64,000 nucleotides of DNA. Origin: Leptospira sp. GTDB taxonomy: Bacteria; Spirochaetota; Leptospiria; Leptospirales; Leptospiraceae. The notes under the pieces were generated by a model. That model was not told the origin of the DNA. It ran no database searches and worked only from the letters and a program-made list of their open reading frames with translations. Location of the stretch: positions 96,001 through 160,000 of the forward strand of contig JAWXAQ010000027.1 in the NCBI GenBank assembly GCA_034439575.1, given 5' to 3'. Numbering within the stretch: position 1 is the stretch's first letter; each line of letters opens with the position of its first letter. The position numbers and the translations under genes were made by a program. This document shows positions 1 through 64,000 of this stretch, in pieces.

Positions 1-246
1 AGGTACCAATTTGCAGTGGAATATGAAATAGCCAATCAAATTGGACCTCATGAAGCAAATTTTTTGAGATTAGATATTACAAAATCCTCAACTTATTTGT
101 CTTGGGAACCTAAATGGTCGATTAATACAGCATTTGAAAAAATAATTGATTGGATGGAAGCACATTTAGAAAAAAAGAATATTCTGAATATCTGTTTAAG
201 ACAAATAGAAGAGTATATGCAATTGGAAACCGAGGCTAAAAATTGA
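1..246 (+). CDS. rfbG: CDP-glucose 4,6-dehydratase, C-terminal fragment (5' end lies outside the window)
   Basis: Frame is open from base 1. The motif PHEANFLRLDITKSSTYLSWEPKW matches the RfbG/DdhB C-terminus (PHEA..LKLD.SKA...LGW.P.W). Directly upstream of rfbH. Confidence 0.85.
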   Translation, partial: RYQFAVEYEIANQIGPHEANFLRLDITKSSTYLSWEPKWSINTAFEKIIDWMEAHLEKKNILNICLRQIEEYMQLETEAKN

Positions 247-282
247 AAAAATTTAAAATTGCGAAATTAGGGAAATAAATTT

Positions 283-1914
283 ATGATAGGAGAAATTTAT
301 AAAGTTGATATATTAAAATATCAAGATGTAGATAAAAATCCTTCCGGATTGTATTTATGTATTGGAGAAAAAGATAATGAAGGGATAATACAATTTCTGA
401 GTCTCAGGGTCATTTCAGAACCTGTATCGAGTAACCTGATTGAAATTAATTCAGAAGATCTTATAAAATGCACATTAGATCAAAGATACTCTATTGACCT
501 AGGAAATACTTTTTCTTTCAATCTAAACGAAAATTCTGAATCAATTGGAGCAGTTAGTAAAGAATTTATTGCCAAGGTATTTAAAGGTTTAGTATTAAAA
601 TATACTAAAGCCTATTATGATTTTGAACATAAACCAAAACAACAAACAGTATTTTCAAAAGAAAAGAGTAAAATATCTTATGCAGGAAGAGTTTTTGACA
701 GTGCAGAATTGATTAATTTAGTAGATTCTTCTCTGGAATTTTGGTTAACAACAGGAAAATACGCTGAACAATTTGAGAGAGGTTTTTCGAAATTTTTAAA
801 TGTTCGTCACACTTTACTGGTCAATTCTGGATCTTCAGCTAACCTTGTGGCATTTAATTCGTTAACATCTCCTTCTTTAGGCGAAAGGCAGATAAAGAAA
901 GGAGACGAGGTGATTTGTGTTGCCGCTGGATTTCCTACAAGCATAAATCCTATTCTCCAGTATGGTGCAGTTCCAGTGTTTGTGGATATTTCTCTACCCA
1001 CCTATAATATAGATGTCAAATATTTAGAAGAATCAATTAGTAATAAAACTAAAGCAGTTATGCTTGCCCATACTTTGGGTAATCCTTTCGATTTGCAAAC
1101 AATCAAAAATTTTTGTAAAAAATATAATTTATGGTTAGTCGAAGATAACTGTGATGCCCTCGGAAGTCTTTACAATATAAATGATGAGTGGCATTACACT
1201 GGGACAATTGGAGATATAGGTACTTCAAGTTTTTATCCTCCGCATCACATGACAATGGGTGAAGGTGGAGCCGTATACATGAATTCGAATAAATTAAAAC
1301 GTATCGCAGAATCCATTCGAGATTGGGGAAGGGACTGCTGGTGTCCTTCGGGAAAAGACAATACGTGTGGAAAAAGGTTTGAATGGGAGTTAGGCGAATT
1401 GCCACTGGGATATGATCATAAATACATTTATTCTCATCTGGGTTATAATTTAAAAGTAACGGATTTACAAGCAGCTATTGGCGTAGCACAATTAAATAAA
1501 CTGCCTAATTTTGTAAATTCTAGAATTCAAAATTGGCAATTATTGAGAGACGGATTAAATGAACTTGAGGAATTTTTTATTTTACCGGAACCAACTTTAA
1601 ATTCTAAACCTAGTTGGTTCGGATTCCTTTTAACGATTAGAGATTCTTCACCATTTTCACGGGCAGAAATAGTAAATTTTCTAGAAGAAAAACGAATTCA
1701 AACAAGAATGCTCTTTGCAGGAAATTATTTGCGCCATCCAGTTTTCAACAATTTAAGAAATTTAGTAGATTATAAAATTGTAAATAATTTGAAAGTTACA
1801 GACATGGTTATGACAAATACTTTTTGGTTAGGTGTATATCCAGGTTTGAATGCAGAGATGATTCATTACATGATTGATTCAATCAAATCGTTTGTTAAAA
1901 AAAGAGTGAAATGA
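283..1914 (+). CDS. rfbH: CDP-4-keto-6-deoxyglucose 3-dehydrase (RfbH/DdhC, E1) with an extra ~95-aa N-terminal domain
   Basis: DegT-fold motifs FWLTTG, VNSGSSANL and EDNCDALGS. SFYPPHHMTMGEGG has His in place of the aminotransferase Lys. RDCWC...C...YDHKY supplies the Fe-S ligand motif. 543 aa is longer than the usual ~440 aa. Confidence 0.93.
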   Translation: MIGEIYKVDILKYQDVDKNPSGLYLCIGEKDNEGIIQFLSLRVISEPVSSNLIEINSEDLIKCTLDQRYSIDLGNTFSFNLNENSESIGAVSKEFIAKVFKGLVLKYTKAYYDFEHKPKQQTVFSKEKSKISYAGRVFDSAELINLVDSSLEFWLTTGKYAEQFERGFSKFLNVRHTLLVNSGSSANLVAFNSLTSPSLGERQIKKGDEVICVAAGFPTSINPILQYGAVPVFVDISLPTYNIDVKYLEESISNKTKAVMLAHTLGNPFDLQTIKNFCKKYNLWLVEDNCDALGSLYNINDEWHYTGTIGDIGTSSFYPPHHMTMGEGGAVYMNSNKLKRIAESIRDWGRDCWCPSGKDNTCGKRFEWELGELPLGYDHKYIYSHLGYNLKVTDLQAAIGVAQLNKLPNFVNSRIQNWQLLRDGLNELEEFFILPEPTLNSKPSWFGFLLTIRDSSPFSRAEIVNFLEEKRIQTRMLFAGNYLRHPVFNNLRNLVDYKIVNNLKVTDMVMTNTFWLGVYPGLNAEMIHYMIDSIKSFVKKRVK

Positions 1915-2774
1915 ACTTATTAATTTCAGGGATTTCTGGTTTTATTGGTAAAAGTTTATACAATTCATTAAGTCAAAACAAAGACTTTAAAATAATAATT
2001 ATTAGCCGAAAAAGTTCAGATTTAAGATTCATTAAAAATAGCGAAATTATATTTTGGGATGATCCTTTAATAGAAGAGAAAATAATTTCTTTAAAAGTGG
2101 ATGTTATTATTAATTTGATTACTAATTACGGAATTAATAATGATACAGAGGAAATAATTCATACAAATCTTCTCTTACCGCTAAAACTTTTAAAGTATGC
2201 AATAAAAGCTAAAATTTCTTACTTTTTGAATATTGGTACACCATTACATCAGTTTGTTTCAGAGTATGCTTTGTCTAAAAACCAATTTGCCGATTGGTTG
2301 AAGTATTATAGTAATCATATCAAAGTTGTGAATGTCCTACCAGAATATATATATGGTCCTGGTGATAAAAATGGAAAACTTTTTTCTAGTTTACTGAAAA
2401 GTTTTTCTGAAAATGTAGAATCTTTTTCTTTGTCACAAGGGGATCAGAAAAGAGATTTTATTTTTGTCGAAGATTTAATTTCAGCACTAAATGTTATTTT
2501 GCTGTCTTTGAGTCAATTTAAAACCAATTATATTGAGATACCTGTGGGTACTGGGATTACGGTATCAATTCGAGAATTTGCAGAAAAATTGAGGTCAATC
2601 TCTTGTGCCAAAACAATATTGAAATTTGGCGACGTAGTGAAGCGAATAAATGAAATGAGTGAACAAAAAGCTGATATTAGTATTATTTCCACATTAGGTT
2701 GGAAACCAAAATTTGATTTAGAAAATGGATTAATTGAAACATGGAAATTAAAAAAGCAGGAAGAACATGAGTGA
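1911..2774 (+). CDS. NAD-dependent epimerase/reductase, CDP-abequose/paratose synthase (RfbJ)-like
   Basis: GISGFIG Rossmann motif, YALSK (YxxxK), YGPGD, QKRDFIFVED. Overlaps the rfbH stop by 4 bp. Confidence 0.8.
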   Translation: MNLLISGISGFIGKSLYNSLSQNKDFKIIIISRKSSDLRFIKNSEIIFWDDPLIEEKIISLKVDVIINLITNYGINNDTEEIIHTNLLLPLKLLKYAIKAKISYFLNIGTPLHQFVSEYALSKNQFADWLKYYSNHIKVVNVLPEYIYGPGDKNGKLFSSLLKSFSENVESFSLSQGDQKRDFIFVEDLISALNVILLSLSQFKTNYIEIPVGTGITVSIREFAEKLRSISCAKTILKFGDVVKRINEMSEQKADISIISTLGWKPKFDLENGLIETWKLKKQEEHE

Positions 2775-3459
2775 CATTGAAATTTCTGTCGTAATACCAG
2801 CTTACTTTGAAGCAAATAATCTGGAACTAGTGTTACCTAGATTAACTAATACCTTAAAAGAAATGAAAATTCCTTACGAGGTTATAATTGTTGATTCGAT
2901 GATACCGCTTGATGAGACTGAAAATATTTGCAAGAAGAATAACGTTCATTATGTGAACCGAAAAAATGGTAATGAATACGGATTTGCATTTATTACAGGA
3001 ATTCAAATAGCAAAAGGCAAATCTATTGTCATAATGGATGCAGACGGATCTCATGATCCAGAAAAAATCAAAGAACTTTATCAATTTCGAAATGAATATC
3101 AAATAGTGATCGCATCTAGATATTTAGAAAAGAGTTCTACGGAAGTATCATTTTATCTTACTGGGATGAGCTTAATATTAAATTATATTTATAAATTTGT
3201 ATTAGGAATTGATGCGAATGATATTTCCAATAGTTATAGGTTATATAATGGAGAAATGCTTCGAGGTGTGACTTTAACTTCGAGAAATTTTGATATTTTG
3301 CAAGAGGTCTTGTATAAATTCATACGAAAATATAATGCAAAAATTAAAGAAATACCATTGCAATTTCATAAAAGAAAAAGTGGGAAAAGTAAAAGGAATT
3401 ATTTAGTATTTATTCCTAACTACATCAAAACATTAATTAAGCTTCGATTCTTTAATTAA
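2767..3459 (+). CDS. GT2 polyprenol-phosphate glycosyltransferase (DPM1-like)
   Basis: SVVIPAYFE, MDADGSHDP, IASRY, EIPLQFHKRKSGKSK. Confidence 0.85.
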   Translation: MSDIEISVVIPAYFEANNLELVLPRLTNTLKEMKIPYEVIIVDSMIPLDETENICKKNNVHYVNRKNGNEYGFAFITGIQIAKGKSIVIMDADGSHDPEKIKELYQFRNEYQIVIASRYLEKSSTEVSFYLTGMSLILNYIYKFVLGIDANDISNSYRLYNGEMLRGVTLTSRNFDILQEVLYKFIRKYNAKIKEIPLQFHKRKSGKSKRNYLVFIPNYIKTLIKLRFFN

Positions 3460-3462
3460 ATA

Positions 3463-5064
3463 ATGTTTCTCTACACAAATATTATTAAAAGAGTAAATTT
3501 AACTTTTAGAAAATATAAAGGGATTCCTTTTGCAATTTTTGCGATACTTGGATTTATTCTAATGTTCATTGCAAAAAAAAATCACTTTTTGTTCGAGTTA
3601 GGTGATTCATCCTTTTTAAGTGAGTTGTTGCATAATATTGCGGTAGATGGAAATCGAAATAGTTCAGTTTGGGATTCAGTTAAACAATATGCCTTTAATG
3701 ATATGGGATACTTAACGCAAGATCCATATACTTTATGTAAAGCAAACTTAGATCAAGTATTATTTAATCATGATTATTTCAAAGTTCATGCTTACTTTTA
3801 TTTATATTTGTTAGCTCCATTCGTTTTTATATTTCCTTCCGAGAATATTTTAATTTTTCTTCAAGCATTTTCTTTTTGGGGATTACTTGTAGGTGTATTT
3901 TATGTTAGTCGAAAAGAAAACGCAGGTTATTTAGTTTCTATAGTAATGTGTATCATTACTATATTTCATCCCGCTTATTCAATTGGATTCATGGGACAAA
4001 TATATACTGACAAATTCTTTCTAATTTTCGGAATTATTTTTGCTTATATTATTTATAAACAGAGAGTGAATAGTTTTATTCTTTTTCTAATGTGCGCTTT
4101 CATATGTTTGTTACATGAACGAATGGGAACTATATTGGCTATGTATGCTTTCCCATTTATGATTCTGAATCATGGTAAAAAAATTAAATTTTTATACGTT
4201 TTTATATTACTTTTGGGTTTGTGTTACAGTTTTTATACAATGGCATATTTCGTAGAAGTTGATACTGGTAAAAGTGGGTTTATTCCCAGTTCCTTTGAAA
4301 AACTTAATGATCGTTTCCAAAATGCAAATTTTCGAGAGGAATCTTTTGTTTTTTTAAGGACCAACTCTTTGTTTTTATTTTTAGCGATCTTTAATTTTCC
4401 ATCCTTCGTAGCTACCGTGTTGACGATGCTTCCCAATTTAATTGGATCCATTGGTGGTGCAGAGAAGACTGGATGGGCAACACATTATCACATGTATTAT
4501 TTACCATTTTTGGTATTTTCTGCATTTCTTGGTTTAAGTAGAATTTTAAAATTCATTAAGTTAAAATTTGATAACCAATACCTAAAAATTTTAATTCTAA
4601 CAATTCTTACATTAATTGCATATCCTGTTCAGTTTTCAAATTTTAACCAAAAAGAAGTTCAATTCAATTTCAATAATGTAAGAGATTTGTTGCCATTTAA
4701 ATTATATGAATGGTCTTTTTTTAAAAATGATTGGTACTTTCAAAGGTATTCTGATTTGCTCGTACTCCAATCAATTCCCAAAGGTTCGATCGTATCTACT
4801 CCTGAAGATTTTTTCCCTCCATTCATTAAAAATTATAAAATTAGATACTATCCTTTAGGATTAGGAGAGGCAGATTATTTAATTTTAACGAAAGATATTT
4901 CAAAAAATGGGAAATCTTATTATGTTGGGGCTAGAAGTTTTAGAGATCCTGAAGAGATAATCAATTTAAATTTATGTTTGAATGAAAAGATTGAAAGAAG
5001 TGGTTATAAAATAGCAAATGATTTTAACATGCTTACTGGAATCGTTGTTCTGAAGAAAAATTAA
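3463..5064 (+). CDS. Multi-pass membrane protein, putative GT-C glycosyltransferase (DUF2079-like); paralog of 6656..8290
   Basis: Many hydrophobic segments and an acidic loop after the first helix (ELGDSSFLSE). Shares HxYFxLYLxAP, PNxxGxIGGAEKxGWxTHYH and YYPLxxxEADY with 6656..8290. Confidence 0.65.
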   Translation: MFLYTNIIKRVNLTFRKYKGIPFAIFAILGFILMFIAKKNHFLFELGDSSFLSELLHNIAVDGNRNSSVWDSVKQYAFNDMGYLTQDPYTLCKANLDQVLFNHDYFKVHAYFYLYLLAPFVFIFPSENILIFLQAFSFWGLLVGVFYVSRKENAGYLVSIVMCIITIFHPAYSIGFMGQIYTDKFFLIFGIIFAYIIYKQRVNSFILFLMCAFICLLHERMGTILAMYAFPFMILNHGKKIKFLYVFILLLGLCYSFYTMAYFVEVDTGKSGFIPSSFEKLNDRFQNANFREESFVFLRTNSLFLFLAIFNFPSFVATVLTMLPNLIGSIGGAEKTGWATHYHMYYLPFLVFSAFLGLSRILKFIKLKFDNQYLKILILTILTLIAYPVQFSNFNQKEVQFNFNNVRDLLPFKLYEWSFFKNDWYFQRYSDLLVLQSIPKGSIVSTPEDFFPPFIKNYKIRYYPLGLGEADYLILTKDISKNGKSYYVGARSFRDPEEIINLNLCLNEKIERSGYKIANDFNMLTGIVVLKKN

Positions 5065-5178
5065 AATTTCTACCACAATGCATGAAGATTTGTCTATTGG
5101 TCTTATCCAAGGCAAAGTCGTAATAAATTCTATATACTATTTGAGATACCTTTCGAAATTAACCTATATACAATCAAT

Positions 5179-6651
5179 ATGACTAACTTTTTCACCCACC
5201 CTCAAGGCCTTTGCGAATCTAAGAATATTGGTAAAGATACAAAAATTTGGGCATTTGCTCACATACTTCCCAGTGCAATTATTGGAGAAGAATGTAATAT
5301 ATGTGACCATGTGTTTATAGAAAATGATGTTTCAATTGGAAACCGTGTAACAGTAAAATGTGGTGTTCAAATATGGGATGGGATTTCGATCGAAGATGAA
5401 GTTTTTATTGGTCCCAATGTAACATTTACAAATGATATGTTTCCAAGAAGCAAAGTTTATCCAGAGACATACCTTAAAACAAAAATCAAAAAGGGCGCAT
5501 CTATAGGGGCTAATGCAACTATTTTACCTGGTGTTACAATCGGTGAAGGAGCAATGATCGCAGCGGGATCGGTTGTTACCAAAGATGTTCCTTCTTTTTC
5601 TTTAGTTCGGGGAAATCCTGCCCGAGTCACAGGCACAGTAAATGCGCATGAGGTAATTCAGAATATGAGTAATTCGGATTTTAATAAAGAAAGAAAAGAT
5701 ATAGAAGTTTCTGTAGTCGTACCCGTTTATTACAATGGTCCTTCATTACCAATTCTTTATGATAGAATTGCGAAAGCATTTGAATCTGCTAATGTTTCAA
5801 ATTGGGACATCACCTTTGTCGATGATGATTCAAAAGATGATTCTCGTGTCATACTTGCCAACTTAGTACAACAAAAAACAAATGTTCGCTTTGTTTCCTT
5901 GTCTAGGAATTTTGGAAGTTTCGATGCGATAACAGCAGGGATAGGGTTTACTAACGGGCGTTGCGTGGCGGTTATATCGGCAGATTTGCAAGACCCACCA
6001 GAATTATTTCCAGCCATGTTAAAAGATTGGCGATCTGGAATTAAAATTGTTATGGCCGCTCGTGAATCAAGGGAAGATCCATGGACTTCACGTATTTTTT
6101 CTTTTCTTTTTTATCGGACTTTTCGTTTATTCGTTTCGAAAGAAATGCCGCCAGGTGGGTTTGACTTTTTTATTTTAGATCGCCAAGTTGCTGACTTACT
6201 AGTAAATCATGCAGAAAAAAATACAATGATGCCTGCAGCCTTACTTCACTTTGGTTTTGAAAAACGTTTACATTTTTATCATAGAGCAGCCCGAATTCAC
6301 GGATCATCAAAGTGGACGTTTTGGCGTAAATTCAAATTGATGTATGATGCGATTCTATCAAATTCTTTTGTTCCATTGCGTGTGATGACAGGCATTGGCG
6401 CACTTGGAGCTTTAGGTGCAATTGGTTATTCTGGAATCATTATCATTCAAAAATTTTTAAATCCAGATATTCCACAAGGTTGGACTGCATTGATGTTAGT
6501 TATTTTGTTTTTTAATAGCCTATTGTTAATATCATTAGGAATTGTCGGAGAATATGTTTGGCGAACTTTTGATGCGGCCAGAAAACGACCCCAGTTTGTG
6601 ATTGATAATGTAATAGCATCAACAGGACTTTCTACTGATAGGAAAGTGTAA
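5179..6651 (+). CDS. Fusion protein: WxcM/FdtC-like left-handed beta-helix N-acetyltransferase plus GtrB/ArnC-like GT2
   Basis: aa ~1-155 hexapeptide repeats ([33 protein letters not shown]). aa ~175-490 carry [27 protein letters not shown], two C-terminal TM helices and GEYVWR..RP. Confidence 0.88.
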
Positions 6652-6655
6652 ACAA

Positions 6656-8290
6656 ATGAATGTTATGCTAAGTAAAGTGTTAAAATTCACAAAGAAGAAC
6701 GAGATTCGAATTGTCTCTTTCTTTTTTTCTATACTCTTAATTGCTTTCACATATTCACTTACATTAAATTGGATTCGATCTTTTGGTGATTCAGCTTTTT
6801 TATCTGAGTTGATTGAAAATATAGCCAATACGGGACATGCTTCTTCTAATTTATTGTCTTCATCTCATGAAATGGAAATGAAAGCTCATATATATTCTAT
6901 GAAGGCAGAGCAGATTAAACAAACTGCACTCAAAGCAACGGATTATCAAAACGAATATGTTTTAAAATATCACACTTATTTTATTCTTTATTTGATAGCT
7001 CCATTGAATTGGATTATTCCAATTAATATTTTACTCCCTTTTTTGACAGCTTTAGCATTTACGGGAATACTATTCGTTACCTATTTGTTTCTCAGAAAAA
7101 ACAATGTTTCGGTGTTAGGATCATTTTTGTTTTGTTTTTTAATTTCAGTACATCCTGCTTGGAATCATGCCATCCAAGGTGAGTTCTATGTAGACCGCTT
7201 TTTTATGTTAATTGGTCTGCTTTTGATTTTTCAAATCAATGATAGAAAACCAAATTATTTATTAATATTTTTTATAAATCTAATCTGTCTTATTTCGAAT
7301 GATAGAATTGGATTATATACTGGGGCATTTTCTCTCGGTTATTCTGTTTTATTTTTTAAACGAGATAATATTAGATACTCAGTTTTTCTTTTTTGGCTTG
7401 GGATAGTATCGATCTGTTATGCGATATTTGCAATGAAAGTCCTTTTAACAAAGGTTGGGGCAGGCGGAACATATGATTCTTGGTTATCAGTTTCAGTTTT
7501 CACAAATTTTTTAGATTATCTTAAAGAATATCCAAATGCATTCGATAATTTTCTGCTTTTTTCTTTAATAAATATTCTAATTTTGACAGTCTTTGGTTTC
7601 TTGAAATGGCAAATTGTAATCATAACCCTAGGTTCAATGATTCCAAATATTTTAGGAAATATTGGCGGTGCTGAAAAGTCTGGTTGGACAACTCATTATC
7701 ATTCAAATTATTTTCCTATTTTAATTTGGGCCTTAGCTATTTCTTATATTTCTTTTTTTGACAAACGGAAATCTTCAAAGAAATCTAAACCACTTGCCTA
7801 CTTATTTGTTTTAATTTTCATTTTATTCTATTTGTTCTTTAACCCTTTTTCCTTAAAAGAGAGGTCATTTGATTTCAAAAGAATTGAATCGAATGCTTTT
7901 CTGGTGACTTGGAATGCAATCATTTCCGGAGAAGATCATCCTTCTTACAAATTGTATGAAACTGCAGAAAAAATGCGGAATTTTATTCCTGAAGGTTCAT
8001 CCGTTTCCTCTATAAACTATGCGACTTCATTTCTTTATAAAAATAGAAAGATTTATTATTATCCATTAGCGATCGATGAAGCTGACTATGTTGTTTTAAG
8101 GTATGATAACCTGGATGTATCGCCACCTTACTATTCGGTTTGGGTAAATTATGACCCTGAAGAAAATATTAAGTTAAATAAACTACTTAATATTAGATTA
8201 AAGGAAGTAGGATATGATGTATATCATCCTAAATTATTTGATTTCAATTTTGCAATTCTTGAACGTAAAAATAATCAGAGGAATCTTTGA
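6656..8290 (+). CDS. Multi-pass membrane protein, putative GT-C glycosyltransferase (DUF2079-like); paralog of 3463..5064
   Basis: SFGDSAFLSELIENIA, HTYFILYLIAP, PNILGNIGGAEKSGWTTHYH, YYPLAIDEADY. Multiple TM segments. Confidence 0.65.
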   Translation: MNVMLSKVLKFTKKNEIRIVSFFFSILLIAFTYSLTLNWIRSFGDSAFLSELIENIANTGHASSNLLSSSHEMEMKAHIYSMKAEQIKQTALKATDYQNEYVLKYHTYFILYLIAPLNWIIPINILLPFLTALAFTGILFVTYLFLRKNNVSVLGSFLFCFLISVHPAWNHAIQGEFYVDRFFMLIGLLLIFQINDRKPNYLLIFFINLICLISNDRIGLYTGAFSLGYSVLFFKRDNIRYSVFLFWLGIVSICYAIFAMKVLLTKVGAGGTYDSWLSVSVFTNFLDYLKEYPNAFDNFLLFSLINILILTVFGFLKWQIVIITLGSMIPNILGNIGGAEKSGWTTHYHSNYFPILIWALAISYISFFDKRKSSKKSKPLAYLFVLIFILFYLFFNPFSLKERSFDFKRIESNAFLVTWNAIISGEDHPSYKLYETAEKMRNFIPEGSSVSSINYATSFLYKNRKIYYYPLAIDEADYVVLRYDNLDVSPPYYSVWVNYDPEENIKLNKLLNIRLKEVGYDVYHPKLFDFNFAILERKNNQRNL

Positions 8291-9279
8291 TGATATCACA
8301 ATATAACAAAGCTAAGGTTTTGATAACAGGTGGCTTAGGATTTATAGGAAGTAATTTAGCAATTCAATTAGTTGAATTGGGAGCGGATGTACTTCTTGTG
8401 GATTCTATGATTCCTGAATATGGCGGAAATTTATATAACATCGAGTCTATAAAAGATAAAGTGTCGATCAATTATTGCAATATTACTGATATAAATGCCA
8501 TAAATTATTTAGTAAAAGACATTGATTATATTTTTCATCTTGCAGGTCAAGGCAGCCATAGTGTAAGCATTGTTGATCCATTTCTGGATATTGAATGCAA
8601 TATGATGGCAACATTAAACTTACTCGAAGCTTGCAAAAAAAATAATAGGAATGCTAAAATAGTTTTTACGGGAACTCGTGGCCAATATCGACCTAACATT
8701 GGATTACCGGCTACTGAAGATTCTGATATGACGCCGAATACTATTTATGGAGTCACAAATTTAGCTGCCGAAAAATTGATGTTAATTTATCATAATTTGT
8801 TCGGTTTAAAAACTATACTAACAAGGATTAGTAATGTTTATGGCTATAGAGCTCAGATGAGGAATAATAAGTATGGTGTTCCAAATTGGTTTTTACGTTT
8901 AGCAATAGACAATGCTGAAATTCCTATTTATGGAAGTGGCATGATTAAGCGTGATTTTCTATTTATAGATGATCTAATTAAAGCACTTTTATTATTACCA
9001 TTAGTAGAAAAATGTTTTGGCGAAGTATTTAATATTGGTGTACCTGAACCTTCAAATTATTTGGAGTTTGCCAATTTAGCCATTAAAGCTTCTAAATCAG
9101 GTTCTTTAAAAATGACTCCATTTCCCAAAGAATCAAAAGAACAAGAAGCAGGAGATTATTATCCTGATATAACAAAGATTAATGCTTATATTGGATGGAA
9201 ACCAGAAGTTAAGTTAGAAGATGGAATTCATAATACGATATCTTATTATAAAAAACATCGCCAACATTACTGGAATTAA
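8290..9279 (+). CDS. NAD-dependent nucleotide-sugar epimerase/dehydratase (extended SDR)
   Basis: ITGGLGFIG, FHLAGQ, RISNVYG, RDFLFIDD. The ATG at 8290 overlaps the upstream TGA (TGATG). The catalytic motif reads YGVTN. Confidence 0.85.
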   Translation: MISQYNKAKVLITGGLGFIGSNLAIQLVELGADVLLVDSMIPEYGGNLYNIESIKDKVSINYCNITDINAINYLVKDIDYIFHLAGQGSHSVSIVDPFLDIECNMMATLNLLEACKKNNRNAKIVFTGTRGQYRPNIGLPATEDSDMTPNTIYGVTNLAAEKLMLIYHNLFGLKTILTRISNVYGYRAQMRNNKYGVPNWFLRLAIDNAEIPIYGSGMIKRDFLFIDDLIKALLLLPLVEKCFGEVFNIGVPEPSNYLEFANLAIKASKSGSLKMTPFPKESKEQEAGDYYPDITKINAYIGWKPEVKLEDGIHNTISYYKKHRQHYWN

Positions 9280-9303
9280 ACTAAATTATTATTGGAGAAA
9301 TGT

Positions 9304-10389
9304 GTGATAATTTTTTATGATTTTAAAAAAGTTTATGATAGTTACAAAGCTGAAATTAATTCAGCAATAAGTAATGTTATTGATCGTGGTAATTTTATAT
9401 TAGGTGATGAGGTCTATGAATTTGAAAATTTATTCGCTAGTTATTGCGGAGCCAAATATTGTATAGGTGTTGGGAATGGATTAGATGCACTTACTTTAAT
9501 ACTTAAAGCTTATGATTTCCCTGAAGAATCGGAAATCATAGTACCTTCCAATACATTTATAGCTTCGATTCTTGCCATCACTCATGCTGGATTGAAGCCA
9601 ATACTCGTAGAGCCATCTTTAGAAAATTATAATATTGATCCGAATTACATCAAAAAATTTATTACTAAAAAAACTAAGGCTATTTTGCCTGTTCATTTGT
9701 ATGGGCGTATCGCCCCTATGGATGAGATTAAAGAGATTGGTAAAGAATATAATTTAAAAATCATTGAAGATGCCGCCCAAGCGCATGGCGCAGTATACAA
9801 TGGCATCAAAACGGGCAACCTTGGCGATGCCGCCGGATTTAGCTTTTATCCTGGTAAGAATTTAGGTTGCTTCGGTGATGGTGGAGCAATCGTTACTAGT
9901 GATGAAGAACTAATGCTTAAAGTCCGAGCATTAAGGAACTATGGTTCTTCACAAAAATATATTAATGATTTAAAAGGATTAAATAGTAGGTTAGATGAAA
10001 TTCAAGCTACAATCTTAAAAGTAAGGTTGAAATACTTAGACCAAGAAAATTCGGCAAGAAGAGTTGTTTCACAATACTACCGAACTCATATTAAAAATTC
10101 AAAAATTATATTACCTGATCTTAAGAATGAAGAAGAACATGTCTGGCATTTATTTACGGTTCGTACAGAAAATAGAGAAAATCTAAGATTACATTTAGAA
10201 AAAAATGATATCATGGCATTGATACATTATCCGATTGCTCCTCACAAACAAAAGGCCTACAAAGAGTGGGAAATGAATTCTTTTCCTATCTCTGAAAGTA
10301 TTCATAGAGAAATATTAAGTTTACCAATGAGTCCAGTTTTAACTCATTCTGAAATTGAGAAGATAGTAAATGTTGTTAATTCTTATTAA
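9304..10389 (+). CDS. fdtB: DegT/DnrJ/EryC1/StrS PLP aminotransferase, dTDP-3-amino-3,6-dideoxyhexose transaminase (FdtB)-like
   Basis: [33 protein letters not shown] (catalytic Lys), [12 protein letters not shown] at 9304 follows GGAG at 9294-9297; the ORF track starts at TTG 9292. Confidence 0.85.
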
Positions 10390-10427
10390 TACTAAGATTT
10401 GTTAAATAGAGAATAAATTAACCGAAA

Positions 10428-12476
10428 ATGAAACATTTTAATAGTATATTTAGCTTTGTTCTAACTATTTTTTTACTTGTATCGATATATTATAAATTTT
10501 CAAATTATCCTACTTTTCATGTTTTCTCTTTGCTAACTCATGTCAGTATATTTCTTTTACTTTCATTTTTTTTAATTATTTCGCTTAGTGAATTTGGAAA
10601 ATATTTGCGTGTTTACATATTTAAAAACAATTATTCTACATTAGATCTTGGATTAGGTATTGGTGCTTTTGCATTTATATTACAGTTTTATAATAAAATA
10701 GATCTGAATCATACTATTCCAGTTTTTTTCTTAATGTTCTTTTTTATTTCCAGCCTATATCAATTTAAATTTAGATACATCAAATCTTTAAAATTTAATT
10801 CAAATCGATATTTTGAATTCTTAATTTTATTACTATTTTTCGTTTACTTAGCAGAATTTGGAATATACGATGGACTACTAGAATATACGACAGACTTTGA
10901 TAGTAGCTTTCACCATATCGTCTTAGCACAAACAATGGTTAGAGAAGGACATTATTTCCCTCCGTTTTGGTTGCGTGCTCCCTTTATTCCACAACTCACA
11001 CATTCAATTTATATTTTTATATTATCAATCTTTAAGAATGATATCCTTTATATTAAATTATTAAATTTTATAGCATTTTATCAAATATTTAAAATTTTCT
11101 TAAATCGAAAGCGAAATTTAGATTTCTGGTTAGGTGGATTAATACTATTGATCATAGTTTTTTCACCTGAATTCACGTATTTATATAATACAAATTTAGA
11201 TGCTTTACTTGGCCTCTTTTATCTTTGTTCGCTCGTAATGTTTTATCGATGCTTACGTAATGAATTTAGTATAACAAATGTATCTATGTTAATTGTTTTC
11301 TGCGGTTTTGCAGGTGGTCAAAAACATTTCGGGTTGATGTTTTCGGTTCCTGTGATATTATTCAGTTTCTTTGGTTCGCTTATTTATTTTTATAAACAGG
11401 AGCTAATAGGAAAAAGTATTAAAGATGCAATAGCAAGTTGTATATATAACCAGAGATTCTATGGTTATGCTATATCATTTTTAAGTTTCTTTGTGGTTTT
11501 TATCCCTTTTTATATTCATAATCTTCTTGCTAATTCTAATTTATTTTTTCCTTTTATGGGTAATAAAGTAAATGCATATGGTTGGTCAAAGCAAGAAATC
11601 GAAGACTTTACTGGTCCAACTATCAATCATTGGGGACATCAAAAATCGGTTACTGGTTTTTTTCAATTGCCATATGATTTGATAAATTTTCCAGATGATT
11701 TTCAATTCTTTCAAACCAATACTTGGCATGATTATGTAGTGCCGTTTTTATTCATTTTCCCTATATTTCTTTTATTTATCACAATAGTATTCAAAAGCAC
11801 TAAAAAACATCTTTTATTATCGATCGTTTTAATTTGCTGTTATGTGTTATGGTTTCAAAGTAGCCAAGTGATAAGGTATCTTTTTCCAATTAATATAGGA
11901 TCACTTTTTTTAATTTATATACAATTTTCAAATTTTAAAAATTTACATACAAAATTTGCATTAAATTTTTTGAAAATTGCATTTCTCACTTTTTTTATCT
12001 ATCTTTCCCTTGAAAATTTTAAAGAAGTAAATTTTATTTTACCCAGTAACTCAAATGAGCGTTTGATTTATAGGAAATTTCAATTTGGGTCAATGATAGA
12101 AGGAAATATTAAAATTACACAATCCAATAATAATTCTGGAGTATTAGAATTTGGTCCACATGCTGTAATGGCTAGATCCTTATTTCCTAATCTAACATTT
12201 TGTGGAGATTGGTTTGGTGGATGCGCTTTTGAAAAATTCACACTTAGGAATACACCCATGCAATTTAAGTCGTGGGAAGAAATCAAGAAAGCGAGTCAAT
12301 TTATGAAAATTGATTTTATCTCAATTTACTGGACACAATTTCGCGATGGTTCGGCACCTGCTACTGAATTAGAATACAATTTAGTTTTCCCAGAATCTGT
12401 GAGAAAATGCATAGAACCATTTTATAAGGTCTCTGGTGAATATGATATTTTTTCTATAAAGAATGAATGTAAATGA
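10428..12476 (+). CDS. Large multi-pass membrane protein, putative GT-C-fold (ArnT-like) transferase
   Basis: Many TM segments, loop motif DFDSSFHH, NLFFPF, QVIRYLFP, soluble C-terminal domain. Confidence 0.55.
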   Translation: MKHFNSIFSFVLTIFLLVSIYYKFSNYPTFHVFSLLTHVSIFLLLSFFLIISLSEFGKYLRVYIFKNNYSTLDLGLGIGAFAFILQFYNKIDLNHTIPVFFLMFFFISSLYQFKFRYIKSLKFNSNRYFEFLILLLFFVYLAEFGIYDGLLEYTTDFDSSFHHIVLAQTMVREGHYFPPFWLRAPFIPQLTHSIYIFILSIFKNDILYIKLLNFIAFYQIFKIFLNRKRNLDFWLGGLILLIIVFSPEFTYLYNTNLDALLGLFYLCSLVMFYRCLRNEFSITNVSMLIVFCGFAGGQKHFGLMFSVPVILFSFFGSLIYFYKQELIGKSIKDAIASCIYNQRFYGYAISFLSFFVVFIPFYIHNLLANSNLFFPFMGNKVNAYGWSKQEIEDFTGPTINHWGHQKSVTGFFQLPYDLINFPDDFQFFQTNTWHDYVVPFLFIFPIFLLFITIVFKSTKKHLLLSIVLICCYVLWFQSSQVIRYLFPINIGSLFLIYIQFSNFKNLHTKFALNFLKIAFLTFFIYLSLENFKEVNFILPSNSNERLIYRKFQFGSMIEGNIKITQSNNNSGVLEFGPHAVMARSLFPNLTFCGDWFGGCAFEKFTLRNTPMQFKSWEEIKKASQFMKIDFISIYWTQFRDGSAPATELEYNLVFPESVRKCIEPFYKVSGEYDIFSIKNECK

Positions 12477-13294
12477 GTAAATCAATTTTGATTACTGGTA
12501 TTAATGGATTTGTCGCAAAACATATCGCTGTTAGAGCTAAACAATTAGGTTATAAAGTCATTGGAACTGTATCTAATCCCAGCAAGATAGAAAGTTCATT
12601 AATTTACGTAGATGAAATTTATGTTTTCAATTTATTAGATAAACAGTTACCATTATTTAATTCCCAGATTGATTATGTGATTCATTGTGCCATCGACATT
12701 GAAAATCCAAAACCAAGTATACAAAGAACCATTGAACTTAATGAAAAAATTTCAGAAAAAAACCGATCGAAGTGTATATTTGTAAGTTCAATATCGATGA
12801 ATGAAGCAAACAAAAGCAACTATTCAATTATTAAACAGGAATTGGAAAAATATTTTAAAGTGATCAACAATTCTTTAATCGTTCGACCTGGATTGATATT
12901 AGGTGATGGAGGACTCTTTCAAACTATGTCTAGATACGTTCAGAATGGGAATCTCATCCCACTACCAGATGGTGGTAAATATAAAATGGCAGTCATTACA
13001 ATTGATAAATTTGTGGATTATTTGTTTTATGCGATGGAAGGTAAAGTTTATGGGATTAAAAATTTATTTGATAAAAAATTAATTACCTTGGCCCAAATAG
13101 TAAGGGACATTGCAAAGAAAAGTAATAAGAGAATTTTTATAATATACATTCCAATTTCGTTTGTAGAATTTTTTGGTCCTTTGGTTATCACTATTTTAAA
13201 ACTTATAAATGTTAAAATAAGTTTTGATAGTATTATCGGATATAAATTATATAGAGATATGATACTTCCAGAATCAGATTTAGGAAATCAATGA
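12473..13294 (+). CDS. NAD-dependent epimerase/reductase (atypical SDR)
   Basis: ITGINGFVA, IHCA, FVSSIS, YSIIK (YxxxK), RPGLILGDGG. Confidence 0.8.
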   Translation: MSKSILITGINGFVAKHIAVRAKQLGYKVIGTVSNPSKIESSLIYVDEIYVFNLLDKQLPLFNSQIDYVIHCAIDIENPKPSIQRTIELNEKISEKNRSKCIFVSSISMNEANKSNYSIIKQELEKYFKVINNSLIVRPGLILGDGGLFQTMSRYVQNGNLIPLPDGGKYKMAVITIDKFVDYLFYAMEGKVYGIKNLFDKKLITLAQIVRDIAKKSNKRIFIIYIPISFVEFFGPLVITILKLINVKISFDSIIGYKLYRDMILPESDLGNQ

Positions 13295-13836
13295 AACTTA
13301 AAAGTATATTACAAAAATTTAGTTTAACCGAAATTATATATTTAGAATTAGAACAATATACTTATTTTTTAGTAAAATACATTCCTGGAACATTAGGATT
13401 TATATTGAGATTTCTTTTTATCAAATTATTTTCTAAAAAATTAACTGGGATGATTTGGATCCAACCAGGTGTAGAATTTATCCATGTAAAAAATATTACT
13501 TTTGGAAAGGGTGTAGGTATTAACACCGGTTCATATATTAATGGTGTTGGTTCAATTACATTTTCCGATCATGTTTTGGTGGGAAATAATGTTACAATTT
13601 CATCGGGTAAACATCCAACTGAATTAAATGAATTAAAAATTATTGAAATTCCTACCATTCGATTACCTATTAAAATAGGAAAAGGAGTTTGGATCGCGGC
13701 TGGTGCGGTCATTATGCCTGGAATCGAAATTGGTGCTGATTCTGTAATCGGAGCGAATTCAGTCGTTACTAAGCATATATCCCCTAACGGTATATATGTT
13801 GGTGCACCAGCAAAACTCATTAAAGAAAGAAAGTAA
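13291..13836 (+). CDS. Hexapeptide-repeat O-acyltransferase (maltose acetyltransferase-like)
   Basis: Left-handed beta-helix repeats, SSGKHP loop His, IGKGVWIAAGAVIMPG, GAPAK. Confidence 0.85.
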   Translation: MKLKSILQKFSLTEIIYLELEQYTYFLVKYIPGTLGFILRFLFIKLFSKKLTGMIWIQPGVEFIHVKNITFGKGVGINTGSYINGVGSITFSDHVLVGNNVTISSGKHPTELNELKIIEIPTIRLPIKIGKGVWIAAGAVIMPGIEIGADSVIGANSVVTKHISPNGIYVGAPAKLIKERK

Positions 13837-13847
13837 TAATAATATAA

Positions 13848-14276
13848 ATGAAAAGTTTTACATTTGAAAAAGAAAATTTAAGCAAAGAAGCCAATTTTCT
13901 ATTGAAGGAATTATTTTCTATTGAAGATAATGAAAGTTTGGCGAATCTTTATGTGCAGGCGCATGAATTTATATTAAAAAATCCAGGAATAGAGATCAAA
14001 GATGTAGACATTCAAAAAATAATTCAGAAAAAAATTAATCCTGAAGCTGTTGAATTTGCGATGAGAATTAAATTTCGAGATAATTTACTCACAAAAAAAA
14101 TTCAAATTCTAACTTATATCATAGAATCGCGGAAGGAATATAATGGGTTGTTTAATAATTTTAATAATAGATTTTTTTTTGGTTTTGCTTTGCTGATCTT
14201 CATGACAATGCGATCCATTTTTCTTTATTTTACAGGAAGATATTTAATTTCGCGACATCATCTTATAAGAGAATAG
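13848..14276 (+). CDS. Hypothetical protein with a C-terminal hydrophobic segment
   Basis: 142-aa ORF, co-oriented and tightly spaced in the operon. No motif recognised. Confidence 0.7.
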   Translation: MKSFTFEKENLSKEANFLLKELFSIEDNESLANLYVQAHEFILKNPGIEIKDVDIQKIIQKKINPEAVEFAMRIKFRDNLLTKKIQILTYIIESRKEYNGLFNNFNNRFFFGFALLIFMTMRSIFLYFTGRYLISRHHLIRE

Positions 14277-14413
14277 AAATAATCTTTATATAACTTTCTT
14301 TTTGAAAGAAACTATAAACATAATATTACAACAAAATTATGTGATAATAATATTTACTAAATTACGAAAATGAATATTAAAAAAAATAAAATAATAAAGC
14401 CAAAATCCAATAT

Positions 14414-16000
14414 ATGACCTCGCAAATTTATGATGTCATCATTGTTGGTTCAGGACCAGCGGGAATGGCTTCCGCTTACCAATTGCAAGGAAGATCAGTT
14501 TTGATGCTCGATGTTGGAAATAAACCGCCGCAAGTTTCAAATTTCGATGATAACTTATTTGATCTAAAAGAAAAACGAGATTTATTCACTGAGCTTGTAG
14601 GCAATTCTTTTGAGAGTCTTCATAATATAGACCAAAAATACCTTAGTCCGAAATTGAAAGCACCTCTTATGAGGTATGTGACAAATGGTGCTGAAAAATT
14701 AGCACCAATTCAATCCAATGAATTTGAAATGGCTCAGAGTTTTGCTTACGGTGGTTTAGCTAATGCCTGGGGCGCAGGAATGCTTCGCTTCAATGATTAT
14801 GATTTGCAAGGTTTTCCAATTTCTTATACAGATTTAAAACCCTTTTATGATAAGTTATCTGATATAATAGGCATTAGTGGGGAGAATGATGATTTATCAT
14901 TATTTTTTGGCAACGATGAAAAATTTCAAGAACCACATCAAATAGGTTTTTTAGGAAGCGATCTTCTAAAAATTTATAATAAACATAAAAAGAATTTTAA
15001 TACCCAAGGAATTTTTATTGGTCGTAATCGCTTAGGACTTCTTACTAAAGAAAAAGATGGAAGAAAACCATGCCAATACGATAATCTAGAATTTTATAAA
15101 TCAAATATACCAGCTAACTATAACCCTACATACACCTTGGATAGATTAATTAATGATGCTGTTTTGATCTATAAGTCAGGTTATTTGGTAAAATTTTATA
15201 GAGAAGAAAATAATTTAGTGGAGATTCATGCATTGAATTTGAATTCCCAAAAAATTGAAATATTTAAGAGCAAAACTATCGTATTAGCCGCTGGTTGTAT
15301 TAATACAGCGAAGATAATTTTACAATCAAATGAAGATTTCGAAACTAAGTTACCAATTTACGATAATCCCATATCATATGTTCCTTTTTTAGTTCCCAAG
15401 TTTATTGGTAGACCGATAGAGAAGAAAGCCTACTCAGCACAGCTAATATTTGTTCATGAAGATCCACTAACTAAAGAAAGGATAAATGGATCGTTTTATG
15501 GTTTGAGTGGACCAATGAAATCTGATTTATTTTTCGAGTTTCCCTTATCAATAAAAGCGAATTTAGCAGCTGTTAAATATTTGGTTCCGGCTATCGCAAT
15601 TATGCAAATTTTTTATTATGATAAAGATCATCCAAGCAATTATCTTCATTTAACGCGTGATAATAAAATTTTTATTTCATATAAAGAAAAACCAATAAAA
15701 AATAATGATATTGAAAAAAAGATAATTTCTTCTCTGCGAAAATTTGGCTATTTGAGTCATAGCTCACTTTGTAAATTCCCAGCTCCGGGAAATAGCTTTC
15801 ATTATGCGGGAAGTGTTCCTATGAAAACAAATCCAAAACGATATCAAACAACCTTGAAGGGAAATCTTTGGAATTCTGATCGTATATTTATTGCGGATTC
15901 GGCAAATTTTCCAGCTTTTCCTGCAAAGAATCATTCGTATACGATTATGGCAAATGCGATGCGAATCTCCGAGCATTTGAAAGCTCAATTGAATGTTTGA
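14414..16000 (+). CDS. GMC-family FAD-dependent oxidoreductase
   Basis: DVIIVGSGPAG FAD motif, GGLANAWGAG, SFHYAGSVPM (His) and NHSYTIMANAMR (Asn) as the catalytic pair. Confidence 0.88.
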   Translation: MTSQIYDVIIVGSGPAGMASAYQLQGRSVLMLDVGNKPPQVSNFDDNLFDLKEKRDLFTELVGNSFESLHNIDQKYLSPKLKAPLMRYVTNGAEKLAPIQSNEFEMAQSFAYGGLANAWGAGMLRFNDYDLQGFPISYTDLKPFYDKLSDIIGISGENDDLSLFFGNDEKFQEPHQIGFLGSDLLKIYNKHKKNFNTQGIFIGRNRLGLLTKEKDGRKPCQYDNLEFYKSNIPANYNPTYTLDRLINDAVLIYKSGYLVKFYREENNLVEIHALNLNSQKIEIFKSKTIVLAAGCINTAKIILQSNEDFETKLPIYDNPISYVPFLVPKFIGRPIEKKAYSAQLIFVHEDPLTKERINGSFYGLSGPMKSDLFFEFPLSIKANLAAVKYLVPAIAIMQIFYYDKDHPSNYLHLTRDNKIFISYKEKPIKNNDIEKKIISSLRKFGYLSHSSLCKFPAPGNSFHYAGSVPMKTNPKRYQTTLKGNLWNSDRIFIADSANFPAFPAKNHSYTIMANAMRISEHLKAQLNV

Positions 16001-16078
16001 TAAAGAATCAAATATTCTGCTAGAAATTAAATTAAAATATAATTTCCAAAATGCTATTTAATTTATAATAATTCTATA

Positions 16079-16612
16079 ATGAAAAAATTTAAATTATTGG
16101 AAATAATATATTTAGAAATTGAGCAAACTTCATACTTTCCTTTCAAATATATACCAGGTGTGATTGGTTTTTTTCTCCGTTATTTATTTGTTAAGTTAAT
16201 GGCAAAAAAATTAAATGGCATGATTTGGATTCCACCTGGAGTCGAATTATTACATCTAAGAAATATTATATTTGGTAAAAATGTCGGAATCAATGTTGGA
16301 ACATATATTAATGGAGTTGGATCAATCATTTTCGAGGATTTTGTAATGGTTGGAAGTAATGTAACAATTAATTCTGAAAAAAAAATTGCAGATAAGATGT
16401 ATAATCAAAATAATTCAGATTCCAAATTTCCTGAACAAATCATTTTAAAAGAAGGCTGTTGGTTAGCTGCAGGTACTGTTGTTTTCCCTGGTGTTACTGT
16501 TGGTAAAGGATCAGTGTTAGGTGCCAATTCGCTTGCATCTAAAAATATTCCTGATTTTGAGATTTATGCCGGTGCACCTGCCAAAAAAATTAGAAGTCGT
16601 GAGATAAAATAA
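16079..16612 (+). CDS. Hexapeptide-repeat acyltransferase-like protein; paralog of 13291..13836
   Basis: N-terminal half closely matches 13291..13836 (EIIYLE.EQ..YF..KYIPG..GF.LR.LF.KL..KKL.GMIWI.PGVE). Ends in GAPAKK. Confidence 0.8.
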   Translation: MKKFKLLEIIYLEIEQTSYFPFKYIPGVIGFFLRYLFVKLMAKKLNGMIWIPPGVELLHLRNIIFGKNVGINVGTYINGVGSIIFEDFVMVGSNVTINSEKKIADKMYNQNNSDSKFPEQIILKEGCWLAAGTVVFPGVTVGKGSVLGANSLASKNIPDFEIYAGAPAKKIRSREIK

Positions 16613-16626
16613 ACTGAGAAAAATAA

Positions 16627-17619
16627 ATGAAACAGACAGTACGTAATGTAAAAATATCAGGTACAGGATCTTATACTCCTGTGAAAATTGTCACAAATCT
16701 AGAATTGTCCAAAACAATTCCAACGACAGACGAATGGATTTTTGAAAATTTAGGAATACGTGAACGGAGAGTTGCGGCTATCAATGAATGCACGAGTGAT
16801 TTAGCTGCGAAGGCAGGATTACGTGCTATAGAAAATGCGAATCTTAAGCCAGAGGACATTGATCTTATTATCATTGCAACAGCAACTCCTGATAGACTCG
16901 CTCCTTCTACTGCCTGTATCGTACAAGATAAAATTAAAGCTTATAACGCAGTGGCATTTGATATAGCAGCCGTTTGCTCTGGTTTTTTGTATGGTATGTC
17001 AGTGGCATCTCAATTTATTGCTAGCGGTGTATACGAACGAGTATTAGTTATTGGTGCGGATACCTTTTCAAAAATTACCGATTGGAAAAGGAGAGATGCT
17101 GTTTTTTTTGGCGATGGAGCTGGAGCGGCTGTATTGACGCATGCAACAGATAGTGAAGGATTTTTGTCATTTCGATTATATTCCGACGGACGAGGGAAGT
17201 GGAATTTTACCATTCCGGGCGGTGGTTCAGAAAATCCTGCTAATGAAACAACAGTTGCTGAAGGACTACATTATTTTCAAATGAATGCAAGAGCAGTTTA
17301 TGAAACTGGTACTACAGTTTTACCAATTGCAATTTCACAAGTTTTAAAGGATTGTCAATTGGAGATTAAAGATGTGGATTACCTTGTTCCGCACCAACCA
17401 AGCATTAAACTTCTTAAAAAAACTGCTGAACTGATTGGTTTACCTGAATCCAAATTAATGACGAATATGATTCGTTATGCGAATACCTCAGGTGGAACCA
17501 TTCCGATTTTGTTGGACGAATTGAATAGAGATGGAAAGTTAAAAAAAGGAAATTTAATTTTATTTGCAGCTGTTGGAAGCGGTTGGACTTACGGAGCCTC
17601 GCTTCTACGTTGGTCTTAG
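16627..17619 (+). CDS. fabH: 3-oxoacyl-ACP synthase III (FabH-like)
   Basis: Catalytic triad AVCSG (Cys), PHQPS (His), YANTS (Asn). Also FGDGAGA. Confidence 0.9.
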   Translation: MKQTVRNVKISGTGSYTPVKIVTNLELSKTIPTTDEWIFENLGIRERRVAAINECTSDLAAKAGLRAIENANLKPEDIDLIIIATATPDRLAPSTACIVQDKIKAYNAVAFDIAAVCSGFLYGMSVASQFIASGVYERVLVIGADTFSKITDWKRRDAVFFGDGAGAAVLTHATDSEGFLSFRLYSDGRGKWNFTIPGGGSENPANETTVAEGLHYFQMNARAVYETGTTVLPIAISQVLKDCQLEIKDVDYLVPHQPSIKLLKKTAELIGLPESKLMTNMIRYANTSGGTIPILLDELNRDGKLKKGNLILFAAVGSGWTYGASLLRWS

Positions 17620-17629
17620 GAATTCGTTT

Positions 17630-18313
17630 ATGATTATAATCAATGGTGCTTCACGTGGAATAGGAAAATTCCTTTTTGAGTCATATTTTGGAAAAAATGA
17701 ACAGGTCATCGGAACCTATAATTCAACCAAGCCGAAAGATAATTTAGATTTTTTTGAGAACTTAGATGTTACAAATCAGAATTCAGTCTCAACATTTGTA
17801 AAAAAAATAACTCCAAAACTAAATGATATAACATTAATTAACTGTGCAGGGATTACTTACAATAGTTATGCGCATAAGGCAGAAATTGATAAATGGACTA
17901 AGGTAATAGATGTTAACTTAATTGGCGTTTTCCGATTGATTCATTCTATACTTCCAATTATGAGAGAACAAGGATTCGGAAGAATCATTAATTTTTCTTC
18001 GGTTGTTGCACAAAGAGGTACTCCTGGTGCGAGTGCTTATGCCTCTTCTAAATCTGCGCTTTGGGGTCTTGCTCGGAGTTTAGCTGTAGAAAATGCATCT
18101 AAAGGGATTACCATCAATTCACTTAACTTAGGTTATTTTGATATAGGAATGATTGAAGAAGTTCCCGAAGATTATAGGTCTACTATCATAGAAACCATTC
18201 CGAACAAACGATTTGGACATCCATCAGAAATATTAAATAGCATCGAATATCTAAGAAACAATTCTTATGTGAATGGAACATCTATCAATATAAACGCAGC
18301 CCTTTATGACTAG
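17630..18313 (+). CDS. SDR oxidoreductase, 3-oxoacyl/acetoacetyl-CoA reductase-like
   Basis: GASRGIG, NCAG, NFSSV, YASSK, LGYFDIGM. The ATG at 17630 follows AGGA; the ORF-track start at 17564 overlaps fabH. Confidence 0.85.
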   Translation: MIIINGASRGIGKFLFESYFGKNEQVIGTYNSTKPKDNLDFFENLDVTNQNSVSTFVKKITPKLNDITLINCAGITYNSYAHKAEIDKWTKVIDVNLIGVFRLIHSILPIMREQGFGRIINFSSVVAQRGTPGASAYASSKSALWGLARSLAVENASKGITINSLNLGYFDIGMIEEVPEDYRSTIIETIPNKRFGHPSEILNSIEYLRNNSYVNGTSININAALYD

Positions 18314-19307
18314 TTCTTTAAAGTTTGAGAAATTTAACAAGATTGAATTAGAAAAACAAAGATTGTTATTTAGTGAATGTTTTCCTGAAACTTTAAATAC
18401 ATCCGTTAATTCAAATGAACACTACGATTGGAAATTTCACAAATTTCCAAATTCTCCAACTTCCTATGAATATATTAGCTCTGAAGGTACTAATTTAATC
18501 GGATACTACGCAGCGCTACCATATTCATATCGTGTATTTAATGAAAATAAGTTGGTGGGGATGGTTTGCGATGTCATGACAGGCGTTGCTGCAAGGGGTA
18601 AAGGAATCTTTACCAAAATTGGAAAATTTGCGACAGATGATTTAAAAGAGCAAGGCATTGATTTCACAATTGGTTATCCTATTCGGAAGGAAGTAATTCC
18701 TGGACATTTAAAAGTTGGATGGGATGTCGTCTTTGAACTTCCTATGTATATAAGCTTTTTGAAATTTTCTAGTTTTTTTAAATCCAAAAGTATTGGATGG
18801 ATTTCAATTCCTTTTGATATAGCTTGTTTGATTCTTTTTAAAATTGAAAAACTTTTCTCAAAGAATGAAAATATAAGATTTGAAATTTTAAATAAAAACG
18901 AATTCATTAAATGGAAAGATTTAGATCAATTTATTTCTAAATGGCAAGACCAACAAAAAATATCGTTAAATAAATCAAAAGAATTTTATAATTGGCGTTT
19001 GTTTGCGCCTTGCACGGAATATAACATTATAATAATGTATATTAACGAAATTCCCGCTGGTGTAAGTATTGTTCGTGAAGTTGTTCAGAACAAAATTCCT
19101 ACTTTAGCTATACTTGATTTTATGATCTTAAAAGAAAATTTGTCTTATTCTTCGAATTTAATTTTTCAAATTAAAAATTTTGCATATGAAAGAAAAAGAG
19201 AATTTATTATATGTATGATGAATAAATCTATCTATGGCCGGTATGCTTTTCTTAAATCGTTATTTATTAGAAGTCCTTTCATATTCAAATTAATTATAAA
19301 AAAATAA
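18306..19307 (+). CDS. GNAT-family N-acyltransferase, probably truncated by a premature TAA (reading frame continues to 19385)
   Basis: DVMTGVAARGKGIF acyl-CoA motif and YPIRKEVIPGHLKVGW. The in-frame sequence after the stop encodes ...WHLTWIDSDDL*. Confidence 0.8.
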   Translation: MTSSLKFEKFNKIELEKQRLLFSECFPETLNTSVNSNEHYDWKFHKFPNSPTSYEYISSEGTNLIGYYAALPYSYRVFNENKLVGMVCDVMTGVAARGKGIFTKIGKFATDDLKEQGIDFTIGYPIRKEVIPGHLKVGWDVVFELPMYISFLKFSSFFKSKSIGWISIPFDIACLILFKIEKLFSKNENIRFEILNKNEFIKWKDLDQFISKWQDQQKISLNKSKEFYNWRLFAPCTEYNIIIMYINEIPAGVSIVREVVQNKIPTLAILDFMILKENLSYSSNLIFQIKNFAYERKREFIICMMNKSIYGRYAFLKSLFIRSPFIFKLIIKK

Positions 19308-19397
19308 AATTTTTCTCCGGAAGGCATTGAATTTTACAATGAAAATAATTGGCATTTGACCTGGATAGATTCAGATGATTTGTAAATAACTATAATC

Positions 19398-20144
19398 ATG
19401 AATTTATTTTTATTTCCACATCAAGATGATGAATATTTTATCTCTCCTGAAATTTTAATAAACCCAAATAATTCTCTTTGTATTTTTTTAACGAAAGGGG
19501 ATTATTATGGAAGTAATACAGAAATTAGAAATTCTGAATCAAAAAAAGTATTACTTTCGTTAGGGGTATCGCCAGAAAATATAATTTTTTTAATGGACTC
19601 ATTGCCAATTCCAGACAATAATTTAATAAATTATTTGGAAGAAGTTTATCAGGGAATCTTAAAACTAATTGCAAATAAAAGCATAGAGTCTATTTATACA
19701 ACCGCATATGAAGGTGGGCATCCTGATCATGATGCAGCGACTGGGATCGCTTTTGTTCTTAGTTTAACAGCAAATTGTCCAGCATATCAATTTTTTTTAT
19801 ACAATGCATTTAATGTTACAAAACCATTTTTTCAAGTGATGAAACCATTGCAGGATAATAAATTGGAAAAATTGAAAATTAAATTTAAAGACTCTGTTCG
19901 AGTTGCGTTTTTATTTCTTAATTATAAATCTCAATTCAAAACTTGGTTAGGTCTGGGGTTATTTGCGATCTATCATTTCTTTATACAAAGACATTATTAT
20001 AAACAGTCAATCTCGGCACACTTATTTTATAATCGCCCCCATACTGGTGAACTTTATTATGAAATGAGAAATTGGATGTCCTACGATTCTTTCAAAAAAG
20101 TATTTGAATCTTTTTTTCTTCTACATGGGATAAATATAAAATGA
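19398..20144 (+). CDS. PIG-L/LmbE-family de-N-acetylase
   Basis: FPHQDDE and EGGHPDHDA metal-binding motifs. Confidence 0.88.
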   Translation: MNLFLFPHQDDEYFISPEILINPNNSLCIFLTKGDYYGSNTEIRNSESKKVLLSLGVSPENIIFLMDSLPIPDNNLINYLEEVYQGILKLIANKSIESIYTTAYEGGHPDHDAATGIAFVLSLTANCPAYQFFLYNAFNVTKPFFQVMKPLQDNKLEKLKIKFKDSVRVAFLFLNYKSQFKTWLGLGLFAIYHFFIQRHYYKQSISAHLFYNRPHTGELYYEMRNWMSYDSFKKVFESFFLLHGINIK

Positions 20145-21088
20145 AAATTTCGGTCATCATTCCTTCTTATAGAGTCAAAAAACATATATTAGGTGTTATT
20201 TCTAAAATTGGTAAAGAAGTTTCTCGAATTTATGTGATTGATGATAAATGTCCAGAGAAGTCAGGCGAATACGTTCAAAATAATTGTAAAGATAAACGAG
20301 TAAAAATTATATATCATGAAATAAACCGCGGCGTTGGCGGGGCAATGATATCTGGATATCAAGCTTCACTTTTGGAAGGGTTTGATATTGCTGTGAAAAT
20401 TGATGGTGATGGCCAAATGGATCCAAAATTGTTACCTAAGTTTGTAGCACCAATTCTGAGAGGTGAGGCGGATTATACTAAGGGAAATCGTTTTTTTAAT
20501 CCAGAATATCTATCGAAAATGCCAAAAGTTCGATTGGTAGGAAATGCAGGCCTGAGTTTTATAAATAAGGCCGTAAGTGGATACTGGGATATTATGGACC
20601 CAACAAATGGATATACGGCGATCCATTCTACCGCATTGTCGATGTTACCATTTGACAAATTAGACAATAGATATTTTTTTGAGAGTGATATGCTTTTTAG
20701 GCTAAACATAACAAGAGCTGTAGTTACAGACGTTCCCATGACTGCAATTTATGGCGATGAAGAAAGTAACTTAAGTATAAAGCGCGTGTTATTCGAATTC
20801 CCCTTAAAGTATATGAATCGATTATTTAAGCGAATATTTTATAATTATTTTTTGAGGGATTTTAATTTAGGTTCATTAGAATTATTCTTTGGAATGATAC
20901 TAACAACTTTTGGAATTTTCTTTGGTATCAGTAAATGGTTCTACGGATATTTTAATCAAATTAATGCTTCATCTGGAACAGTAATGGTAGCCGCATTACC
21001 AATCATTGTTGGCTTTCAGTTAATTCTTTCAGCACTCCAGTATGATGTGATTTCTGTACCAAAAAAAGTACTCTCAAAATTAAAATAA
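20141..21088 (+). CDS. GT2 polyprenol-phosphate glycosyltransferase with C-terminal TM helices
   Basis: SVIIPSY, DDKCP, KIDGDGQMDP, KGNRF, DPTNGYTA, FFESDML, two C-terminal TM segments. Confidence 0.85.
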   Translation: MKISVIIPSYRVKKHILGVISKIGKEVSRIYVIDDKCPEKSGEYVQNNCKDKRVKIIYHEINRGVGGAMISGYQASLLEGFDIAVKIDGDGQMDPKLLPKFVAPILRGEADYTKGNRFFNPEYLSKMPKVRLVGNAGLSFINKAVSGYWDIMDPTNGYTAIHSTALSMLPFDKLDNRYFFESDMLFRLNITRAVVTDVPMTAIYGDEESNLSIKRVLFEFPLKYMNRLFKRIFYNYFLRDFNLGSLELFFGMILTTFGIFFGISKWFYGYFNQINASSGTVMVAALPIIVGFQLILSALQYDVISVPKKVLSKLK

Positions 21089-21096
21089 ATTTTTTA

Positions 21097-21948
21097 ATGA
21101 AATATTCTTTTCAAGATAATTCTTCGCGTATTCGAAATTTAAAGAATATTAATATTCAAAAATTTGAAAATAAGAAAAAAGAAGGATTATCTATTGTTAT
21201 ATTAAATTTAGATAAACCTGAATATTTAATTCCTTTAGTCGAAATATTAAAGAAAAGTAAAGAATCGTTTAGAAAAGAGAATATTTTTTTTGAAATACTT
21301 ATTGGCGATACTGGCTCTACAGATCAAAAAGTAATCAAAGCTTATGAAGATTCAGAAATAAAAGTCATCAAAGGATTAAAGTATCATTTTTCAAAAAACA
21401 ATAACGATATAGCGTATAAAAATAGTTCAGGAAAGTGGATACTTTTTATGAACAATGATATCATTTTTCAAGATGAAAAATTATTATTTCAATTATATTT
21501 GAAAGCTGAAGAAAATTCTAATATTGGAATATGCGGGCATGTTTTACTCTTTGAAAATTTAACTATCCAACACCGTGGTATACAATTTTTTAAACTTAAT
21601 ACATCTACAAATTTTATGCCTTACCATATCGATGGTGGCAAATCTTTAAAAGAAGTTCATTTGCCTGAGAGCCAATTTTTTGATGCGACTACTGGTGCTT
21701 TCTTAATGATTAAGAGCGATCTATTTGAAAACGTATATGGATTCAATGAGGATTTTGAAAAAGAAGCACAAGATATTGATCTTTGCTTGAAAATTAGACG
21801 ATTAGGTTTTCAAATTTTAGTTTTGAATTTGGGAAAAGTCATTCACTTTGAAAATGGAACTCGCGTTAAAGGCGAAGAAAGCAATTTTGATCGTTCTCTT
21901 TTTGTTAGACTATGGTCAAGTTTCATTGAAGGGATAATAGTTTTTTGA
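21097..21948 (+). CDS. GT2 glycosyltransferase
   Basis: FMNNDI, TGAFLMI, GFNEDF, QDIDLCL. Confidence 0.8.
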   Translation: MKYSFQDNSSRIRNLKNINIQKFENKKKEGLSIVILNLDKPEYLIPLVEILKKSKESFRKENIFFEILIGDTGSTDQKVIKAYEDSEIKVIKGLKYHFSKNNNDIAYKNSSGKWILFMNNDIIFQDEKLLFQLYLKAEENSNIGICGHVLLFENLTIQHRGIQFFKLNTSTNFMPYHIDGGKSLKEVHLPESQFFDATTGAFLMIKSDLFENVYGFNEDFEKEAQDIDLCLKIRRLGFQILVLNLGKVIHFENGTRVKGEESNFDRSLFVRLWSSFIEGIIVF

Positions 21949-23177
21949 GAATTCTTATTTTAACATATCGAATTGCAATGGGCTTTGGTGTGGATGTAGT
22001 TGTTGGTGAGACAGCACGTCGCTTCATTAAACATGGGGCAAATGTTTTGATCGGAGTTATAGATCAAGAACCGGATATTTATTCAGATTTGAATATAAGA
22101 AAACTTGATCAATCCAATCCAGTTTCAAAATCGTTTTTAATTGCGGCTGCTCCCGATATTATAATTATCCATACATTTCCTTTTTTTGAACAAGTAGACT
22201 ATTTGAAAGAATTTGCGCCTGTTATATTTTGGGAACACGGAGATCCTTCGCCAGAATTACAAATAGAACCTTCTCGTTCATTTTTATTGTCTGAAAAAAA
22301 ACATAAGAAAGAAAATGGATATCATAGTGCGAATGGCATTATAGCAATCTCCGAATTCATTGCTTCTGAAATTGGTGATTTTTCAAATATAGTCATTTAT
22401 AATGGATGTGATCATTTAAATCAAAAGCCAAAAGACAAGCTTGCTAAGCAGTTTAATAAAAAAATTTCTGTAGGAGTATTGAATCGTATAGGTCCGGGAG
22501 AGAATCGATACAAAGGTATTGAATTCTTTTTAGATTTAATCGATATATTAAAGAATCATTCGAATATTCAATTCTGTTTTGCAGGTCGCGGTAAAGAAGA
22601 GGATGCGAAAGAACTTCGAAATTCAGGAATGGAGGTAAAATTAAATTTATCAGAAATTGAAAAAATTGAATATTTACGAAATCTTGATGTATTTATTTCG
22701 TTTAGTCTTTGGGAAGGATTCAACTTACCCTTAGTCGAAGCAAGTAAACTGGGAACTATATCTTTGGCACTTGATACGGGAGCTCACCCTGAAGTAACTC
22801 CATTTACTTTTAGAAACATATATGAAATGGCAAATTTTATAATTCATTTATCCGCAAACGAATCTCTAATACAAAAATATTCAGATGTAAGTTACCATTT
22901 CGTTACTAAAAAATTCAATTGGGATTTACAATCTGAGAAAGCATTTCAATTTATAAGAAAGATTTATATTAAAGATACCAAAAAGGCTAAGATTTCATTT
23001 ACAAAGAAAATGCAGATCTATATGCATCTTATATTATATATTATTTATAGAATAAGAATCGCATGTCTTGGATCCATTCAATTTGTCAAAAGTCATGGCT
23101 TAAAAAAATTCTTTCTGCTTATTAAACGAAAGGTATATTCTTTATATCTGAGTATTTTTCGGAAGTTATTAGCATAA
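21945..23177 (+). CDS. GT4 glycosyltransferase
   Basis: SLWEGFNLPLVEA (ExFGLxxxE-type motif), VIYNG, RYKG. TTG start overlaps the upstream stop. Confidence 0.82.
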   Translation: MRILILTYRIAMGFGVDVVVGETARRFIKHGANVLIGVIDQEPDIYSDLNIRKLDQSNPVSKSFLIAAAPDIIIIHTFPFFEQVDYLKEFAPVIFWEHGDPSPELQIEPSRSFLLSEKKHKKENGYHSANGIIAISEFIASEIGDFSNIVIYNGCDHLNQKPKDKLAKQFNKKISVGVLNRIGPGENRYKGIEFFLDLIDILKNHSNIQFCFAGRGKEEDAKELRNSGMEVKLNLSEIEKIEYLRNLDVFISFSLWEGFNLPLVEASKLGTISLALDTGAHPEVTPFTFRNIYEMANFIIHLSANESLIQKYSDVSYHFVTKKFNWDLQSEKAFQFIRKIYIKDTKKAKISFTKKMQIYMHLILYIIYRIRIACLGSIQFVKSHGLKKFFLLIKRKVYSLYLSIFRKLLA

Positions 23178-24866
23178 ATGTTGTGGCAAACAATTTGTAA
23201 TTTTTTCTCCAAGAAAAAGCATACAAAAACAATTTTATTTTTTTGTTTTCTCTTAATTATTACATTTATCTATTTTCAAAAATTAATATGGGAAGTTGAT
23301 ACGATTCCAGGATTCGGATTGGATCCATTTTTTTGTATGTTTGTTATTGATACAAACTCTAAGCACCTAAGCAATGGAAATTTTTTTGAAATTGCCAATC
23401 TTCCATTTTTTTATCCCAAAAAACAAACCTTAGGTTTTTCTGACCCATTAATTTTTCATTCTTTATTGTTTGCTCTAATTAAACCATTCGTATCTTCAAA
23501 AGCTACTGCGATTCGGTTAATGTTTGTTCTATTTTTCTTTTTAAATTGGTTAGTCTGCTCTAAATTTCTTTTTCTGTTAAAGAAGAATGTAAGTATAAGT
23601 ATATTTGTCGGTTGGTTATTTACTTTTTCATTATTTTTTCAAGTTCAATCTGCACATTATCAGAATTTGTTGGTATTTCCTATTTTTCTTTCAATATTGC
23701 CTTTGTTTTCTCCAGAAATGAAACTGAAATATAAGTTTATATATTCATTTATTGGTATCAGTATATTTCTTATTTCAAATTTATATTTTTCTATTTATTC
23801 GCTAATTGTATATTTTTCCAGTCTCATATTCCTTTATATATATAAGGGTTCAATTACATTAAAGAAAAATGTATATTCAATTTTAGGTGTCCTTATTTCT
23901 CTTATGGTTTGTTATCCTCTATTGCAATTTTATTTTGATATCCGAATTGAATATCCAGAGATTGTCGGTGTTCGAAATTTTGAAGAAAAAATCCAATTTT
24001 CGGCTAGTTGGAGGGATTATTTAAAAGTTTTATATCCGCCTTCAATTTATTTGCACTTTAAAAAGTATTTTGTTTCTTTTGATTTTGAAAAAAGTAATTT
24101 TTCTGGATTAATAGGTTTAATATTATTTTTTGCTATTACTGTATCAAATATAAAGAATATTTTTAAAAGAAAGTATGATATTTATAAGTTAAGTATATTC
24201 TTATTTGGTATTGGAGTTTTTTTAGCTTCCGGTGCTATTTATTTACCATTTTTGTATAAAATCATATTAAAAATTGTCCCTGGTATTTCTGAGATCCGTG
24301 CTTTAGGTAGGGCTGGGCTCATCATAAATTTAGGAATTATCCTTTCTGTGTATTATTTTTTAATAAAATTTCCTATAAAAAATACTAAACAAAAATTATT
24401 TTTTTCTTTAATCTGCTTATTACTTTTTTCGGAAAGATTTGCAGAAGATTTTTATATTCGTAATATTGAATATTCTACAGATTCAAATAGAGAAGCCAAA
24501 TTAATTTTTGATTCTTACATAATATTGAACAAAGTAAATAAAACGAAGCCTATTTTGGTAATATCGGAAAATTCAGAAAATAATATCAGAATTCCATTTT
24601 TCTTAAATTTAGAATCTGATGCTACGATAATAAATGGTTATTCTGGATATCAACCCAAGGAGTGGAACCATTTTGCCTTGCTCAATGAAACGAATGCAAA
24701 ATGTGATGTTTCAATGAAGAAAAATGAATTTTTATTTTCTTATGCATCATTGCTGTTAGTCGAAACAAATTCATTATTTTACAAGAAATGTAAATTAGAA
24801 ATAGAAAGAGGATTTAAACTTTCCATACGTAGCCAAAATTTTAATTTGTATGATAAGTTGATATAA
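23178..24866 (+). CDS. Multi-pass membrane protein, putative GT-C transferase (YfhO-like)
   Basis: GLDP...FFYP..TLGFSD first loop, IRALGR, INGYSGY, many TM segments. Confidence 0.6.
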   Translation: MLWQTICNFFSKKKHTKTILFFCFLLIITFIYFQKLIWEVDTIPGFGLDPFFCMFVIDTNSKHLSNGNFFEIANLPFFYPKKQTLGFSDPLIFHSLLFALIKPFVSSKATAIRLMFVLFFFLNWLVCSKFLFLLKKNVSISIFVGWLFTFSLFFQVQSAHYQNLLVFPIFLSILPLFSPEMKLKYKFIYSFIGISIFLISNLYFSIYSLIVYFSSLIFLYIYKGSITLKKNVYSILGVLISLMVCYPLLQFYFDIRIEYPEIVGVRNFEEKIQFSASWRDYLKVLYPPSIYLHFKKYFVSFDFEKSNFSGLIGLILFFAITVSNIKNIFKRKYDIYKLSIFLFGIGVFLASGAIYLPFLYKIILKIVPGISEIRALGRAGLIINLGIILSVYYFLIKFPIKNTKQKLFFSLICLLLFSERFAEDFYIRNIEYSTDSNREAKLIFDSYIILNKVNKTKPILVISENSENNIRIPFFLNLESDATIINGYSGYQPKEWNHFALLNETNAKCDVSMKKNEFLFSYASLLLVETNSLFYKKCKLEIERGFKLSIRSQNFNLYDKLI

Positions 24867-26177
24867 ATGGTAAGAAATTTTTTAAAATATCTTTTTGGTT
24901 TTTTCATAAGATTTGTCAATTTTCTTTTTGCATTTTTTAATCTACGAGTAGAATTCAATTTAATTAAAATTTCGAAAACAACTGGCAGAGAAGATTTTTT
25001 TCATCAATTAACACCAATAAAATTAAAACTAAATTCTCAGAAACCTATTGTCCATTTAGCGATTCCTTATATGGCACGAGAAGAATCGATCTTTGCTGGG
25101 ACAAGAATGATTTTGGCCTTGGGAGCTTCATTATTAAAATCAAATATACCAATAAACTTTATTATTACTGATGAAATTTGGTCTGGACGAAGTGAAAGTA
25201 TTGCCAAGGCTAATTTTTATAAATACTTTCCGGATTGTAAAACGTATTCATTTAAAGCTATTTCAGTAGCTAATGAATCTACAAGAGAATTGGCGATTGA
25301 CAAAGACGATATTTTCATTGCAACTGCTTGGTGGACGGTACATTCGCTAAAGGAAATTTTTGTAAATGAGCAGTTAAAAAATAATAAGATATTTTATCTA
25401 ATTCAGGATTTTGAACCTGGTTTTTATCCTTGGGGTGCAGAGTATGCTTTAGCGATAGAAACTTATAAAAAAGATATCATTCCTATATATTCGACGATAA
25501 GTCTGAAAAATTATTTTCAAAAAGAAATTTGTATTCGAAAAGAAAATGAAGAATGTGCAGTATATTTCCCAGAAATAAGTAAAAAAGTTTTTTATCCTAA
25601 TAAATTAGAATATTATAAATCAAAGCGAGTTAAAAAATTATTTTGTTATGTGAGACCTAGTATTCCACGCAATATGTATCAATTGCTGATTCAATCTTTG
25701 ATACAAGTAACTCACGAGGGGATTTTTCCTGAATTTGAATGGGAATTTTGGTCAGGAGGAGAGAATCATGAGCATATAGAATTGGGAAAAGGACATATTC
25801 TCAAATCCAAAGGAAAGTTGTCTTATCTCGAATACGGTGAATTTTTGAGGACTTGTGATCTTGGTATATCTTTGATGTATTCACCTCATCCGAGTTATCC
25901 TCCTTTTGAAATGGCTCAATCTGGAATCGTCACGATTACAAATTTATTTCCAGGAAAAGATTTAAGCACCACATCAAAAAATATAATAAGTTGCGAGACG
26001 AATTTATTGAGCCTTAATATGGCAATCAAGGATGCATTTTCTAAACATGAATATTATGAGAAACGAATGGAACAATCAATTTTGCCATTCCCTGATGTTT
26101 ATGAAGACTGTTTTTCTGAACCAGTAAAATTAATTAAAAAGTATCATTCGAAATCCACAATTGAAAACGAAGATTAA
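24867..26177 (+). CDS. WsaF-like rhamnosyltransferase (GT-B)
   Basis: FIATAWWT, YLIQDFEPGFYPWG, YVRPSIPRN, SLMYSPHPSYPPFEMA. Confidence 0.75.
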   Translation: MVRNFLKYLFGFFIRFVNFLFAFFNLRVEFNLIKISKTTGREDFFHQLTPIKLKLNSQKPIVHLAIPYMAREESIFAGTRMILALGASLLKSNIPINFIITDEIWSGRSESIAKANFYKYFPDCKTYSFKAISVANESTRELAIDKDDIFIATAWWTVHSLKEIFVNEQLKNNKIFYLIQDFEPGFYPWGAEYALAIETYKKDIIPIYSTISLKNYFQKEICIRKENEECAVYFPEISKKVFYPNKLEYYKSKRVKKLFCYVRPSIPRNMYQLLIQSLIQVTHEGIFPEFEWEFWSGGENHEHIELGKGHILKSKGKLSYLEYGEFLRTCDLGISLMYSPHPSYPPFEMAQSGIVTITNLFPGKDLSTTSKNIISCETNLLSLNMAIKDAFSKHEYYEKRMEQSILPFPDVYEDCFSEPVKLIKKYHSKSTIENED

Positions 26178-27798
26178 ATTTATATTATTTTTACTCAATC
26201 GATTTTTCGGAAAAATCTATTTTCGATTAAAGGTTCTTTCTTCAAATGGAATTAATACCAACCAACTTAGGTTATTATTCATTGTTGATGATACTTTAGA
26301 TGAGAAGAAATGCTGTCCTCTTTATAAAAAAATAACAAATTGGAATCAAATCAATTCTAAGATTACGGTCAAAAGAATTTCTGAGATTTTTGAAAATACA
26401 GAAAATCCCAATTTTGAATCTTTATTTTCAAAGATTGAGAATTTTGACTTTGTATGGTTAGATATTGGTAAAGTTACTCCCATCGAAAAAGCAATAAATG
26501 CGCTTAATGATTATTATACCAAACAAATTGATCGGGAAAAAATTTTCACTTTTGATACATTAAATTTTGTTAACTCTTATCCTTTTTTTAAACCAAATTT
26601 TTCCCCTGAATTATTTGATGATATTGATTATTTAGAAGGAGCTGTTTTTTTTCCAAAAAGTATATTCTTAGATATTAATATATCAAACAAATTAAATTTT
26701 TTAGAGTTATATACATATTTAATTCTCAAATTTTATAATCAATCGAACCAATTTATTAGGATTCCAGAAATTGGATTTATTGCGTATAAAATTCCGAAAA
26801 TAGAAGAATCTCACCATAAGAGAATCCAATTTTTACTAAATCAAAAAATAAATAATGAAGATCATAATTCAATAGAAATACCAAATACAATTTTACAGAA
26901 TAATATACCACTGATTTCTATTATTATACCTTTCCGTGATAAAGTCGAACTTTTAAAAGTAGTGGTTGATTCTATAATTCAAAAATCAAAGTACCAAAAA
27001 TTCGAGTTAGTTTTGGTATCTAATCAAAGTCAAGAAAAAGAAACTTTGCAATATTTGAAATTTATCAAAAAAGAATATAATAATATAATTATATTAAAGT
27101 ATGATCAAATATTTAATTTTTCTGCTATGAATAATTTTGCGGCAGAAAGGGCAAATGGTGAACTTTTATTTTTTTTAAATAATGATACGGAAGCCATCTC
27201 AGAAGATTTTTTGGAAAAATTGTCTTTCTTTGCCCTTAAAAAACATGTCGGTGCAGTAGGGCCAAAGTTATTATTCGAAGATGGTAAAATTCAACATGCG
27301 GGTGTTATTCTAGGGTTAACCGGTCTTGCCGAACATGCATTTAAAGATATCCCTGATCATGATGGTTTTGATTCTTTTGGTTCCGCACAATGGACACGAA
27401 ATTATTTAGCAGTAACTGCTGCAGCCCTTATGATTGAGAAGAGAAAATTTAATTTAATTGGTGGATTTAATGAAAAACTCGTAGTTTGTGGAAATGATGT
27501 AGATTTAGGAATTAGATTGTATGAAGCCGGATTCCGCAATGTATATTTGCCTTCAGTAAAATTATTTCATTTTGAATCAAAGTCCCGTAAAGGGAGTAAA
27601 ATTCCGGAGGGTGATTATTTAGAATCTATTAAGTCATATGGGAAATACTTGAAAAATGGCGATCCTTACTTTCATCCTTGTTTAAATTTAACATATCCTT
27701 GGTTAAGTTTTAATTTTTCAGATAAACCTTCTCATAAAATCAATTTAGAAAAAATGAAGAAGCTTATGTCGAATATTTTTATAAATAGTGGTTTGTAG
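26161..27798 (+). CDS. GT2 glycosyltransferase (O-antigen biosynthesis type), with a degenerate N-terminal GT2-like region
   Basis: ISIIIPFRDK, FNFSAMNN, FLNNDTE, IQHAGV, AVTAAAL, GNDVDLG, HFESKSR. Confidence 0.82.
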   Translation: MKTKIKFILFLLNRFFGKIYFRLKVLSSNGINTNQLRLLFIVDDTLDEKKCCPLYKKITNWNQINSKITVKRISEIFENTENPNFESLFSKIENFDFVWLDIGKVTPIEKAINALNDYYTKQIDREKIFTFDTLNFVNSYPFFKPNFSPELFDDIDYLEGAVFFPKSIFLDINISNKLNFLELYTYLILKFYNQSNQFIRIPEIGFIAYKIPKIEESHHKRIQFLLNQKINNEDHNSIEIPNTILQNNIPLISIIIPFRDKVELLKVVVDSIIQKSKYQKFELVLVSNQSQEKETLQYLKFIKKEYNNIIILKYDQIFNFSAMNNFAAERANGELLFFLNNDTEAISEDFLEKLSFFALKKHVGAVGPKLLFEDGKIQHAGVILGLTGLAEHAFKDIPDHDGFDSFGSAQWTRNYLAVTAAALMIEKRKFNLIGGFNEKLVVCGNDVDLGIRLYEAGFRNVYLPSVKLFHFESKSRKGSKIPEGDYLESIKSYGKYLKNGDPYFHPCLNLTYPWLSFNFSDKPSHKINLEKMKKLMSNIFINSGL

Positions 27799-27800
27799 GG

Positions 27801-28694
27801 ATGATATCTGATTACTATTCGGTAACGGTAGCTTATAATCCTGGAATCTTATTAAAAAATCAAATTGAATATTTAATAGCAAAAGAAATAAAACCAATAG
27901 TAGTCTTTAACTCTAATTATTCAGGACAACTGGAAGGTTTAGCGAATGTTATCGTTATTGAGAATATTTATAATCTAGGTTTGGCGAAAGCTATAAACAT
28001 AGGAATGCGAAAAGCGATCGAATTAGGCGCGAAAGGAGTTTTTCTTTTTGATCAGGATAGTTTACCAGAAGGTAATTTTATTAATGAAATGATAAGTTTT
28101 TTTAATTCAAAGAATGATTCTCTTCAAAATCTCGCGTGTGTAGCTCCGATGATTTATAATGTATCAAACGATACAAATTGGCCAATTCCGGTACGCAATA
28201 ATGGAAAACTAACATTTATTAATACATTGAAGGATGAAAATTCTGAAGTTGATTATGCCATTACTTCTGGTTTATTTATTTCGAAAGAATCTTGGATTGC
28301 AGTAGGTGAATATTTAGATTCTTTTTTTATTGATGGGCTTGATATTGAATGGGGTTACCGCGCGAATAGTAAAGGTTATAAGAGTATCATCAATAGGGAT
28401 ATAAAATTACACCATAATCTGGGCGATAAAGCTATTTCAATTCTACCCTTTATCAATAAAAAGATGATCATCCATTCTCCACTACGGAGGTTTTATATGT
28501 TTAGGAATTTTTTTTGGATGTGCAAGTTAGATTACATTCCGAAAGATTTTAAATGGCATTACTTTAAAAAACTAATAAAAATGTTTATAGCAATTCTGAT
28601 TTCACCTATCCAGTGGTTATCAATTTATTATATTTTGAAAGGTACATTTATCGGTATATTCTCAAAACCAAATGCCTTCGAAAAAGCCCTTTAA
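27801..28694 (+). CDS. GT2 rhamnosyltransferase (RfbF/RhlC-like)
   Basis: NLGLAKAINIG, FDQDS, ITSG, FFIDGLDIEW, HSPLRRFYMFRN. Confidence 0.8.
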   Translation: MISDYYSVTVAYNPGILLKNQIEYLIAKEIKPIVVFNSNYSGQLEGLANVIVIENIYNLGLAKAINIGMRKAIELGAKGVFLFDQDSLPEGNFINEMISFFNSKNDSLQNLACVAPMIYNVSNDTNWPIPVRNNGKLTFINTLKDENSEVDYAITSGLFISKESWIAVGEYLDSFFIDGLDIEWGYRANSKGYKSIINRDIKLHHNLGDKAISILPFINKKMIIHSPLRRFYMFRNFFWMCKLDYIPKDFKWHYFKKLIKMFIAILISPIQWLSIYYILKGTFIGIFSKPNAFEKAL

Positions 28695-29561
28695 AATTGC
28701 TTGAATCTTGGCCTTTTTTTCATTCTCAAAGAAAACTGTACGAAATGTATCATACATAAAATTTAATAGATCAATTAAAAACCAAGAAGGTATCACAAAA
28801 GCATATAATTTCCAAGTTTTAATTCTATTTCTTGTCATATAATATTTTCTAAGTGGAGAATGATTCGTAGGGGAGATCGACATACCAATAAATGTCTTCG
28901 TTATTCTTTCACCTAGCATATGATAGAGGGAAGCAGCCTTAATCACATCAATACGAAAACCATATTTTCTAACTCTTAAACAGTATTCTATATCAATGTA
29001 GTCTATAAAAAAATCATCTCTAAATAGTCCCACTTGATTTATAGTATGCATTGGAATCATACTTCCAGAAGAGATAACGGTATTTACGTTTTTGAGAACA
29101 TTCTCAGTGTGATAGAATCGTCTACGTTTCCAAAAAAAATCATTTTTAACCCAATACAATTGTTTTGCTTCAGAAGAATGAATGATATCGGGTGCAACAA
29201 TACCTACATCTGGATTGGCCTCGAGATAAGAAACCATTTGTTTTCGTAAATTTTTGGAAGGCAAAGAATCATCATCGAAAAATAATATATATTTTGCTTT
29301 AAGTTCTTTTGCGAGTAAGATTCCAGTATTTTGAGCCTTCGCTAAACCTACGTTAGTATTGTTTTTTTTGTAAATGATTTTAATATTATTTTTTTTTATT
29401 TCTAAGTTTAACTGAGAAGTGAATTTTGCATCACACCCATTATCAATTATTATTAAAGTGTCGCATTCTTTAGAAAAGGTTTTTAATCTCTTGAAGAACG
29501 ATTTGTCCGTTTGATACAATACACAAATTGCGACTGTCTTCAAAACCATTTCCATCCCCAT
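28662..29561 (-). CDS. GT2 rhamnosyltransferase (RfbF/RhlC-like)
   Basis: NVGLAKAQNTG, FDDDS, ISSG, FFIDYIDIEY, HSPLRKYYMTRN. The true start may be ATG 29555 or 29549. Confidence 0.8.
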   Translation of the reverse strand: MGMEMVLKTVAICVLYQTDKSFFKRLKTFSKECDTLIIIDNGCDAKFTSQLNLEIKKNNIKIIYKKNNTNVGLAKAQNTGILLAKELKAKYILFFDDDSLPSKNLRKQMVSYLEANPDVGIVAPDIIHSSEAKQLYWVKNDFFWKRRRFYHTENVLKNVNTVISSGSMIPMHTINQVGLFRDDFFIDYIDIEYCLRVRKYGFRIDVIKAASLYHMLGERITKTFIGMSISPTNHSPLRKYYMTRNRIKTWKLYAFVIPSWFLIDLLNFMYDTFRTVFFENEKKAKIQAILKGFFEGIWF

Positions 29562-30319
29562 TTATTAAAATACTTAATCATGCTCATGATAAAAATAAAA
29601 AATAATTTTTTGGAAGTATGAGAGCCCCTTTGGTATTCATGAATGGCTTCAGGTATCGGTGAAAATACAGTACGATATCCTAATTCTCTAATATTCCGAG
29701 AGAGATCTGCATCCTCAAAATAAAGAAAATATCTAGAATCAAAGCCTTTGCATTTTTCAAATACTCCTACTGGTATTAACATTAAACATCCTGATATAAA
29801 TTCTACATCATAAAAAGTTTCATAGTCAAAATCTATCATTTCATATTGATCTATTGCGTTCGAAATAAATGGAATTTTTTTTAATAGTTTAAATCTTCTT
29901 CCTAACAGAGCGTAGACTGTAGGATTTCTCTTATTTAATTTTTGTAATGTACCATCGGGATAATAAATTTTTCCAGTTATTAGCCCTATGGACGTATCTT
30001 GTGAAATAATTCCAATTAGTTTTTTAATCGTATCCGGATACAAATAAACATCAGGATTTACTAGAAGAAAATATTTAGAATTCTCCACAAATGAGAAGGC
30101 AGCATTATTCCCACCTCCGAATCCATCGTTCTCCGCACCCCTCTCAATATACTTCCATTTTGATCGATTTTCTAAAAGGGTTTTATATATTCCCATCTTT
30201 GAGTGATCAACAAAAACTCCCTTCCAATCAATGTTTTGTGCCTCGATACTTTCTAGGCAACGAGTGATTATATCAAGGTTTGTATTGTAGCAAACTACAC
30301 TAACAGTAACTAACGACAC
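29540..30319 (-). CDS. GT2 glycosyltransferase (WbbL-like rhamnosyltransferase)
   Basis: SVVCYN, GFGGGNN, LVNPD, SGCLML, GFDSRYFLYFEDADL, YFNKWGW. Confidence 0.82.
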   Translation of the reverse strand: MSLVTVSVVCYNTNLDIITRCLESIEAQNIDWKGVFVDHSKMGIYKTLLENRSKWKYIERGAENDGFGGGNNAAFSFVENSKYFLLVNPDVYLYPDTIKKLIGIISQDTSIGLITGKIYYPDGTLQKLNKRNPTVYALLGRRFKLLKKIPFISNAIDQYEMIDFDYETFYDVEFISGCLMLIPVGVFEKCKGFDSRYFLYFEDADLSRNIRELGYRTVFSPIPEAIHEYQRGSHTSKKLFFIFIMSMIKYFNKWGWKWF

Positions 30320-30418
30320 AATACCATGTTACAAATTTGATTTTTTATTACGATAATTTTAATTACATTGACTCATATACTTTTTAAAAAGAATCTTTCA
30401 ATGTAGATCGATTTATTA

Positions 30419-31405
30419 ATGCTAACTATTTTTGTTTCAACATTTCCATTCGGAAAAGCAAACTCTATTCCTCGTGACCTTCTTTCTGAAAGGAGTGATA
30501 TTAAAGTATTATATAATCCAGAAAATCGAAAATTAACAAAAGATGAAATCTTGAAATATGCAATTGATGCTGATGTTGTAATCGCAGGCACTGAAGATCT
30601 TTCTTTACTTATTGATAAAAGTTTAAAATTAAAAATGATAGCGCGAGTTGGAATCGGGCTAGATAGCGTTAACTTACTTGTGTGTAGAGAAAAAGGAATT
30701 AGAGTAAGTTATACACCAGATGCAGTGACAATGGCTGTTGCTGAACTTACGATAGGTTTGATGATCGGTATAACTCGGTTAGTCGGTCTTGCGGATAGAG
30801 AAATCCGTAAGGGTTTATGGAATCGTCATTATGGAAAAAGAATTGGAGAGTCTTTGATCGGACTCATTGGATTTGGCAGAGTTGGTAAAAATGTGGCTAA
30901 GTTACTTTTGCCATTTTCTCCGAAAATTCTAGTGAATGATATAAACGAAATATCTGAAGATGTAAATATTCTCAGAAATGAAGGATTAAATATTTCTGAA
31001 ACATCTAAAGATGAAATTTTTTCTTCCGCTGATATTGTAAGTTTACATCTCCCTGCATATAAATTGACTAATCATATGTTAAATCAAAATACATTATCAA
31101 AATTTAAACCAGAATCATATTTAATCAATACAGCGCGAGGGGAGCTTATCGACGAACGAGCTTTATTCGATTGTTTAAAATCAGGTGCGATAGCTGGCGC
31201 GGCTCTTGATGTCTTTAATGAAGAACCCTATATTGGATCATTAACAGAATTGGATAATGTGATTCTTACGCAACACATGGGATCATGTTCCTATGATTGC
31301 AGATTAGCTATGGAAACGCAGGCTACAGAAGATGTACTTCGATTCTTATCAAACGAACCTTTACTTCGAGAAGTCCCCGAGTTTGAATATAAATACCAAT
31401 TGTAA
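30419..31405 (+). CDS. D-isomer-specific 2-hydroxyacid dehydrogenase (phosphoglycerate dehydrogenase-like)
   Basis: GIGLDSV, AVAE, GLIGFGRVG, INTARG, LDVFNEEP, TQHMGS. Confidence 0.88.
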   Translation: MLTIFVSTFPFGKANSIPRDLLSERSDIKVLYNPENRKLTKDEILKYAIDADVVIAGTEDLSLLIDKSLKLKMIARVGIGLDSVNLLVCREKGIRVSYTPDAVTMAVAELTIGLMIGITRLVGLADREIRKGLWNRHYGKRIGESLIGLIGFGRVGKNVAKLLLPFSPKILVNDINEISEDVNILRNEGLNISETSKDEIFSSADIVSLHLPAYKLTNHMLNQNTLSKFKPESYLINTARGELIDERALFDCLKSGAIAGAALDVFNEEPYIGSLTELDNVILTQHMGSCSYDCRLAMETQATEDVLRFLSNEPLLREVPEFEYKYQL

Positions 31406-31453
31406 TAGTTTATAAATATCATAAGTAAAAAAATATCCGAAAAGGAAAATAAA

Positions 31454-32263
31454 ATGGCGAAAGAAAAAAACGTAAAAATCAATCGAAATCTTTCAAAGCA
31501 GAAAGAAATTGTAACTTCACTCATTATACCTATTTATAACGAAGCAGGGCATTTAGCTGAATTTTTAGAAAAAATAGATTCATTGATTCTACCAACATCA
31601 AAAGAACTAGTTTTCATCGATGATTGTTCTAAAGATGAATCATTAAATATATTGAAACAATTCAAATTTAAATCAAAGCACCAAATCTTGTTTCAAGAAA
31701 AAAATCAAGGAAAGGGTGCCGCCTTACAACGCGGATTTAATGAAGCGACAGGTGAAATTATTTTGGTTCAAGATGCTGATTTTGAATATGATATGGATGA
31801 AGTTTCAACACTTATCGAACCCATTGCAAATGGAAAAGCAGATGTAGTATTTGGTTCAAGATTTAAAAAGGATGGTAGGCAAGTGCATCGAACTTTCCAC
31901 TATTTAGTGAATCGAATCTTAACAATACTTTCAAATTTTATGAGCGGTTTATACCTGACTGATATGGAGACTTGTTATAAAGTTTTCCGAGCAGAAATTA
32001 TTAAAAATATAAATTTAGAATCAAATCGATTTGGTTTTGAACCTGAAATAACTGCAAAGATTGCTAGATTAAAAATTCGAGTGCAAGAATTTCCTATATC
32101 ATATTATCCAAGAAATTATTTGGAAGGAAAAAAAATAACTTGGAAGGATGGAGTGGCGGCCCTCCGACATATTTTTTATTTCAATTTGTTTGCTTCGGCA
32201 AAAACATTTTTTAAACAGGATATGCCAAAAAAATATATCCCTATTGGCGGGAATTGGCTTTAG
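31454..32263 (+). CDS. GT2 polyprenol-phosphate glycosyltransferase (DPM1-like)
   Basis: IIPIYNE, DDCSKD, NQGKG, QDADFEYD, FGSRF, TDMETCYK, RFGFEPE, EGKKITWKDG. Confidence 0.88.
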   Translation: MAKEKNVKINRNLSKQKEIVTSLIIPIYNEAGHLAEFLEKIDSLILPTSKELVFIDDCSKDESLNILKQFKFKSKHQILFQEKNQGKGAALQRGFNEATGEIILVQDADFEYDMDEVSTLIEPIANGKADVVFGSRFKKDGRQVHRTFHYLVNRILTILSNFMSGLYLTDMETCYKVFRAEIIKNINLESNRFGFEPEITAKIARLKIRVQEFPISYYPRNYLEGKKITWKDGVAALRHIFYFNLFASAKTFFKQDMPKKYIPIGGNWL

Positions 32264-32279
32264 AACTCAAAGGTAACAA

Positions 32280-34277
32280 TTGTTTATTTTTTTTCTAAAT
32301 TTAATTCTTCTTGTTAATCTCGCTCTTTCTTTTTACAAAAAGAATGCAGATTTCATTGGATATTCTTTTGGTTTATTGATATTAATTTCCATTGCCGAAA
32401 GGTTAAAAAAGAAAAAATTAATAAACTTACCAATTTTAAATAATCGCTTATTTCATACATTATTAATATTCAATGTACTAAATTTGATGTCAGTAATGTA
32501 TTCAAATGGCTTGGATGCAAAAATTTATAGATTCATTGAGTATGGACAAAGTTTGTTTTTGCTTTTTGTATTTAAATTACCAAGAATCAAAAATTTTAAA
32601 AAATTTATACCGCATGTATTGTTAACATATTTATTAATACCACCAGGTTCTATACTTTTAGATACTTCAGGAATTTTGAACTCCTATGCCTTGGTAATCA
32701 TTTTTGTAATTTTAATTTTTCTTCTAAGAAATGTTAAGTCAAATATATTCCAATCTGCCTCAATATCATTCTGGATAATGATCGGATCACTGTTTTTTAT
32801 TTTACCTGCATTATCAGTCACTTTCAATCCATTAAAGTATAATTTAATTGAATATACCTTTCATTTTGTCTTAAGTTTATTATCTGTTTTAGCATTACTA
32901 TCAAGTATTAAAAGGCAGAAAGAATGGCAAAGGTTCTTAACTTTGCTTAATTTCCTTTTTACATTCAAAATAGTTTATATCGCTTATTATCCCGAAACGT
33001 TAGCAACTCGAGGGGGTGTGAATTCAAATTTATTTGCCATATCTTTTGAGTTTTTATTGCTATCAAGTGTTTACTTGGCTCTCGTTAGTCGAGATAAAAT
33101 ATTTCGAATTTCACAATATTTGATTTTTTTTATATTAAGTATCGCTATCTATAAATTGAATTCTAGAACAGCCGCCATTGCAATCATATATGCACTCGCT
33201 TTTGCAATATTATTTTTTCTTTTGATAAAGTCTAATGGTAACAAAAATAGAAAAATAATCTATGCGTTGTTATTGTTTCATTTTATGTTTTTAATTTTAC
33301 TTTTTGTGTATCTTTTTAAATTTTCTCATTTAGATTCAATTTTAATACGCGTTAAATTGTGGAATATCGCACTCACTGGTATTTGCGAAAATCCATACTC
33401 TTTATTAATTGGACTTTCCGATATTGGAAAAATAAATTTATTAAATTTGGTAACACCATTCATCGCGAATGAATTAAAAACATATCCAAATCTATTTGAT
33501 TCTGGTATGTTTCAGACGCATCTTCATAGCGATTACTTAGCATTTCTTTATGGAATAGGTATTCTTGGACTAACATTGTATCTATTATTGATAGTTAGAA
33601 GTTTGATCATTGCTACAAAAAATTCTAATATCAACATGACTTACCTATCCATCATAATCATTATTTCCTTTTCCGTGCATAGTTTAACTGAACCGATATT
33701 TACAAATATTTATACCTCCTTTCTTTTTATACTACCTGTATTGATAATAGATAATAGGAATCATAATGGTGTTAAAAATAATCAACTGGATGGTGGGAAT
33801 AAGAATTTTATACTCTCAATTCTTCTTATTTTTAGCTTAATTTTAGTTATTTATAACATCAAAAATAATTCAATTCTTCGATATTCTTATATAGATTCGC
33901 ATTTTAAAAAAGAAGTCAGAGGTTTTTCTGCATTTGATTCCTCTTTGCAAGACGAAAAAAATAAAGCTCTGAACGAAACAATTAGGCAAATAAATTCAAA
34001 TTCAATGTTAAGGTTTAAAGGAATTGGAATCTTAGAAAATGAAGCAGATATATTTTTAAAATCATATCTATTAAATGGTAACAAAGATTTGATCCACATG
34101 GCAGAACTTCGGTATTGTGAACTATTTAAACGACAACAAATTCCGCGGCATTATAACAATTTAAAAAATTTGTCTAAAATAACAAAAGTCACTTTGATTG
34201 AATTCTGTCAGGAAGAACAAAAGTCTTTCATTCAAAATTATGATAAATATTATTTAATATCAGAAGAGTTTTATTAG
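32280..34277 (+). CDS. O-antigen ligase/polymerase (WaaL/Wzy_C)-family membrane protein
   Basis: Many TM segments, NSRTA, IRVKLWNIAL, THLHSDYL..L...GILG (HN-type loop). Confidence 0.7.
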   Translation: MFIFFLNLILLVNLALSFYKKNADFIGYSFGLLILISIAERLKKKKLINLPILNNRLFHTLLIFNVLNLMSVMYSNGLDAKIYRFIEYGQSLFLLFVFKLPRIKNFKKFIPHVLLTYLLIPPGSILLDTSGILNSYALVIIFVILIFLLRNVKSNIFQSASISFWIMIGSLFFILPALSVTFNPLKYNLIEYTFHFVLSLLSVLALLSSIKRQKEWQRFLTLLNFLFTFKIVYIAYYPETLATRGGVNSNLFAISFEFLLLSSVYLALVSRDKIFRISQYLIFFILSIAIYKLNSRTAAIAIIYALAFAILFFLLIKSNGNKNRKIIYALLLFHFMFLILLFVYLFKFSHLDSILIRVKLWNIALTGICENPYSLLIGLSDIGKINLLNLVTPFIANELKTYPNLFDSGMFQTHLHSDYLAFLYGIGILGLTLYLLLIVRSLIIATKNSNINMTYLSIIIIISFSVHSLTEPIFTNIYTSFLFILPVLIIDNRNHNGVKNNQLDGGNKNFILSILLIFSLILVIYNIKNNSILRYSYIDSHFKKEVRGFSAFDSSLQDEKNKALNETIRQINSNSMLRFKGIGILENEADIFLKSYLLNGNKDLIHMAELRYCELFKRQQIPRHYNNLKNLSKITKVTLIEFCQEEQKSFIQNYDKYYLISEEFY

Positions 34278-34278
34278 T

Positions 34279-35856
34279 ATGAAAAAATTTATTTCTAATT
34301 ACTATTATTTTTTGATTATAATTGCTTCTTTAGTTTTTCACATTTACTGGTTAGGTGAATTGTCAATTGGTGATGTTCCAGGGCCTGTTGATCCGTTTTT
34401 AAAAACACTCCAAGGGTATTCTTTATTTAATTCCAATTTTACAGATCAAAGTATATATTATCAATTTCGTGATATCGATCCAAATTTTGAATTTTGTTTC
34501 TTTCAAAAAGATATATTCACTTTCCGATTTGAGAATTCACTTTTAGGTCCGTTCCCTGTTTCTTTATCAGCTCTCGTCGCTTTATTGTTATATGTTCTTC
34601 CTATTCAAAATGTCTTTATTTTTTTCGCACTCCTAAATTTAATTTTATATTTGGTCATATTTAAGAAAGTAAAACAAGACATAGCGATCGTTATATTAAT
34701 CTTTTTCGGGTTACCCTTTTTTATCCCAAATTCTGAAGTATCAGAGCATTCACTATTGATTTTCACAGAAATCTTAAGTTACTTTTTAATTCATAAATTT
34801 TTATCAAAAGAATCTGAAAATGGGAAAAAATATTTTATATTTTTGGCTGGAGTTTCTCTCGGATTGGGAATATTTTTTAGACACGAAATATTATTATTTG
34901 GTAATTTATTTTTATGTTCACTTTTTGTTTTTAAATTCATTCCTAAATACAAAAATATAATTCGTTGGAAAGAAATCTTTTTATATTTCCTCGGATTGTA
35001 TTTAACATTTATTCTATTTTTTGTCATGAATAAATATATGTATGGTTCCAGTGTTGGGCCTAGACTAAATGCTAATAGTAGTGGGATTTATTCTGATTTA
35101 TTTAATAAATTTGTATTTTATAAATCTATTTTATGGAAAGAAGGTTCCAATTTTGGCCTGTTTGGTTACAACCCGATCTATATTATAACATTATTAATTT
35201 CAATTGTATATATACGTCATTGGAATGCTAAAGATATTTTATATTTTTTACCTACTCTAGGCTTGATATTCATAGTTCCTCCACTAGCACCTAATGACGG
35301 TGGCTCTCCTTGGGGTGCACGGTATTTATTTTTAACAATATTTCCGCTTGTTATGCTCACTTCCAGATCATTACATTTTTTGTCTTTAAGTGAAAATAAA
35401 TATTACATCTGGATTTTTCGAATTCTTATAATTTTCTCTGTGATTCAAACTACCATTAGTGAGAGAAGAAGTTTGAAAGCTGCGAAAGAAGTTTCGATTC
35501 AACAAAAAAATTACATCTCTGAAACAGCAGTGGAAGAGGCTGATTTAATCATATTTACAAGCGAACTTATTGCGATGCAGACAGGTATAAATTATATAAA
35601 ATTTCCATCTATATTAGTAAATCATGAAAATAAGATACCTTCATTGAGGCAAAAAATTCTTTTTGATAAAAATAAATTTAAAAAAATAGTTATTGTCGAA
35701 CCTATTTTGGACAATATTAATTTATCGAAATTTTCTGAATCTGATTTGGCTGGAATTAAGCCTTCAAATATCTTAAGTTATTTTGATAAAAATTTTGAAA
35801 AAATGACTATAGAACGAAAAAAATTGGTCATACTTCATCATTATATAAACCAATGA
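34279..35856 (+). CDS. Multi-pass putative GT-C glycosyltransferase (Leptospira LA_3751/LA_3752-like family), paralog 1
   Basis: VDPFLKTLQG, FFRHEI, GPRL, PNDGGSPWGARYL, shared with three other ORFs in the window. Confidence 0.68.
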   Translation: MKKFISNYYYFLIIIASLVFHIYWLGELSIGDVPGPVDPFLKTLQGYSLFNSNFTDQSIYYQFRDIDPNFEFCFFQKDIFTFRFENSLLGPFPVSLSALVALLLYVLPIQNVFIFFALLNLILYLVIFKKVKQDIAIVILIFFGLPFFIPNSEVSEHSLLIFTEILSYFLIHKFLSKESENGKKYFIFLAGVSLGLGIFFRHEILLFGNLFLCSLFVFKFIPKYKNIIRWKEIFLYFLGLYLTFILFFVMNKYMYGSSVGPRLNANSSGIYSDLFNKFVFYKSILWKEGSNFGLFGYNPIYIITLLISIVYIRHWNAKDILYFLPTLGLIFIVPPLAPNDGGSPWGARYLFLTIFPLVMLTSRSLHFLSLSENKYYIWIFRILIIFSVIQTTISERRSLKAAKEVSIQQKNYISETAVEEADLIIFTSELIAMQTGINYIKFPSILVNHENKIPSLRQKILFDKNKFKKIVIVEPILDNINLSKFSESDLAGIKPSNILSYFDKNFEKMTIERKKLVILHHYINQ

Positions 35857-37430
35857 ACTTTAAAAAATTTGTTAACTATTTACCTTATTTGTTTTATATC
35901 ATATTAGTAATTTATATGATTCAATTTCGATATAAATTGGATCGATACGGATCCTATTTTACTAGCGATGGGGCAATAAAGATATTCCAAACAGTTCAGT
36001 ATAAAGAGAACGGTTTTTTAAGTTTAGAGTGTCTATATCCTGGGAAATCATTGGACCTTGATTTTAAAAATTATCCTATTTCTTATCCTTGGGCAATTTT
36101 TTCAGATGAATTAGGGAAAGAAAAATGTGTATTGGAATATCCTCCATTTTTTTATTGGTTAGGTTCTTTGTTATTATATGTTATCCCCGTAAGTTTATTG
36201 TTATATTTACCTATACTTTTCTATTCATTTGCAATTTTTTATTTTGATAAAATTTTACAAAGTATTGGGTTTGTTTCACTTTTTCGTATATTCATTGTCA
36301 TCTTATCCTTTTTTAGTTTTCCATTGTTAACATCTTTGGATTATACAGAGAGTCCATTATTTATTTGTTTTTATCTCGCTGGTTTTCATGGGATAACTAA
36401 AGTTACAAGGAAAGACTTCCAATTCAATTTGTATCAACTATTAGGAATTGGCGGATTCTTTGGTCTAGCATTCCTGCTTAGATTAGAAGTTTTAATTCCT
36501 TTTGCTTTTCTATTAAGTTTATTTTTGTTATCTTATAAAGAAATTAAACCATTTATATTGGTAAGCATAGGTTTTTTATTAGTTAGTTTATTTTTTGTTT
36601 TATATAATCTCAAAGTTTCTGGGCATCCACTAGGATTTAGATATGTATCTTCTATAGATCAAAACCAAAATTCAAATTCAGATTTTGTGGATCGATTACT
36701 ATTGCTAAAGGCCTACCTTTGGGGTGATAAGGTGATGGTTGGAATTTTTCAGTTTAACCCTGTTGTCTATTTTCTTTTGATAGGTTCTTTATTTTTAAGA
36801 TTATTAAATGGAAATAATAAATCTGGAAATTTATTTTTATTTGCAGGCCTAATGTCAATTATATGTATCCCCTTTTATGTAACATTTTATGGCGGTGTGG
36901 GATATTTTGGTTTAAGATATTTGGAGGCTCCTTATTTTTTAATCGTCATAGGTTTTGGATATTATGCTCAAGCACTCAACAAATTTAGAAAAACTTCAAT
37001 AAAATTTGCACTATTTGTTTTTTTTGGAATTATTTTTTATTTTAATTTGCTTACGACAAGAGAGGGTCTCAAAGTTTTACGGAGTTCTTCTGTAGATTTG
37101 TCTACCTTACATAAAAGTTTTGATAGAGCAGAGAGATTTGTGATACATACATCTCTGTACAGTTCTATCTGGATGGGAAAATCTTTTTTAGAAAAAATTC
37201 ATGTTTTAACAACAACTACAGATTCGTTCCATCAATATTTATCAAATATTAAAAAGGGAGAAGAGTTTGTTGTCTTAGAGACTTCTAAAAATATATATAT
37301 TTCTTCTGATATACCTGAAAAATTACACAATAAGTATTTAACGTCCGTTAATATTAAATCAGATAAAATTGAAATATTAGAAGAATCTGAGATTTTTGGA
37401 ATGAAACGATATGTTGCCAAAAAGAAATAA
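35853..37430 (+). CDS. Multi-pass putative GT-C glycosyltransferase (LA_3751/LA_3752-like), paralog 2
   Basis: SDGAIKIFQT, LLRLEV, PLGFRY, GGVGYFGLRYL. Confidence 0.68.
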   Translation: MNFKKFVNYLPYLFYIILVIYMIQFRYKLDRYGSYFTSDGAIKIFQTVQYKENGFLSLECLYPGKSLDLDFKNYPISYPWAIFSDELGKEKCVLEYPPFFYWLGSLLLYVIPVSLLLYLPILFYSFAIFYFDKILQSIGFVSLFRIFIVILSFFSFPLLTSLDYTESPLFICFYLAGFHGITKVTRKDFQFNLYQLLGIGGFFGLAFLLRLEVLIPFAFLLSLFLLSYKEIKPFILVSIGFLLVSLFFVLYNLKVSGHPLGFRYVSSIDQNQNSNSDFVDRLLLLKAYLWGDKVMVGIFQFNPVVYFLLIGSLFLRLLNGNNKSGNLFLFAGLMSIICIPFYVTFYGGVGYFGLRYLEAPYFLIVIGFGYYAQALNKFRKTSIKFALFVFFGIIFYFNLLTTREGLKVLRSSSVDLSTLHKSFDRAERFVIHTSLYSSIWMGKSFLEKIHVLTTTTDSFHQYLSNIKKGEEFVVLETSKNIYISSDIPEKLHNKYLTSVNIKSDKIEILEESEIFGMKRYVAKKK

Positions 37431-37436
37431 AGTATC

Positions 37437-38915
37437 ATGAAGCTTTTAACAAAATTAAAAATAAATATTCCTACTTTGGTTGCTTTCTTTTTATTTTTTT
37501 TTGGTATTTCTTTTCGATTTTATCATTTTAATCATCTGAGTTATTGGTTTGATGAATTGTTTTCTATTACAACATCTTCGAAAAATATACTAGATTTTTT
37601 GAATGAAATGACAAGGGAAACCAATCCCGCATTTTACCAATTTGTTTTGTATATTTGGATTAAGATTTTTGGCAACTCTCCAGAAAGCGGACGTTTTTTA
37701 AGCGCTCTATTTGGTTCAATAACCTTACCTATAACTTACTTTTTAGCGAAAAAAATATCTGATCAAAAAATAGCATTAAATACATTACTATTTTTGGTTT
37801 TTTCATCTGGAGCTATATATTATTCTCAAGAAACACGCGCCTATTCTTTGTTAATTCTCTTGAGTTCTGTTACTTTTTTTTATTGGTTAGAAATATTAAA
37901 AAATTCTGAGTCGAATCTTTCTTTTTGGTCTTTTTTTATATTCTCATTATTAACTGAACATACACATTATTTTGGTTTTATATTCATTCAGACGATGTGG
38001 GTTTATTTGTTTGTTTCAAAATGTTTTTTACATAAAAAAGTTTACTTTCGAATTTTATTTTATTACTTTTTAGTATGTCTGTTCTTTTTACCCGAAATAT
38101 ATAAATTGATTTTTATAGTTCCAGAATTAACAAACGTTAATTGGATTCCGAAACCTAATTTCGAAATATATATTCACTTTTTTTCCTATATCTACTATTT
38201 TATTTCTTATAAAAAGATTCCAATATTAGTTCTATTTTTGTTAACACTGGTATTACCTATTTATCCTTTGTATCAAAATAGAAAAAAAATAAAATTCAAC
38301 TTTAGTCTAAATCTTTTTTGTGATATGCGAGTAGCCACATTGTTCCTTATACTATCGCTTTTATTATCGACATTTTTGATATCACAAATAAAACCTATGG
38401 TGACTTCGAGAAATCTTTTGGTTTTACTAGTCCCTATTTATTTTATAATTAGTGTTTGGTTATCAAATTCTGAAATATTAAAAGGAGTGCGAAGTCATTT
38501 ATTAGTTTTAGTATTGACCGTTCTTTCTTTCTTATCATTTGCAAAATATTATTATAAAGATTTTATGAAAGAACCATGGCGAGACGTTTCCTCTTATGCA
38601 ATAGAGAAGGCAGGAAAAAATGGTTATATTTTTACTTATCAATTTCCAGCTTATATTGATTATTATTTAGTGGATGTTTTTAAAAATAAACCCAGCATAA
38701 AAGTTGGATTGTCAAAGGAAGATACTTTGGAATTTTTGAAAATAGCCAAAAGCAAAAAAATTGAAAATATAGTATTTATCGAAACGAATTGGGACAACAG
38801 TAAAGAAGAGCGATACAACAAACAAAAAGAAAATTTGGAAATTCTAAAATCATACTCTAAACAAGTTACCATAAAGAGCTTTATTATCATGCAAGTATAT
38901 CATTTTGAGATTTAA
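37437..38915 (+). CDS. GT39/ArnT/PMT-like GT-C glycosyltransferase
   Basis: LSYWFDELFS (DE motif), NPAFYQFVL, RFLSALFG, YYSQETRAYSLL, HTHYFG, EPWR. Confidence 0.8.
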   Translation: MKLLTKLKINIPTLVAFFLFFFGISFRFYHFNHLSYWFDELFSITTSSKNILDFLNEMTRETNPAFYQFVLYIWIKIFGNSPESGRFLSALFGSITLPITYFLAKKISDQKIALNTLLFLVFSSGAIYYSQETRAYSLLILLSSVTFFYWLEILKNSESNLSFWSFFIFSLLTEHTHYFGFIFIQTMWVYLFVSKCFLHKKVYFRILFYYFLVCLFFLPEIYKLIFIVPELTNVNWIPKPNFEIYIHFFSYIYYFISYKKIPILVLFLLTLVLPIYPLYQNRKKIKFNFSLNLFCDMRVATLFLILSLLLSTFLISQIKPMVTSRNLLVLLVPIYFIISVWLSNSEILKGVRSHLLVLVLTVLSFLSFAKYYYKDFMKEPWRDVSSYAIEKAGKNGYIFTYQFPAYIDYYLVDVFKNKPSIKVGLSKEDTLEFLKIAKSKKIENIVFIETNWDNSKEERYNKQKENLEILKSYSKQVTIKSFIIMQVYHFEI

Positions 38916-38920
38916 ATAAT

Positions 38921-40054
38921 ATGTACACACTGATTTTACCTACCTACAATGAGAAAGAAAATCTCAAAGTTTATCTACCAAAGTTAGAAACTCTATTTCA
39001 TTTAAATAACATAGATTATGAGATCATTATTGTTGATGACGATTCTCCTGATCGAACATGGGAATGGGTTCAAGAGTATGGAATCAAAAATCAAAATGTT
39101 CGAGTGATCCGGCGCATTCAGGAAAAAGGGTTATCGAGTGCTGTTCTCACGGGAATGGCTTCCGCCAGGGGAAAGTATTTGGGCGTTATGGATGCAGATA
39201 TGCAACATGATGAATCCATTATTCCTAAAATGTTAGAAGCCCTAAAAGAAAATGATTTAGTGATAGGTTCAAGGCGAGTAGGGGATGGAAGTTATGGGGA
39301 AATGAATTTGTTTCGTCGTATATTAAGTTTCGGTGCGACGATTTTAGCAAAGATACTTCTACCAATCCCATCAACAGATCCAATGAGTGGTTTTTTTGTT
39401 TTGAAACGTGAAGTATTTGAAAATTCAAAAGATAAATTAAATCCACTTGGCTTTAAAATTTTATTAGAATTCTTAGCAAAGAATCCTAAAATAAAAGTTA
39501 TGGAAGTGGGATATTCTTTCCGTAAACGAGAGTTTGGTGAAACTAAACTCTCTGGAATTGTTATGCAACAATATTTATTTGCACTAATTGATCTTAGATT
39601 CGGAAAATATTTTTCGTCTGAATTTGTAAAATATGGAATTATCGGATTTACTGGAGTTTTCGTAAATTTAGTAGGGCAATGGTTGTATGTGAATGTCTCC
39701 GATTATTCAAATCCAAATTCAGAAATGTCCAAAATATTAATTCCCTCATTTGCAGTCGCTTTTGGCTTTGAAGTTAGTGTGATCAGTAATTATATTTTGA
39801 ACAACCAATGGACTTTTGCGAGTAAACGTAAAACGAAAGTTAAAGAATTCATCTTTGGTCTTTTCAAATTTAACTTTGTAAGTCTCGTTGGATTTTTTAT
39901 ACAATATTCATGTTGGTTATTTATATTTCAATTTTGCAATACGTATTATCCAGAATTTTTCCCGAACTATATAACTTATATAGCTAATTTAATTGGAATT
40001 TTAATCGCAACTGTGACAAACTATCAATTGAACAGGTCCTATACTTGGGATTAG
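38921..40054 (+). CDS. Polyprenol-phosphate mannose synthase-like GT2 fused to a GtrA-like flippase domain
   Basis: LPTYNEKEN, DDDSPD, MDADMQHD, DPMSGFF, GFKILLE. C-terminal FVKYGIIG..VN...NYILNNQWTF...NYQLNRSYTW follows the GtrA pattern. Confidence 0.88.
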   Translation: MYTLILPTYNEKENLKVYLPKLETLFHLNNIDYEIIIVDDDSPDRTWEWVQEYGIKNQNVRVIRRIQEKGLSSAVLTGMASARGKYLGVMDADMQHDESIIPKMLEALKENDLVIGSRRVGDGSYGEMNLFRRILSFGATILAKILLPIPSTDPMSGFFVLKREVFENSKDKLNPLGFKILLEFLAKNPKIKVMEVGYSFRKREFGETKLSGIVMQQYLFALIDLRFGKYFSSEFVKYGIIGFTGVFVNLVGQWLYVNVSDYSNPNSEMSKILIPSFAVAFGFEVSVISNYILNNQWTFASKRKTKVKEFIFGLFKFNFVSLVGFFIQYSCWLFIFQFCNTYYPEFFPNYITYIANLIGILIATVTNYQLNRSYTWD

Positions 40055-40066
40055 TTTATAATTTTA

Positions 40067-41524
40067 ATGAAAAAAGTTTTATTCTTTTACCTTGGGCTAG
40101 TGAGTTTCACGCTATTTTTACTAGTTCATAGTCCAGCAGGTTTACTTCAAGATAGTGTATACAAATATTTCCAGACGATTGATTATTTAGATTCAGGAAA
40201 AATAGATTTTTCAATTCACAATCATAATTATGAAATCGATCCGGAAAATGAATTTGGGATTTTTAAACCTCCATTTGCACATTTGATCCACGGAAAGATT
40301 TTTATGACTTTCCCTTGGCTATGGGTGTATCTCAATGCACCACTTTTTTCTATATTAAATTTTTATGCCATTTATCTAATTCCGATTTTTTCTGGAATAT
40401 TATCAATTGTCGCATTACGTTTCTTAATGATACAATTGTTTGATAATGATACTCTTATAGAAAAAAGTTTATTGTTTTATGTTTTAGGAACAGCTTTATC
40501 TATCTATTCGGTTTGGTATTATGAAGGCAATTTGTGCAATTTACTATTATACACATTTTTAATATTCCAAATAAAGTCATCCGTGAGAGAAAGCTATTTG
40601 ATTCTTACTTTTGAAATTTTAGCTTCTTTATTAATCCTGAATATTCTAATCATATTGAGAACAGAAGTTTATTTTTTGGCAATCTTGTATTTGTTTGCAA
40701 TAAAGATGGATTCAAAGAAAAATTTGATTTCAAACTTGCATTTTTTTCTATTATATACATTTATTCCATTATTTATTTACATATATTCGAATAGTTTAAT
40801 ATGGGATACTCCGCAGGGATTACGATTTCTTGTGACGAATAGTTTTACTTTTGGTGACCGAATCCTTCGTATCTTTGAATACTTTTTCTTTGCAAAATAT
40901 TCCCTATTAGTTTATCTTCCCACATTTTTTTTAACTTTAATTTTTTTCAGGGATTTAAAAACAAATTTTAGAAATACACTTTTTAGATTTTATTTAGCTT
41001 CCTTGGTTTTTATGATCATTCTTCCTTTTGTATCACCACAGCAACAAGGTAGTGATTTAGTTCCGAGGTTTTTTTTCCCAGTGATTCCCATATTAGTTCT
41101 CTGCATTCTATATGTTATTTATGAAAAATTTCCGAACAATAAACATATATTAGAACTCTTTTTATATGTACCAGCTCTCTCAATCGTTGCTTTTAGTTTA
41201 TTTTTAATTCTATTTTTTAATCGAAGTATGGATGCACTTTACAAAAAAATTGCACCATTTAACGGAGATCAAATTATAGTTTCTAGTGAAATTATAGGTC
41301 ACCTGGTTCAGAATGCTGAAAAACGATCTGTTTATTATGCCCCAGATATGGAAAGATTGGAGTCTCTCTATTCCAAAGAGAAAATAGCAAAAAATAGAAA
41401 TATTTATTTTTTATATTCAAAGATAAATAAATTTAATTTTACTAGTTCGTATCTAAAAAGTAATTTTAAGAAAATTACTGATATAGGCGAAGTGATAGTT
41501 TATAAAAGAAAAATTAGAAATTAG
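40067..41524 (+). CDS. Multi-pass putative GT-C glycosyltransferase (LA_3751/LA_3752-like), paralog 3
   Basis: QDSVYKYFQT, ILRTEV, PQGLRF, QQGSDLVPRFF. Confidence 0.62.
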   Translation: MKKVLFFYLGLVSFTLFLLVHSPAGLLQDSVYKYFQTIDYLDSGKIDFSIHNHNYEIDPENEFGIFKPPFAHLIHGKIFMTFPWLWVYLNAPLFSILNFYAIYLIPIFSGILSIVALRFLMIQLFDNDTLIEKSLLFYVLGTALSIYSVWYYEGNLCNLLLYTFLIFQIKSSVRESYLILTFEILASLLILNILIILRTEVYFLAILYLFAIKMDSKKNLISNLHFFLLYTFIPLFIYIYSNSLIWDTPQGLRFLVTNSFTFGDRILRIFEYFFFAKYSLLVYLPTFFLTLIFFRDLKTNFRNTLFRFYLASLVFMIILPFVSPQQQGSDLVPRFFFPVIPILVLCILYVIYEKFPNNKHILELFLYVPALSIVAFSLFLILFFNRSMDALYKKIAPFNGDQIIVSSEIIGHLVQNAEKRSVYYAPDMERLESLYSKEKIAKNRNIYFLYSKINKFNFTSSYLKSNFKKITDIGEVIVYKRKIRN

Positions 41525-42995
41525 TTTTTGTTATTCTTTTTTCTAGCCAAATTGTTATAAACAATCTTCTAAATTTGGTTAGGGTATAAATATTCAAAAG
41601 TAGTGGAATTAGGAAAAGGCCAATTTGTATAAAGGAACTCACTTCATTTTTTGGTATAAATTCGCTTTTTAAAAATAGTTTCATGAAATAGGCGGGTATA
41701 AAAGAAAGAAATGTGATAAGGAAACAAACTATTTTTTTCTCCGTTGGATGGGATTCTATAAAATAAAAACTTTGTGTTGTTAAATTAAATTTCGGCTGAG
41801 TCCATTCTCTAACCTTTATAAAAGGTTTCTCTATTATATAGTAACTAATAAGTGCGATTAAAAAACTGACTAAAAGACTAAAGATTGAAGCCATAAAAAT
41901 TTCATAGATTCCATTATTATCAAAATTAACGTAATCGAAAATTTTAATCATTACGACTGCACTCACATACATATGAATTAAATAGATACCATAACTCAAT
42001 TTTCCGAAACAAACTATCAAAACATTTGATAAAAGTTTCCTAATATATCTAAAGTATCCTTGAATCGTTCCGTAAGTGATAAGGAAAGCTAACATGGTGA
42101 AGTTGGTAATTCGAAAAACTACAAAATAAAATCTATTTTCTTCATAAGTAAAACCAAAAGAACAAATATATAAGGCTAGTGTTAACAAAAATACGATAAA
42201 AAATTTCGTGGGATTTATATATTTTGCTAATGTTTGTTTATCTATTTTGATGATTTCCATCAGTAAAATTCCTGCAAGGAAAGAATCGAAATGAGTGTGG
42301 ATAGGATGAAAAACTTTATATAAATAATCTTCACTGTTTTCTATAGGAACGTAAAAATAATAATAAGTTCTGATAAGAATAGGTAGAAATAATAGCAAAA
42401 CTAAAGTTAGTATTTTTCCAAACTTCGTCTTTAGATACTTGGCATATAAAAAAATGAAAAGGGGCATGGCTATATAGAATTGTTCTTCCATGGATAAGGA
42501 CCATCCATGGATATGCAATCGGTCTGTAAAATAGTTTGAAATATAAAAGGCATCTACCCACCAATTGTTAAGCCTGCTTTGCATCGCAGGAATTCCATCG
42601 GCCATAATTCCTAAATTGATACCTTGTTTGGCGGCCTGAATGGTTAGGCTCATAAGAACGATCGTAAATCCAACCAAAACATAAAGCGGTGGAAAAATAC
42701 GAAACGAGCGTTTGAGAAAAAAATTCTTCCAGCTTTTTAAAAAACCAAATTTTGATAATTCGTTTGTAAATGAATAGGAAATCAAAAAAGAACTAATAAC
42801 AAAAAAAAGATCCATTAGCATTTCAAAATTTTGAACACCAGCTTTGTAATTTTGAAAGTACTTAGGTAAAAAACCAAGACTTGATGTAAAACAATGGTAT
42901 GCAATTACGATATAACAGCCGATTGCCCTAATACCATAAAGTTCGTTTATTTCTTTCGGATTGATTTTGAAAATTTCTAAAAAGTATTCTTTCAT
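41514..42995 (-). CDS. Acyltransferase family 3 (OafA/YrhL-like) membrane O-acyltransferase
   Basis: GIRAIG..H, DLFFVISSFLI, KRSFRIFP, WSLSMEEQFY, GKLSYGIYLIH, YYIIEKP. Confidence 0.9.
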   Translation of the reverse strand: MKEYFLEIFKINPKEINELYGIRAIGCYIVIAYHCFTSSLGFLPKYFQNYKAGVQNFEMLMDLFFVISSFLISYSFTNELSKFGFLKSWKNFFLKRSFRIFPPLYVLVGFTIVLMSLTIQAAKQGINLGIMADGIPAMQSRLNNWWVDAFYISNYFTDRLHIHGWSLSMEEQFYIAMPLFIFLYAKYLKTKFGKILTLVLLLFLPILIRTYYYFYVPIENSEDYLYKVFHPIHTHFDSFLAGILLMEIIKIDKQTLAKYINPTKFFIVFLLTLALYICSFGFTYEENRFYFVVFRITNFTMLAFLITYGTIQGYFRYIRKLLSNVLIVCFGKLSYGIYLIHMYVSAVVMIKIFDYVNFDNNGIYEIFMASIFSLLVSFLIALISYYIIEKPFIKVREWTQPKFNLTTQSFYFIESHPTEKKIVCFLITFLSFIPAYFMKLFLKSEFIPKNEVSSFIQIGLFLIPLLLNIYTLTKFRRLFITIWLEKRITKTNF

Positions 42996-43024
42996 TTGAA
43001 AATTATTTTTTGTTATTTTTTGTT

Positions 43025-44542
43025 TTATTTTAGGGGTTTTGGTTCAGATTTTAATAAAAAATTTTGAACCAGAATCCCTTTTTTAGTAAAAGACTCTCCC
43101 TCTGCATATTCATTATCTAATTTTAACGGAATCAACGAACCGGTTTTTATAGAAGACGAAATTATCGTGATAGAAGTTGGAATCTTTTGTTTGTGAGAAT
43201 TTAAAAATGTTTTAATGTCTGACTCATTACTAATGCCAATGATTGGTTTTTTTGCAAAAGAAGGTAATACACAATTGTACAAATCTTCATCAGTTAAAAT
43301 GATTAAATTTCCAGTAATATGAGAATCGATTGCTAAATTGATGTCTTTGGAAGTTTTAAGAAATAAAAACAAGACCACATAACCAAGACAAGTTATGAAT
43401 ATGGAAAAACCTATTAGATATTTGATTTTTGAGATTAAGAATTTAAATTTTTCTATTTCGAAAAGTAACTCAATACTCTTGAAAGTGCCAATTATGAGTA
43501 ATGGTTGCACTGTCGCTGCGAATCGAGGTCCAAGGATAGATCCGTCAGGATTCTTGACTAAGATTGGAACTAAAAATGTAAATATACAAGTAATAAATAA
43601 GAGGGATTTATGTTCAGGTGTTACTTTTGTTAGTTTGTTATAATATATAAATGGAATCACAAATAAAAAAATTGGCCATGCGGTAAAAAGTCCCAAAGCC
43701 TTATCTGAACCAAAGAATGCTTTTATTAAATTAAAAAATCTATTTTCAATCGGATAGGAGGCCCCCGAATAGTTCAAAAATTCGATTCCTCTCAATCCCA
43801 AAATATTTTCAGTGACTATATAATTTGATACTACAAGAACGCAAGCGGGTATAAAGAGCCCCAAAAATAATGCAATTAAATCAGAGTAATGTTTGAATAT
43901 TTTAAAAACAAAAATAGCTATGAATAGTAGAATACAATACAATGCTAATTCGATTCTAAAGAGTACAGACAAACCGGTGAGTAATCCTGCCAAAAAGTTA
44001 AAAATAGGATTTGAATTTTCATTTTTAGCTTTAAGGATTAAAAAATAAGCAAAAGTGATAAGCAATGAGGAATGTATCGCTTCGCCCAGAACAAAAGAAT
44101 AAATAGAGTTGATCGAACCGAATGCGATAAAAACCAACATTAAGTTTCTAAACTTATGACTAAGATCTAGCAGATTTGAGATGTGAAAACATAACAAAAT
44201 AATCAGTAAGCCAGACATTAAACTTAAAAAATCCAAAGCATAAACACCACCTAGCATGTAAAATGGTGATAAAACTATGGAAAGAAAAAAGGGAAACACA
44301 TAATATGATTCACTATTTATTTTATAAGCAAATGGAGGTTTTACGGGAAATAATTTGTGCTCAGTGTCTATATCTTTCGCTCTATAATTTGCAGAAAAGC
44401 CTGTGAATTTTGAATCTATAAAATCTCGAATTTGTAAAATTTTAATACCTGGATCGGCAGGCTGATATTCTGTATGAGGAAGGATGATAAAAAGCGAAAT
44501 ATAAAAAGTAAGTAAAATAAGAATAAATTTTTTGAGATTCAT
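43025..44542 (-). CDS. Multi-pass putative GT-C glycosyltransferase (LA_3751/LA_3752-like), paralog 4
   Basis: ADPGIKILQI, LFRIEL, ILGLRG, NPDGSILGPRFA. ID(T/P)E...(F/V)KPPFA is shared with 40067..41524. Confidence 0.65.
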   Translation of the reverse strand: MNLKKFILILLTFYISLFIILPHTEYQPADPGIKILQIRDFIDSKFTGFSANYRAKDIDTEHKLFPVKPPFAYKINSESYYVFPFFLSIVLSPFYMLGGVYALDFLSLMSGLLIILLCFHISNLLDLSHKFRNLMLVFIAFGSINSIYSFVLGEAIHSSLLITFAYFLILKAKNENSNPIFNFLAGLLTGLSVLFRIELALYCILLFIAIFVFKIFKHYSDLIALFLGLFIPACVLVVSNYIVTENILGLRGIEFLNYSGASYPIENRFFNLIKAFFGSDKALGLFTAWPIFLFVIPFIYYNKLTKVTPEHKSLLFITCIFTFLVPILVKNPDGSILGPRFAATVQPLLIIGTFKSIELLFEIEKFKFLISKIKYLIGFSIFITCLGYVVLFLFLKTSKDINLAIDSHITGNLIILTDEDLYNCVLPSFAKKPIIGISNESDIKTFLNSHKQKIPTSITIISSSIKTGSLIPLKLDNEYAEGESFTKKGILVQNFLLKSEPKPLK

Positions 44543-44641
44543 AATTGCTTAATTCATTCCATAAAAATCAATTTATATGGGAAGAAAAGGAAAAAATAAA
44601 TTCAATGGCAATTGGATAATGATTCAATTTATACAGAAGAA

Positions 44642-46192
44642 TCAGCTTTGAAAGGCCTTTTCTAAAAGTTCAGTGAGAATGCTTTTGTCACTTTTTGCAA
44701 ATTCAGGAATAGATAAATTTTTCAATTGCCCAAGTATCAATTCTTCATCGATAATTTTTCCTGCTAAGTGTTTACCTATCATTTCACTGACAATCGGGAA
44801 TATTTGTGTTAGCTCCAAATATTTTTTGGATAATAAGATCACACTCATTCCGATAGCACCTTCTGTTCCATAGAAAGCCTCCGTATCATGGAAAGTTTTT
44901 TTCCATAATTCCGATGGGAGCGATTCTTTGACTAATTTGATCATTTCAGCATGGCCTGGGCCTTTTTCTGTAATATTTACCATTGCTAAACTAACGGGAT
45001 TTATTTTTCCATGGATTCGAATGTTTTCTTCACCTAACTTTCGTATACGTTTGGCGGCGTCTCTAGTAATGGCATCTCGACCCAAGAAATTTAATCCATA
45101 TAAATATTCTTCTAATAGATCACCTTCAATTTCGCCTAAACAAATAAGCTGATATAAAGTGAAAATCATATAATCAGATTCAGTATTGTCGCCCATGAGA
45201 ATTTCTTTGGAGTGGGTGGGTTGGAAGACTCTGTCGTGTAAAAGTATAGAAAGTTTATAAGCCATTTGGTCATACAAACTTTGAATAGAGGCTCCAAAGA
45301 ATTTTTTTGTTCGAGACCAAGCGGGTTTAAAACCATTTTGCAAAAATTCTATAGGATTAAAAAAAGTTCCAATGACTTTATCAAATACACCTTTGATTGT
45401 ACCTTCTAAATATTTTAAATGGAGAGATTCGATTTTAATATTATGATTCGCAATTGTGGCAAGCATGGTGCGACGAAAAAAATGGGGACTTGCTGAAATA
45501 AAGGCAAGCGGAGCATTGTCCAATCCTTCACGTAACTGGCGATAAAGTTCTGGCATACCAGGCAAGGCTTGTTTTTGTTCTGGTGTTTCAAATAGAGTTG
45601 TAAACTTTCCTTTTCCCGAATGTATATCTGTCGCTAAATATGTTTGGTCTATATCAGAAGTGACAATATAACCCTTGTAATCTTCTGCAAGGATTCGAAG
45701 TTTTCCTTTTCCTACAATTGTCGTTTTGCCCAAAATAGAATTTTCTGTATTATTCAAATGGGCTAAGTCTTTGGAGTATTGGCGAAAGCTATCTAGACCT
45801 TCCAAATTCACTTGAAAACTGTGACTGCCAATGGGGAGTTTGTCTCGGATTTCACAGGAAAAAAATCCATCTTCATCGGCTTTGATTTTTGCTGAGGAAT
45901 AAATCTTTTCTCCAGCATCGTTGAATAATTCAATGCGAAGGACTGGTTTTCGCACCGGTGCCAGTGAAAAATCCAGAAAAGGTGTGATATTTCTTTCTTC
46001 GCCAGAAAAAAGTCCAGTGACCAGATCCCATAAACCTTCCGCTTTCATGGGATCTGTGATCCCTATGTCCACGACTTGCCCTCGCACGTAAGATCTCCTT
46101 TCGCGACCGAGTGAACCTCCGCAAACTGCGATTCGTTTGATATCAGTAAAGTTGTTGGAAGGAGGGGGTGAATTGGGAATTTGATCTGGCAT
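44642..46192 (-). CDS. App1-like (DUF2183) HAD phosphatase-domain protein
   Basis: SDIDQT (DxDxT), ISASP, MGDNTESD. Start taken at ATG 46192 (MPDQIP); the longer ORF-track start overlaps ubiD. Confidence 0.75.
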   Translation of the reverse strand: MPDQIPNSPPPSNNFTDIKRIAVCGGSLGRERRSYVRGQVVDIGITDPMKAEGLWDLVTGLFSGEERNITPFLDFSLAPVRKPVLRIELFNDAGEKIYSSAKIKADEDGFFSCEIRDKLPIGSHSFQVNLEGLDSFRQYSKDLAHLNNTENSILGKTTIVGKGKLRILAEDYKGYIVTSDIDQTYLATDIHSGKGKFTTLFETPEQKQALPGMPELYRQLREGLDNAPLAFISASPHFFRRTMLATIANHNIKIESLHLKYLEGTIKGVFDKVIGTFFNPIEFLQNGFKPAWSRTKKFFGASIQSLYDQMAYKLSILLHDRVFQPTHSKEILMGDNTESDYMIFTLYQLICLGEIEGDLLEEYLYGLNFLGRDAITRDAAKRIRKLGEENIRIHGKINPVSLAMVNITEKGPGHAEMIKLVKESLPSELWKKTFHDTEAFYGTEGAIGMSVILLSKKYLELTQIFPIVSEMIGKHLAGKIIDEELILGQLKNLSIPEFAKSDKSILTELLEKAFQS

Positions 46193-46253
46193 AATTATGA
46201 AAAACTTGTGCCCCAAGTCTAATGTATCAGGATAAGATTTCCACCCCTTTTTT

Positions 46254-48044
46254 ATGAACGCGATTCGCTCCACCCAACAATTTATCAAAGTCTTACAAAA
46301 AGAAAATGAACTCTTAGTTATTTCCGAAGCCGTGGATCCCTATTTGGAACTTGCAGAAATCCAAAGAAGGGTTGTCGCCAAAAAAGGACCAGCACTCTTA
46401 TTTACAAATGTCAAAGGCACAAAATTTCCCGTAGCAACGAATCTATATGGTTCAGAAAAACGGATCCATTTGGCCTTTGGTGACAAACCAGTCCATACCA
46501 TCAAACGACTAACGCATTTAGTGAAAGAACTCCTTCCTCCACGGATGGGAACTCTCTGGAAGGAAAGATCCCTTGGTTTACTTCCCTTTCTCGTCGGCTT
46601 AAAAAAAATAAGTAGACCAGCCGTTTTAGAAAATTCACTCACAGGCCTTGGCACTTTACCACACATTGTTTCATGGCCAGAAGATGGTGGACCCTTTGTT
46701 ACTTTGCCTCTTGTTTACACACAATCCCCAACAAATGCAAAGGGCAACCTTGGCATGTATCGTATACAGCTGTTTGATGAAAAAACTGCGGGAATGCATA
46801 TTCAAATTCATAGAGGGGGAGGCTTTCATCATCATGAAGCAGAAACTTTAGGTCAAGAATTGCCTGCTCATGTTTATGTGGGTGGGCCTCCTGCCTTAAC
46901 CATTGCCGCTGTGGCCCCTCTCCCAGAAGAAATTCCAGAACTAATCTTTGCCTCATTTCTTATGGGGGAAAAATTGAAAATATCACATAACAAAACTATA
47001 TCTCCCTATCCAATTGTTTCCGATGCTGACTTTGCAATCATTGGAAATATACCAGCAAACAAACGTAAGATCGAAGGGCCATTCGGGGATCACTACGGAT
47101 ATTATTCATTGGCACATGAGTATCCATATTTAGATGTAACTTCTGTTCATTGCCGTAAAGATGCGATATGGGCCGCAACAGTGGTGGGCCGTCCTCCGCA
47201 AGAAGACCATTATATCGCCGAATTTTTGCAAGATCTACTTTCACCTCTTTTCCCACTCGTCATGCCACAGGTGTTAAACGTTTGGGCTTATGAAGAATCA
47301 GGTGTGCATTCCTTGGCCGCAGCCGTCGTCAAGGAAAGATACTACAAAGAAGCCTTTACTGGCGCTTTACGAATTATGGGAGAAGGGCAATTGTCACTGA
47401 CTAAGTGTTTGCTTGTCACAAATGAAAAAATAAATTTAAAAAATTTCTCTGAAACGTTTAAGACCATTGTGGAAAGGTGCGATACCGAAACCGATATCCA
47501 TATCTTTAGTCATATCAGCCAAGATACTTTAGATTATACGAGTGGAAAGGTAAACAAAGGAAGTAAGATGCTGATACTTGGTGTCAGTGAATCGGGTGAG
47601 CCAAAGTATAAAAATCTTCCTAATTCTTTTGATCGGTCTTTTAAAAACAAAAGTTTCCAAAATCCATTTGTATTTTTACCTGGTGTGCTTGTTGTACAAG
47701 GTTCGGCATTTACAGAGAATGATAAAAATCTAGCAAAATCTTTGTTAGAGGAAGATCTATCAAATTTCCGATTTGTGTTTCTTGTGGATGATACAAATGA
47801 TACATCAAAGTCAGACCATGATTTCATCTGGACGGTTTTTACCCGAATGGAACCTGCAAGAGACGTGTATTCAAAACAAATCATTGAAAACAATCATATT
47901 CGTCATATAGCACCTATCGTCATTGATGCCAGGATGAAACCTTGGATTCCGAAAGTGCTTGTCCCTCTGGAAGAAACTGTAAAAACCGTAAATGAAAAAT
48001 TTGGAATGCTTATCGATTCTTTACCGAATCCAATTGGCAATTAA
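46254..48044 (+). CDS. UbiD-family prFMN-dependent decarboxylase
   Basis: VDPYLELAEIQRR, GPALLF, NLGMYR, EGPFGDHYGYYS, VGRPPQED. Confidence 0.9.
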   Translation: MNAIRSTQQFIKVLQKENELLVISEAVDPYLELAEIQRRVVAKKGPALLFTNVKGTKFPVATNLYGSEKRIHLAFGDKPVHTIKRLTHLVKELLPPRMGTLWKERSLGLLPFLVGLKKISRPAVLENSLTGLGTLPHIVSWPEDGGPFVTLPLVYTQSPTNAKGNLGMYRIQLFDEKTAGMHIQIHRGGGFHHHEAETLGQELPAHVYVGGPPALTIAAVAPLPEEIPELIFASFLMGEKLKISHNKTISPYPIVSDADFAIIGNIPANKRKIEGPFGDHYGYYSLAHEYPYLDVTSVHCRKDAIWAATVVGRPPQEDHYIAEFLQDLLSPLFPLVMPQVLNVWAYEESGVHSLAAAVVKERYYKEAFTGALRIMGEGQLSLTKCLLVTNEKINLKNFSETFKTIVERCDTETDIHIFSHISQDTLDYTSGKVNKGSKMLILGVSESGEPKYKNLPNSFDRSFKNKSFQNPFVFLPGVLVVQGSAFTENDKNLAKSLLEEDLSNFRFVFLVDDTNDTSKSDHDFIWTVFTRMEPARDVYSKQIIENNHIRHIAPIVIDARMKPWIPKVLVPLEETVKTVNEKFGMLIDSLPNPIGN

Positions 48045-48132
48045 GTGATAGAATTTGATAAAACGTGAGTTAAACGCAATTTTTATTAAGCAATAGTTAT
48101 GCGATTGAAATTAAAAATTATTAAAGGAAAAT

Positions 48133-49104
48133 ATGAAAAAAAGTAAAATCTTAATCACTGGTGGTGCAGGGTTAATTGGCTCGCAAGTTGTTGAGGATTT
48201 AAATAGTCAAGGAAAATCTGATATCATCATTTGTGATCATTTAGGAACTACGGAAAAATGGAAAAATTTACGAAGAAATTCTTTTTTTGATTATTTAGAA
48301 AAAAAAGAACTTAGAAACAAAATGGACAATTCTGATTCTTTTTTTGATGAATTTTCACATATCATCCACCTTGGTGCTTGTTCATCGACAACGGAAAAAG
48401 ATGCTACATATTTGATCGCAAATAATTACAATTTCACAAAGGATTTGGCACATATTGCCGTTCGCAAAAAAATTCCTTTTATTTATGCCTCGAGTGCTGC
48501 GACCTATGGGGACGGGGAATTTGGTTATGATGATTCCTTGCCATTGGATTCTCTAAGGCCTATGAATATGTATGGTTATTCCAAACACCAATTTGATTTA
48601 TATGCGACACGCACAGGTCTACTCCAAGAAATCACTGGTTTGAAATATTTCAATGTGTTTGGATATGGTGAAGAACACAAAGGTGAGATGCGAAGTCTCG
48701 TCTTGAAAGGTTATGAACAAATCAAACAAACCGGAAGTTTAAATTTATTTAAGTCTTACTTAGCTGAATACAAAGACGGTGAACAAAAACGAGATTTTTT
48801 ATATGTCAAAGATGCAAGCAAAATCACTTTGTATCTTTTGATGTCAGGCAAAACAGGACTCTTTAATGTGGGAAGAGGGATTGCTGAGACTTGGAATGAA
48901 CTCGCCTCATCTATGTTTATCGCTATGGGAAAAGAAAAGAAAATTAGCTACATAGAAATGCCAGAACATCTAAAAGGAAAATACCAATACTATACTTGTG
49001 CGAAAGTAGATCGTTTGCACGACGCAGGATACAACCAAGGGTTTATGAATTTGAAGGATTCGATAAAGGATTATGTAACCCTTCTCGAACGAGAAGGGTC
49101 TTAG
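48133..49104 (+). CDS. rfaD: ADP-L-glycero-D-manno-heptose 6-epimerase
   Basis: TGGAGLIG, HLGACSSTTE, YASSAATYG, NMYGYSK, KYFNVFG, EHKGEMRS, YQYYTCA. Confidence 0.93.
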   Translation: MKKSKILITGGAGLIGSQVVEDLNSQGKSDIIICDHLGTTEKWKNLRRNSFFDYLEKKELRNKMDNSDSFFDEFSHIIHLGACSSTTEKDATYLIANNYNFTKDLAHIAVRKKIPFIYASSAATYGDGEFGYDDSLPLDSLRPMNMYGYSKHQFDLYATRTGLLQEITGLKYFNVFGYGEEHKGEMRSLVLKGYEQIKQTGSLNLFKSYLAEYKDGEQKRDFLYVKDASKITLYLLMSGKTGLFNVGRGIAETWNELASSMFIAMGKEKKISYIEMPEHLKGKYQYYTCAKVDRLHDAGYNQGFMNLKDSIKDYVTLLEREGS

Positions 49105-49109
49105 GAAAT

Positions 49110-49409
49110 TTATTTCTTGTAAACTTTGACTATCGTGTTTACCAAATCTTTGAATTTAGGATCTTTCAAAGAATAATAAACTTGGTTAGAAGATTTTCTC
49201 GATTCTAAAATCCCATTGTTTTTCATTTTGCTTAAATGTTGCGAGGCAGCAGATTGGCTTGTCCCGAGAAGTTCTACGAGTTGTCCCACTGATTTTTCTT
49301 CTTTAGCAAGAGTATAAAGAATCAAAAGTCGGATGGGGTGAGCGATACCTTGGATACCTTTAATGGCTAGTTCCAATTGTTGTTTTGAAAGTTCTGTTTT
49401 TATTTTCAT
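49110..49409 (-). CDS. ArsR/SmtB-family transcriptional regulator
   Basis: AHPIRLLIL, SVGQL, SQSAASQHL, VYYSL winged HTH. Confidence 0.9.
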   Translation of the reverse strand: MKIKTELSKQQLELAIKGIQGIAHPIRLLILYTLAKEEKSVGQLVELLGTSQSAASQHLSKMKNNGILESRKSSNQVYYSLKDPKFKDLVNTIVKVYKK

Positions 49410-49564
49410 TATTTACGAAATCCGTTATATTCTTATGACGAAATACTTCGTATTTCGACTACAGATATTTTTTTTAAATGAAAAAAATTTACCAAATAAA
49501 TCATATCGTACATTCCCCAATTCTTTATGTTTAAACTTTGGTAAATTAATTTCTTATAATAATT

Positions 49565-50332
49565 CTAAATGCGTACTCCACCAGAAATTTCCAAAATCAC
49601 ACCAGTTACTAGTTCATTTTCTATAATAAATTGAGCCGTGTGTGCGATTTCATCTGGTTCACCAAGTCTTCCGATCGGGATTACTGATTTCCATTTTGCC
49701 AATGCATCAGGATTCATATCTTTTAATACCATCTCAGTTCCAATAAAACCAGGAGCTATTCCTGCTACACGTATTCCAAAACGTGCTAATTCTTTTGACC
49801 AAGCAACAGTCATAGCAGCAACTCCTGCTTTCGCAGCACTATAATTTGTTTGTCCTGAATTTCCATGCATAGCGATAGAGGCAATAGGTATGATCACTCC
49901 GGATTTTTGTTCAGCCATACAAGCGGCAGCTTCTCGACCAGTCAAAAAAACACCAGTTAGGTTGACATCAATGACTGATTGCCATTGGTCAATGCCCATC
50001 TTTGCTTTTACTTTTCCAGTCTCTTTATCTACGCGAATCAAAAGTCCATCACGTAAAATCCCAGCATTTAATATGGCAACATCAAGTGATCCCCATTTGG
50101 ATCTAGATTGTTCGATCAATCGAATGCTATCTTCTTCGCGAGCCACATTGGCAACGATACCTATAGTATCTATCCCTTCATTTTGAAAGGATGTTACAGT
50201 TTCGTTTAGTTTGTCTTCTTGGATATCAGAGAGAATGATTTTAGCACCGAGTTTTCCTAATCGGTATGCCATTGATTTTCCAAGCCCACCTGCTGAGCCT
50301 GTGATAAGAACTTTAGAGCCTTTTATTTCCAT
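49565..50332 (-). CDS. SDR oxidoreductase (FabG-like)
   Basis: [34 protein letters not shown]. Start taken at ATG 50332; the ORF track gives 50362. Confidence 0.88.
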
Positions 50333-50409
50333 GCCCACCAAAGTCTTTAGAGTAGGGGGCATTGTCTAGGAAAATCAGTTTTGTTTTTTTATGATGTTTT
50401 TATCAATTA

Positions 50410-51105
50410 TCAATGAAGCTCTGCTACTTCACCACTTCGAATTGAAACATAATTTTCATTGAAAGGAATTTCTACACGAGCGACAGTTCTATCGGCATGG
50501 GTAATGATGCGAAATAAATTTGGATCGATGCCTTCATTTTTCATTAAGATCATAATGAGTGCAATTCCAAGTCCTGCACCTTCCGTGTTATCCATATTGT
50601 CCATATAGAACTCGGCGATATCATTATAGCCCATCGACTTTTTCATTTTTTCTCGCATTCGAGTTTCTTCTGTCTTAATTACGGGGGTATTGTTTACGAC
50701 TTCGACGAGCATTCCATCATCACAGTAATGAAATTTGATTTGGATGAATACACCACGAGCAAGGCAACGGCGACCGTATTCTTCTGCCATTTTTTCTGAG
50801 AACTTTTTGGAATATTCTTTGATCCCTTTTTCGTAATCTTCTGGGTTTGTGATCTCTAATCCTTCATCTTCAAAAAATACTCTTTTTTGGTTGGCCTTAA
50901 TGCCATTGATGGTGAGTTCTTTTGCGATCGTATAAAGCATTTCTACGAAACGTTCATTTTTTCGTCCGGTTAAAATTTCTGTAATCAATCCCAGAACGTA
51001 CTGTTCCAATTGTCTATTCATGCGAGAGGATCGCACAATGATTTTGGAATTTGACTTTACCAGTTCTGGTAGATTTGCTTCTAATTCTTGAAAGGGTTTC
51101 GCCAC
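50410..51105 (-). CDS. GHKL/HATPase-like domain protein
   Basis: N-box-like ELTINGIKAN and G2-box EGAGLGIALI. No HisKA or sensor domain. Confidence 0.6.
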   Translation of the reverse strand: MAKPFQELEANLPELVKSNSKIIVRSSRMNRQLEQYVLGLITEILTGRKNERFVEMLYTIAKELTINGIKANQKRVFFEDEGLEITNPEDYEKGIKEYSKKFSEKMAEEYGRRCLARGVFIQIKFHYCDDGMLVEVVNNTPVIKTEETRMREKMKKSMGYNDIAEFYMDNMDNTEGAGLGIALIMILMKNEGIDPNLFRIITHADRTVARVEIPFNENYVSIRSGEVAELH

Positions 51106-51232
51106 AATAGATCCTTCTCTCTTTCGGGATTCCTATTTATTATCGAACTTGGAAAGAGTAAAACTGAATTCTCACGAAAATTACGAAATTTCCTTATTTT
51201 TTGCCAAAATAAGGAAATAAACTCATTTTCCA

Positions 51233-51262
51233 TTGACCAAACAGGCCCATTAAAAATAGTGT
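51233..51262 (+). promoter_or_regulatory. Candidate sigma70 promoter for the tRNA-secE-nusG operon
   Basis: TTGACC (51233-51238), 18-bp spacer, TAGTGT (51257-51262), about 50 bp upstream of tRNA-Thr. Confidence 0.35.
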
Positions 51263-51312
51263 AAAAAACCTAGCCCTGCTTAGAAGCCCGTGCTTAGTCT
51301 GGGAGAGGATTT

Positions 51313-51384
<72 letters not shown>

Positions 51385-51390
51385 TGAAAT

Positions 51391-51464
<74 letters not shown>

Positions 51465-51519
51465 TTAATAAAGACTGCATGGATTTACCAAGAAAATAGA
51501 GAAGATTAGGACAAAATTG

Positions 51520-51708
51520 ATGAAGGCCACGAGTTTCATTCAAGAGTGCAAAGCAGAATTAGAAAAAGTCCACTGGCCTACGCGTCAAGAGGTAGTGAGT
51601 TCTACTGTCGTTGTCCTTCTTACAGTTATTATATTTTCCCTTTTCCTTTCGGCGTCTGACTTTTTATTTTTAAGATTGCTGAAATGGTTTTGGGCATTGG
51701 GTGCGTAG
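51520..51708 (+). CDS. secE: Preprotein translocase subunit SecE
   Basis: [12 protein letters not shown] followed by one TM helix. Lies between tRNA-Trp and nusG. Confidence 0.93.
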
Positions 51709-51724
51709 GAGAGTCTTTTTTTAA

Positions 51725-52279
51725 ATGAGCGATTCTACGGAAAAAAAATGGTATGTCCTTCAGACCTATTCAGGTCATGAAAATAAGGTCAAAACCAACA
51801 TTGAAAAAATGGTCCAACAACAAAAGTTAGAGGATCATGTTTTCTCAGTCAAAATTCCTTCGATGGAAGTTGCTGAGATGAAAAATGGCAAGAAAAAAGT
51901 TACGAAAAAGAAACTTATGCCAGGTTATGTTTTAGTAGAGATGAACATGACGGATGATTTGCGATTCAAAATCCAGAATCTTCCTTCTGTTTCTACGTTT
52001 GTGGGTGGCCAAGGAAAGGGTCCTGAGCCGCTCTCTCTAGATGAGATCAAAAATCTCTTTTCTGATGTCGGCGATGTGGAGTCAGAAGAAGTTTCAAGAC
52101 CTCGTTTTCTATTTAAAGTTGGTGAAACCCTTAAAATCATCGACGGTCCATTTGCCAATTTCAGTGGCTTAGTGGATGAAATATTTCCTGATAAGGGAAG
52201 ATTACGTGTGCGAGTTGAGATTTTTGGCAGGTCAACACCTGTTGAGCTCGATTACCTACAAGTAAAGTCTGAACCGTAA
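51725..52279 (+). CDS. nusG: Transcription termination/antitermination factor NusG
   Basis: WYVLQTYSGHENKV, PGYVLVEM, KOW motif GPFANFSG, IFGRSTPVEL. Confidence 0.97.
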   Translation: MSDSTEKKWYVLQTYSGHENKVKTNIEKMVQQQKLEDHVFSVKIPSMEVAEMKNGKKKVTKKKLMPGYVLVEMNMTDDLRFKIQNLPSVSTFVGGQGKGPEPLSLDEIKNLFSDVGDVESEEVSRPRFLFKVGETLKIIDGPFANFSGLVDEIFPDKGRLRVRVEIFGRSTPVELDYLQVKSEP

Positions 52280-52315
52280 TTTTAAGCTATTTGATAAGTA
52301 AGGATTTTTAAGTTT

Positions 52316-52744
52316 ATGGCCGCAAAGAAAGTAGTAAAACAAATTAAACTCCAAGTGGAAGCTGGTAAAGCAAATCCTGCGCCTCCTGTTGGACCGGCAC
52401 TCGGTCAAGCGGGTTTGAACATTATGGAATTTTGCAAGCAGTTCAATGAGAGAACCAAAGCTCAAATCGGACTCAAACTTCCAGTAGTGATCACAGTTTT
52501 TACAGATAGAAGTTTTACTTTTATCACCAAGTCTCCTCCTGCGGCTTTACTTGTATTAAAGACTCTGGGATTAACATCCGGATCTCCGACACCTCACGTA
52601 ACTAAGGTGGGGACCATCAAACGGGCGCAATTGGAAGAAATTGCAAAAACGAAGATGGAAGATTTAAATGCTAACGATATGGAAGCAGCTGTAAAAATCA
52701 TCGCTGGAACTTGCCGTTCCATGGGTGTAAACGTAGAATTATAA
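52316..52744 (+). CDS. rplK: 50S ribosomal protein L11
   Basis: [33 protein letters not shown]. Confidence 0.98.
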
Positions 52745-52764
52745 TAGGATCTTGGTAGATTAAG

Positions 52765-53457
52765 ATGAAACGCGGTAAAAAATACATCCAATTGAAAGAG
52801 AAAGTTGATCGCACAAAAGCTTACACTCTTACGGAAGCTGTGGGATTAGCGAAAGCTACTTCTTACACTAAGTTTGATGGAACTCTTGAGATCTCCACTA
52901 AGATAAACTACAAATCCCTTCAAAATGTTAGGGGAACTATTTCTCTTCCGCATGGAACGGGAAAGACAATCAAAGTTTTAGTTTTCTGTAAAGGTGACAA
53001 ACAAAACGAAGCTCGTGCCGCTGGAGCGGACTTCGTTGGTGATATGGATTTAATCGAAAAAGTGGCTGGTGGTTGGACTGACTTTGATGCTTGTGTGGCC
53101 ACGCCAGACATGATGAAAGAAGTGGGAAAACTCGGTCCAGTTCTTGGTCGAAAAGGTCTTATGCCAAAACCTAAAGCCGGAACAGTTACAACAGATGTCA
53201 CTCGTGCTGTGAACGAATTGAAAGCAGGGCGAGTAGAATACAGACCTGATAAAGGTGGAGTGGTTCACTTAGGTGTAGGAAAAGTATCTTTTTCCGATGA
53301 CAAACTCCAAGACAACATCAATGCAGTTGTTGCTACCCTTATGAAAGACAAACCTTCTGACGCAAAAGGCGATTACCTTCGTTCCTTCGCAGTATCTGCG
53401 ACTATGGGCATAGGTGTTAAAGTCGACGTCAAAGAACTAGTAAACGCAAATATTTAA
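52765..53457 (+). CDS. rplA: 50S ribosomal protein L1
   Basis: LPHGTGK, ATPDMM, LGRKGLMP.PKAGTVT. Confidence 0.98.
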   Translation: MKRGKKYIQLKEKVDRTKAYTLTEAVGLAKATSYTKFDGTLEISTKINYKSLQNVRGTISLPHGTGKTIKVLVFCKGDKQNEARAAGADFVGDMDLIEKVAGGWTDFDACVATPDMMKEVGKLGPVLGRKGLMPKPKAGTVTTDVTRAVNELKAGRVEYRPDKGGVVHLGVGKVSFSDDKLQDNINAVVATLMKDKPSDAKGDYLRSFAVSATMGIGVKVDVKELVNANI

Positions 53458-53470
53458 CGGATAACCATCA

Positions 53471-54001
53471 ATGGCAAACGCAACTAAAATTGAAGCAGTA
53501 ACAGAGTTAAAGACCAGATTAGAAGAAAGACCAAATTTTATTTTAGCGTCTTACAGTGGTCTTACGGTTGAAGACATGACAAATCTAAGAGCAAAACTTC
53601 GTAAAGAAGGCTCGACGATGAAAGTGATCAAAAACAATCTTTTTCTCAGAGCACTTAAAGAATCTTCACTTCATAAAGATAAAACTTTGGATTTTGGAGA
53701 TACTTATAAAGGACCTCTTGCGGCTATTTTTTCAAATGAATCATTGCCTGCAGTTGCTAAAGTTTGCAAAGACTTCGCAAAAGATAAAAAAGAGTTAGAT
53801 GTTAAGACTGGCTATTTCGATGGCCAAGTCCTAGACAAGAAGGGAGTTGAGTCAATCGCTGGACTTCCTTCTAGAAATGAGTTGCTGTCACAAGTGGCAC
53901 GCGGCTTAAACGCACCTAGTACACAAATTGCCTCAGGACTTAACCAAATTATTGCTAGTTTGGCCCGAGGAATCAAAGCTATAGGTGAAAAGAACGGCTA
54001 A
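53471..54001 (+). CDS. rplJ: 50S ribosomal protein L10
   Basis: [26 protein letters not shown]. Position between rplA and rplL. Confidence 0.95.
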
Positions 54002-54047
54002 TATTACACTGGATTTATAGTGATTAGTAGAGTAAGGAGAATATAGG

Positions 54048-54425
54048 ATGTCAGTTGACGCGCTATTAGAACAAATTGGTAATCTTACACTCGTTCAGGC
54101 TTCTGAACTCGTGAAGAAAATGGAAGACAAATTCGGGATTTCTGCTGCTGCACCGGTTGCAGTTGCTGCTGTTGCTGGTGGTGGCCCTGCTGCTGCTGAA
54201 GAACCTGCAACTTTTAACGTAATCTTGAAAGCTCACGGCGACAAAAAAATCGACGTGATTAAACTCGTAAGAGAAATCACAGGTTTAGGTTTAGCAGATG
54301 CGAAAACTCTTGTTGAAGCTGGTGGAAAATCAGTGAAAGAAGGGGTTTCGAAAGACGAAGCTGCTGATATTAAGAAAAAACTCGAAGGTGCTGGGGCTCA
54401 AGTAGAAGTTGCTGCTGCCGGTTAA
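54048..54425 (+). CDS. rplL: 50S ribosomal protein L7/L12
   Basis: [12 protein letters not shown] hinge, [16 protein letters not shown]. Confidence 0.97.
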
Positions 54426-54467
54426 TCACCAGCTTGCAGGTTTCTATTTCCCCTTTCTTCAAAAATT

Positions 54468-54506
54468 TAGAGGCAGGGAGGCCGTAGGCTTCTCCACCTC
54501 TATTTT
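54468..54506 (+). terminator. Hairpin/attenuator-like structure between rplL and rpoB
   Basis: TAGAGG-CA-GGGAGGCC-GTA-GGCTTCTC-CA-CCTCTA followed by TTTTG. Same location as the rplL-rpoB attenuator of other bacteria. Confidence 0.5.
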
Positions 54507-54555
54507 GTTATTTATAGTTACCATCATATTTTGTTATATCTAGGGAGAGTGTTCC

Positions 54556-57500
54556 ATGAATACCCGAATGCAATCTAGAAAGCGGGTAAATTTCGGTAAA
54601 ATTACCGACCTCAATTTACTTCCTAATCTTATCTACGTTCAAAAAAAATCTTTTGACTGGTTTCTCCAGGCAGAAGTGAAAGATCCAACTAAACGCGCGA
54701 ACCAAGGCCTTGAGGCGGTTTTCCGAGAGTCTTTCCCAATCGAGAGTCCCAATAACGATATGGTCATGGAATATGGCCATTACGTATTAGGTGAGGCAAA
54801 ACGAAATCCGCAAGAATGTAAAGATACGGATTCTTCTTATGCCTATCCTCTTAAAGCAGTCATTCGCCTTATCATCAAAGAAACGGGTGAGATTCGGGAA
54901 CAAGTAGTGTATATGGGCGACCTTCCTGTGATGACAGATCACGGAACTTTCGTGATCAATGGTGCCGAAAGAGTTGTGGTCAGCCAATTGCACAGATCTC
55001 CTGGTATTTTCTTTTCCTATGACCAAGCAAGAGATACTTTTTCTGCAAGGGTAATTCCATATCGTGGATCATGGTTAGAATTTGAAATGGACAATAAGGG
55101 TATCCTTGTTGCGAAAATCGACCGTAAGAAAAAATTCCCAGCTACTTTACTTGTAAAATCTATGGGTATGGGAACAAACGAAGAAGTATTACGTTTGTTC
55201 TACGGTTCATCCAAAATGAAAATTGCGGGTGCTGGTCCAAAAGAATTAAAACGACTGATTGGTCGCAGAACCATTGCTGATATCATCAACATGGAAACTG
55301 GCGAAGTTATGCTCGATGCCGGATCCAAAATCAACGAAGATAATATTTCCATCCTTCGAGAAATGAAAGTGAAAGAAGTGGATGTGATCGAATTTCCAAA
55401 AGGAAAAGACAATCCTGTTCTGATAAACTGTCTGGAAAAAGACGGAGTAAACGATTACGAAGATGCGGTGAAAAAATTTCACACCATTATGCGTCCTGGT
55501 GAACCATCGACTATCGAAAACGCAGAATCGGAACTGAGGAGATTATTTTTCTCTCCAAAAACTTTTGATTTGGGTATCGTTGGTCGTTACAAAATCAATA
55601 GCAAATTCGAATTTAATAATCCAAAAGACTTTAATAAAGCGGACGAACGTGTACTTCGAAAAGAAGACATCATTGAAACGGTGCGTTATTTAGTCATGTT
55701 AATGAGCGATGCAGAAAACTATTATCCAGATGACATTGACCATTTGGGCAATAGAAGAATTCGTTCTGTTGGGGAACTTGTTGCCAACCAATTGAAACTT
55801 GGTTTTTCCAGAGTGGAACGTGTCATCAAAGAAAGAATGACGGTCCAAGAACCAGAACAACAAACTCCACAATTATTGATTTCCATTAAACCAATTACAG
55901 CTGTGATCAATGAATTTTTTGGTTCATCTCAGTTGTCGCAATTTATGGACCAAACAAATCCTTTAGCAGAACTTACGCACAAACGTAGGTTAAATGCTCT
56001 TGGACCTGGTGGTCTTTCTCGCGATAGAGCAGGGTTTGAAGTTCGTGACGTGCATTATTCGCATTACGGAAGAATGTGTCCGATTGAAACGCCTGAAGGT
56101 CCAAACATTGGACTCATACTATCCATGTCTAGTTTCGCTCGTGTGAATGATTATGGATTTCTTGAAACACCATACCGAGTTGTGAAGAGTGGAAAAGTAA
56201 CCAAACAAGTTGAATATTTAACAGCCGATAAAGAAGAATACCATTATATGGCGCAGGCTTCGTCTGCGGTAGATGAGAAAGGTGATTTTCAATCTAAACT
56301 AATTTCAACTCGTCACCGAGGGGATTTTCCTTTCAGAAGCCCGGCTGAGATCCAATATATGGACCTTGCTCCATTGCAAGTTGTATCAGTATCCACTGCT
56401 CTTATCCCTTTCCTTGAGCATGATGATGCGAACCGCGCTCTTATGGGTTCGAACATGCAACGTCAAGCTGTACCACTTCTTACCGACGAAGCACCGTTTG
56501 TTGGAACAGGTATTGAATCCAGAGCGGCATATGACGCTGGGGTTTGTATTGTTGCTAAAAAAGACGGGGTTGTTTCTAAGGTGGATGCGGAAGGCGTTTG
56601 GGTAAAAGAAGATGCTTCAAAAGAAATAGCTCATTACCCTTTGATTAAGTTCAAAAAAACGAACCAAGGCACTTGTTTTAACCAAAAACCAAACGTAAGT
56701 ATGTTACATGCATACGCTTCCGGAAAGGTTTCAAAAGTTTCCAAAGAAAGAATTGAAATTACATTAAATGATGGTGAAAAAGAAATACATGAATTGATTC
56801 AAAATGAAGAAATTCAATTTGTAGCACTTGTTAAAGAAGGACAAGATGTTCCTATAGGTTTTCCTATCGCAGGTCAACTCATTAAGGGTGAAAGAGTTGG
56901 GGAATTCGGTGCCATTTTACAAAAAGGTACTGTTCTTGCCAATGGACCTTCAACTGATTCAGGTTATTTGGCGCTTGGTAAAAACGTACTTGTTGCCTTT
57001 ATGCCTTGGGAAGGTTACAACTTTGAGGATGCGATTCTGATTTCAGAACGTATCATCAAAGAAGATGTTTTTTCATCTATCCACATTGAAGAATTCGAAA
57101 TCCAGGCTCGCGAAACAAAACTTGGACAAGAACAAATCACTCGTGACATTCCAAACTTATCCGACAAAGCATTCCGTGATCTAGATGAAACGGGTGTGAT
57201 TCGTATTGGTGCCGAAGTCAAACCCGGTGATATATTGGTCGGTATGGTAACTCCGAAAGGAGAAACAGACCTTACTCCTGAATATAAATTACTTCACTCT
57301 ATTTTTGGTGAAAAGGCGAAAGAAGTAAGAGATTCTTCTCTTCGTATGCCAAATGGTTTTGAAGGAACGGTTATAGATATCAAAAGATTCTCGCGTGAAA
57401 CAGGTGATGAACTTGCGGCAGGCGTTGAAGAAATGGTAAAGGTTTATGTTGCTCGTAAACGTAAACTACTTGTTGGGGATAAGATGGCAGGCCGACACGG

Positions 57501-58242
57501 TAACAAAGGTGTTGTGGCAAGAGTTATGGCCCAAGAAGACATGCCATATATGGAAGACGGCACTCCTGTAGACATCGTGCTTAACCCACTTGGGGTTCCA
57601 TCACGTATGAACTTGGGACAGATTTTTGAAACGCAATTAGGTTTTGCTGCTAAAAAACTTGGCCTTAACTTTGAAACACCAGTATTTGATGGTGCTACCG
57701 AAGAACACGTACAAGACTATTGCAAACAAGCAGGCCTCCCATCCAATAGTAAATTTAAACTTTATGATGGTAGAACAGGTGAATCATTCATCAATCCAGT
57801 GTTTTGTGGATACATCTATATGTTGAAGCTTGCACACTTAGTAGATGATAAGATCCATGCTCGTTCTACTGGTCCATACTCACTTGTCACACAACAACCA
57901 CTTGGCGGTAAAGCGCAGTTTGGTGGCCAAAGACTAGGAGAGATGGAAGTTTGGGCACTCGAAGCTTATGGTGCATCTCACACATTACAAGAGTTATTAA
58001 CAATAAAATCTGATGATATGTTGGGTCGGGCTCGTATTTATGAAGCGATCGTGAAGGGGATTCATTCCATTAAACCAGGAATTCCAGAATCTTTCAACGT
58101 TCTCGTTCAAGAATTACGTGGTCTTGCCCTAGACATTATCATCAAAGACTCTGAAGGTCTGGAAGTGGATATTTCTGATTACGAAGATGAGTTCTCGAAA
58201 AACAAAAAGAAAATTAAATTCGAAACCATCGAAAACGCGTAA
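54556..58242 (+). CDS. rpoB: DNA-directed RNA polymerase subunit beta
   Basis: [48 protein letters not shown]. Confidence 0.99.
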
Positions 58243-58253
58243 GGAACAAGATT

Positions 58254-61200
58254 ATGAGAAATTACAACAGTTTTGAATCAATCACGATCCGTCTGGCTTC
58301 ACCAGAACGGATCAAAGAATGGTCGTTTGGCGAAGTAAAAAAACCCGAAACCATCAACTACCGTACCTTAAAACCGGAGAGAGATGGTTTATTTTGTGAA
58401 AAAATATTTGGAACCACAAAAGACTGGGAATGTTATTGCGGTAAATTTAAATCCATTCGTTACAAAGGTGTTGTTTGCGACAAATGTGGAGTGGAAGTAA
58501 CACACTCCAAAGTTCGTCGTGAAAGAATGGGGCACATTGAACTTGCGGCCCCAGTTTCTCATATTTGGTATTATAGATCTGTTCCATCACGTATGGGTCT
58601 TCTTTTGGATATGACAATCAACCAATTGAAGAGCGTTCTTTATTTTGAAAAATATGTGATCATTGATCCTGCGGATTCGGGAAGAAGCCGTGGTGAACTT
58701 ATTGATGAAGATGAATACCATAACTTCTTAGATGAATATGGTGATAAGTTTATCGCAGGTATCGGTGGGGATGCCATTAAAGAACTACTTGCACGTATCG
58801 ATGTAGATGCAGAAGCAAGAGCCATTCGTCAAAAAATCCAAGATAGAAGTAAAATTTCTGACAAAAGAATTTATAAAAGATTAGAAGTATTAGAAGCCTT
58901 CCGTGATTCAGGGAACCGTCCTGAATGGATGGTGCTCGATGTAGTTCCAGTGATTCCGCCTGAACTTCGACCTATGGTACAATTAGAAGGAGGTCGTTTT
59001 GCGACTTCTGATTTAAATGATTTGTATCGTCGCGTAATTAACCGTAACAACCGTTTGAAGCGACTTCTTGCACTAAAAGCTCCAGAAATTATCGTACGAA
59101 ACGAAAAACGTATGTTACAGGAAGCGGTTGATGCTTTATTTGATAACAGCCGTCGCAAACGTACTGTGAAGGGCAAGGGAAATAGACCATTGAAATCTAT
59201 TTCCGACATGTTGAAAGGTAAACAAGGACGTTTCCGCCAAAACTTACTTGGTAAACGTGTGGATTATTCTGGTCGTTCGGTAATTGTTGTGGGTCCAGAA
59301 CTTAAATACCACCAAATGGGTCTTCCAAAAAAGATGGCTCTTGAACTTTTCAAGCCTTTCATCATGAAACGCCTTGTGGATCTTGAACTAGCTCCAAACA
59401 TTAAATCTGCGAAGAAGAAAATTGAAGCAGAAGATCGTGAAGTATTCGATGTTTTGGATACTGTAGTTAAAGAACACCCTGTATTATTAAACAGAGCTCC
59501 TACTCTTCATAGACTCGGGATCCAAGCTTTCCTTCCCATCTTAGTTGAAGGTAAAGCGATCAAATTGCATCCTCTAGTTTGCCATGCCTTTAATGCTGAC
59601 TTTGACGGTGACCAAATGGCCATCCACCTTCCACTTGCTCCAAAAGCACAGTTGGAAACATGGATGCTTATGTTATCACCGCATAACATCTTAAATCCAG
59701 CGAACGGACAACCGATTTGCGGACCGACACAAGACATCGTACTTGGTATTTATTATCTTACTTCAGAAGTGAAGGATGCTAAGGGCCAAGGTAAATTTTT
59801 TACTGGTCTTGATGAGATTATGTATGCCATAGAAAGTAAAACAGTGGAGATTCGTTCCAAAATCTCCGTGTTACACGAAGGTAAAATTATCGAAACAACA
59901 CCTGGTAGACTAATTTTCAACCAGGTGATGCCAAAAGGTTATGTTTACGTAAACAGAACCCTCGGTGATAAAGAAACCAATAAAATCATAGCTGATGTTT
60001 ATGAAAAATTTGGCCCAGGTGCCACTGTTGTTATGCTCGACGAGATCAAACGTCTCGGTTATAAATATGCAACATACTTCGCACCAACAATCTCCATAGA
60101 AGATATACGAGTATCTCCACACAAAGAAGGTCTAGTCAACGACGCCAACAAAGAAGTGGAAAAAGCGGATATGGAGTACCGAAAAGGTATTATCACTAAC
60201 GAAGAACGATACAAAAAGGTAATCGAAATTTGGACAAAAACAAATGATAAAATTACTGATGGTATGTTCAAAGAGTTAGAGAAAGACCAAGGTGGTTTTA
60301 ACCCAGTTTTCGTAATGGCGGCCTCAGGTGCTCGTGGATCAAAACAACAGATTCGCCAGCTAGCAGGGATGAGGGGACTTATGGCTAAGCCAAGTGGCGA
60401 GATCATTGAGCTTGCCATCAGATCAAACTTCCGTGAAGGTTTGGGTGTATTAGAATTTTTTATCTCTACGCACGGTGCGAGAAAAGGTCTTGCGGATACG
60501 GCACTAAAAACTGCCGATGCGGGTTATTTGACTCGTCGTCTAGTGGACATTTCTCAAGACGTAATCGTTTCTGAAGACGATTGTGGTACAAAAGAAAACG
60601 TAACTCTCGGTATGGTAAAAGAGGGCGAAAATATTATCGTGACTCTTGCTGACCGTGTGTTTGGCCGTTATACGGCAGAAGATCTTGTGGATCCAGTGAC
60701 AGAAAAAGTGGTTTTCCCTAAAGATACCATCATCACTCGCGCCATTGGCCAGCAGATCGAAAATCTTGGTTATGATAAAATCAAAGTTAGATCACCTTTA
60801 ACTTGTAGATCAAGACAAGGAATTTGTACAAAATGTTACGGTATGGACATGGCTCGCCTTGTTCCAGCTGAGATTGGGGAAGCTGTGGGAACCATTGCGG
60901 CTCAATCCATTGGGCAACCGGGAACACAGCTTACCATGAGAACTTTCCACATTGGTGGTGCGGCATCTGCTACGATCCAAGAGAAAGAACACAAAGTTGG
61001 ATATCGATGTCTAGTTAAATCAGTGAACGGACGTTTGGTGACAAACCCTACTGGCTCAAAAGTATTCACTCGTCGTGGAACAATTATCGTTCAAAGACTT
61101 GTGCAAGAATTTCAAACTTCAACTCTTTCTAATATTCGAGTCATTGATGGACAAAGATTGGAAAAAGGGGAAGTATTCGGAACTCAATTGACTGAAAACG

Positions 61201-62573
61201 GAGAACAAATGGTAACGGCTGACCAGCCAGGAACTGTTTCTCTTCAAGGTTCATTGTTACGAGTGCTTGGTGATGATTTAGTAATCCCTGTAAAAGTGGG
61301 AACATTACTCAAATGTGCAGATAATGACATAGTCGATGAAAACAAACCACTCGCAGAGTTTGACCCATATAACGAAGTTGTTGTGACAGAAATTGGCGGA
61401 ACGATTTCTTGGGAAGATTTAGAAGTTGGTAAAAACGTTCGCCGAGATGTAGATCCAAAAACCTCTAATATTATCTTTAAAGTAGTAGAACAGAAAAAAG
61501 ATCGTTTGGTTCCAGTTGTTGCTGTCTTAGGAGCAACAAACGAAAGTTATTCTGTGCCTGTGGATGCCTTACTCCAGTTCCAATCGGGAGACAAGGTAAA
61601 AGAAGGAGATATTCTTTTCAAAATTCCATCTGTTGCAGAAAAAACACGAGATATCACTGGTGGATTACCTCGAGTTGACGAACTTTTTGAAGCAAGACGT
61701 CCAAAAGATGCTTGTACCTTAGCAGAAATCGAAGGTAAAATTGAAGACCGCGGGGAAATCGTAAAAGAAAAACGTATACTTTATATCATTTCTGAATCTG
61801 CCGAAGTGGAAAAGGTTAAAGTAGCGATCCCGATTGGTAAACAACTTCGAGTTCGTCATGGCGACTTTGTGAAAGTAGGCGACCAAATTGATGAAGGAAA
61901 CTTTGATCCACATGATATTTTGGCCATCAAAGGACCAAATGCCCTTCACAACTATATGGTTTCCGAAGTGCAAGAAGTGTATCGTCTGCAAGGTGTTCAT
62001 ATCAATGATAAACACATTGAAGTTGTCGTAAGACAGATGTTAAGAAAGGTTATCATCACAGACAGTGGGGATACATCTTTTGTCAATCAACAGCAAGTAG
62101 ATCGATTTTTATACAATGAAGAGAATGAAAGAGTGATTGCTGAGGGGGGAAGTCCTGCGAATTCCCAGCCGATACTTCTTGGATTAACAAAAGCATCCTT
62201 GAATACAGAATCTTATTTCTCAGCGGCTTCCTTCCAGGAAACAACTAAGGTTTTAACGGATGCTGCCATCAAGGGCAAAACGGATCACCTAATGGGTTTA
62301 AAAGAGAACGTGATTATCGGACATATGATCCCTGCCGGAACGGGCATGAAAAAATACCGAGACATCGAAGTTTTCAAAGATATACCTGGAGATTTGGATT
62401 GGGATCTTGAGGAAGAGGAAGAAGTAGAAGAAGAAATGGTCGAAATACCAGAATCGGCTCCTGTTTCTGTAGTTACTCTTTCTAAGTTAGTGGAAGAAGA
62501 TGATGAGGACGAAGACGAATTAGAAGATGATGATTCGGATGCGGACGCAGAAGAAGAGGATGACGAAGATTAA
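58254..62573 (+). CDS. rpoC: DNA-directed RNA polymerase subunit beta'
   Basis: NADFDGD catalytic motif, N-terminal Zn ribbon, [10 protein letters not shown], long acidic C-terminal tail. Confidence 0.99.
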
Positions 62574-62685
62574 ATTCTTCGTCTCCTGAAAACAATTTAG
62601 GTTTTCGTTTACAAAAACAGGTATTCTGGAAATTTGGACGGAAACGGCATATTTTTATAAAGAAATAGAGTTAAGAAGGAATCGA

Positions 62686-63060
62686 ATGCCTACAATTAAT
62701 CAGCTCATCCGACATGGAAGAGACGCACAAAAGAAAAGAACTAAATCACCTGCTCTAAAGGCATGCCCTCAAAGAAGGGGTGTTTGCACGCGGGTTATGA
62801 CTTTCACACCTAAAAAACCAAACTCAGCTCTTCGTAAAGTAGCGAGAGTTAGGTTGACTACTGGTATTGAAGTCACTGCATATATTCCAGGCGAGGGTCA
62901 CAATCTTCAAGAACACAACGTTGTTCTCATTCGTGGTGGAAGGGTAAAAGATTTACCAGGGGTTCGTTATCATATCGTTCGCGGAACACTGGATACACTC
63001 GGTGTTGATAAACGTCGTAAAAGCCGATCAAAATATGGCGCTAAGCGTCCTAAGGCGTAG
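62686..63060 (+). CDS. rpsL: 30S ribosomal protein S12
   Basis: [29 protein letters not shown]. Confidence 0.99.
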
Positions 63061-63074
63061 AGGAGAGTTTTTGT

Positions 63075-63548
63075 ATGTCTAGAAGAAGAGGAAAAGTTGA
63101 CCCACGCCCGATGATCGGGGATCCAAAATACAATGATAAAGTAATTACAAAGTTTATCAATTGTTTGATGGTTGATGGTAAAAAAAGTGTCGCAGAATCA
63201 GTATTTTACGATGCTTTAGAAGTTATTAATAAAAAAACTGGCCAAGACGCTTTTACCGTATTCCAAGAAGCTTTGGAAAACGTAAAACCACAAGTCGAAG
63301 TTAAATCTCGACGAGTGGGTGGTGTTACTTACCAAGTTCCTATTGAAGTAAGACCAGAAAGACGTCTTGCTCTTGGGATCAGATGGCTGATTCGTTATTC
63401 TAGAGATAGAAACGAAAAATCTATGAAAAACAAATTGGCGGCAGAATTTATGGAAGCTCAAAAAGGCACAGGTTCTGCAATCAAGAAGAAAGAAGATATT
63501 CGAAAAATGGCAGATGCCAACAAAGCATTCTCTCATTATCGTTGGTAA
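63075..63548 (+). CDS. rpsG: 30S ribosomal protein S7
   Basis: EVKSRRVGG.TYQVP, MADANKAFSHYRW. Confidence 0.99.
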   Translation: MSRRRGKVDPRPMIGDPKYNDKVITKFINCLMVDGKKSVAESVFYDALEVINKKTGQDAFTVFQEALENVKPQVEVKSRRVGGVTYQVPIEVRPERRLALGIRWLIRYSRDRNEKSMKNKLAAEFMEAQKGTGSAIKKKEDIRKMADANKAFSHYRW

Positions 63549-63577
63549 AATTTTTAATTCGATTCTAAACCATTTGG

Positions 63578-63605
63578 AAAGCCGGGTATTCACTCGGCTT
63601 TTTTT
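63578..63605 (+). terminator. Intrinsic (rho-independent) terminator after rpsG
   Basis: AAAGCCGGGT-ATTC-ACTCGGC followed by T7. 7-bp GC-rich stem with one G-U pair. Confidence 0.75.
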
Positions 63606-63611
63606 ATTTGT

Positions 63612-64000
63612 ATGAACTACGTCACAATAGGTATCTTTGCTCACATTGATTCAGGAAAGACTACCTTAACGGAACAAATTCTATTCCAAGCAAATTTGAT
63701 TTCCGCTGTGGGTAATATTGAAGATGGAACTACCGAGTCGGATTCACTCTCAGAAGAAATAGAAAGGGGGATTTCGATACGCTCTAGTTTTCATCTCGTA
63801 CCTTGGGTATTTGAAAATAAAGAATACAAACTTCAATTTGTCGATACGCCAGGTCATATCGATTTTCGTAACCAAGTCACTGATATTTTACCCGCCATAG
63901 AATATGCCATCATTGTTTTGGAAGCAGGCTCCCTTGTTCAATCGCAAGCTCGCCTAATCATCGAAGAATGTAAGGCACACAATATTCCCATGATATTCTT
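63612..64000 (+). CDS. Divergent elongation factor G-like GTPase (5' part; runs off the window end; absent from the ORF track)
   Basis: My translation from ATG 63612: MNYVTIGIFAHIDSGKTTLTEQIL...EEIERGISI...FVDTPGHIDF, containing G1, G2 and G3 motifs. Occupies the fusA position after rpsG. Confidence 0.88.
   Translation, partial: MNYVTIGIFAHIDSGKTTLTEQILFQANLISAVGNIEDGTTESDSLSEEIERGISIRSSFHLVPWVFENKEYKLQFVDTPGHIDFRNQVTDILPAIEYAIIVLEAGSLVQSQARLIIEECKAHNIPMIF

Follow-up and report, generated by a model that had tools for sequence, protein, structure and literature searches.

A degenerate MazF/PemK-like domain fused to the N-terminus of the E1 dehydrase RfbH in Leptospira, a probable toxin relic

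To our knowledge, the biochemistry of E1 dehydrases has so far been worked out on the unextended form, for example the solved 437-aa enzyme. The rfbH gene in the 64,000-nucleotide stretch of Leptospira sp. DNA analyzed here (the window) encodes a longer protein, which raises the question of what its additional N-terminal residues are, where they come from and what they do in the enzyme.

The extra N-terminal piece, described in an earlier sequence-only reading of the window, was confirmed: RfbH homology starts at about aa 93-102, leaving an extension of about 92 residues. Because an unextended RfbH (G029, 442 aa) has its first residue opposite K93 of the window protein, the extension is taken to comprise aa 1-92 (nt 283-558). 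For the remainder of the protein, the NCBIfam RfbH model NF011936 aligns with aa 102-540 over profile positions 11-438 of 440 (712.5 bits, cut-off 423), the Pfam DegT match covers aa 142-534, and aa 123-537 can be aligned with the solved enzyme 3bcx, an E1 dehydrase of 437 aa, with an E-value of 7.8e-150. H321-H322 are found opposite the His-His of 3bcx, i.e. where aminotransferases have the Schiff-base Lys; 3bb8 is the Lys variant of 3bcx and carries Lys at the first of the two His positions. C290, C352, C354 and C362 of the RfbH body are invariant in 17 sequences, and we take these cysteines to be candidate ligands of the [2Fe-2S] cluster. Genes for a glucose-1-phosphate cytidylyltransferase (TIGR02623, E 8.9e-125) and a CDP-glucose 4,6-dehydratase lie directly 5' of the fused gene, the full rfbG (L066:11107-12243) matching TIGR02622 with an E-value of 1.2e-142. 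The downstream gene gives weak matches to SDR sugar epimerase/reductase models. The locus also contains two 682-aa ORFs without an assigned family, which are not paralogues of each other.

Table 1. Features at the fused rfbH gene, in window coordinates
Feature	Position	Strand	Basis or remark
rfbG (CDP-glucose 4,6-dehydratase), 3' end, adjoining the fused gene on its 5' side	1..246	+	stop codon 244-246
Intergenic gap, 36 bp	247..282	+	Shine-Dalgarno-like AGGGA at 269-273, 9 nt before ATG
Fused gene, degenerate MazF/PemK-like domain + RfbH (E1 dehydrase)	283..1914	+	ORF, 543 aa
Predicted MazF/Kid/CcdB-fold barrel, seven strands, aa 1-92	283..558	+	model, fold and profile matches
Predicted single unbroken helix, aa 93-120, joining both domains	559..642	+	full-length model
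RfbH / CDP-4-keto-6-deoxy-D-glucose-3-dehydrase (E1) body, aa 102-540	586..1902	+	NF011936, 3bcx alignment
NAD-dependent epimerase/reductase-like gene, 287 aa	1911..2774	+	4-nt overlap with rfbH stop

A MazF/PemK fold had been proposed for the extension by eye, and structure and profile matches to this fold were indeed found, but only once orthologues had been gathered. Residues 1-105 of the window protein gave no Pfam or NCBIfam match at E<=10, thus staying below the PF02452 gathering score, and a word-indexed homologue search with them returned only the query itself. A full-library phmmer search with the same residues yielded two repeat proteins (Ig-like and Calx-like repeats), which were judged spurious. 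Among the extensions of the first 8 orthologues, seven had no Pfam match, and neither the 8-member profile nor the domain of the Leptospira orthologue G111 retrieved anything above chance level from the PDB sequences. G111 itself, however, matches PF02452 with an E-value of 1.9e-4 and 22.1 bits, just below the cut-off of 23.1. The AF2 model of the N-domain, calculated with 8 orthologues in the alignment (pLDDT 79.7, pTM 0.71), consists of seven strands (9-13, 22-26, 35-43, 52-55, 60-62, 69-80 and 85-91) and a C-terminal helix. The top 11 chains retrieved by VIA for this model are all MazF/Kid/CcdB proteins (Z 8.9-10.9, rmsd 2.1-3.0 A, 81-96 residues), and the top matches listed by Foldseek are MazF-family toxins throughout, with TM scores of 0.57-0.73 and E-values of about 1.6e-3, none of them <= 1e-3. 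By hhalign, a 13-sequence profile aligned end-to-end with Leptospira MazF (Prob 84%, P 7.2e-6), the real score being 35.6 and the best of 30 column-shuffled controls 13.8; the 8-sequence profile reached a Prob of only 38.8%. The closest ESM Atlas clusters are PemK/MazF with a score of 0.93. Prediction of a two-copy complex of the N-domain scored 0.00 and gives no verdict on dimerisation. Overall, the models and profiles support the assignment of aa 1-92 as a degenerate copy of the MazF/PemK toxin domain.

In the full-length model (pLDDT 81.8, pTM 0.80), the extension runs into the enzyme through helix H93-120. MazF structures can be aligned up to model residue 102, so that this predicted helix begins where MazF has its C-terminal helix and continues as the first helix of RfbH. 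As the modelled helix is common to both parts, it would therefore form a rigid joint between the N-domain and RfbH. The IG-x-L..E...V motif on which the sequence-only reading had partly relied lies on this helix of aa 93-120, which is shared by the two parts.

A survey of 156 genomes of the order turned up 15 RfbH genes, 13 of which carry the extension, with open frames of 532-606 aa. These 13 domains have diverged strongly, with identities to the window's domain of 9-27% and no invariant column. For the pair G016/G116, dN/dS is 0.30 in the N-domain vs 0.03 in the RfbH body; this was the one usable pair, the other 20 of 21 pairs being saturated at synonymous sites. Purifying selection at this level, seen in one pair, is consistent with an N-domain that docks a protein partner, such as the E3-type reductase or ferredoxin needed by E1 or another pathway enzyme, via the groove that in MazF accommodates RNA or the antitoxin tail. 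The acidic surface resembles that of members of the fold that bind proteins, such as CcdB, which the model matches with Z 8.9 and an rmsd of 2.1 A. Moreover, with NAD_binding_1 (PF00175, E3-like) as the sole Pfam family probed, no such gene was detected on the window contig, and of the 14 other genomes of the order with an RfbH gene a single one has it within 6 kb of rfbH; in the window genome and the remaining 13, the redox partner would therefore have to be a generic one, encoded elsewhere and recruited. A nearby PF00175 gene is, however, equally absent at the two unextended RfbH genes, and because these share the absence it does not discriminate between the two forms; absence of the E3 reductase was thus rejected as an explanation of the extension. 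In addition, no conserved surface patch was found on these highly divergent domains. We therefore regard docking as the purpose of the extension as rather unlikely.

That the RP arginine and the ITS threonine are missing, as already suspected from the window protein, was verified in the aligned motif columns: the Arg-Pro columns are occupied by G22-L23, and the second site is without the conserved Thr throughout the window's clade. MazF-bs cannot do without Arg25 and Thr48, and the activity of MazF-sth is lost or greatly lowered by R29A and T52A (PMC10893535). Residues 1-102 of the window protein carry a net charge of -6 (pI 4.5), and each of the 13 N-domains from the order is likewise acidic (net -1 to -9, pI 4.5-5.7), whereas 25 of 28 Leptospira MazF toxins have a pI of at least 9.0. 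Judged by these features, the N-domain of the window is probably catalytically dead and would no longer cut or bind RNA.

The extended form occurs in 64 of the 120 closest RfbH clusters. When the 63 extended clusters other than the window's own were scanned, PF02452 was found at the N-terminus with E<=0.1 in 32 and above the gathering cut-off in 16, the best match being P0069 with 50.1 bits and an E-value of 3.6e-13. A search for extended relatives with catalytic residues, as the earlier reading had suggested, revealed many in other phyla that keep both Arg-Pro and Thr. Arg-Pro together with (I/L)T(T/S) is kept in 32 of 66 aligned N-domains, while the window's group has neither. A tree built from the RfbH bodies places all 30 motif-less rows together in a single 33-member set with a support of 96. 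'Short' forms are interleaved with extended ones in this tree, requiring at least 12 changes; some of the short forms may be start-codon miscalls. Fusion loci, gathered by a search with a tight alignment of four canonical N-domains, occur in more than 10 phylum-level groups. Proteins combining PemK_toxin with DegT_DnrJ_EryC1 are named merely RfbH or E1 dehydrase in their sources.

A conserved ORF of 65-90 aa separates rfbG from the fusion in 32 of 34 canonical loci; it ends between -10 and +17 nt from the first matched codon of the fusion, and in 12 of 12 loci tested it lies 3' of rfbG. Among the 13 fused genes of the order the small ORF has been kept only at G111, the least decayed of them. 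Upstream of the window fusion no ORF with the conserved tail motif was found, and the 36-bp gap is without any ORF, in agreement with the earlier statement that no antitoxin fits there. The small ORF family gave no sequence match in Pfam, NCBIfam or PDB and none to two Leptospira MazE-type alignments; in the ESM Atlas it falls into unnamed clusters, the nearest named one being DUF2281 (0.78), which we treat as a lead only. From its position and its acidic, Trp-containing tail the small ORF is a candidate antitoxin-like gene.

The MazF fold and the catalytic Arg and Thr kept by many relatives could also mean that the N-domain still binds or cleaves RNA, e.g. the mRNA of its own operon, and thereby autoregulates rfb expression. 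Since so many relatives keep these residues, the ancestral fusion may have been active. For the window protein, on the other hand, Gly-Leu at the Arg-Pro columns, the absence of the conserved Thr, the net charge of -6 as compared to the mostly basic MazF toxins of the genus, and the lack of an antitoxin-like ORF 5' of the fusion all argue against such a role. RNA binding in particular, which the earlier reading had considered, is unlikely because the domain is acidic, and we hold a present-day RNA function to be very improbable.

It is scarcely credible that translation begins downstream and that the frame of the extension is annotation noise. This idea draws on the L. ilyithenensis orthologue, which is listed with 445 aa from an internal Met in one public annotation (P0023) and with 543 aa in another (P0012). 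In the window, however, codons 1 and 23 are the only in-frame ATG/GTG/TTG upstream of the conserved core, and the next one, codon 143, lies already within it. The frame is open across 13 lineages of the order in spite of 9-27% identity, the N-domain dN/dS is below 1 (one pair), and an AGG-containing site precedes the extension ATG by 6-12 nt in six Leptospiraceae orthologues inspected. All 92 codons remained open in only 1 of 20000 composition-matched shuffles of 283..558 (5e-5). Independent metagenome contigs of other samples match positions 1-1840, 126-389 and 361-692 with neither differences nor indels; metatranscriptome coverage of the fused gene consists of one contig (1201-1387) within the RfbH body. 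As part of our preferred reading, these observations point to aa 1-92 being a translated and conserved part of the protein. Just as implausible is a generic SH3-like or Tudor-like barrel that resembles MazF by convergence; small beta-barrels do recur and SH3, Tudor and Sm-like chains were retrieved at Z of about 5, but MazF/Kid/CcdB chains reach Z 8.9-10.9 over 81-96 residues vs Z <= 5.2 over 43-71 residues for generic barrels, and graded intermediates tie the family to PF02452 by sequence profiles.

Taken together, the extension is probably a domesticated, inactive toxin relic, derived from an old module of an antitoxin-like gene and a MazF-domain::RfbH fusion and kept as a structural part of the enzyme. 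In the ancestral module, which would have been inserted after rfbG and ahead of the RfbH body, the small antitoxin-like gene would have preceded the fusion. The window's lineage has lost both the Arg-Pro and the Thr motif of the toxin, the surface of its domain has become acidic, and the small gene 5' of the fusion has been deleted. The N-domain would persist under relaxed purifying selection, presumably retained because its C-terminal helix is fused into one piece with the first helix of RfbH. From this shared helix we infer that the N-domain caps the E1 dehydrase structurally and helps in folding, dimer assembly or partner docking, while the enzyme would still deoxygenate CDP-4-keto-6-deoxyglucose at C-3 as its step in the rfbF-rfbG-rfbH pathway. 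Of the options offered by the earlier reading, the best match is that the rfb locus captured a toxin-antitoxin gene of which this domain is the remnant, the relatives keeping the motifs and the antitoxin-like ORF.

The MazF-RfbH fusion together with the small ORF is a widespread, undescribed gene pair; a literature search found no paper on such a fusion. More speculatively, the intact relatives might be a working toxin-antitoxin pair tied to the synthesis of dideoxyhexoses (O-antigen sugars), with the window as its decayed end-state. If so, the intact pair could serve the sugar cluster as an addiction device, or it could be a switch that frees RNase activity once the synthesis of surface sugars is perturbed, as in phage attack, and the small proteins (65-90 aa, acidic Trp tail) would be a new family in a phylum-spanning two-gene module. 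Here a toxin domain has become part of a housekeeping enzyme of sugar modification, and such fusions are common. The series from intact motifs with an antitoxin-like gene to the window copy would be a natural record of a toxin being disarmed and kept structurally. In practical terms, start-codon calls for the fused genes differ between annotations (543 vs 445 aa for one gene).

Known MazF toxins occur as free proteins with a partner antitoxin. The window N-domain shares the strand order and the C-terminal helix with MazF/PemK/Kid (4mzm, 1m1f, 7bye; Z 10.4-10.9), which are free proteins of 105-115 aa, whereas the window copy forms the N-terminus of an enzyme. MazF toxins are also basic and possess the catalytic Arg/Thr and an antitoxin gene, while the window N-domain is acidic and has none of these. 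The gyrase poison CcdB, a member of the fold that acts by binding protein and not RNA, has the same superfold (1vub, Z 8.9, rmsd 2.1 A, 81 residues); no sequence link to the window N-domain was found, and there is no hint of gyrase binding by the latter. As in the E1 dehydrases RfbH/DdhC/AscC (3bcx), the body of the window protein has the His-His, the conserved Cys and the rfbF-rfbG context, but 3bcx with its 437 aa is without an N-terminal domain, whereas the window protein has about 92 residues before the first helix. The closest counterparts in architecture are the PemK_toxin + DegT_DnrJ_EryC1 proteins such as P0069 (Desulfonauticus submarinus, 547 aa) and P0044 (Desulfobacterota bacterium M19, 546 aa), which show the same fusion and junction as the window, with RfbH bodies that are 54-70% identical to the window's in these relatives. 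Members of this type retain the toxin motifs as well as the small ORF 5' of the fusion, both of which have been lost in the window's clade.

The first complete gene of the window encodes RfbH (CDP-4-keto-6-deoxy-D-glucose-3-dehydrase, an E1 dehydrase) with an additional N-terminal domain. The RfbH model of NCBIfam matches aa 102-540 over profile positions 11-438 of 440 (712.5 bits, cut-off 423), aa 142-534 match Pfam DegT, and aa 123-537 align with the solved E1 dehydrase 3bcx (437 aa) at E 7.8e-150. G029, an unextended orthologue of 442 aa from the same order, starts opposite K93 of the window protein. Since these alignments and the start of G029 place the RfbH body downstream, about 92 residues are extra, and the sequence-only reading was right to see a separate domain before the RfbH homology. 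The preceding genes are rfbF and rfbG (TIGR02623 and TIGR02622 matches, respectively). It had also been claimed that no antitoxin fits upstream; the 36-bp gap between rfbG and rfbH, whose AGGGA site precedes the ATG by 9 nt, indeed yielded no small ORF in our search. The RfbH body looks intact: its His-His pair sits at the same place as in 3bcx, Cys290, 352, 354 and 362 are invariant, and the gene lies in an rfbF-rfbG context.

An E3-type reductase gene, probed through Pfam NAD_binding_1 (PF00175), was not found in the rfb region (window 1-16000 and the upstream DNA L066, G000:C27:84001-96300). The three NAD_binding_1 genes of the genome lie elsewhere, on different contigs; one of them, inspected by eye, is a 307-aa open frame and shows no evident domain of the ferredoxin type. 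Upstream of rfbF, the polysaccharide locus holds a radical SAM methyltransferase gene, a hint that a sugar is C-methylated. The two 682-aa ORFs of the locus show no detectable similarity to each other (BLASTP E 0.013).

Features of the fused gene, its surroundings and the small upstream ORF of a relative (L066, DNA upstream of the window; L020, locus of G111)
Feature	Position	Strand	Remark
Fused MazF-like::RfbH gene	283..1914	+	first complete gene of the window, 543 aa
Extension	nt 283-558	+	~92 residues, precedes RfbH body
B12-binding radical SAM methyltransferase	L066:3092-5149	+	KedN5-family match E 4.2e-48, below model cut-off
682-aa ORF	L066:8262-10307	+	hydrophobic by eye, no NCBIfam family
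682-aa ORF	window 10428-12473	+	hydrophobic by eye, no NCBIfam family
G111 small ORF	L020:1266-1463	+	only one kept among 13 fused genes of the window's order

Direct searches with the single sequence fail to reveal the nature of the extension, and the MazF signal emerges once orthologues are included. The window's own 105 aa gave no Pfam or NCBIfam match at E<=10, a word-indexed homologue search returned the protein itself alone, and a PDB sequence search gave nothing meaningful. Exhaustive phmmer returned two repeat proteins, which were judged spurious. An AlphaFold2 model from 8 sequences (pLDDT 79.7, pTM 0.71) folds into seven strands followed by a C-terminal helix. The top Foldseek rows listed for it are MazF-family toxins throughout (E about 1.6e-3 and above, TM 0.57-0.73). 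In a structural search against representatives, 11 MazF/Kid/CcdB chains lead (Z 8.9-10.9, rmsd 2.1-3.0 Å, 81-96 residues), followed by the Type III toxins CptN, ToxN and AbiQ (Z 5.6-7.9) and by generic small barrels at lower ranks (Z about 5). When compared by hhalign with 28 MazF toxins from Leptospira genomes, an 8-member N-domain alignment reached Prob 38.8% (P 3.2e-4) and a 13-member one Prob 84.3% (P 7.2e-6, score 35.6, 91 columns); for the latter, the highest score among 30 column-shuffled controls was 13.8. G111, whose protein is identical to the NCBI-named L. ilyithenensis RfbH, matches PF02452 (PemK_toxin) over profile positions 3-100 of 109 (E 1.9e-4, 22.1 bits, cut-off 23.1); the other 7 of the first 8 orthologues do not. 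PemK/MazF clusters also rank first (0.93) in an ESM Atlas feature search. The PemK/MazF fold proposed by eye is thus borne out by the model, both structure searches, hhalign and the G111 match.

The best 120 RfbH clusters listed in a whole-protein search split into 64 long ones (514-592 aa) and 56 short ones (443-491 aa). Precomputed annotation combines PF02452 with PF01041 (DegT_DnrJ_EryC1) in 14 long and no short clusters. Our own scan (window cluster excluded) places PF02452 at the N-terminus of 32 of the 63 long clusters at E<=0.1 and above the cut-off in 16 (best 50.1 bits, E 3.6e-13). Named sources among the 120 include Desulfonauticus submarinus, a Desulfobacterota bacterium, Omnitrophica and Turneriella, and none of the proteins bears a label other than RfbH or E1 dehydrase. 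When 66 N-domains were aligned with five real MazF toxins, 32 N-domains proved to keep Arg-Pro plus (I/L)T(T/S), 5 have Arg without Pro, and the remainder, including the window's, have neither motif. Arg and Thr are given as the MazF catalytic pair in PMC10893535. The window carries Gly22-Leu23 at the Arg-Pro columns, and this alignment and the hhalign columns confirm the loss of the RP arginine and ITS threonine noted earlier.

A FastTree of RfbH bodies holds 97 rows, after removal of 24 rows that failed to fit the anchor pattern and of one duplicate gene. A single set of 33 rows (support 96) takes in all 30 motif-less ones. Extended and short RfbH interleave, with at least 12 changes, 6 of them forced by well-supported branches. 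Some of the short RfbH may reflect miscalled starts; P0023 (445 aa) and P0012 (543 aa) are one and the same L. ilyithenensis gene, with P0023 translated from an internal Met. For this gene (L020:1453-3081) two public annotations conflict on the start, the 445-aa version cutting off the MazF-like domain. In two extended relatives, P0053 (~aa 298-330) and P0065 (~aa 296-345), low-complexity inserts that are charged or rich in His/Pro occur within the RfbH body; they fall in the loop that carries 4 inserted residues in the window protein when compared with 3bcx.

Four canonical N-domains, of the kind that keeps both motifs, were used to scan one genome per species and gave 34 loci (L070-L103) from Desulfobacterota, Omnitrophota, Sulfurimonas, Nitrospirae, Geobacter, Methylococcales, Bacteroidales, Riflebacteria, Verrucomicrobiota and others. 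At 22 loci the domain reads in frame into a complete RfbH, the whole being 531-603 aa long; two more encode 535 aa without the exact motif string, four run off the contig end and six are interrupted. In these six (L072, L074, L082, L093, L100, L103) a stop breaks the fused frame after 24-274 aa, and either MAG errors, pseudogenes or a toxin domain encoded on its own might account for this. A small same-strand ORF overlaps or nearly abuts the start of the fusion in 32 of the 34 loci, ending -10 to +17 nt from its first matched codon; of the other two, one locus offers just 157 nt upstream and one lacks such an ORF. The small proteins have 65-90 aa, and 22 of them (21 canonical loci and G111) align as a single family in which one Gly, one Glu and one Trp are invariant and the C-terminal tail is acidic and contains Trp. 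Likewise, of 15 partners encoded upstream of real MazF genes in Leptospira, 13 have a C-terminal Trp after acidic residues. The gene before the small ORF is rfbG in all 12 loci tested. No match to the family turned up in Pfam, NCBIfam or PDB sequences, nor in either of two Leptospira MazE-type alignments. Being placed like a type II antitoxin, the small ORF is a candidate antitoxin. Among the 13 fused genes of the window's order it is kept by G111 alone, which is also the only one with a Pfam PemK match and Arg at the catalytic column. The intact relatives might be working toxin-antitoxin pairs, although we regard this as rather doubtful.

The window N-domain, devoid of Arg-Pro and Thr motif, is acidic (net -6, pI 4.5), as are all 13 N-domains of the order (pI 4.5-5.7); 25 of the 28 Leptospira MazF toxins have a pI >= 9.0. 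In a full-length model (17 sequences, pLDDT 81.8, pTM 0.80) residues 93-120 form a single helix, which at its start matches the C-terminal helix in MazF structures and is also where unextended RfbH begins. We propose that the domain is probably an inactivated toxin, retained as a structural part of the enzyme. The loss of motifs and small ORF relative to relatives agrees with the earlier suggestion of a toxin-antitoxin remnant in the rfb locus. That this acidic domain instead docks a partner is unlikely, and residual RNA function in a domain lacking both catalytic motifs is considerably less probable still.

The reading frame of the extension is conserved. Before the conserved core, in-frame ATG, GTG or TTG occurs only at codons 1 and 23, the next being codon 143 inside the core, and shuffled nt 283-558 remain open in 1 of 20000 trials. 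RfbH occurs in 15 of 156 genomes of the order, with open frames of 532-606 aa in 13 and of 444 and 446 aa in the other two. Identity to the window within the order is only 9-27% for N-domains and 48-64% for whole proteins, and dN/dS is 0.30 for the N-domain versus 0.03 for the body in the sole unsaturated gene pair, the other 20 pairs being saturated and unusable. Metagenome contigs from other samples span 1-1840, 126-389 and 361-692 with zero differences and zero indels; another has two changes (nt 573 and 576), both at third codon positions and synonymous by our own reading. A 189-nt metatranscriptome contig matches window 1201-1387, inside the RfbH body, apart from a single difference, and weakly suggests natural transcription of the gene. 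An extension without translation is hardly credible beside these frames, and so is a MazF likeness by convergence beside the profile and structural matches.

Automatic Pfam annotation reveals the fusion architecture in relatives, but misses it in the window protein. No description of a MazF-like::RfbH fusion was found in the literature searched, which lay outside subscription journals, and the co-occurrence of PemK and DegT in four papers looks incidental; a MazF-like domain is reportedly part of a CRISPR-associated system described in one preprint (10.1101/2024.05.08.593097).
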